IMG/VR virus record: IMGVR_UViG_2675903433_000028
Coordinates: 1-19,453 of that record
DNA length: 19,453 bases
Source of the DNA: a virus
Taxonomy: Duplodnaviria; Heunggongvirae; Uroviricota; Caudoviricetes
Strand: one strand, 5' to 3'
In this document: piece after piece, positions 1 through 19,453 of the stretch
How positions within the stretch are numbered: position 1 is the stretch's first letter
How the letters are laid out: each line of letters starts with the position of its first letter
The notes under the pieces: generated by a model
What the model saw: only the letters and a program-made list of their open reading frames with translations
Database searches by the model: none
What the model was told of the DNA's origin: nothing
Position numbers and translations under genes: made by a program

Positions 1-9431: not shown

Positions 9432-10313
9432 TCAGCGTCCTGAATCGGTATACCCCCATACAAAACCAGGTTGGACACTAAGGTCTGATAGCTTTTCAAT
9501 CCCCACCTGTGGAATGAAGTCGGTAGCCCGAAAGGGCACCCACAGACGGGTATACGCACCCTCTGTGGACTCCTTTGTATCCTGGTTTGGGCATTTGTGC
9601 GACGGGAGACGAAGACGCATTTCGCCTTTATCGATGTAGCACGGTAAACCATGTTCGAGCTTTTCATGAGCCAGCCGGATGTGTGCCGCCAGCTTCATAA
9701 ATTCAGTATCAATGGCCATCCGTTTGATCGTTTCATAACGACGCTCAGCCTGCTCTTCACGAGTACCGCTAACATCGTTATAAAGTTCACACTGATAAGC
9801 GAATTCCCAAAAACGCAAATCAACGATCGCTTCTTTGAATTCCGCGTCGTCTTCAGGTGGTAATGCTGCACGGCGCATCTCCAGCATTTCCATTGCCCAA
9901 CCATCAAGCGGCACGATACGCCATTGATAAGGCACTCCCTCTACAGACACCTCAATATCGTCAATGAACGGTTCCACTTCCAGGACCTGGATATCTTCAG
10001 CCAGAGCATTCATATCGCAATCGTAATAATGCTCTTTACCGCAATGTTTACAGGTGTAGGTGAATGTCTCGACCGGTGTTTCACGGGAGCCGGTAAATAT
10101 CCACCATAACGCGGTAATCCGGTCCTGCGCCGTCCATGTCAGGGGATCATGTTTCGCGGGTTCAGCCAGCAAGGCTTTTAAATACGCCGTTGTCTGTTGT
10201 TCTTGTTCCTCCGGTGTTATCGAGTTGAAACGCATCGCATCAGCAATATTTGGCTGACGGAACTGGATCAATTCAGTTGGCCGCGATGGTAGCGGGAAAA
10301 GAGGTAAAAGCAT
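9432..10313 (-). CDS. Acidic 293-aa protein directly upstream of the tape measure gene; candidate tail assembly chaperone
   Basis: Strong AAGGAG Shine-Dalgarno 7 nt before the ATG at 10313. The protein is Asp/Glu-rich and sits where G/GT chaperones are found. Assignment is positional. Confidence 0.4.
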   Translation of the reverse strand: MLLPLFPLPSRPTELIQFRQPNIADAMRFNSITPEEQEQQTTAYLKALLAEPAKHDPLTWTAQDRITALWWIFTGSRETPVETFTYTCKHCGKEHYYDCDMNALAEDIQVLEVEPFIDDIEVSVEGVPYQWRIVPLDGWAMEMLEMRRAALPPEDDAEFKEAIVDLRFWEFAYQCELYNDVSGTREEQAERRYETIKRMAIDTEFMKLAAHIRLAHEKLEHGLPCYIDKGEMRLRLPSHKCPNQDTKESTEGAYTRLWVPFRATDFIPQVGIEKLSDLSVQPGFVWGYTDSGR

Positions 10314-10327
10314 CCTTGCTCCTTAAT

Positions 10328-10939
10328 TCAAAGAGAAAAGCTAAAGCCCAGAAGGGAAGCCAAAGAACTTGAGGATTGGTTAAACGTGCTGTGCAATGCG
10401 AAGGTCATTGGGAATGACTTAAATTCAGTAACCTGATCTCGCGCATAGGTGACATCGCCGGTAGTGACCGGGAATACCGTCATCTCATTTTCCAGTTTGG
10501 TTAAACCGGAGGACAGCAACCGATAAATACGCACATTGAGCAAATATTTAGACGGTATATTCCCGGTACCGTCCGGATTGATCACCCGACTTTTTGCCGT
10601 CTTAAACCAGTCCAAAACGAGGCCATCAACGGTATCCCTGACCATCATCGTTATCTGCCCAGGCGAACGCTCCGTTGGCTGAAGGATATTCCCTCCGCCG
10701 ATTTTAATCGTTTCATATTCGATGCTGTAATCGTGGTAGGTAATATCTTTGGCAAAGAAATCTGCCCCCTCCAGTCCATCAACTTCGACAGAGAACTGCC
10801 ATCCTTGCGCGAACAGCATTTTGTTCATGATGATTGACGTCAGCTTACCAACTTCCCGCTCACCAACGCCGGAGCCAAATAATGTCGTCGTTAATGCCGA
10901 AGATACATAAGACTTTACTGAAGCAACATTAAGCCCCAT
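10328..10939 (-). CDS. Putative major tail (tube) protein, 203 aa
   Basis: GAGGGGG Shine-Dalgarno before the ATG at 10939. Size and position (two genes upstream of the tape measure) suggest a tail tube protein; no motif recognised. Confidence 0.35.
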   Translation of the reverse strand: MGLNVASVKSYVSSALTTTLFGSGVGEREVGKLTSIIMNKMLFAQGWQFSVEVDGLEGADFFAKDITYHDYSIEYETIKIGGGNILQPTERSPGQITMMVRDTVDGLVLDWFKTAKSRVINPDGTGNIPSKYLLNVRIYRLLSSGLTKLENEMTVFPVTTGDVTYARDQVTEFKSFPMTFALHSTFNQSSSSLASLLGFSFSL

Positions 10940-10949
10940 ATCAGCCCCC

Positions 10950-11558
<609 letters not shown>

Positions 11559-11710
11559 AGTCATTTGTCCATTGAGTGGGAATATTGCCGTCCGGGAGTA
11601 ATATGGTATCATTAAGTTAGAGTAGGTAGTGTAGATGGAATGAGGAGTATCATATGGTTATCACACAATCAGGTTGCTTTGAGTCAGGTTGTTTTGAGTA
11701 AAACAATAAA

Positions 11711-11737
11711 ACGCCCTTTAATGGGCGTATTTTTTTT
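11711..11737. terminator. Intrinsic terminator (bidirectional type) between the tail operon and the AT-rich membrane protein gene
   Basis: acgccc-tttaat-gggcgt is followed by attttttttt on the plus strand and preceded by an A-rich run, giving a U-tract on the minus strand as well. Confidence 0.6.
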
Positions 11738-11747
11738 AGGATTTAAA

Positions 11748-12641
11748 ATGCATTCTTTACAGAAATACATAAAACATAAATATACTCACTTAACTTTTTT
11801 TCTCTCATTACTTTTTTTCATGATATTTGAATCTCGAGAAGATATTATCAAGAAAATATTATCTTTTTCTCTCGATGAAGTTTTACCATTCTTAATGTTT
11901 GCGTTCTTCTCCGCCTTTATCAGCATAACAATAAAGGAAAAGATAGCAAAAAAATACCCAGAAACAAACGATGGGATTACCATTATCGCTTTAATCTTTG
12001 GTGTAACACTATATAGTGTATTTATATTATATTATTTATATGGTGATGTATACCAATCCACAATTGCTTTACTTATAAGTTCTGTGCTACTTGGCTCTGG
12101 GTGGTGGGTTCAGGCTACTGTGAGTAAAGTAGCCGCAAGAAAATCACACACCTTAAATACACTAATGAATCAAAGAAACAGTGAATTATTTCACAAAAAA
12201 GTCTCATCGGTAGCGAATACGTTCGGGCTTAGAAAAACCATAAATGAAATTATTGCCAAACAAAGACTTATCCCAAATGATAAAGATTTAAAAAATAAAA
12301 AGGTCCATGATAAATACATATCAGCAGGTAATGATATGTTCTTCGTTCTTAATTATTATGAGTTTATCTGTTCAGGAATAATAAATGGAGACTTTGATGA
12401 AGATTCAATGAGAGAATGTCTTGGACAAATTGTTCCGGGTCTCGAGGTTAGAGCATTTCATTTTATAAGAATTGCAAGAGAAATTTCAGGGAGTAGCTGC
12501 TTCTGTAATTTTGTTGCTGTTTCAGATAAATGGTCTACTAATGGAGGATCTCTTATTCTCAGACACGAGAAAGGAGAACCTGTGATCAATAACCTGACCC
12601 ATTGCTTTGAAGAAACAGCCTGTTATAACACAACATCTTAA
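11748..12641 (+). CDS. AT-rich membrane protein: N-terminal ~4 transmembrane helices plus ~170-aa soluble C-terminal domain; function unknown (candidate superinfection-exclusion or abortive-infection type moron)
   Basis: The ORF-track ORF begins at 11640 but reads through the terminator hairpin. The ATG at 11748 has an AGGA Shine-Dalgarno 8 nt upstream and is taken as the start (MHSLQKYIKHKYTHLTFFLSLLFFMIF...). Hydrophobic segments are obvious in the first ~130 aa. Composition is visibly AT-rich compared with the tail genes. Confidence 0.6.
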   Translation: MHSLQKYIKHKYTHLTFFLSLLFFMIFESREDIIKKILSFSLDEVLPFLMFAFFSAFISITIKEKIAKKYPETNDGITIIALIFGVTLYSVFILYYLYGDVYQSTIALLISSVLLGSGWWVQATVSKVAARKSHTLNTLMNQRNSELFHKKVSSVANTFGLRKTINEIIAKQRLIPNDKDLKNKKVHDKYISAGNDMFFVLNYYEFICSGIINGDFDEDSMRECLGQIVPGLEVRAFHFIRIAREISGSSCFCNFVAVSDKWSTNGGSLILRHEKGEPVINNLTHCFEETACYNTTS

Positions 12642-12647
12642 TATTTT

Positions 12648-12674
12648 GTAACCCATAATCGCTTTATGGGTTAC
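12648..12674. terminator. Hairpin between convergent genes (9-bp stem), probable terminator
   Basis: gtaacccat-aatcgcttt-atgggttac; the flanking U-tract is only moderate. Confidence 0.4.
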
Positions 12675-12692
12675 GTTAAATTTGCAATAAAA

Positions 12693-13169
12693 TTAATCGC
12701 CGCGCTTTAAGCATCCATCGTTTTTAGCTTGTTGATATAACTTACTTAGCCCAGAAAGAGGAAATGTAGCAATTTTTTCATTATCAACATAAGCATCTAT
12801 CGCATTAGCATTTGAATCTGCTGCATCTTGCCAAAAGGCATACCACCAAGAATCTCCAACCATTGACCCAAGATTGCTAAAAGGGTATTGCTCACCATCT
12901 AGTGTTAATACTATTTTACTCTTGTCAGCATTATACTCTTTTTTATTATTCGACGACCTTAGCAACAGGCCTAAACTACCTGCACTATCTGGTGATCCAT
13001 ACATGAAACCCATATCACATAAAAAACTTATCTTATCACCATTTTGATTATGGATTGTATATTCTCTCCCCCCTCTATCTTCAATTACATTCCATTGTAG
13101 AGGATCAATTTTTGCAAATACTCCTGCTGAAATTAACGATACAAATAATAAAAACCATCTCATATTCAT
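12693..13169 (-). CDS. Secreted/periplasmic protein, 158 aa, with N-terminal signal peptide; function unknown
   Basis: N-terminus MNMRWFLLFVSLISAGVFA-KID resembles a cleavable signal peptide. There is no lipobox Cys and no C-terminal aromatic residue, so it is not an obvious Lom/Ail barrel or lipoprotein. AT-rich. Confidence 0.6.
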   Translation of the reverse strand: MNMRWFLLFVSLISAGVFAKIDPLQWNVIEDRGGREYTIHNQNGDKISFLCDMGFMYGSPDSAGSLGLLLRSSNNKKEYNADKSKIVLTLDGEQYPFSNLGSMVGDSWWYAFWQDAADSNANAIDAYVDNEKIATFPLSGLSKLYQQAKNDGCLKRGD

Positions 13170-13191
13170 TTTTCTCGCTTCTTATCTGTAA

Positions 13192-13542
13192 TTATTCTGC
13201 AATATCATTTGCCCATTGCACGGCAGCAAAATGAGTGCCAAGGCCACTCAGGAAAGCAATTATTCCCAAAACAATACTAGCTGCTGTTGATTCAAACAAA
13301 GCACCAATGCTATAGCCAATAGCTCCCCATACTAAGCTAAAGACAATCATCAATGGTATTGCCAGAAATTTTATTCTTAAACTAAAAATCAGTCCAAGAA
13401 ATGAACCACCAAAGGCCCACCATGATTTAGACATTAAACCTATCAGTATTGACAGAATTCCTATTTCAATAAAGAGAATATTAGATTGCTCTTCATTGAA
13501 TTTCGCATTTGTTACACCTTTACGAACATGTTCAGATGACAT
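13192..13542 (-). CDS. Small inner-membrane protein, 116 aa, 3-4 predicted TM helices; co-transcribed with the downstream secreted protein gene
   Basis: GGAG Shine-Dalgarno before the ATG at 13542. The sequence is largely hydrophobic (ILFIEIGILSILIGL..., FLAIPLMIVFSLVWGAIGYSIGALF..., IVLGIIAFLSGLG). There is a 22-bp gap to the next gene. Confidence 0.6.
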   Translation of the reverse strand: MSSEHVRKGVTNAKFNEEQSNILFIEIGILSILIGLMSKSWWAFGGSFLGLIFSLRIKFLAIPLMIVFSLVWGAIGYSIGALFESTAASIVLGIIAFLSGLGTHFAAVQWANDIAE

Positions 13543-13688
13543 GATTAACTATCTCCAGCCACAGATAAAACGCCTTAAAATAACATGTTGTAGCACAAAG
13601 TTTCACCATGCAATGGTCAAAGTCTTTGATCCATATCAATTAGAGTTATACATTTTAGTTGCATAGCTAATAATTTATACGGCCGCAA

Positions 13689-13701
13689 ATTGCTCTAATT
13701 A
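13689..13701 (+). promoter_or_regulatory. Copy 1 of a recurring intergenic motif ATTGCTCTAAT(T/A)A
   Basis: attgctctaatta; the same core occurs at 15380-15393 and 17145-17160, always in plus orientation and upstream of a plus-strand gene. Confidence 0.4.
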
Positions 13702-13795
13702 TTTTGTTTTTTTTAGTTTCATATGCTACATTAACTCGCTTGCGTGCTAATGCATTTTCGGTTTATCCTAAACAAGCATCTTAGTAAAACGGATG

Positions 13796-13854
13796 CCGGG
13801 ATTGGAACCCCGGATAATGCAAAAGGCGACACAGACGCCAAAAGCGTCTTTTTT
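13796..13854 (+). ncRNA. Possible small RNA or leader element: hairpin followed by an intrinsic terminator, with no upstream plus-strand ORF
   Basis: Hairpin ccggg-attggaac-cccgg (13796-13813), then agacgc-caaaa-gcgtct + TTTTT (13833-13854). The nearest upstream genes are on the opposite strand. Confidence 0.35.
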
Positions 13855-13903
13855 ATGTCATGCCATCGCACAACCATACGTAGCACATAGCTACGAGATC
13901 AAT

Positions 13904-13979
13904 GGTAGTGCTGGCTGGGCTGCCAAAAGGCAGGCCGGTTCCCTTTTGCGCCGGTAGTTCCAACCCAGTCAGTGCTACC
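13904..13979 (+). promoter_or_regulatory. Long RNA stem-loop in the leader of the antirepressor operon (16-bp stem; plus-strand specific because of three G-U pairs)
   Basis: ggtagtgctggctggg (13904-13919) pairs with cccagtcagtgctacc (13964-13979): 13 Watson-Crick plus 3 G-U pairs on the plus-strand RNA, which would be C-A mismatches on the minus strand. The loop contains an inner hairpin caaaagg/ccttttg. Confidence 0.5.
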
Positions 13980-14039
13980 GCCATTGAGATTGGAACCTCA
14001 CGCGGTAGCTCCTTAAATTAGCAAAAGGAGGCTGCCAAT

Positions 14040-14261
14040 ATGGCTACTATCCCTACCCCAACTCATTCTGAATTCATCTGGCGCTTTTACTCCTGCCAGA
14101 AACGTCACTATCACTTCGTTATTGCACCGACAGAAGATGAGGCCCGCTCTCAGCTTCCTGACGCCCCATGTATTTTCTCTGCCCGTTTTTCCACTGATTC
14201 ACGCAATTCTCTCAGTTACTGGTGCCTCCCTGTTAACGCTTCTGCTCAGGAGGGACTATGA
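14040..14261 (+). CDS. 73-aa hypothetical protein, translationally coupled to the downstream antirepressor
   Basis: Strong Shine-Dalgarno (AAGGAGG) 8 nt upstream of the ATG. The stop overlaps the next start (ATGA at 14258-14261). An anti-Shine-Dalgarno segment ctcctt (14009-14014) can pair with aaggag (14025-14030). Confidence 0.55.
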   Translation: MATIPTPTHSEFIWRFYSCQKRHYHFVIAPTEDEARSQLPDAPCIFSARFSTDSRNSLSYWCLPVNASAQEGL

Positions 14262-15301
14262 GAACGTCATTAGTCACCCGTGAAGAAATGATTGAGGCAA
14301 TTGAACAGCACACAGCCTGTATGCCGACACGGGAGATCCCCGGCGCAATTGCCAACTATTTCATGATAACCAGGCGTTTTTATACCCGAACAGATAAGGC
14401 AGTGATCAACAGGCTACTGATAGCCGAGATCAGGGATTATTTGATTGAACAAGGACGTCTACGTTACGCAACGGTGGCAGCAGAAATGAGAAAGGAGGCA
14501 CATAGAGTGACCGGTAAAAATTTGAATGTTGAGAAACCAGCACCTGTTACGTCAGCTACGCCAACACCAGCCGTGAATGTCATCCCCAACACCGGAGACA
14601 CAATCGACAGCCAAACATTGTTGAAGATGGTCAATGAGGCACGCAAGTTATGTGGAGAACCAGAGGTTAGAAACAATAAATTCATCGAAAAAATACTCGA
14701 TGAACTTGAAGGTGAATTTTACACAAAAAGTGCAAAATCCCATGGCACAAGGGCTGGGCGCTCTTTTGAGGTCATCACCATGACCTACAAACAAGCCTTG
14801 CGAGTCGCCGCGCGCGAGTCAAAAGCGGTCCGCCGTTCGCTGATCGACAAACTGGAAGAATTGCAGCAGGCAAACTCCCCTGCCCCATCGATCCCCCAAA
14901 CATTACCAGAAGCTCTACGCCTGGCTGCCGAGTTGGCAGAACAGAAAATGCAGTTGGAACAACAGCTGGTGGCCGCAGCCCCTAAAGTCGATTTTGCCGA
15001 CCGGGTATCAGCGGCTAATGGAATCCTGATCGGGAACTTTGCAAAGGTTGTTGGGCTTAAGCAAAACGCGTTGTTTGCCTGGTTACGGGAGAACGGCATC
15101 CTGATAGCGTCCGGTGGACGTAAAAATGTGCCGTTCCAGCAATACATCAACGCCGGGTATTTCACGGTGAAAGAAGTGGTGCTGGATGATGAAAATGGCT
15201 ACCAGATACGGCTGACGCCCCAATTAACGGGTAAAGGCCAGCAGTGGTTAACTCGCAAGCTACTTGATGCTGGTTTGTTAAAACCAGTAGCAATAGGTTA
15301 A
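14258..15301 (+). CDS. Phage antirepressor-like protein with C-terminal KilAC/Ant-type domain (347 aa)
   Basis: The C-terminal ~130 aa (PKVDFADRVSAANGILIGNFAKVVGL...GYFTVKEVVLDDENGYQIRLTPQLTGKGQQWLTRKLLDAG) look like KilA-C/antirepressor domains and are clearly paralogous to the C-terminus of the next gene. Confidence 0.65.
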   Translation: MRTSLVTREEMIEAIEQHTACMPTREIPGAIANYFMITRRFYTRTDKAVINRLLIAEIRDYLIEQGRLRYATVAAEMRKEAHRVTGKNLNVEKPAPVTSATPTPAVNVIPNTGDTIDSQTLLKMVNEARKLCGEPEVRNNKFIEKILDELEGEFYTKSAKSHGTRAGRSFEVITMTYKQALRVAARESKAVRRSLIDKLEELQQANSPAPSIPQTLPEALRLAAELAEQKMQLEQQLVAAAPKVDFADRVSAANGILIGNFAKVVGLKQNALFAWLRENGILIASGGRKNVPFQQYINAGYFTVKEVVLDDENGYQIRLTPQLTGKGQQWLTRKLLDAGLLKPVAIG

Positions 15302-15304
15302 CAA

Positions 15305-15339
15305 AAGAAAAAAACCTGCCAGCAAACTGGCAGGTTTCT
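15305..15339. terminator. Hairpin terminator between the two antirepressor genes; U-tract is stronger on the minus strand
   Basis: aaaaaaa-cctgccag-caaa-ctggcagg-tttctg. Read on the minus strand the hairpin is followed by TTTTTTTCTTTT; on the plus strand only by TTTCTG. Confidence 0.55.
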
Positions 15340-15379
15340 GAGCAGATCGTCCAACCCGATCTGGATCGAGTCAGAAAAA

Positions 15380-15393
15380 TTTGCTCTAATAAA
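15380..15393 (+). promoter_or_regulatory. Copy 2 of motif TTGCTCTAAT(T/A)A, about 75 bp upstream of the second antirepressor gene
   Basis: tttgctctaataaa. Confidence 0.4.
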
Positions 15394-15465
15394 TTTCGTT
15401 TTCTAAGTGCAAAGAATCACCATTTCGAGCTGGTGATTGAAGGTTGATGCAAATTTGGAGAAAAA

Positions 15466-16266
15466 ATGCAACAAACATTCAATGCGGATATGAATATATC
15501 AAACCTTCATCAAAATGTCGATCCTTCAACCACTCTGCCCGTTATTTGTGGTGTTGAAATTACGACCGACCGCGCTGGCCGTTACAACCTTAATGCTCTA
15601 CACAGAGCGAGCGGACTCGGTGCCCATAAAGCGCCAGCTCAATGGCTAAGAACGCTGTCAGCTAAACAGCTCATCGAAGAGCTTGAAAAAGAAACTATGC
15701 AGAATTGCATAGTTTCGTTCGAAGGCCGTGGCGGCGGCACTTTTGCCCATGAATTGCTCGCAGTGGAGTACGCTGGTTGGATTTCTCCTGCGTTTCGGCT
15801 GAAGGTAAACCAGACATTTATCGACTATCGAGCTGGAAGATTACAACCTGCTATTCCGCAGAGTCTCCCAGAAGCTCTCCGTTTGGCTGCCGACCTGGCA
15901 GAGCAAAAGCAACGGCTGGAGCAAAAAATGCTGATGGATGCACCTAAAGTCGAATTCGCCGAACGCGTTGCTACCGCCAGCGGGGTTCTAATCGGCAACT
16001 ATGCCAAAGTGCTCGGCCTGGGCCAAAACTATCTCTTCACCTGGTTGCGTGATAACGGAATTCTGATCGCAACCGGTGAACGCAGGAACGTCCCCAAACA
16101 AGAATACATATCCCGTGGGTATTTCACCCTTAAAGAAACCGTGATCGATACAAGCAATGGAAGCAGGATTTCTTTCACGACTCGTATAACCGGCAAAGGT
16201 CAGCAGTGGCTGATGAAGCGATTGCTTGATGCTGGTGTGCTGGTACCTGTCGCGGCTACGCGCTAA
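15466..16266 (+). CDS. Phage antirepressor with N-terminal KilA-N (APSES-type DNA-binding) domain and C-terminal KilAC domain (266 aa)
   Basis: GGAG Shine-Dalgarno 7 nt upstream. The N-terminal region (LPVICGVEITTDRAGRYNLNALHRASGLG...AQWLR...GRGGGTFAHELLAVEYAGWISPAF) looks like KilA-N. The C-terminal half aligns by eye with the preceding gene (PQSLPEALRLAADLAEQK...GKGQQWLMKRLLDAGVL). Confidence 0.7.
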   Translation: MQQTFNADMNISNLHQNVDPSTTLPVICGVEITTDRAGRYNLNALHRASGLGAHKAPAQWLRTLSAKQLIEELEKETMQNCIVSFEGRGGGTFAHELLAVEYAGWISPAFRLKVNQTFIDYRAGRLQPAIPQSLPEALRLAADLAEQKQRLEQKMLMDAPKVEFAERVATASGVLIGNYAKVLGLGQNYLFTWLRDNGILIATGERRNVPKQEYISRGYFTLKETVIDTSNGSRISFTTRITGKGQQWLMKRLLDAGVLVPVAATR

Positions 16267-16284
16267 CAGACGTAGTAAGAACCA

Positions 16285-16302
16285 CCAGCATTGTAATGCT
16301 GG
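16285..16302 (+). promoter_or_regulatory. Stem-loop overlapping the first ATG of the following ORF
   Basis: ccagcat-tgta-atgctgg; the 3' arm contains the ATG at 16296. Confidence 0.4.
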
Positions 16303-17141
16303 CTAAAGTCACTTTCCTGAGCTGTATAACGATGAGCGATTTTACTTTTTCTGGCTATGAATTGGCCTGCTTTGTAACACACTCCGGTCTATCCCGTAGC
16401 GCCGGGCATATCCTGTCGCAATGTGCAAATCTCGCGGCAACAACCAGTGAATACTTCATTCACAAGCCTCACCGCCTGATCGCGGCAGAAACTGGTTATA
16501 GCCAATCAACCGTCGTTCGTGCATTCCGTGAAGCTGTAAACAAAGGAATTCTGTCTGTAGAGATTGTTATCGGCGATCACCGTGAACGTCGCGCTAACCT
16601 GTACCGGTTTACACCATCCTTTTTGGCCTTCGCACAACAAGCCAAAAATGCGCTGATTGAAAGCAAATTAAAGATCTCTTCAGCCGCAACCAAGGTTAAA
16701 ACTGTTCTCGCTAAGACATTGGCTTTATTTAATTTTTTATCCACACCCCCATGTCAAAATGATACCCCCTCCCCCTGTCAGGATGACGTGGCAATAAAGA
16801 ATAAGAAGTCACAAGTTAAAAAAACAAAAAGATCAGTTTCCGACGGTGCCGGAACGACCAGCCTCAAAAAACTGACTTCATGGATCGCTGAAGCAAAAGC
16901 AAAGGCTGACAATCTGCGGTTATCCAAAAAACGCGCTCAAAAACATGAGTTCAAGCAGAAAGTAGAGGCGGCAGCGCGGAAATATGCTTACCTGAAGAAC
17001 AAGCGTTCTCCTGATATTGGCTGGATATCAAACTTCGATAATCTACCGCATTGCATGACGGTAAACGAAGCTCTTAATGCGGTATTAGCCAAAAATAAAG
17101 ATAACGAACAATGGGGTATACCGGTAGGATTCAGAGGGTGA
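16296..17141 (+). CDS. Hypothetical DNA-binding protein with a helix-turn-helix-like segment and a Lys-rich C-terminal half (start uncertain: 16296 or 16332)
   Basis: Segment ...AAETGYSQSTVVRAFREAVNKGIL... resembles an HTH. The C-terminus is basic and K-rich. Neither candidate ATG has a good Shine-Dalgarno. Confidence 0.45.
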   Translation: MLAKVTFLSCITMSDFTFSGYELACFVTHSGLSRSAGHILSQCANLAATTSEYFIHKPHRLIAAETGYSQSTVVRAFREAVNKGILSVEIVIGDHRERRANLYRFTPSFLAFAQQAKNALIESKLKISSAATKVKTVLAKTLALFNFLSTPPCQNDTPSPCQDDVAIKNKKSQVKKTKRSVSDGAGTTSLKKLTSWIAEAKAKADNLRLSKKRAQKHEFKQKVEAAARKYAYLKNKRSPDIGWISNFDNLPHCMTVNEALNAVLAKNKDNEQWGIPVGFRG

Positions 17142-17144
17142 TAG

Positions 17145-17160
17145 ATTGCTCTAATTATAA
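17145..17160 (+). promoter_or_regulatory. Copy 3 of motif ATTGCTCTAATTA, about 150 bp upstream of the DUF3800-like gene
   Basis: attgctctaattataa, immediately after the stop codon at 17139-17141. Confidence 0.4.
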
Positions 17161-17309
17161 CCATGCATACTTTCAACACCTCTAGTTTGCCATGAGGAAA
17201 ACTCATAGGCGTCCTGGTAAGATGACGTAGTTAGCAAATCAGAACGTCCAATTATTGCAATTAATAAACAACTAACGGACAATTCTACCTAACAATAAGT
17301 GGAGTTAAC

Positions 17310-18014
17310 ATGTTGAACCGAAGAACATTTAATGTATTCTGCGATGAATCCTGTCACCTACTAAATGATCATAATAAAGTCATGGTATTGGGTGCGCTTT
17401 GGTGTCCTGGCACTATCACAAAAAAAATTGCTAGAGACATCAAGGGATTAAAATTAAAACACAATTTAAAACCTGATTTCGAAATCAAGTGGACTAAAGT
17501 ATCTGCGTCCAAAGTTGAATTTTACTTAGAGGTCGTAGATTACTTCTTCAGCAACCCAGCATTGCGCTTTAGAGGTGTTGTTGTTCCTGATAAAGAGCAA
17601 CTGGACCATGCTCGATTCCATCAAGATCATAATACTTTCTATTATAAGATGTTTTTTTATGTCTTAAAAAACATAATAGAAAGTAACAACACATACAATA
17701 TCTACCTAGATATAAAAGATACTTTAGGTATTGAAAAAATTGAGAAATTAAGAGGAGTTCTTCACAATGATCGCTATGATTACAATCATGAGTCGATAAA
17801 CAGAATTCAACATATACGATCTCATGAAGTGCAACAATTGCAGCTAACGGATCTTTTCATTGGTGCGTTAGGCTACGTTCATCGAGGAATGAATAGCAAC
17901 GCGGGAAAAATCCAAGTCATAAACAGGATAAAATCACATACAAACAGGGAGTTACTAAAAAGCACTCTTCCAACAGAAAGTAAATTTAATATTTTCGTGT
18001 GGGAGGCTCGCTGA
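17310..18014 (+). CDS. DUF3800-like protein (234 aa), function unknown
   Basis: GGAG Shine-Dalgarno 5 nt upstream. The N-terminal FCDESCHL and C-terminal QLQLTDLFIGALGY motifs match my recollection of the DUF3800 family (conserved Asp/Glu near the N-terminus, Q-L-x-D-L near the C-terminus). The gene is AT-rich. Confidence 0.5.
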   Translation: MLNRRTFNVFCDESCHLLNDHNKVMVLGALWCPGTITKKIARDIKGLKLKHNLKPDFEIKWTKVSASKVEFYLEVVDYFFSNPALRFRGVVVPDKEQLDHARFHQDHNTFYYKMFFYVLKNIIESNNTYNIYLDIKDTLGIEKIEKLRGVLHNDRYDYNHESINRIQHIRSHEVQQLQLTDLFIGALGYVHRGMNSNAGKIQVINRIKSHTNRELLKSTLPTESKFNIFVWEAR

Positions 18015-18289
18015 TGCTTCAAATGCCAGATTTATTGTACTTCAATGGAAGTTGGCAAGAGTATATAGACGATGTATATGATGTTGTTAGAGAAGATATT
18101 TTAATCTCTAATATAACGTTTAAGGGTCTCCCTGTTCGATTACGTTATTCACCGGAATATGATGGGAAAGAGTTCGGATTTTGGCATTTAGTATCAGAGG
18201 GAAAAATAGAAGAAGAACGAATACCTGATCTTCAAGAAACAGCCCGTATACGGGCTGTTTTAACAGATATCTACAGTAAGCGGTCCTAA
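18014..18289 (+). CDS. 91-aa hypothetical protein, translationally coupled partner of the DUF3800-like gene
   Basis: The ATG at 18014 overlaps the upstream TGA (TGATG), with a GGGAGG Shine-Dalgarno 7 nt upstream. The ORF-track start at 17999 is a GTG inside the upstream gene. Confidence 0.5.
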   Translation: MLQMPDLLYFNGSWQEYIDDVYDVVREDILISNITFKGLPVRLRYSPEYDGKEFGFWHLVSEGKIEEERIPDLQETARIRAVLTDIYSKRS

Positions 18290-18344
18290 ACTGTGGGTAT
18301 CTTCAAAGATCAGACTATCAGGGAGCTAAAGCCAAAACAGTGGC

Positions 18345-19163
18345 TCAAGCGATACGGGCAACCGAGCTCTGGTTTGCTGCCGGTGGCAGGGCGATGAGCT
18401 TGTCACATTCCATAATCACGTACTCCGGGATGAGATCGAATCTGGACGGATCCAGTTGACAGATGAACTCATTTTCAATGTGGTACGTTTCGTTAACGAA
18501 TTTTCGTATTACCGGATGGTCCTGATCCAGTTCCAGTAAACGGAATACCTGCAGTTTTTCATATCCGTTACGACAGCGACGGTACAGGTTTTTTATTTCA
18601 TCTGGGCTGCTGACGAGAGCCTGAAGTCGCGGGTAATCAAAACTGTCCACATACTCCCGGATATCCCGCAAGGCCTGCTGAATTTTCTCAGGAGCCATTT
18701 TGGGGTAGCCCGTGCCCGCAGCGGCAGGCTCGCGATAATCCAGCGGGGCGACGCGTCGATGGAATAGATTGGATAGAAGCTGATAAGCATCACCACGTTC
18801 GTCAACGATTTCAAAGTAGCGACGAAGATAGATGAGCTTAATGATCTCCTCACAGTCTGCTGACGCGGTGATGGATTTGCAGATCTGCATGAATGTCATG
18901 ATATCGCCGTCGTTAACAGGTAATTCTTCTATGACTCCAGCAGACAGGCGCAGGCAGGAGGCGGTCACCTGATTACTGAACAACCTTCTGACTGACTTCA
19001 GCGTGTCAATCACAGGCTCCACGTCATGCGTCAGCATAGTGCTGATGCTGACGGATGTTACAAAAAATGCAGCGTATGGCGTTGAGATAGAAAGTCTGGT
19101 GCTGGAGATAAATACACCTACATCATGATAAAAAAGGGCCAGCGACTGACCTGAAGAAGACAC
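18345..19163 (-). CDS. Hypothetical protein (231-272 aa; N-terminus uncertain), convergent with the DUF3800 cassette
   Basis: Long ORF with ordinary composition. The ORF-track start at 19163 is a GTG and the first ~40 residues look non-protein-like. The first ATG is at 19037 (MLTHDVEPVID...) but lacks a Shine-Dalgarno. No motif recognised. Confidence 0.45.
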   Translation of the reverse strand: MSSSGQSLALFYHDVGVFISSTRLSISTPYAAFFVTSVSISTMLTHDVEPVIDTLKSVRRLFSNQVTASCLRLSAGVIEELPVNDGDIMTFMQICKSITASADCEEIIKLIYLRRYFEIVDERGDAYQLLSNLFHRRVAPLDYREPAAAGTGYPKMAPEKIQQALRDIREYVDSFDYPRLQALVSSPDEIKNLYRRCRNGYEKLQVFRLLELDQDHPVIRKFVNETYHIENEFICQLDPSRFDLIPEYVIMECDKLIALPPAANQSSVARIA

Positions 19164-19306
19164 TGGCTAAAAGGCTTTGCATGTTTGTAGATACTTATTT
19201 TTCACAGACAGCAATGATGCCTGTCAATATATTATTAATATGCTGATTGTTTCAGTTACAGATGCTTTATTAAGGGAAAATGTCACGATCGGTGCAAAAG
19301 TGGTTT

Positions 19307-19447
19307 GAACCGCCCCGGTTTTCCTGAAGGCTGGGTCATATCCCTCCGGCAGAAGCAGAAAAAGCTTATTATGCTTCCATCAGAAACGATGATCTGGCAG
19401 CCTGAGTTCACAGATAAAACACTCTCCAGGAAAACCGGGGCGGTTCA
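19307..19447. repeat. 141-bp element bounded by perfect 20-bp inverted repeats (MITE-like / imperfect palindromic unit)
   Basis: GAACCGCCCCGGTTTTCCTG at 19307-19326 and its exact reverse complement CAGGAAAACCGGGGCGGTTC at 19428-19447. Each arm is itself a small dyad (AACCG-ccc-CGGTT). The interior shows partial dyad symmetry (aagcttattatgctt). Confidence 0.7.
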
Positions 19448-19453
19448 GACATT

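What the first reader, a model, noticed from the sequence alone, without database searches (positions are those of the whole stretch)
12693..13542. AT-rich operon pairing a small polytopic membrane protein with a signal-peptide (periplasmic) protein
Two co-directional minus-strand genes are separated by 22 bp: a 116-aa protein that is almost entirely transmembrane, and a 158-aa protein with a classical cleavable signal peptide and a Trp/Gly-rich, beta-looking mature region. The arrangement suggests an envelope-acting module, such as a superinfection-exclusion pair blocking DNA entry or a receptor, or a secreted effector with membrane immunity protein. It is not a lysis cassette: there is no endolysin, and the secreted protein lacks spanin-like coiled-coil character.
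Basis: partly seen in the sequence, partly recalled or inferred. Interest (0 to 1): 0.55.

Follow-up and report, generated by a model that had tools for sequence, protein, structure and literature searches.

The report
Envelope gene pair replacing P1 sim
The two genes are real and fill the slot in a P1-like phage-plasmid where phage P1 keeps its superinfection-exclusion (sim) genes, so they probably help a carrier cell keep other phages out; that role is inferred from position only, and the two genes are separable parts, not a fixed pair.

Summary
Two minus-strand ORFs (13192-13542, 116 aa; 12693-13169, 158 aa) lie 22 bp apart in a 35-36% GC island inside 47-49% GC DNA. Both are under purifying selection.

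The window is a P1-like (IncY) phage-plasmid. The pair sits between pmgC and the C1 operator/c4-icd-ant immunity region. That is the position and orientation of P1 simA-simB-simC, a known low-GC variable region. There is no sequence similarity to the Sim proteins.

The 158-aa protein belongs to the YfjT family (Pfam PF27224; E. coli K-12 CP4-57 YfjT, hhalign 97%). It has a signal peptide and two invariant Cys, and models as a beta-rich fold weakly like IalB. YfjT-like genes occupy the simC-equivalent position in about half of the P1-like elements sampled, usually with a different secreted partner.

The 116-aa protein is a 4-helix inner-membrane protein with an invariant cytoplasmic N-terminal motif. 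Its family is large and has no Pfam or NCBIfam model. Members often stand alone on mobile elements of distant bacteria.

Best reading: a mosaic envelope cassette that replaces sim, probably for superinfection exclusion (inferred, about 0.45). It is not a toxin-immunity pair or a lysis cassette. Modest interest.

The parts
13192..13542 (-). Gene for a 116-aa inner-membrane protein ('TM116'). It has four helices, probably N-in/C-in, and an invariant N-terminal motif VRKGxTNAxFNE. It belongs to a large family with no Pfam or NCBIfam model; the only library match is PHROG 15014, function unknown.
   Evidence: ORF; hydropathy; AF2 pLDDT 89.7 with 4 helices; alignment A3 invariant columns; 500 representatives at E<=1e-3; rare N-terminal Zn-ribbon fusions place the N-terminus in the cytoplasm; no Pfam, NCBIfam or PADLOC hit; phrog_15014, unknown function; dN/dS 0.08.
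13170..13191 (-). 22-bp intergenic spacer carrying the ribosome-binding site of the downstream gene. It implies co-transcription.
   Evidence: Sequence.
12693..13169 (-). Gene for a 158-aa exported protein of the YfjT family (PF27224). The signal peptide spans residues 1-19 (VFA|K). The mature domain is beta-rich, with invariant Cys51 and Cys153 (probable disulfide).
13543..13688 (-). Cassette-specific upstream region that must hold the promoter of the pair. No good sigma-70 match was found.
   Evidence: Alignment with P1, P7 and Ro157c2YLVW shows homology stops at the C1 operator. The promoter scan found no minus-strand site here.
13689..13705 (+). C1 repressor operator (Oc4/Op51-like). It marks the right-hand boundary of the variable cassette and the start of the conserved c4-icd-ant immunity operon.
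   Evidence: 2 mismatches to ATTGCTCTAATAAATTT; conserved across four P1-like elements; P1 annotation.
12647..12675 (.). 12-bp-stem hairpin between the convergent secreted-protein gene and the DUF4760 gene. It is a likely shared transcription stop.
   Evidence: Terminator-like site; sequence.
11748..12641 (+). Neighbouring cargo gene in the same AT-rich island: a DUF4760 membrane protein (297 aa from the RefSeq start; the ORF extends up to 11640). It is convergent with the pair. In sister elements a 344-aa SH3-domain gene replaces it, so it is not part of the pair.
   Evidence: Pfam DUF4760, E 1.1e-13; RefSeq annotation; SH3 variant.
10950..11516 (-). pmgC, the conserved left flank of the variable slot.
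   Evidence: 95-99% identical to pmgC of P1-like phages; annotation.
13898..13985 (+). C4 antisense RNA, part of the conserved right flank together with icd (14040-14261) and ant1 (14258-15301).
   Evidence: Rfam RF01695, 76.2 bits; Pfam ANT.

Best explanation
The pair is a mosaic lysogenic-conversion cassette in the 'sim' variable slot of a P1-like phage-plasmid. It replaces simA-simB-simC of P1.

The downstream gene encodes a Sec-exported, probably disulfide-bonded periplasmic protein of the YfjT family. This family is the commonest occupant of the simC-equivalent position in P1-like elements. The upstream gene encodes a small four-helix inner-membrane protein. Its conserved N-terminus faces the cytoplasm, and it comes from a broad family that travels as a single-gene cargo on phages, plasmids and islands.

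The most likely function is superinfection exclusion. The products are made in the plasmid-carrying cell and sit in the periplasm and inner membrane. There they would interfere with passage of incoming phage DNA or ejection proteins after adsorption, as P1 Sim is reported to do.

The two proteins most likely act independently or additively rather than as an obligate complex.

Shown: gene reality, genomic position, YfjT family membership, the export signal and membrane helices predicted from sequence and AF2 models, and separability of the two genes. Inferred: the exclusion function and its mechanism.
For: Position:
- The window carries sit, pmgB, tub, pmgC, the island, a C1 operator, C4 RNA, icd, ant1, kilA and repL. 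This matches P1 gene order, with the pair in the place and orientation of simC-simB-simA.
- simABC is one of eight low-GC variable regions of P1-like phage-plasmids (PMC9603915).
- Sim is credited with preventing DNA entry by superinfecting phage (PMC8546580 citing Devlin 1982 and Kliem & Dreiseikelmann 1989).
- simABC is non-essential for plaque formation (PMC10695390).

Slot survey (66 IMG/VR loci plus references):
- Every cassette type encodes only signal-peptide, lipoprotein or TM proteins.
- The types are SimA-long + YfjT-like (n=19), lipoprotein + DUF5384 (P7 type, n=14), simABC (n=15), and TM116 + YfjT-like with either DUF4760 or an SH3 protein (n=2+6).
- The P7 lipoprotein gives a sub-threshold TraT match (surface exclusion; E 7e-5, below the curated cut-off).

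Selection pattern:
- YfjT-like alleles are only 28-40% identical in backbones whose pmgC is 97-99% identical. This fits a specificity determinant that is replaced often.
- TM116 has dN/dS 0.08 and YfjT-like 0.30.

The pair recurs in diverged form in a Salmonella P1-like plasmid (72% and 28% identity).
Against: - There is no sequence similarity to SimA, SimB or SimC.
- There is no match to any PADLOC defence model.
- Neither family has any functional literature.
- Position in a cargo hotspot is weak evidence of function. One sister element carries a pore-forming colicin and its immunity gene in the same slot, so the slot is not reserved for exclusion genes.
- K-12 YfjT lies in a non-P1 cryptic prophage and had no tblastn match in the 50,697 phage records.
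- TM116 relatives occur in MAGs labelled Bacillota and Oscillospiraceae, so the family cannot depend on a periplasmic partner.
- No convincing promoter was found upstream.
Confidence: 0.45

Rival explanations
1. The two genes are independent cargo genes ('morons') with envelope functions unrelated to phage exclusion. Possible roles are envelope-stress tolerance, host-interaction or adhesion traits, or resistance to bacteriocins or complement. They simply landed in a recombination-permissive low-GC hotspot.
For: - The slot is a general cargo hotspot. It holds DUF4760, SH3-domain, IS and colicin/immunity genes in sister elements.
- K-12 YfjT sits in an operon with a lipoprotein (YfjS) and a small TM protein (YpjK) in a cryptic prophage, with no known phage phenotype.
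- TM116 relatives lie in varied chromosomal contexts.
Against: The only function demonstrated for this slot is exclusion, in P1. The restriction of slot contents to exported or membrane proteins, and the high allelic turnover of YfjT-like genes in near-identical phage backbones, look like phage-phage conflict rather than a host-benefit trait.
Confidence: 0.3
2. TM116 is a stand-alone abortive-infection or entry-exclusion membrane protein. It would be either a RexB-like or holin-like membrane permeabiliser triggered by infection, or a plasmid-type entry-exclusion factor. The YfjT-like protein would be functionally unrelated to it.
For: - TM116 relatives are single genes next to defence-like or mobile genes: an AAA_15/AAA_21 ATPase in Vibrio, a 646-aa protein whose N-terminus looks nuclease-like and whose C-terminus looks helicase-like by eye (not scanned against any library) in Pseudomonas, a VapBC-looking toxin-antitoxin pair (by eye), and an integrase.
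- A 32%-identical relative sits beside stbB and type IV secretion genes on Moraxella bovis plasmids.
- The cytoplasmic N-terminal motif is invariant, which suggests a specific intracellular partner.
Confidence: 0.15
3. The pair is a secreted toxin or effector (158 aa) with a cognate membrane immunity protein (116 aa).
For: The arrangement of a small polytopic membrane protein next to an exported protein superficially resembles bacteriocin/immunity loci. A genuine colicin/immunity pair does occur in the same slot of a sister element.
Against: - YfjT-like genes occur without TM116 in most P1-like elements (types A and H, about 27 of 66) and in K-12.
- The protein has no toxin or bacteriocin domain.
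- A Sec signal alone delivers only to the periplasm of the producer.
- TM116 has no colicin-immunity match.
- In element L033 the colicin has its own canonical PF03857 immunity gene alongside a TM116 relative.
Confidence: 0.04
4. The pair is a lysis-related cassette (holin or antiholin plus a periplasmic lysis accessory).
For: Small multi-TM phage proteins are often holins. One family member gave a marginal LydA-holin hit (E 0.045).
Against: There is no endolysin or spanin nearby. The P1 slot is an immunity-region locus expressed divergently from c4, not the lysis region. simABC at the same position is non-essential for plaque formation. The family also occurs on plasmids and chromosomes without phage genes.
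Confidence: 0.02

Closest known systems
Phage P1 superimmunity operon simA-simB-simC (Sim; superinfection exclusion)
   Same: Identical genomic slot (between pmgC and the C1 operator/c4) and the same orientation. Low GC. Small exported products: SimA, SimB and SimC all start with signal peptides. P1 sim is non-essential for lytic growth.
   Different: No detectable sequence similarity. Sim proteins have no polytopic membrane member. SimC is 264 aa against 158 aa here. Exclusion has been shown only for Sim.
E. coli K-12 YfjT (CP4-57 cryptic prophage; Pfam PF27224 YfjT)
   Same: Homologous (hhalign 97.3%, E 2.3e-11). Similar length. Signal peptide. Two Cys at corresponding positions: one in the N-terminal third (FLCDM here, INCTG in K-12) and one near the C-terminus. 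Shared YV(D/N)xxK(I/V)xxF motif. Encoded on a mobile element downstream of other small envelope proteins.
   Different: About 27% identity. K-12 YfjT follows ypjK (78-aa TM protein, unrelated to TM116) and the lipoprotein gene yfjS, in an integrated element rather than a P1-like plasmid. Its function is equally unknown.
SimA-long + YfjT-like cassette of punavirus vB_EcoM-Ro157c2YLVW and Cronobacter phage JK004
   Same: Same slot. A YfjT-like gene lies immediately upstream of pmgC (36-37% identical) and is co-transcribed with an upstream envelope-protein gene.
   Different: There the partner is a 190-224-aa secreted protein whose N-terminus equals P1 SimA, not a polytopic membrane protein. A Salmonella plasmid carries all three genes.
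IalB (invasion-associated locus B) fold, PDB 3dtd
Small inner-membrane exclusion proteins (T4 Imm, P22 SieA, lambda RexB, plasmid entry-exclusion proteins)
   Same: Small size, polytopic inner-membrane location, carried on phages and plasmids as accessory genes. This comparison rests on general knowledge and was not tested here.
   Different: No sequence or family match in Pfam, PHROGs or PADLOC. The invariant VRKGxTNAxFNE N-terminal motif, to my knowledge, is not a feature of those proteins.

Membership tests
P1 Sim superimmunity proteins (SimA/SimB/SimC) | Sequence homology to SimC (or to SimA/SimB) | tested here: not met
   BLASTP of the 158-aa protein against SimC gives E 3.8 and against SimB E 1.2. 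No slot ORF of the window type matched Sim references at E<=1e-4.
P1 Sim superimmunity proteins (SimA/SimB/SimC) | Location between pmgC and Oc4/c4, transcribed divergently from c4-icd-ant | tested here: met
P1 Sim superimmunity proteins (SimA/SimB/SimC) | Cleavable signal peptide and periplasmic product | tested here: inconclusive
   For the 158-aa protein: n-h-c region, invariant Ala at -1, low pLDDT over residues 1-19. No SignalP run and no experiment. The 116-aa protein is a membrane protein, not a periplasmic one.
P1 Sim superimmunity proteins (SimA/SimB/SimC) | Blocks superinfecting P1 after adsorption (exclusion phenotype) | not testable with these tools
   Needs plating, DNA-entry and transfection-bypass assays.
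YfjT family (Pfam PF27224) | Significant match to the family model | tested here: met
   The database's precomputed Pfam hits list PF27224 for the 93%-identical cluster P0001 and 20 further relatives. It is named YfjT. The local Pfam copy lacks this model, so the direct scan was empty. hhalign of A2 against K-12 YfjT gives 97.3% probability, E 2.3e-11.
YfjT family (Pfam PF27224) | Signal peptide plus two conserved cysteines framing a ~135-aa beta-rich domain | tested here: met
   C51 and C153 are invariant in 15 sequences. K-12 YfjT has Cys in the N-terminal third (INCTG, corresponding to FLCDM) and near the C-terminus. AF2 shows 9 strands and 2 helices.
Pore-forming colicin immunity proteins (PF03857 and relatives) | Match of the 116-aa protein to a colicin-immunity model, next to a bacteriocin gene | tested here: not met
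   No Pfam hit. No bacteriocin gene in the window island. In L033 a true PF01024 colicin has its own PF03857 immunity gene next to a TM116 relative.
Phage lysis cassette (holin/endolysin/spanin) | Holin family match with an adjacent endolysin or spanin | tested here: not met
   Only one of 12 family members gave Phage_holin_3_3, at E 0.045. The neighbours are DUF4760 and pmgC.
Catalogued anti-phage defence systems (PADLOC-DB 2.0) | Match to any defence-protein model | tested here: not met
   No hits at E<=0.1 for the two proteins, for DUF4760 or for the SH3 variant.
IalB family (invasion-associated locus B) | Sequence or fold membership | tested here: inconclusive

The most novel reading that the evidence does not exclude
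YfjT-family periplasmic proteins would be a previously unrecognised and widespread class of superinfection-exclusion determinants of P1-like phage-plasmids, with rapidly diversifying alleles setting exclusion specificity. One possible mechanism is binding a periplasm-crossing ejection component such as the Sit tape-measure/transglycosylase. Independently, TM116 would define a new pan-bacterial family of single-gene inner-membrane anti-entry or abortive-infection proteins carried by phages, plasmids and islands.
Probability: 0.2. Interest if true: 0.6.

Novelty: new variant of a known kind. Interest (0 to 1): 0.33.

Why it matters
P1-like phage-plasmids are common in clinical E. coli. About 12% of complete E. 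coli genomes gave a match somewhere in the 2.6-kb query, mostly to its conserved P1-like flanks, and these elements spread resistance genes.

What they carry in the sim slot probably decides which related phage-plasmids can enter a carrier cell. That affects transduction and plasmid competition.

The survey suggests the slot holds a small set of interchangeable envelope cassettes. The textbook simABC is only one of them, and the uncharacterised YfjT family is the most frequent. This gives a testable first hypothesis for an E. coli K-12 y-gene family (yfjT) and for a large unnamed membrane-protein family. The finding itself is still two 'hypothetical proteins' in a known variable region, with function inferred from position alone.

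Tried and rejected
- Homology to Sim proteins: none.
- Pfam, NCBIfam and PADLOC scans of both proteins: empty or insignificant. PHROGs gave only unknown-function families.
- PDB sequence searches with profiles: nothing.
- AFDB50 Foldseek was unavailable.
- YpjK, the small TM protein upstream of K-12 yfjT, is unrelated to TM116.
- tblastn of TM116 and of K-12 YfjT against GenBank phages: no match.
- Promoter scan upstream of the pair: no convincing sigma-70 site.
- Literature on YfjT and DUF4760: no functional data. The P1 genome paper PMC523184 is not held. Pfeifer & Rocha 2024 does not discuss the sim slot.
- Fusion partners of TM116 relatives (Zn-ribbon, HNH, TPR, LPD7) are sporadic. They gave topology information only, not function.
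- Toxin-immunity and lysis readings were rejected on co-occurrence and context (see rival explanations).
- One plasmid hit (CP148548.1) has the genes broken into fragments, probably an assembly-quality issue, and was ignored.

Full report
**1. The observation**

The two minus-strand ORFs exist exactly as described: 13192-13542 (116 aa) and 12693-13169 (158 aa). The spacer is 13170-13191, 22 bp, and both genes have plausible ribosome-binding sites. They lie in an AT-rich island. GC is 0.33-0.37 over roughly 11500-13500, against 0.47-0.50 on both sides. The two genes are at 0.362 and 0.352, against 0.474 for pmgC and 0.489 for ant1.

The 116-aa product has hydrophobic stretches covering about residues 20-106. 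Its AlphaFold2 model is confident (pLDDT 89.7) and shows four helices at 3-38, 41-54, 58-81 and 86-115.

The 158-aa product starts with a textbook n-h-c signal peptide: MNMR, then WFLLFVSLISAGVF, then VFA|K. The Ala at -1 is invariant in 15 homologues, and the first 19 residues have low pLDDT. The rest folds confidently (pLDDT 84.5) into nine strands and two helices.

Both are real genes, not chance ORFs. Against a 95%-identical allele, dN/dS is 0.08 for the membrane protein and 0.30 for the secreted one. Both have diverged homologues. SignalP and DeepTMHMM were not available, so export and topology remain predictions.

**2. Where it is**

The window is a segment of a P1-like (IncY) phage-plasmid. 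Gene order is:
- sit (SLT domain), pmgB, tub and pmgC on the minus strand;
- the AT-rich island;
- a C1 operator at 13689-13705;
- an isrK-like RNA and the C4 antisense RNA (13898-13985);
- icd, ant1, kilA and repL on the plus strand.

In phage P1 the interval between pmgC and the c4 operator holds simC-simB-simA on the same strand, divergent from c4. The pair is therefore a replacement of the P1 superimmunity operon.

Alignment of four P1-like elements shows that homology runs up to the C1 operator and stops there. On the other side it ends about 220-235 bp beyond the pmgC start. The variable cassette therefore spans about 11.74-13.69 kb.

The literature lists simABC as one of eight low-GC, highly variable regions of P1-like phage-plasmids (PMC9603915). 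Sim is credited with preventing DNA injection by superinfecting phage (PMC8546580 citing Devlin 1982 and Kliem & Dreiseikelmann 1989). simA, simB and simC are non-essential for plaque formation (PMC10695390).

The exact island is present at about 98.8% identity in 25 PLSDB plasmids and 34 complete E. coli genomes. The pair alone is present in 52 plasmids, out of about 670 that match the conserved flanks.

**3. What the secreted protein is**

It has no similarity to SimC or SimB. The local Pfam, NCBIfam and PADLOC libraries gave nothing, and PHROGs gave phrog_3429 of unknown function.

The large protein database carries a precomputed hit to PF27224, named YfjT, for its 93%-identical cluster and for all relatives found. 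A profile of 15 relatives aligns to E. coli K-12 YfjT (b2637, cryptic prophage CP4-57) with 97.3% probability, E 2.3e-11.

Two cysteines (C51, C153) are invariant, which suggests a periplasmic disulfide. This is an inference.

The fold is only weakly like solved structures:

Among viral models the best match is a 147-aa Serratia phage 'putative adhesin' (E 1.9e-10, TM about 0.75), and an IalB-annotated phage protein appears at E 0.02.

YfjT has no functional literature. In K-12 it is the last gene of ypjK (78-aa TM protein) - yfjS (lipoprotein) - yfjT.

**4. What the membrane protein is**

No Pfam, NCBIfam, PADLOC or PDB match was found. PHROGs gave phrog_15014, unknown function.

A profile search of 1.84 billion cluster representatives found 500 relatives at E<=1e-3 and 227 at E<=1e-10. 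Most are 112-125 aa long.

The N-terminal motif V-R-K-G-x-T-N-A-x-F-N-E is invariant across relatives 54-72% identical overall, and glycine-rich helix motifs are also conserved. Occasional N-terminal zinc-ribbon fusions place that N-terminus in the cytoplasm. With four helices, this implies an N-in/C-in topology.

**5. Is it a pair?**

I surveyed the icd-to-pmgC interval in 66 IMG/VR P1-like contigs plus reference phages. The cassette types were:

| Type | Contents | n | Reference element |
|---|---|---|---|
| A | 224-aa secreted 'SimA-long' + YfjT-like | 19 | Ro157c2YLVW; Cronobacter phage JK004 is similar |
| B | Lipoprotein + DUF5384 secreted protein | 14 | P7 |
| C | simA + simB + simC | 15 | P1 |
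| D | SimA-long + a 33%-identical SimC relative | 1 | - |
| F | TM116 + YfjT-like + convergent DUF4760 | 2 (plus the window) | the window |
| G | TM116 + YfjT-like + co-directional 344-aa SH3-domain protein | 6 | - |
| H | Truncated SimA-long + a different YfjT-like allele + a 357-394-aa protein | about 8 | - |
| Others | Rearranged or IS-containing variants | few | - |

A Salmonella P1-like plasmid has SimA-long + TM116 (72% identity) + YfjT-like (28%).

So YfjT-like genes occupy the simC-equivalent position in roughly half of the sampled elements, mostly without TM116.

Conversely, TM116 relatives occur alone in many other settings:
- a chromosomal metabolic context;
- beside an AAA ATPase in Vibrio;
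- beside an integrase;
- beside a VapBC-looking pair (by eye) in a deltaproteobacterial MAG, and beside a large protein that looks like a nuclease-helicase by eye (not scanned) in Pseudomonas;
- in MAGs labelled Oscillospiraceae and Bacillota;
- next to what looks like a tape-measure gene in a 68-kb viral contig;
- at 32% identity, beside stbB and type IV secretion genes on Moraxella bovis plasmids.

In two further settings TM116 directly follows a different secreted protein, DUF4431.

The conclusion is that this specific pairing is a mosaic of two separable modules. It is co-transcribed here but is not an obligate two-component system.

**6. Mechanism**

I commit to superinfection exclusion as the most likely function (about 0.45). 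Three observations support it:
- The only function demonstrated for this slot is exclusion.
- Every cassette type found there encodes only exported, lipoprotein or membrane proteins. The P7 lipoprotein even gives a sub-threshold TraT (surface-exclusion) match.
- YfjT-like alleles are 28-40% identical in backbones whose pmgC is 97-99% identical. That is the pattern expected of a conflict or specificity determinant.

The inferred picture is as follows. The YfjT-like protein would act in the periplasm, and TM116 in the inner membrane, to hinder transit of incoming DNA or ejection proteins after adsorption. They would act independently or additively.

None of this is shown. The slot also carries non-exclusion cargo, including a bona fide pore-forming colicin with its immunity gene in one sister element. 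No known defence model matches.

The rivals are:
- unrelated envelope cargo genes (0.30);
- TM116 as a stand-alone abortive-infection or entry-exclusion protein, with YfjT unrelated to it (0.15);
- toxin plus immunity (0.04), contradicted by co-occurrence;
- a lysis cassette (0.02).

**7. Comparison and novelty**

By position it works like P1 sim, but it is not a member of the Sim protein families, because the homology test failed. The secreted protein is a member of the YfjT family. The membrane protein belongs to a large family with no Pfam or NCBIfam model.

The variable nature of the sim region is already published. Both genes are annotated as hypothetical proteins in RefSeq and are clustered in PHROGs.

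To my knowledge, and judging from the papers held here, three points are new:
- the catalogue of slot alleles, with YfjT as the commonest occupant;
- the recognition that P1 simA is the 5' remnant of a longer gene;
- the breadth and conserved motif of the TM116 family.

I rate this a new variant of a known kind, of modest interest (0.33). It would be more interesting (about 0.6) if YfjT or TM116 prove to be new exclusion families, which I put at about 0.2.

Noticed in passing
L003 2413-2571 (P1 simA) versus L004 2802-3449, L005 2901-3470 and L009 4234-4902: P1 SimA (52 aa) is identical over residues 11-45 to the N-terminus of 190-224-aa secreted proteins found intact in the same slot of other P1-like phages (Ro157c2YLVW, JK004, a Salmonella plasmid, many IMG/VR contigs). 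P1 simA therefore looks like a truncated remnant of a longer 'SimA-long' gene.
   Followed up: partly
L033 5060-6208 (+) and 6234-6770 (-): A 96.7-kb IMG/VR P1-like contig carries a 382-aa pore-forming colicin (PF01024, E 7.9e-15) with a glycine-rich colicin-type N-terminus, and an opposite-strand 178-aa colicin immunity protein (PF03857, E 4.5e-8). They lie in the sim slot next to DUF4431, a TM116 relative and a convergent YfjT-like gene.
   Followed up: partly
window 13776-13854 (+): Rfam match to the isrK Hfq-binding sRNA (58.5 bits, above gathering) just upstream of the C4 antisense RNA (13898-13985). RefSeq annotates a 39-aa 'ash family protein' ORF in this stretch.
   Followed up: no
window 11640-12641 (+), especially 11711-11728: The DUF4760 ORF can start at 11640 (333 aa), but RefSeq starts it at 11748 (297 aa). 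A GC-rich hairpin with a T-run (11711-11728) lies inside the longer version, which favours the shorter gene. The protein has about 4 N-terminal TM segments and a soluble DUF4760 domain. No functional literature.
   Followed up: partly
L014 1251-1772 (P7 upf50.5): The P7 lipoprotein occupying the sim slot gives a sub-threshold match to TraT, the F-plasmid surface-exclusion/complement-resistance lipoprotein (E 7.2e-5, 23 bits against a cut-off of 31), and to the glycine-zipper 2TM domain. RefSeq labels it 'DNA methyltransferase', which looks wrong.
   Followed up: no
L010 439-1608, L011 2-955, L033 3145-4354: TM116 relatives directly follow (13 nt gap or overlap) a signal-peptide protein with a DUF4431 domain in three loci, two of which (L010, L011) carry the same gene. 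This is a second recurrent 'secreted protein + TM116' arrangement with a non-homologous partner.
   Followed up: partly
L115 4001-4360 (Moraxella bovis plasmids): A 32%-identical TM116 relative is conserved on 15 small Moraxella bovis plasmids. It lies downstream of stbB and near MobF relaxase, coupling-protein and VirB2 genes, a place where plasmid entry-exclusion genes are sometimes found.
   Followed up: no
window 17000-18300: A second AT-rich island (GC 0.34-0.37) holds a DUF3800 protein (17310-18014) and a 96-aa ORF. It corresponds to the rlfA/rlfB variable region of P1.
   Followed up: no
window 15380-15396 (+): A second C1 operator match (1 mismatch) lies upstream of kilA, at the position of P1 OrepL/Op53.
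   Followed up: no
L018, L019, L020 (match at about 4001-4348, or 3096-3443 in L020): Nearly identical TM116 relatives (N-terminus MSHNEVRKGM(T/S)NAKFNEEQSGILFGEIFII...) occur in MAGs labelled Bacillota, Pseudomonas and Pseudidiomarina with entirely different neighbours. This suggests recent single-gene horizontal transfer, or mis-binning of the Bacillota contig.
   Followed up: no

Follow-up and report, generated by a model that had tools for sequence, protein, structure and literature searches.

Three copies of a recurring motif in a P1-like phage-plasmid match operators of the immunity repressor C1

The window analysed here, a 19,453-nt stretch of a tailed-virus genome, is part of a P1-like phage-plasmid, and the motif that recurs three times in its intergenic DNA almost certainly represents operators of the C1 immunity repressor, homologous to the P1 sites Oc4/Op51, OrepL/Op53 and Orlf/Op55. 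The earlier note on this DNA had suggested a shared operator that places the downstream genes in one regulon; annotated C1 operators and the literature point to the P1 immunity regulon as that regulon (PMC8546580, PMC9948254). The finding is correct and ordinary, in that the motif is a long-known C1 binding site at catalogued positions. The operator consensus and the three sites reportedly date from late-1980s work on P1.

Results

Identity to both P1 and P7 is 94-96% over 14070-17400 (BLAST), and homology assigns the stretch to the immI-kilA-repL region of P1-like phage-plasmids (Table 1). RepL homologues at 92-100% identity are encoded in 80 loci, and the family-wide counts below come from a motif search and alignment of the loci around them. 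A Pfam search with RepL returned no match at 1e-3; in relatives the protein is automatically annotated as 'MarR family transcriptional regulator' or 'helix-turn-helix domain-containing'. The first ~75 of the 91 residues of the truncated rlfB product match P1 RlfB, which has 154. The isrK-like leader RNA ends in an intrinsic terminator (13833-13849, then a T run; terminator scan), and homology to phage D6 begins at its start, 13776. We do not regard the isrK match as a novelty: the leader of P1 gives c4-a1b1 plus a sub-threshold isrK match in the same place, so the match is the known immI leader. No c1 gene was found within the 19.4-kb window. In the P1 record c1 lies ~45 kb from the immI-kilA-repL region, the 98%-identical complete relative pO26_EH031_1 encodes a 'phage repressor protein C1', and, judging from such relatives, the source element probably carries c1 as well.

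Table 1. Features of the immI-kilA-repL region and its flanks, in window coordinates
Feature	Position	Strand	Basis
C1 operator corresponding in position to P1 Oc4 (former Op51), ATTGCTCTAATTATTTT (copy 1)	13689..13705	+	24.2 bits, two differences from consensus, P1 position
Putative sigma-70 promoter resembling P1 P2c4 (P51a), TTGTTT-N17-TACATT	13704..13732	+	Sequence reading, P1 geometry
Putative second promoter resembling P1 P1c4 (P51b), TTGCGT-N18-TATCCT	13740..13769	+	Sequence reading, P1-like spacing
isrK-like leader RNA	13776..13854	+	Rfam RF01394, 58.5 bits (gathering score 50)
C4 antisense RNA gene (immI)	13898..13985	+	Rfam RF01695, 76.2 bits, E=1.2e-13
icd, cell-division inhibitor, leader ORF of ant	14040..14261	+	~95% nucleotide identity to P1 icd
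ant1, antirepressor of C1	14258..15301	+	Pfam ANT/KilAC, E=1.6e-31; P1 annotation
ant2, in-frame within ant1	start near 14507	+	Homology with P1
Promoter P53 (PkilA), TGGATC-N17-TCTAAT	15362..15390	+	Both hexamers as in P1 PkilA
C1 operator OrepL (former Op53), TTTGCTCTAATAAATTT (copy 2)	15380..15396	+	Identical to P1 site; 21.8 bits
kilA	15466..16266	+	Pfam KilA-N and ANT; P1 annotation
Antisense promoter P53as (PaskilA), TCGACA-N17-TATATT	15493..15521	-	Promoter scan; annotated P1 PaskilA position
repL, lytic replication initiator, oriL inside gene	16296..17141	+	P1 annotation
C1 operator Orlf (former Op55), ATTGCTCTAATTATAAC (copy 3)	17145..17161	+	Identical to P1 site
Mosaic junction	17155..17156		Alignment A2; BLAST matches end at 17155
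Predicted promoter PrlfA, TTGCAA-N17-GACAAT	17255..17283	+	Transferred from 'predicted' feature of P1 record
rlfA (DUF3800)	17310..18014	+	99% amino-acid identity to P1 RlfA; Pfam DUF3800
rlfB, truncated	18014..18289	+	BLASTP 91% identity over 82 aa, then divergence and stop

As had been claimed, the three copies share one strand and lie outside plausible genes. They start 351 nt (icd, 14040), 86 nt (kilA, 15466) and 165 nt (rlfA, 17310) before the next start codon, which bears out the distances of 85-350 bp given earlier, and copy 3 begins 4 nt past the repL stop codon. The string common to all three, TTGCTCTAATWA, occurs three times against 0.01 expected, a count found in none of 200 shuffles. 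As an exact 11-mer, ATTGCTCTAAT occurs only at 13689 and 17145 (0.01 expected; 0 of 200 shuffles reach two), and the middle copy reads TTTGCTCTAAT, one mismatch away. A chance repeat in AT-rich intergenic DNA could draw on the relaxed counts, as the 11-mer at one mismatch or fewer gives three sites against 0.66 expected, which 6 of 200 shuffles reach and which is weak evidence alone, and at two or fewer it is unenriched (10 sites, 7.5 expected). The TTGCTCTAATWA count, the matrix ranking, the synteny with annotated P1 operators and the conservation in 80 loci nevertheless refute a chance origin, to which we assign a negligible probability, in agreement with the earlier judgement.

The degenerate core WWTGCWCTAAT tells the same story. 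It has three matches in the window against 0.06 expected, all intergenic, with no further match on either strand of the 19.4 kb; the coding DNA of the window, where a comparable density had been named as one of the observations that would speak against a regulatory role, does not contain it, and each of its 15 matches in P1 is an annotated operator. The full 17-bp sites differ from the P1 consensus ATTGCTCTAATAAATTT at two (copy 1), one (copy 2) and five (copy 3) positions. When the window was scanned with a weight matrix derived from 16 P1 operators other than the three homologous sites, the copies ranked first to third at 24.2, 21.8 and 16.3 bits; the 16 operators behind the matrix themselves score 15.7-27.5 bits, and the best score per shuffled window has a mean of 11.3 and a 95th percentile of 15.5 bits. 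A possible divergent partner site 40 bp to the left of Op51 (13633-13649, minus strand, ATAACTCTAATTGATAT) was rejected, as its 11.3 bits equal the null mean and its core is not kept in window-type relatives (reverse complement ATGAGTTTAAT in loci L004, L034 and others). A fourth candidate (12156-12172, plus strand, AATACACTAATGAATCA), at a borderline 16.0 bits within the DUF4760 gene, is probably a chance match; its conservation was seen in a 98%-identical relative only, which is uninformative.

The P1 RefSeq record NC_005856 carries protein_bind features, labelled 'phage repressor C1', for Oc4/Op51, OrepL/Op53 and Orlf/Op55 at the homologous positions, with the same genes in the same order and on the same strand, and the 17 bp of copies 2 and 3 are base-for-base those of P1. 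The motif search in relatives that the earlier note had called for places the core at three syntenic sites only across the 80 RepL loci, always on the gene strand. In P7, RCS47, SJ46, pO26_EH031_1 and pNADC1036IncYphage the same three cores flank the immI-kilA-repL block. The consensus has 19 matches in pO26_EH031_1 against ~0.6 expected, of which 17 are intergenic or syntenic with P1 operators, and these matches include an exact window-type Op51. For P1, a consensus sequence and 22 dispersed C1 operators have been described, with C1 modulated by the corepressor Lxc and the antirepressors Coi and Ant1/2 (PMC8546580), and both C1 binding and in vivo repression at the operators have been reported (PMC8546580, PMC9948254). 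We infer that C1 also binds the three sites in the source element itself, where the repressor, encoded far away, would recognise its asymmetric 17-bp site at ~20 dispersed places.

Op51 lies where P1 has AATGCTCTAATAAATTT, and its core, TGCTCTAAT, is invariant in three lineages with unrelated left flanks (alignment A1). The -35 hexamer of the putative promoter P51a overlaps the 3' end of the operator, a geometry shared with the annotated P1 P2c4 and conserved in alignment A1; transcription from P51b would start near 13776, at the 5' end of the isrK-like RNA match. The immI operon comprises the leader RNA, C4 RNA, icd and ant1/ant2; C1 bound at Op51 would overlap the -35 of the operon's upstream promoter and so limit transcription of the repressor's own antagonist Ant, with C4 RNA as a probable additional block on icd and ant expression. 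The window differs from P1 on both sides of this operator: to its left, simABC is replaced by the DUF4760 gene and two small ORFs, and to its right the leader/C4 RNA module is D6-like.

The middle site had been assigned to the second antirepressor gene, and its position upstream of that gene is as described, but its main target is the kilA-repL lytic replicon. Op53 covers the -10 hexamer TCTAAT of P53, a promoter that differs from P1 PkilA by one spacer base and has Dam sites within and upstream of its -35. Of the 79 RepL loci whose upstream DNA reaches far enough, 77 have the exact Op53 core, the exceptions being L031 and L036 (G4 to A). In P1, Op53 overlaps P53 and represses kilA-repL (PMC9948254). 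By covering the same hexamer here, C1 would shut off the lytic replicon, so that in a lysogen kilA and repL would be off and lytic replication from oriL could not start.

The case for the DUF3800 cassette as a member of the regulon is mixed, since a core does stand at the P1 Orlf position, but the 3' half of the site is poor and the predicted PrlfA lies ~94 bp downstream. Op55 has a perfect 11-bp core and carries its five mismatches in the 3' half, exactly as P1 Op55 does, because of which its 16.3 bits are only marginally above the null 95th percentile. Of the 71 sequences in alignment A2, 67 keep this core exactly, and Op55 is absent from three RepL-bearing loci (92-93% RepL identity). In most of the P1-like relatives the core precedes an unrelated module, a small ORF and hokD, not rlfA-rlfB. 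The P1 record attaches a 'controls expression of' note to Op51 and Op53, which is absent for Op55. Op55 is most likely a weak or auxiliary C1 site, which might, as a roadblock, stop repL read-through before it enters the cargo downstream (rlfA-rlfB in this window) or might assist repression as a helper site; the putative C1 control of rlfA through Op55 is the weakest link of the regulon.

Discussion

An alternative reading takes the motif as a shared promoter element with TTGCTC as a -35 hexamer, not as a repressor site. The P1 record does annotate the TTGCTC of operators as the -35 of P1ban, PpmgR and P2pmgT, and TTGCTC-N16-TACTTT at copy 3 can be read as a weak promoter. However, the copies stand in differing relations to their promoters: copy 2 supplies the -10 of P53, copy 1 adjoins and overlaps a -35 from upstream, and copy 3 overlaps no known or annotated promoter. 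Moreover, 11-17 bp are conserved, far more than a hexamer, and the sites are documented C1 binding sites, which makes a shared promoter element very improbable. Even less credible is binding by the protein encoded at 16296-17141, which the earlier note had put forward as a helix-turn-helix candidate. The automatic labels of its relatives speak for this choice. Against it, the protein is RepL, an initiator of lytic replication whose site of action, oriL, lies within its own gene, and it lacks a Pfam DNA-binding match at 1e-3, whereas the motif recurs ~20 times across P1, at annotated C1 operators. The cognate repressor of the three operators is almost certainly C1, whose gene would lie outside the window.

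Another possibility is that the Op55 core, and perhaps that of Op51, serves mainly as a module boundary or recombination linker for cargo exchange and not as a working operator. The rlfA-type downstream module and its majority counterpart ('CTGGAGTCACC', hok-linked) cease to be homologous exactly past ATTGCTCTAAT, with BLAST matches stopping at 17155, and the 5' edge of Op51 is where three left flanks unrelated to one another come together. Published work identifies simABC and rlfAB-pmgF as variable regions of P1-like phage-plasmids (PMC9603915). A modest new point is that operator cores stand on either side of the conserved immI-kilA-repL block, where they coincide with two published variable-region boundaries. 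Against a linker, Op53 sits within a near-invariant block without any junction, and at Op88, P1 and a relative whose cargo downstream differs stay homologous for >200 bp past the operator, for which reason we rejected operators as general recombination junctions. In addition, 11 bp is very short for homologous recombination, and the natural place of a regulatory site is either end of a module, so that coincidence with a junction is expected without any recombination role. We therefore consider a linker function unlikely, though less so than the alternatives above. Similarly doubtful is the idea that the Op55 core is a fixed C1-bound boundary that ends the repL block, with interchangeable cargo behind it, acting as a roadblock and, together with Op51, as a point of microhomology at which P1-like phage-plasmids may exchange modules; in that event Op55 may not be primarily the operator of the DUF3800 cassette.

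As C1 operators, the three sites invite comparison with better-known modules. The repressor CI of lambda, with OR and OL, is likewise a prophage repressor that occludes early lytic promoters and maintains lysogeny. In lambda, dimers bind palindromic operators that cluster at two loci; the P1 operators, by contrast, are asymmetric 17-mers dispersed over ~20 sites. For the window leader, the isrK/C4-type immI modules of D6 and Gifsy-1 are close known systems, and the leader RNA, C4 RNA and icd are ~93% identical to those of phage D6. No match to a P1-type C1 operator was found upstream of the D6 immI module at three mismatches or fewer, and D6 was rejected as a distant operator-bearing relative; the window, in contrast to D6, carries a D6-like RNA module behind a P1-family operator and promoter.

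For annotation, the operators show which part of a P1-like phage-plasmid the window represents, the immI-kilA-repL region, and the identity of RepL corrects the label of an 'HTH/MarR regulator'. In unannotated P1-like plasmids, a simple matrix finds C1 operators reliably. Another modest new point is that Op55 is tied less closely to the DUF3800 cassette than its name, Orlf, suggests. Were the Op55 core indeed a fixed boundary, which we consider unlikely, it could shield the cargo behind it (rlfAB, hok-linked genes and others) from the lytic replicon or couple the two under certain conditions.

Operator copies and their specificity

The earlier note described one 11-mer in three same-strand copies upstream of gene starts, and such a recurring motif is indeed present: the three copies all lie on the plus strand between genes, with the next start codons (14040, 15466 and 17310) 351, 86 and 165 nt further downstream, respectively, and the string common to them, TTGCTCTAATWA, occurs three times in the window versus 0.01 expected. 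The single 11-mer needs a small correction, as its first base varies. Only the plus-strand copies at 13689 and 17145 have the exact form ATTGCTCTAAT (two in the window versus 0.01 expected; none of 200 shuffles reached two), and the copy at 15380, TTTGCTCTAAT, has one mismatch to it. With up to one mismatch the enrichment is modest (three sites versus 0.66 expected; 6 of 200 shuffles reached three), and WWTGCWCTAAT is found three times versus 0.06 expected.

The three copies are Op51, Op53 and Op55, operators of the P1 immunity repressor C1, which is monomeric when bound to its asymmetric sites; they are a correct rediscovery, with nothing outside known biology. The P1 reference record annotates protein_bind features for 'phage repressor C1' at positions homologous to all three. 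Op53 and Op55 agree with their P1 counterparts at 17 of 17 bp, and Op51 reads ATTGCTCTAATTATTTT in the window versus AATGCTCTAATAAATTT in P1. The C1 operator consensus is an asymmetric 17-mer, ATTGCTCTAATAAATTT, with ~22 dispersed sites in the P1 genome (PMC8546580). When both window strands were scanned with a weight matrix made from 16 other operators of the P1 record (Op51, Op53 and Op55 left out), the copies ranked first to third, at 24.2 (Op51), 21.8 (Op53) and 16.3 bits (Op55), versus best scores in shuffled windows with a mean of 11.3 and a 95th percentile of 15.5 bits. The Op55 17-mer is only marginally above noise because its 3' half (TATAAC) is off consensus; its 11-bp core, the 5' part of the operator, is perfect. 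Inside the DUF4760 coding region, an operator-like AATACACTAATGAATCA (12156-12172, plus strand) scored 16.0 bits, about equal to Op55, and may be a chance match or a cryptic C1 site.

A similar motif density in coding DNA, which the earlier note had named as counting against a shared element, was not found, as judged from the following counts. In the P1 genome all 15 occurrences of WWTGCWCTAAT are annotated operators, and in 80 IMG/VR loci gathered around RepL homologues the core is seen only at the three syntenic positions, always on the gene strand. The complete plasmid pO26_EH031_1, which matches most of the window at 98% identity and encodes a 'phage repressor protein C1', has 19 consensus matches at up to three mismatches versus ~0.6 expected, 17 of them intergenic or syntenic with P1 operators, the exact window-type Op51 among these.

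Natural core variants also occur, namely G4 to A in Op53 (TTTACTCTAAT; 2585-2595 in two IMG/VR contigs, L031 and L036) and C5 to T in Op55 (ATTGTTCTAAT; 4350-4360 in one contig, L059). In addition, pO26_EH031_1 (L086, NZ_AP027163.1) carries at 8528-10205 a second, decayed immI copy adjoining c1, with icd, a frameshifted ant and an operator-like site, TTTGCTCTAATAAATTG, and at 5021-5037 an extra operator-like ATTGCTCTAATTATTTG between a c8-like gene and an integrase gene, where P1 has no annotated operator.

Transcription units and the extent of the regulon

Over 14070-17400 the window is 94-96% identical to P1, P7 and many P1-like phage-plasmids. Its rlfB encodes 91 aa versus 154 aa in P1, ~75 aa being P1-like before the sequence diverges, and homology to most relatives stops near 18235. 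The 'HTH protein' proposed earlier as a binder of the motif is the initiator of lytic replication, RepL, and its gene contains oriL.

Features of the window and the basis of their assignment
Feature	Position	Strand	Basis or remark
DUF4760 gene	likely true start 11749
Two small leftward ORFs	12693-13169, 13192-13542	-	without Pfam matches
Oc4 (formerly Op51)	13689-13705	+	P1-record name
First predicted promoter	13704-13732	+	TTGTTT-N17-TACATT
Second predicted promoter	13740-13769	+	TTGCGT-N18-TATCCT; position as P1 P1c4/P51b
isrK-like leader RNA with intrinsic terminator	13776-13854	+	Rfam, 58.5 bits
C4 antisense RNA	13898-13985	+	3' of isrK-like leader
icd	14040-14261	+	homology to P1
ant1/ant2	14258-15301	+	Pfam ANT
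P53	15362-15390	+	TGGATC-N17-TCTAAT
OrepL (formerly Op53)	15380-15396	+	P1-record name
kilA	15466-16266	+	Pfam KilA-N + ANT
P53as antisense promoter	15521-15493	-	present in window
repL	16296-17141	+	homology to P1
Orlf (formerly Op55)	17145-17161	+	P1-record name
Predicted rlfA promoter	17255-17283	+	TTGCAA-N17-GACAAT; transferred from P1-record 'predicted' feature
rlfA	17310-18014	+	Pfam DUF3800; 99% identity to P1 RlfA
rlfB (truncated)	18014-18289	+	91% identity over 82 aa to P1 RlfB
ORF	18345-19163	-	272 aa; next after rlfB; without Pfam match

Op51 overlaps the -35 hexamer of the first predicted promoter, in the geometry of P1 P2c4/P51a, and the predicted transcription start of the second (~13776) is where the leader RNA match begins; we infer these promoter positions from sequence and homology. 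In P1, P51b is active constitutively and so maintains C4 RNA in lysogens. The isrK-like RNA and its terminator follow the C1-controlled promoter and precede the C4 RNA, so that read-through would be needed for c4, icd and ant to be expressed. IsrK was described in Gifsy-1 (PMC4825925). The P1 leader has a c4-a1b1 Rfam match and a sub-threshold isrK match at the same place; the isrK match in the window therefore marks the known immI leader rather than a new element. The RNA module itself is not P1-like but resembles that of D6, a distant phage with a similar immI module, with ~93% identity in the leader, C4 and icd start (window 13776-14102). No P1-type operator was found upstream of the D6 immI module, and the window thus has a D6-like RNA module behind a P1-family operator and promoter.

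Op53 provides the -10 hexamer of P53, both hexamers of which are as in P1, and the Dam sites of the -35 region are retained. In P1, Op53 overlaps P53, and kilA-repL is thereby kept repressed by C1 in lysogens (PMC9948254). Between ant1/ant2 and P53/Op53 of the window, a strong bidirectional hairpin terminator with a 13-bp stem (15310-15339) divides the region into an immI and a kilA-repL transcription unit.

The proposal that the motif defines one regulon is supported for immI and kilA-repL; the DUF3800 cassette is a candidate member of the C1 regulon. Op55 begins 4 nt past the repL stop codon, and the sole promoter proposed for rlfA lies 94 bp downstream of it, a gap at which bound C1 would not occlude that promoter. 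The P1 record attaches a 'controls expression' note to Oc4 and OrepL but not to Orlf. Among relatives the Op55 core stays linked to the repL block rather than to rlfA, which weakens the claim of an rlfA operator. The terminator scan found no terminator-like site between repL and rlfA, so that read-through from P53 could reach the cassette.

Operators at mosaic edges

The 71 sequences aligned at Op55 have one of two downstream modules: an rlfA type, found in P1, the window and 13 loci, and a majority type, which starts CTGGAGTCACC and carries hokD together with a small ORF. In this alignment homology between the two types stops exactly at the 3' end of ATTGCTCTAAT (window 17155/17156), and the operator 3' half is off consensus in both. 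Three loci with a 92-93% RepL have no Op55. At Op51, the upstream DNA is unalignable among three lineages (window-type, P1-type and L032-type), which all share an invariant TGCTCTAAT and, after it, conserved promoter spacing; the left mosaic edge thus coincides with where Op51 begins.

Eight variable regions have been published for P1-like phage-plasmids, among them simABC and rlfAB-pmgF (PMC9603915). As the former lies left of Op51 and the latter right of Op55, operator cores flank the conserved immI-kilA-repL block on both sides, at its mosaic edges. In the window, the DUF4760 gene and the two small leftward ORFs (11640-13688) take the place of the superimmunity genes simABC of P1. That operators are mosaic edges in general was considered and rejected, since at Op88 the homology between P1 and pO26_EH031_1 runs >200 bp past the operator though the downstream cargo differs. 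Most simply, module ends are marked by regulatory sites.

Follow-up and report, generated by a model that had tools for sequence, protein, structure and literature searches.

The region at positions 13780-14040 of the window (the whole stretch of 19,453 nucleotides of DNA that we analyzed) is very probably the immI (c4-icd-ant1/ant2) RNA control region of a P1-like plasmid prophage, operating by a known mechanism. The DNA comes from a P1-like phage-plasmid of E. coli. The gene order and the ORF sizes are as in P1 (pmgC, then c4-icd-ant1/ant2, then kilA-repL-rlfA). When we aligned the annotated P1 immI region, the ORF lengths were identical for icd, ant1, kilA, repL, and rlfA, and pmgC is also of P1 length. 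Every annotated element of P1 immI that we considered (Op51, P51a, P51b, a1, b1, c4, a2, b2, icd, ant1, and ant2) was covered by the alignment. E. coli plasmids of about 87-100 kb share the region at 98-99% identity, and the C4/isrK module is found in 303 of 5,426 complete E. coli genomes, with 311 of its 319 locations on plasmids. The original prediction, a small RNA or riboregulatory leader resembling immI of P1, is borne out by this alignment and by the Rfam search that had been proposed as a check, which returned two curated families (isrK at 13776-13854 and C4 at 13898-13985), both above their gathering thresholds. The system is already known, the window carries an uncharacterized allele of P1-type control, and the novelty is low. 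With both RNAs already in curated families and the mechanism worked out in P1/P7 and Gifsy-1, the value of the region as a discovery is small.

The RNAs and protein-coding genes are as follows.
13776-13854, plus strand: IsrK-type leader RNA (Rfam RF01394, terminator scan, and fold)
13898-13985, plus strand: C4 antisense RNA gene (Rfam RF01695, fold, and covariation)
14040-14261, plus strand: icd, a cell-division inhibitor of 73 amino acids and the leader cistron of ant (NCBIfam phage_ICD_like; phrog_1426)
14258-15301, plus strand: ant1, an antirepressor of 347 amino acids (Pfam ANT)

The C4 gene matches RF01695 with 76.2 bits (gathering threshold 45) over the full length of the model (positions 1-87), on the plus strand only, and it has the architecture of the family, with a long closing stem round two hairpins. 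The 16-bp stem that had been singled out in the original prediction as pairing in plus-strand RNA (13904-13919 with 13964-13979, with exactly three G-U pairs) closes the minimum-free-energy structure. The folding energy is -45.6 kcal/mol (z -5.3) on the plus strand, where none of 200 shuffles was as good, and -32.7 kcal/mol (z -1.4) on the minus strand. The structure is clearly beyond chance and strand-specific. Among 13 homologues, 95% of the cells were paired, as compared to 35-50% in slid controls; 12 pairs had changed on both sides, and the outer stem was 100% paired.

By homology to the 77-nt c4 RNA of P1, we predict that the mature C4 RNA would span about 13904-13982 (about 79 nt), with the ends carried over from the P1 annotation. 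Features that are compatible with processing are an acceptor-like stem from G13904 and a GCCA tail at 13980-13983. Citron and Schuster (in 1992) and Hartmann and colleagues (in 1995) are said to have found that the P1 c4 precursor is processed to about 77 nt and that RNase P cuts the 5' end. Given the acceptor-like stem and the CCA-like tail, we also considered a remnant of a tRNA or tmRNA, but ARAGORN gave nothing. In RefSeq, the C4 gene is labeled as an "ash family protein" CDS instead of an RNA.

The leader matches the isrK model (RF01394) over its full length and on the plus strand only, with 58.5 bits (gathering threshold 50). It comprises a 5' hairpin (13776-13796), a second hairpin (13796-13813, CCGGG-ATTGGAAC-CCCGG) that carries the a1 site in its 8-nt loop, a single-stranded b1 site, and a terminator. 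The terminator scan and the fold both identify an intrinsic-terminator-like hairpin at 13833-13849, which is followed by a T-run to 13854; the hairpin and terminator that were first described at 13796-13854 are present and are part of the isrK match. C4 begins 44 nt downstream of the leader and ant1 lies further on, and the tandem of isrK and C4 is annotated likewise in Stx2 phage F039. The folding energy of the leader alone is unremarkable (z -1.6). Its three hairpins are kept in nine relatives, with double changes at just two pairs. Because the isrK stems are nearly invariant among the relatives, they receive almost no support from covariation, so that the compensatory changes proposed as a check are found in the C4 stem and hardly at all in the leader.

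We also compared the leader to the c4-a1b1 motif (RF03163), which is the P1-type leader. It scored 16.1 bits, which fails the gathering threshold of 46.7, while relatives with the P1 scaffold reach 51-57 bits on this model. By sequence, the leader is a member of the isrK family and not of c4-a1b1, although it would work like a c4-a1b1 element. All isrK-type relatives retain the terminator of the leader. In the P1-type leader, the equivalent hairpin and T-run were not called by the terminator scan because the hairpin loop is too long for the scan's criteria, so conservation of a leader terminator applies to isrK-type leaders only.

Upstream of the leader are an operator-like site and putative promoters.
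13689-13705, plus strand: C1-repressor operator-like site ATTGCTCTAATTATTTT, the equivalent of P1 Op51/Oc4 by alignment with the annotated P1 Oc4
13704-13732, plus strand: putative C1-controlled promoter TTGTTT-17-TACATT, the equivalent of P1 P51a/P2c4 by the P1 alignment only
13740-13769, plus strand: putative constitutive promoter TTGCGT-18-TATCCT, the equivalent of P1 P51b/P1c4 by reading of the sequence and by the P1 alignment

The operator-like site agrees with the C1 operator consensus at 15 of 17 positions. There are two such sites in the window (0.11 expected), one before the leader and the other before kilA. The putative C1-controlled promoter has weak hexamers and the putative constitutive promoter is also a weak match; a scan for consensus promoters called neither of them. 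Transcription from the latter is predicted to start near G13776 (7 nt past the -10 hexamer), which is position 1 of the isrK model. At the corresponding place, Stx2 phage F039 has a stronger equivalent of this promoter (TTGACT-17-TATATT). The terminator had originally been described as having no gene upstream of it; the terminator itself stands, and it ends an IsrK-type leader RNA that would come from the putative promoter at about 13740-13769.

Downstream of the RNAs, Icd is 79% identical to the Icd of P1 and Ant1 is 94% identical to the Ant1 of P1. The stop codon of icd overlaps the start codon of ant1 (ATGA, 14258-14261). There is also an in-frame Ant2-like start (GTG at 14507), which is preceded by a Shine-Dalgarno sequence (14492-14498) and has the same 249-nt offset as in P1.

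The C4 RNA and its surroundings contain two sets of complementary sites.
13802-13808, plus strand: a1 site TTGGAAC, the upstream copy of a C4 target; perfect complement of a' and the counterpart of the annotated P1 a1
13819-13826, plus strand: b1 site GCAAAAGG, the upstream copy of a C4 target; perfect complement of b'
13942-13949, plus strand: b' antisense segment CCUUUUGC, which occupies the loop of the second C4 hairpin; P1 has UCACUAAC at this position
13957-13963, plus strand: a' antisense segment GUUCCAA, which is single-stranded in the C4 junction; P1 has CUGUCAA at this position
13990-13996, plus strand: a2 target TTGGAAC, which a small hairpin (UGAG/CUCA, 13985-14000) displays in its loop
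14021-14028, plus strand: b2 target GCAAAAGG, which overlaps the icd Shine-Dalgarno sequence (AAGGAGG, 14025-14031)

The Watson-Crick pairing of a' (7 of 7) and b' (8 of 8) with their targets is perfect at a1, b1, a2, and b2. Some of these sites had been noticed as repeats in the original prediction. The octamer ATTGGAAC does occur twice in the 19.4-kb window, both times in this region (13801 and 13989), with its complement at 13957-13963, and these are the a1, a2, and a' sites. The four repeats of CAAAAGG type were also confirmed: CAAAAGG is found on the plus strand at 13820, 13924, and 14022, and CAAAAG is in the terminator loop at 13839. What had been missed is their partner CCUUUUGC in the loop of the second C4 hairpin; the minus-strand copy of CAAAAGG at 13942-13948 is the antisense element b'.

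We found 14 combinations of a' and b' alleles on three RNA scaffolds among P1, P7, Stx phages, and IMG/VR contigs. For 13 of the 14, the combination is mirrored at all four targets (7-8 of 8 and 7 of 7 pairs). For the remaining one (L075), the assembly is broken by Ns and only a2 and b2 could be checked; both match. In other words, a1 varies together with a' and a2 among the relatives, and b1 likewise with b' and b2. The isrK-type scaffold showed 2 x 2 combinations of a and b alleles, and the P1 scaffold 2 x 5 (natural alleles include TTGAGAC and GTCAAAGG). Cognate duplexes average about -19 kcal/mol versus about -11 for non-cognate ones, which is consistent with C4 repressing ant in trans and setting the specificity of immunity. 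Because its recognition sequences are unlike those of P1 and P7, the element is presumably heteroimmune at immI to either phage. The overlap of b2 with the Shine-Dalgarno sequence is present in every scaffold.

Two further pairings involve the sequence just before icd.
14004-14036, plus strand: predicted hairpin sequestering b2 and the Shine-Dalgarno sequence (minimum-free-energy folds)
14002-14009, plus strand: GCGGTAGC, perfectly complementary to the C4 closing stem on its 3' strand (13974-13981)

The hairpin, which was described in the original prediction as able to hide the ribosome binding site, does appear in the minimum-free-energy fold, with GGUAGCUCCUU (14004-14014) paired to AAGGA (14025-14029) and GCUGCC (14031-14036), but it is no more stable than shuffled sequences (z -0.56; 57 of 200 shuffles were as good). 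Close relatives retain it, other isrK-type leaders have different segments opposite the Shine-Dalgarno sequence, and P1 lacks it. With an energy at chance level and no counterpart in P1, it was rejected as a significant structure; it is the weakest element of the region and does not define it. As for GCGGTAGC, it could pair with the C4 stem as an alternative in the unprocessed transcript. Its partner co-varies in other scaffolds (GCGGTGG with CCACCGC). The pairing is also used in the predicted fold of the 285-nt read-through RNA (-112 kcal/mol, z -5.8), in which a1/b1 are paired to a'/b'.

If the region works as P1 and P7 do, then transcription from the P51b-like constitutive promoter and the P51a-like C1-controlled promoter would partly pass the leader terminator, and processing of the precursor would give a C4 RNA about 79 nt long. 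Its b' (in the hairpin loop) and a' (in the junction) would pair in trans with the a2 and b2 sites that immediately precede icd. Because b2 overlaps the Shine-Dalgarno sequence, this pairing would block the translation of icd. Ant would depend on the translation of icd (by coupling), so it would not be made and the C1 repressor would stay active. In P1, ant is linked to icd translation also through Rho-dependent polarity. The a and b sequences would set the specificity of immunity. Work on IsrK of Gifsy-1 suggests an additional step, in which the short terminated leader, or its sequence acting in cis as part of the read-through RNA, would pair with a'/b' and so counteract or tune C4. The published background for these steps is that C4 RNA acts as a repressor of Ant synthesis (PMC8546580, PMC8198154) and that c4 of P1/P7 is a trans-acting determinant of immunity (PMC8546580 and references in it). 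In Gifsy-1, IsrK binds Hfq, pairs with a downstream processed RNA, and activates the translation of a downstream ORF and of the antirepressor; its short form activates downstream translation in trans (PMC4825925).

A tentative extension, which we regard as possible but rather doubtful, is that the terminated leader is an anti-antisense decoy that titrates C4. The switch would then consist of three RNAs (decoy, antisense RNA, and target), with a and b as two independently reassorting digits of an immunity code. If so, the decoy switch would join the P1 picture, in which C4 represses, with the Gifsy-1 picture, in which IsrK activates, and the a/b code would decide which co-resident or superinfecting P1-like elements trigger one another. 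To our knowledge, the two pictures have never been reconciled experimentally, and we know of no established role for a1/b1 in P1.

The leader terminator raises the question of whether C4 acts on transcription, as in P4: it would pair with a1/b1 on the nascent leader, control termination at 13833-13854, and mainly autoregulate read-through into c4-icd-ant instead of blocking translation. We consider this unlikely. The b1 site does end just 7 nt before the terminator stem, the terminator is kept in all of the isrK-type relatives, and the analogy with P4 CI and seqA was raised by the authors of the IsrK study (PMC4825925). But the position of b2 over the Shine-Dalgarno sequence in every scaffold indicates translational control, the downstream RNA, when expressed constitutively, did not behave as a termination factor in Gifsy-1 (PMC4825925), and the hairpin of the P1-type leader misses the criteria of the terminator scan.

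It is quite improbable that the leader acts purely in cis, with a1/b1 paired to a'/b', a local hairpin hiding the Shine-Dalgarno sequence, and alternative folds of one molecule instead of a trans-acting small RNA. The 285-nt read-through RNA is predicted to fold in this way, that fold resembles the translationally inactive "structure A" of Gifsy-1 isrK-orf45 (PMC4825925), and the covariation of the sites fits pairing in cis as well as pairing of C4 with a2/b2 in trans. However, a2/b2 track a'/b' in all 14 allele combinations, which a cis model of a1/b1 has no need of; also, c4 acts in trans in P1/P7 (PMC8546580), as does the short IsrK in Gifsy-1.

Finally, the region might encode a small protein (the 39-amino-acid ORF at 13902-14021, which is the "ash family protein" of RefSeq, or other short ORFs), with the stems being incidental. 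RefSeq carries this CDS in hundreds of plasmids, and for orf45 of Gifsy-1, at the equivalent position, translation and coupling to anrP have been demonstrated (PMC4825925). Nevertheless, we find this highly improbable: the 39-amino-acid ORF matches no model of Pfam or NCBIfam, the P1 sequence has a stop in this frame after 14 codons, the pairing of the stems survives via G-U pairs and double changes (a signature of RNA), and the ORF ends 19 nt before icd, which leaves no coupling to ant. As for a cis-encoded antisense RNA like sar of P22, on the opposite strand across the ribosome binding site of ant, the case for it comes down to the analogy in the original prediction and the antirepressor gene, and we give it practically no credence, as the minus strand has no Rfam match and an unremarkable fold (z -1.4), its sole terminator-like site in the region is the reverse complement of the a1 hairpin (13813-13796) and is explained by the leader, and the complementarity joins sites on the same strand.

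With the region read as immI of a P1-like element, the practical value lies in annotation and typing. P1-like phage-plasmids frequently carry resistance genes, and their a/b alleles could be used to define an immunity type. Also, isrK-type and c4-a1b1-type leaders side by side make a clean system for asking about the function of a1/b1.

Among known systems, immI of P1/P7 shares the position between pmgC and kilA-repL, the order of elements (operator, promoters, a1, b1, c4, a2, b2, icd, and ant1/ant2), b2 over the icd Shine-Dalgarno sequence, and the 4-nt overlap of icd and ant1. The C4 RNAs are built alike: a long stem encloses two hairpins, b' is in a hairpin loop, and a' is at the junction. 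The differences are in the recognition sites (TTGGAAC / GCAAAAGG in the window, TTGACAG / GTTAGTG in P1, and TTAGCAG / GATTGTG in P7), in the leader (isrK type, whereas P1 has the c4-a1b1 type), and in the sim genes of P1, in whose place the window has other ORFs.

The IsrK/STnc1160/orf45-anrP system of Gifsy-1 in Salmonella (RF01394) shares the full-length isrK leader, including its terminator, followed by a C4-class RNA and then an antirepressor gene. Also, the leader is predicted to pair over a long range with the downstream RNA, in a way that resembles the published structure A (PMC4825925). The cistron before the antirepressor differs: in the window it is icd (73 amino acids), with its own Shine-Dalgarno sequence overlapped by b2, whereas the Gifsy-1 cistron, orf45, overlies the C4-like RNA. 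The host elements differ as well, as Gifsy-1 is a lambdoid prophage with the AntQ antiterminator, and the window is from a P1-like plasmid prophage with a C1 repressor. The c4-a1b1 motif (RF03163) is likewise found upstream of C4, with a1 in a hairpin loop and then b1, but the leader in the window has a clear intrinsic terminator.

The CI RNA of satellite phage P4 causes premature transcription termination. Like C4, it is a small RNA processed from the transcript of its own targets, with complementary sites upstream and downstream (seqA and seqC; PMC4825925). Unlike in P4, the downstream site in the window covers the ribosome binding site. In immI of P22, an antisense RNA also keeps the antirepressor off. 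This RNA, sar, is cis-encoded on the opposite strand across the start of ant. Here the analogy drawn in the original prediction does not hold, as the regulator in the window and its target share a strand, with the regulator upstream.

The leader region before icd belongs to two curated RNA families, one of which was discovered in this operon. A search of Rfam, which the original prediction had recommended, gave exactly two matches in the window at gathering thresholds, both on the plus strand and both inside this region: isrK (RF01394; 13776-13854, 58.5 bits versus a gathering score of 50) and the C4 antisense RNA (RF01695; 13898-13985, 76.2 bits versus 45). The surrounding genes are those of P1. 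The ORFs icd, ant1, kilA, repL, and rlfA have exactly the lengths of their counterparts in the annotated P1 record, Icd and Ant1 are 79% and 94% identical to the P1 proteins, and the window shares 98-99% identity with E. coli plasmids of about 87-100 kb (i.e., P1-like plasmid prophages). Given these neighbors and identities, the region is the immI operon's own control region, and the suggestion of "immI-like" control was borne out. In the P1 record there are four annotated target sites (a1 and b1 upstream of C4, a2 and b2 before icd) and a 77-nt c4 RNA; the window has the same layout (a1, b1, c4, a2, b2) with different sequences.

Features of the immI region in the window
13802-13808, plus strand: a1, TTGGAAC, in the 8-nt loop of the leader hairpin
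13819-13826, plus strand: b1, GCAAAAGG, single-stranded
13942-13949, plus strand: b', CCUUUUGC, antisense segment in the loop of the second C4 hairpin
13957-13963, plus strand: a', GUUCCAA, antisense segment at the junction before the C4 closing stem
13990-13996, plus strand: a2, TTGGAAC, in the loop of a small hairpin
14021-14028, plus strand: b2, GCAAAAGG, overlapping the icd Shine-Dalgarno AAGGAGG (14025-14031)
14040-14261, plus strand: icd, 73-aa Icd-like protein
14258-15301, plus strand: ant1, 347-aa Ant antirepressor, its start overlapping the icd stop
Downstream: genes for KilA-N/ANT (266 aa), RepL-like (281 aa), and DUF3800 (RlfA) proteins
Upstream, other strand: PmgC and a tape-measure-sized ORF

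Two C1-operator-like sites (13689-13705 and 15380-15396; 0.11 expected for the 17-bp consensus) are located as Op51 and Op53 are in P1. The second, TTTGCTCTAATAAATTT, has one mismatch and lies upstream of kilA at the P1 Op53/OrepL position, which would agree with the lytic replicon being under C1 control, as it is in P1. Between pmgC and immI, P1 has its sim (superimmunity) genes, whereas the window has three other ORFs (11640-13542): one for a plus-strand 333-aa DUF4760 protein and two on the minus strand (158 and 116 aa) whose only assignment is to PHROG families without a known function.

Every feature that had been noted in the 260-bp stretch is there. The 16-bp stem that had been noticed in the sequence is present (13904-13919 with 13964-13979, with exactly three G-U pairs), and it closes a plus-strand fold of -45.6 kcal/mol (z = -5.3 versus dinucleotide shuffles). 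Folding the reverse complement gives just -32.7 kcal/mol (z = -1.4), so the C4 structure is real and strand-specific. Covariation analysis, another suggested check, supports this secondary structure: across 13 homologues, standard pairs account for 95% of cells, pairing in the 16-bp stem is complete (100%), and changes on both sides are seen at 12 pairs, while slid controls fall to 35-50%. By alignment to the ends of P1 c4, the mature RNA would be 13904-13982. GCCA directly follows the acceptor-like stem, and both features would fit processing by RNase P, which reportedly processes P1 C4.

RefSeq has a 39-aa "ash family protein" CDS over the C4 gene (13902-14021, plus strand; WP_001396852.1, identical translation), a CDS that is annotated in hundreds of E. 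coli plasmids; there was no ncRNA feature over the gene among the RefSeq matches listed. The ORF had no NCBIfam or Pfam match. The equivalent frame in P1 ends after 14 codons. The window's ORF has the position of orf45 in the Salmonella prophage Gifsy-1, which is reported as translated. In one isrK-type scaffold (L003-type loci, e.g., L003, 1059-1240), the ORF from the conserved AUG at the C4 5' end stays open and continues in frame to the icd start codon, while the window's counterpart ends at 14021.

The claimed leader hairpin is also present (13796-13813), as is a G+C-rich hairpin (13833-13849) with six T after it. The leader's shape is kept in nine relatives; its stems are nearly invariant, so covariation tells us little. 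A promoter-like sequence, TTGCGT-18-TATCCT (13740-13769), aligns with P1 P51b and would place the transcription start at isrK model position 1; we only infer this promoter, because it was not among the calls of the consensus promoter scan. Of 5426 complete E. coli genomes, 303 contain the leader sequence.

In modules with the P1 scaffold, C4 is preceded by the Rfam c4-a1b1 motif. In the window, D6, the extra RCS47 module, and the Stx-phage modules, isrK takes the motif's place; the window's leader scored only 16 bits as c4-a1b1. Because either family occurs at the same place depending on the module, they are alternative forms of one a1/b1-bearing leader. The isrK-C4 tandem was already annotated, before an antirepressor-like gene, in the record of an Stx2 phage (F039). 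The P1-like phages JL22, RCS47, 673R5, and D6 have both types, with a single antirepressor module of each in separate locations, and the window has the isrK type at the canonical immI site. In two-module phages (RCS47, D6, and 673R5), c4-a1b1 with C4 is at canonical immI and isrK with C4 is elsewhere, as between pacB and c1 in RCS47 (101816-105431). Some IMG/VR contigs have two or three icd loci.

The octamer ATTGGAAC has only two copies in the window, and both are in the leader region, as predicted. CAAAAGG repeats had been noticed too; three plus-strand copies are there, and a minus-strand copy (13942-13948) had been overlooked. We compared the a and b sites across 80 IMG/VR loci found via the Icd protein, plus P1, P7, and F039; three RNA scaffolds carry 14 different a'/b' combinations. 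In 13 of these, a1 and a2 each complement a' exactly or with a single wobble, and b1 and b2 are complementary to b'. In the other (L075), Ns interrupt the assembly, which limited the check to a2 and b2; both match. The window's scaffold has all four combinations of TTGGAAC or TTGAGAC with GCAAAAGG or GTCAAAGG; the P1 scaffold combines two a alleles with five b alleles, and P1 and P7 are two such combinations. By computed duplex energy, the cognate pairs (the diagonal) are the strongest, averaging -19 kcal/mol versus -11 for non-cognate pairs. Concerted change in three places at once is strong comparative evidence for RNA-RNA recognition among the sites. As far as we could find, no study in the literature describes the window's pair of a/b alleles.

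Folding also predicts the proposed anti-Shine-Dalgarno hairpin (14004-14036), and it is kept in the closest relatives, but its stability is no better than chance (z = -0.56). Other isrK-type leaders use different upstream segments to sequester the Shine-Dalgarno, and in P1 it is not sequestered in this manner. The hairpin may contribute to repression. Separately, GCGGTAGC (14002-14009), 3' of a2, perfectly complements the 3' strand of the C4 closing stem (13974-13981), and the partner positions co-vary in other scaffolds (GCGGTGG with CCACCGC). The predicted fold of the read-through RNA uses this pairing, which may be an alternative structure affecting C4 processing or ribosome-binding-site exposure.

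C4 reportedly pairs with a2/b2 and blocks icd translation, which is said to prevent ant expression via lost coupling and Rho-dependent polarity. Processed C4 is very probably the repressor of icd-ant here, and would act through a2/b2. The role we infer for the leader is more doubtful: in cis or as a short terminated RNA, it might compete for a'/b' and so tune or relieve repression. C4 may also influence termination at 13854 in a P4-like manner. The window fits the P1 picture and that of Gifsy-1 alike. In Gifsy-1, the short form of IsrK pairs with the read-through transcript, turning on translation of the downstream ORF and the antirepressor, and IsrK has a complement in STnc1160, a processed RNA that lies downstream of it (PMC4825925). 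In the predicted fold of the window's 285-nt read-through RNA (z = -5.8), a1/b1 are paired with a'/b' and the Shine-Dalgarno is still in a hairpin, which resembles the published inactive structure of Gifsy-1.

Follow-up and report, generated by a model that had tools for sequence, protein, structure and literature searches.

The anticodon nuclease PrrC, a single protein that joins an ABC-ATPase to a nuclease, is encoded within type I restriction-modification operons. DUF3800 domains are the predicted effectors of type VII retrons (PMC7736814) and, as TPR-DUF3800 proteins, the accessory nucleases of Cas12a2/a3 and type VI-F loci (PMC10910872, PMC12669027). The cassette CAS_00034, one of 145 candidates predicted by 'guilt-by-embedding' (Payne et al., bioRxiv 10.1101/2024.01.29.577857), is listed by PADLOC as PDC-M04, a name that occurs only in a supplementary table, with no full-text mention in the literature searched. 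We analysed a two-gene cassette at positions 17310–18289 of a 19,453-nucleotide stretch of Caudoviricetes DNA (IMG/VR record IMGVR_UViG_2675903433_000028, referred to as the window), which a preliminary description had put forward as an undescribed pair. The cassette is almost certainly the rlfA–rlfB pair of a P1-like phage-plasmid, with rlfB truncated in this copy. Far from being undescribed, the pair is already named (rlfA/rlfB, or P1_gp051/gp052, in P1; rapA/rapB in P7) and is also catalogued as the candidate defence system PDC-M04.

The window is a P1/P7-like phage-plasmid. Between positions 17100 and 18232 its nucleotide identity is 97.2% to P1, 98.8% to P7 and 100% to JL22, and the kilA–repL–Orlf synteny is common to the window and its relatives. 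The two genes upstream of the cassette, previously read as antirepressor genes, are kilA (15466–16266, plus strand) and repL (16296–17141, plus strand). The kilA product carries KilA-N and ANT domains (Pfam ANT, 2e-32; KilA-N, 3.7e-21); its gene occupies the position of P1 kilA and is the first of the C1-controlled lytic replicon operon. The lytic replication initiator gene repL (phrog_2418, 519 bits), annotated as repL in P1 and P7, contains oriL. We confirmed the recurring motif that had been seen ahead of the cassette: ATTGCTCTAATTA is present at 17145 and 13689 and, with one mismatch, at 15380, giving the window three sites where chance alone predicts 0.10. At 17145–17161 (plus strand), ATTGCTCTAATTATAAC is the C1 repressor operator Orlf, once called Op55; place and sequence are identical to those of the protein_bind feature 'Orlf' in NC_005856. 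The operator is followed at 17255–17283 (plus strand) by a weak, predicted sigma-70-like promoter (TTGCAA, 17-nt spacer, GACAAT), which is conserved in the P1 record under the label 'predicted sigma 70 promoter PrlfA'; the identities of both Orlf and PrlfA were taken from the GenBank feature table of that record. A scan for consensus promoters and terminators between repL and rlfA found no site and neither confirms nor excludes the weak PrlfA, which matches 8 of 12 consensus positions and went unreported because its score lies under the threshold of the tool. Orlf places the cassette beside the phage immunity circuit and is no evidence for an independent moron. In P1 the pair would be transcribed mainly together with kilA–repL after C1 repression is lifted, and its own weak promoter may add some expression. 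As first described, the cassette is more AT-rich than its flanks (GC 0.325 at 17400–18000, with the cassette as a whole at about 0.33, versus 0.47–0.52), and this low-GC, variable stretch is the 'region 5' of the P1 literature (PMC9603915). Low GC and variability are consistent with the horizontal acquisition suggested earlier.

The first gene, rlfA (17310–18014, plus strand), is intact and encodes a 234-amino-acid protein, 99.1% identical to RlfA of P1, that is a predicted DUF3800, RNase HII-like nuclease equivalent to PDC-M04A. We detected the DUF3800 domain (PF12686) with 53.1 bits (cut-off 21; E 7.6e-14), residues 8–189 aligning to profile positions 1–148 of 149, and so bore out a relationship previously read from the FCDES and QLxDLxxGA motifs. 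Those motifs hold D12–E13 (CDESCH) and Q178-x-x-D181 (QLTD); among 69 homologues, D12, E13 and D181 never vary and Q178 hardly does. The fold is of the RNase HII type (RNase H-like), with all four family-invariant carboxylates intact, and the PDC-M04A model is matched over its full length (316.5 bits; residues 5–233 on positions 3–228 of 232). With housekeeping RNase HII (rnhB), RlfA has only the fold and the carboxylate pattern in common and no sequence membership: it did not match the RNase HII families of Pfam and NCBIfam, and a sequence search of the PDB returned no such match either. Profiles of both RlfA and RlfB likewise gave no meaningful match to PDB sequences, and NCBIfam holds no family for either protein.

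The second open reading frame runs from an ATG at 18014 to 18289 (plus strand; 91 amino acids). The rlfA stop codon TGA (18012–18014) and this ATG (18014–18016) share one base in TGATG, and direct reading finds a GGAGG Shine–Dalgarno sequence inside rlfA at 18002–18006 (plus strand), 7 nt before the ATG, which upholds the translational coupling proposed from the overlap. The 91-amino-acid partner had been taken for a gene whose product lacks a recognisable domain. Searches of Pfam and NCBIfam indeed gave no match, and the frame is no natural gene: it consists of the first 73 codons of the 154-codon rlfB (18014–18232, plus strand; the native N-terminal part) followed by 18 foreign codons (QETARIRAVLTDIYSKRS) and a stop (18233–18289, plus strand), with the junction at 18232/18233. 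The PDC-M04B model (83 bits) is matched in its first half only, residues 5–81 falling on model positions 7–86 of 162; the phrog_16230 match covers positions 1–83 of 154; the alignment to P1 and 29 homologues breaks off after ...RIPDL; and megablast homology to P1-type records ends at 18232–18235. We also considered a divergent rlfB allele, given that the tail 'ARIRAV' resembles the native 'KRIRWI', and rejected it because the DNA from 18233 is the spacer between vapC and the AAA ATPase gene of F-type plasmids. The names 'oxidoreductase' and 'replication protein' that sources attach to RlfB were discarded as unsupported.

The foreign DNA brought a terminator-like hairpin into the tail frame (18236–18261, plus strand; 11-bp stem, −19.1 kcal/mol, z = −7.4 versus shuffles), and its sequence is also found downstream of vapC in locus L003. 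At 18345–19038 (minus strand) lies the C-terminal third of a 712-amino-acid AAA ATPase, candidate PDC-S06 (model positions 478–688 of 693), whose gene is full-length in L003; beyond window position 19038 the match to that complete gene is lost. This fragment is truncated foreign plasmid DNA outside the cassette. The DNA past the cassette comes from an F-type/EHEC virulence plasmid, namely from its vapBC–AAA-ATPase region, and a related plasmid returns to P1 backbone past the foreign insert. What had been taken for the right end of the element is thus an internal junction with F-type/EHEC plasmid DNA. The locus otherwise stands as in P1, after kilA–repL and Orlf; however, P1 has a complete 154-amino-acid rlfB and then pmgF–bplB, whereas the window lacks both, pmgF and the native downstream region having been swapped for the plasmid DNA.

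Truncated RlfB retains the conserved FWH and SEG motifs and the N-terminal helix at residues 14–31. With codons 74–154 absent, it is without the conserved RCxRIxWI motif, the C-terminal helix and the predicted sheet of four strands, and more than half of the predicted fold is gone. The window copy is probably a non-functional remnant, an intact rlfA beside a dead rlfB, because recombination with foreign plasmid DNA halved rlfB; that it still works as a system is improbable, and with a truncation product as the small partner it is a poor candidate for one. The 73-amino-acid N-terminal fragment could still bind RlfA. Since rlfA in the window is 100% identical to an allele adjoining an intact rlfB, the truncation is recent, and neither decay nor retention is legible from the sequence.

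We surveyed the pair in 80 genomes (80 non-P1 loci) that together span more than ten phyla. In 79 of the 80, RlfA is followed directly, on the same strand and usually with an overlap, by an RlfB homologue, and the sole exception is cut by a contig end. RlfB in these 79 loci has a median length of 169 amino acids (range 155 to about 190). We conclude that RlfB is an obligate, translationally coupled partner of RlfA across many bacterial phyla. Most homologues lie on chromosomes, and about a quarter of these loci have the pair within a restriction-modification operon of type I or type III. Immediately upstream of rlfA, 13 of 70 loci carry the gene for a type I specificity subunit (HsdS) and 6 of 70 that for a DNA methyltransferase (Mod/HsdM); this gene often overlaps rlfA by 4 nt. 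A ResIII/HsdR protein is encoded immediately downstream of the pair in 17 of 72. The order hsdM–hsdS–rlfA–rlfB–hsdR is seen, for example, in Marinomonas and Pseudomonas loci. Further neighbours include KwaB, SIR2, Abi_C, GmrSD and AAA_13. The embedding of the PDC-M04 family in restriction-modification operons was thus reproduced independently. With respect to membership in that family, the window shows a full-length A model, A and B adjacent on the same strand, and a B model matched only in its first half; in contrast to the embedded members, its pair lies on a phage-plasmid behind a repressor operator, outside any restriction-modification operon. The earlier suggestion of a defence or toxin module was reasonable in the light of these data, both proteins matching PDC-M04 and the obligate pair recurring in restriction-modification operons.

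Comparison with other described systems sets further bounds. Like PrrC and RloC, RlfAB is a predicted nuclease module located between hsdS/hsdM and hsdR of type I operons, and by analogy it may have a back-up role when restriction is disabled; however, there is no sequence or fold relationship, RlfAB being an RNase HII-fold protein with a small partner. RlfA has the DUF3800 RNase H-like domain and the N-terminal DE motif in common with the proteins of type VII retrons and with TPR-DUF3800 proteins, but keeps the Q of QxxD, which type VII retron proteins lack. Unlike retron and CRISPR loci, the window has no reverse transcriptase, msr/msd RNA, CRISPR array or TPR domain, and the partner is RlfB. 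No reverse transcriptase domain was detected in the flanking reading frames scanned (kilA, repL and the AAA ATPase fragment), and Rfam gave no retron RNA. A DUF3800-associated RNA (Rfam DUF3800-I to -XI) was tried as a general third component and dropped, because it is absent from the window and from P1 rlfAB at E ≤ 10 and such motifs occur in only 2 of 42 related loci. For RlfB, comparison with the RelE/BECR fold gave low scores, Foldseek returned nothing significant, and hhalign against approximate RelE and YoeB sequences found nothing; a RelE/colicin D-like fold is thus weakly supported. Compared with the BECR-fold toxins RelE, YoeB, YafQ and HigB and with colicin D/CdiA-CT, RlfB is about 60 amino acids longer and lacks an antitoxin-like partner, and the part that would form the predicted sheet is missing in the window. 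No small DNA-binding antitoxin lies beside rlfB, whose only partner is the 234-amino-acid RNase HII-fold RlfA.

We favour, with rather better than even confidence, the view that the cassette is the known P1 rlfA–rlfB, that the intact module is of an immune type and that the window copy is a remnant. On the narrower question of whether intact RlfAB is anti-phage we are evenly balanced. By analogy with PrrC, it may be an abortive-infection-type immune module working beside restriction-modification, in which RlfA would act on an invader's RNA–DNA hybrid or structured nucleic acid, by recognising or cutting it, and RlfB may be a RelE/colicin D-like RNase acting as a second nuclease or regulator. 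That a C1 operator precedes the pair and that no consensus promoter or terminator separates repL from rlfA suggests mainly lytic expression, which would be unusual for a prophage-borne defence gene.

Among the alternatives, a toxin module serving the phage or plasmid is the one that survives best, although we consider it unlikely. RlfB would be a RelE/colicin D-like RNase for host shut-off in the lytic phase or for post-segregational killing, with RlfA as regulator or second nuclease. The fold comparisons above lend this little, a 234-amino-acid RNase H-fold protein with conserved catalytic residues would be an atypical antitoxin, and the chromosomal copies in restriction-modification operons are not on plasmids. 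P1, moreover, carries phd–doc, so addiction is already covered.

Slightly less likely still is an accessory role in lytic replication, in which RlfA, being RNase H-like, would process transcripts or R-loops at oriL into primers or remove them, with RlfB as a cofactor. The pair comes right after repL/oriL and behind the C1 operator, with no terminator between; the P1 annotation reads 'possibly associated with lytic replication', and 'rlf' originally stood for replication-linked function; one preprint places rlfA/B, in P1vir infection, among the early genes of lytic replication; and the RNase HII fold of RlfA would suit such a role. However, repL does not rank with the commonest neighbour families of the 80 non-P1 loci, where the pair is instead found in restriction-modification operons and defence islands. 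When rlfA and rlfB are knocked down by CRISPRi, plaquing efficiency stays near 1 (PMC10695390), the P1-like phages RCS47 and phi456 lack the pair, and most of the cassette is present in only 122 of 1,201 matching E. coli records (about 90% of these P1-like records are without it). We conclude that the pair is dispensable for P1 plaque formation.

An anti-defence role, with a phage RNase H-like enzyme destroying host immune nucleic acids (retron msDNA, guide RNAs or signalling molecules), seems to us more doubtful than either. It would fit a phage-borne pair that is probably expressed on derepression and a nuclease fold that acts on RNA–DNA hybrids; but most homologues are chromosomal, in host restriction-modification operons and translationally coupled to hsdS or mod, which is the signature of host defence, and other DUF3800 proteins belong to retron and CRISPR systems. 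Finally, that the rearranged allele has become functional anew, through RlfA alone or through a chimeric 91-amino-acid RlfB′ whose N-terminal helix still binds RlfA and leaves the system active or constitutively on, is very improbable: rlfA is intact with all its catalytic residues, RlfB′ keeps FWH and SEG, and the junction is stably carried, since at least four sequenced E. coli plasmids of different hosts share it with the window at 100% identity, yet B is full length in 79 of 80 loci and in 100 of the 102 plasmids carrying rlfB, RlfB′ has lost most of its predicted fold and ends in a translated terminator hairpin, and the other fragments of the insert (AAA ATPase, IS ends) are plain debris.

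Returning to the immune-type reading, its boldest form is one that we hold only tentatively, at less than even confidence: RlfAB/PDC-M04 would be a real immune module of two nucleases with a new mechanism, in which an RNase HII-like sensor or cutter of RNA–DNA hybrids or structured nucleic acids is paired with a RelE/colicin D-like RNase that halts the cell; it would serve as a back-up to restriction-modification and would have been captured by P1 under C1 control to exclude rival phages, with the window allele as a natural rlfB knock-out and a useful control. Because the window copy is broken, it has low priority for cloning, save as that natural truncation control. The window is also a record of virulence-plasmid DNA entering a P1-like phage-plasmid at its known variable region. 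P1 is among the best-studied phages, and the label 'replication-linked' for rlfA/rlfB has been a guess since the genome was annotated. The label is probably wrong, and the pair probably belongs with immune or abortive-infection modules, because the two genes are obligate partners across phyla, are embedded in restriction-modification operons and bring together an RNase HII fold and a possible RelE-like one. Nucleases with a DUF3800 domain also turn up in type VII retrons and RNA-targeting CRISPR loci, and an easily handled representative in E. coli and P1 would make the question of their substrate testable.

The cassette consists of two plus-strand open reading frames (ORFs): ORF A (rlfA; 17310..18014, 234 aa by ORF call) and ORF B (the window rlfB; ATG at 18014 to stop at 18287-18289, 91 aa). 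The stop codon of A (TGA, 18012-18014) overlaps the B start codon (ATG, 18014-18016) by 1 nt and a GGAGG, read from the sequence at 18002-18006, lies upstream of the B start, bearing out the preliminary description of a TGATG-coupled pair with a Shine–Dalgarno sequence in the upstream gene. Alignment with homologues confirmed ATG 18014 (MLQMPDLL...) as the true B start and ruled out GTG 17999, which a mechanical ORF listing had given. The AT-richness noted earlier was evident in a GC content of 0.325 at 17400-18000 versus 0.47-0.52 in the flanks. Protein A matched Pfam DUF3800, its proposed family, at 53.1 bits (cut-off 21), and the small partner, described as having no recognisable domain, had no match in Pfam or NCBIfam.

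The pair had been put forward as a candidate for something undescribed, which proved incorrect. Megablast of 17100-18400 matched E. coli plasmids in 1196 of 1214 places, plus phages P1, P7 and JL22, with repL, rlfA and rlfB (rapA and rapB in P7) as the features beneath the match. The P1 locus is arranged in the RefSeq feature table as icd–ant1/2–[PkilA, OrepL]–kilA–repL(oriL)–[Orlf, formerly Op55]–rlfA–rlfB–pmgF–bplB, and the window reproduces this order of genes and operators. Of the two flanking genes thought to encode antirepressors, only kilA (15466..16266, plus strand; KilA-N and ANT domains) has antirepressor-type domains; repL (16296..17141, plus strand; phrog_2418) does not. The recurring motif reported ahead of the cassette, ATTGCTCTAATTA, occurs at 17145 and 13689 with a one-mismatch copy at 15380 (three hits against 0.10 expected). 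In the P1 feature table these three places are the C1 operators Oc4, OrepL and Orlf, which identifies the motif as the site bound by P1's immunity repressor. Rfam searches also placed the C4 antisense RNA of P1 at 13898-13985 (76 bits) and, directly upstream in the c4 leader region, an isrK-family match at 13776-13854 (58.5 bits). A second AT-rich island (11640-13542, GC 0.30-0.36) sits at the place of P1 simABC and encodes a DUF4760 membrane protein (333 aa, plus strand), a secreted-looking protein (158 aa, minus strand) and a membrane protein (116 aa, minus strand), none of which had a PADLOC match. Homology to the P1-like plasmid NZ_CP045829.1 is broken from about 11600 to 14070.

The window copy of rlfB is truncated. 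P1 RlfB is 154 aa long, and window B aligns only to the first 83-88 positions of the PDC-M04B models (162-176 positions) of a PADLOC phage-defence candidate and of phrog_16230 (154 positions). P1-type nucleotide homology ends at 18232-18235; the P1 and window reading frames are the same to ...EEERIPDL (codon 73) and diverge thereafter. EHEC-type virulence plasmids match the window at 98% identity from 18233 onwards. An F-type plasmid whose genes are complete has this DNA too, beginning 33 nt past the vapC stop and continuing into a convergent gene for a 712-aa AAA ATPase. The 18 extra codons of window B (QETARIRAVLTDIYSKRS) span a terminator-like hairpin with an 11-bp stem (-19.1 kcal/mol, z = -7.4), and the window retains only a C-terminal fragment of the ATPase, PADLOC candidate PDC-S06 (18345-19038, minus strand; C-terminal third, model positions 478-688 of 693). 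Intact F-type plasmids carry the full PDC-S06 gene flanked by vapBC on one side and a SMODS nucleotidyltransferase/S-4TM effector pair on the other, a stretch that looks like a small defence cluster.

The cassette had also been placed at the right end of the element. In NZ_CP045829, which has an identical junction, the insert (19246-27238) carries IS600, IS66 and IS91 fragments and the cnf3 toxin gene, and the P1 backbone (bplB-, 21-, 22- and 23-size genes, then parB/parA) returns after ~9 kb; the junction is therefore internal. P1-like phage-plasmids thus acquire virulence cargo at the rlfAB–pmgF variable region. A 27-nt inverted repeat at 19303-19450 (93% complementary, 94 nt between arms) looks like both ends of an IS3-family element, presumably IS629-like, with its interior deleted; the surrounding query segment 18233-19453 had up to 49 matching places per E. 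coli genome.

Full-length rlfB is the norm. At least 80% of the gene was covered in 100 of the 102 PLSDB plasmids carrying it, and the B homologue had a median length of 169 aa in 79 unrelated genomes, counted from the first in-frame start codon and thus with a possibly over-extended N terminus. Window RlfA and the JL22 allele, which has an intact rlfB beside it, share 100% identity; the truncation is therefore recent and decay is not informative. The window copy is rlfA with a broken rlfB and is most likely inactive as a system.

Beyond P1, we found 5364 relatives of RlfA at E ≤ 1e-5, many at 50-65% identity, in Proteobacteria, Bacteroidota, Chloroflexota, Cyanobacteria, Planctomycetota, Verrucomicrobiota and Firmicutes. 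P1 RlfB served as the query against the ORFs of 80 genome loci. In 79 of these a B homologue came immediately after A in the same orientation, mostly with an overlap of 1-32 nt, and in the remaining locus a contig end cuts it off. We conclude that rlfA-rlfB is an obligate unit. The immediate upstream gene, which frequently shares 4 nt with the start of rlfA, encoded HsdS (type I specificity subunit) in 13/70 loci and a DNA methyltransferase in 6/70, and the immediate downstream gene a ResIII/HsdR-type protein in 17/72, so about a quarter of loci have the pair inside type I (hsdM–hsdS–A–B–hsdR) or type III (mod–A–B–res) operons. KwaB, SIR2, Abi_C, GmrSD, AAA_13 and PD-(D/E)XK proteins were further neighbours. 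Far longer ORFs with an RlfA homologue at two loci (L065, 2589-4379, 596 aa; L076, 4731-5699, 322 aa) could be N-terminal fusions or ORF-calling artefacts; in L076 the B homologue is divided into two ORFs. RlfA homologues also occur in unrelated temperate phages, namely a prophage-like element, Bifidobacterium phage Bbif-1 (GQ141189.1 34961-35653; 43% identity), and Mannheimia P2-like phages (PHL101 group; ~26%), so phages have acquired the module on more than one occasion. A link between RNA motifs and DUF3800 was reportedly noted by Weinberg et al. in 2017. Rfam DUF3800 motifs occurred in just 2 of 42 RlfAB loci, and the link therefore touches the RlfA subfamily only rarely: DUF3800-V 420 nt past rlfB in a Candidatus Anammoxibacter MAG (L023 6616-6711, minus strand), and DUF3800-VIII between hsdM and an ORF6N-domain gene of a type I restriction-modification operon in a Bacteroidetes MAG (L016 2144-2206, minus strand). 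The latter is 2.8 kb upstream of rlfA, and four scanned ORFs between hsdM and rlfA included no further DUF3800 gene.

Four RlfA residues were invariant in 69 homologues: D12 and E13, which close strand 1, D134, which follows strand 4, and the helical D181. This arrangement corresponds to the D-E-D-D carboxylate layout of RNase HII. The layout agrees with published models of DUF3800 proteins from type VII retrons (PMC7736814) and of Cas12a2-associated TPR-DUF3800 proteins (PMC10910872), and also with a paper that presents DUF3800 as an accessory nuclease with an RNase H fold at type V-A2 and VI-F loci (PMC12669027). The model of full-length RlfB (pLDDT 89.6) has helices at its N and C termini, short helices, and a four-stranded antiparallel sheet spanning residues 94-134. 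It had no significant Foldseek match, and profile comparison with RelE and YoeB gave none; the RNase-toxin fold is kept as a lead. Window B retains residues 1-73 and lacks the entire predicted sheet and C-terminal helix, together with the conserved RCxRIxWI, YVVVL and WLLKTAY motifs. RlfB is labelled 'oxidoreductase' in NCBI records (P0126, P0130 and others) and 'replication protein' in PHROGs (phrog_16230) and RefSeq P1 (NC_005856); we rejected both names, as Pfam, NCBIfam and PDB sequence searches back neither.

Orlf lies 3 nt past the repL stop and 165 nt ahead of rlfA, and a consensus scan of the repL–rlfA interval returned no sigma-70 site or terminator. The weak promoter PrlfA predicted in the P1 record is conserved at 17255-17283 (TTGCAA, 17-nt spacer, GACAAT; 8/12 consensus positions). 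A P1vir infection preprint grouped rlfA/B with repL among early lytic replication genes. The most economical expression mode would be read-through from PkilA once C1 repression is relieved, to which PrlfA may add a low constitutive level.

The 'replication-linked' label of rlfA and rlfB is positional, and several observations argue against such a function. Plaquing was near 1 on CRISPRi knock-down of either gene (PMC10695390), the P1-like phages RCS47 and phi456 lack the pair, and of 1201 matching E. coli records just 122 contain most of the cassette. Published work describes the rlfA–rlfB–pmgF segment as low in GC, variable and frequently replaced (PMC9603915, PMC6906374). Outside P1, the pair keeps company with genes for restriction-modification and defence, and genes for replication are not common neighbours. 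Given its dispensability, its absence from some P1-like phages and its defence neighbours, we favour RlfAB as a putative immune or abortive-infection module beside restriction-modification, with a logic like that of PrrC. RlfA would be a nuclease whose substrates are structured nucleic acid or RNA–DNA hybrids; RlfB would be a second RNase or a regulator. Mainly lytic-cycle expression would be an awkward fit to this immune role.

PADLOC models, suggested earlier as a check, matched A over its full length (PDC-M04A, 316 bits) and B over the first part of PDC-M04B. PDC-M04 is cassette CAS_00034 of a guilt-by-embedding preprint that drew on genes lying inside BREX, DISARM and type I restriction-modification loci to predict 145 'phage defence candidate' systems (bioRxiv 10.1101/2024.01.29.577857); the restriction-modification embedding of RlfAB loci is the same criterion that defined these candidates. 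The pair is thus already known as an object, in P1/P7 genome annotations and in PADLOC-DB 2.0.0 as PDC-M04. Modest novelty may lie in explicitly equating P1 rlfAB with PDC-M04, in the type III operon embedding beside type I and in the RelE/colicin D-like fold tentatively proposed for RlfB.
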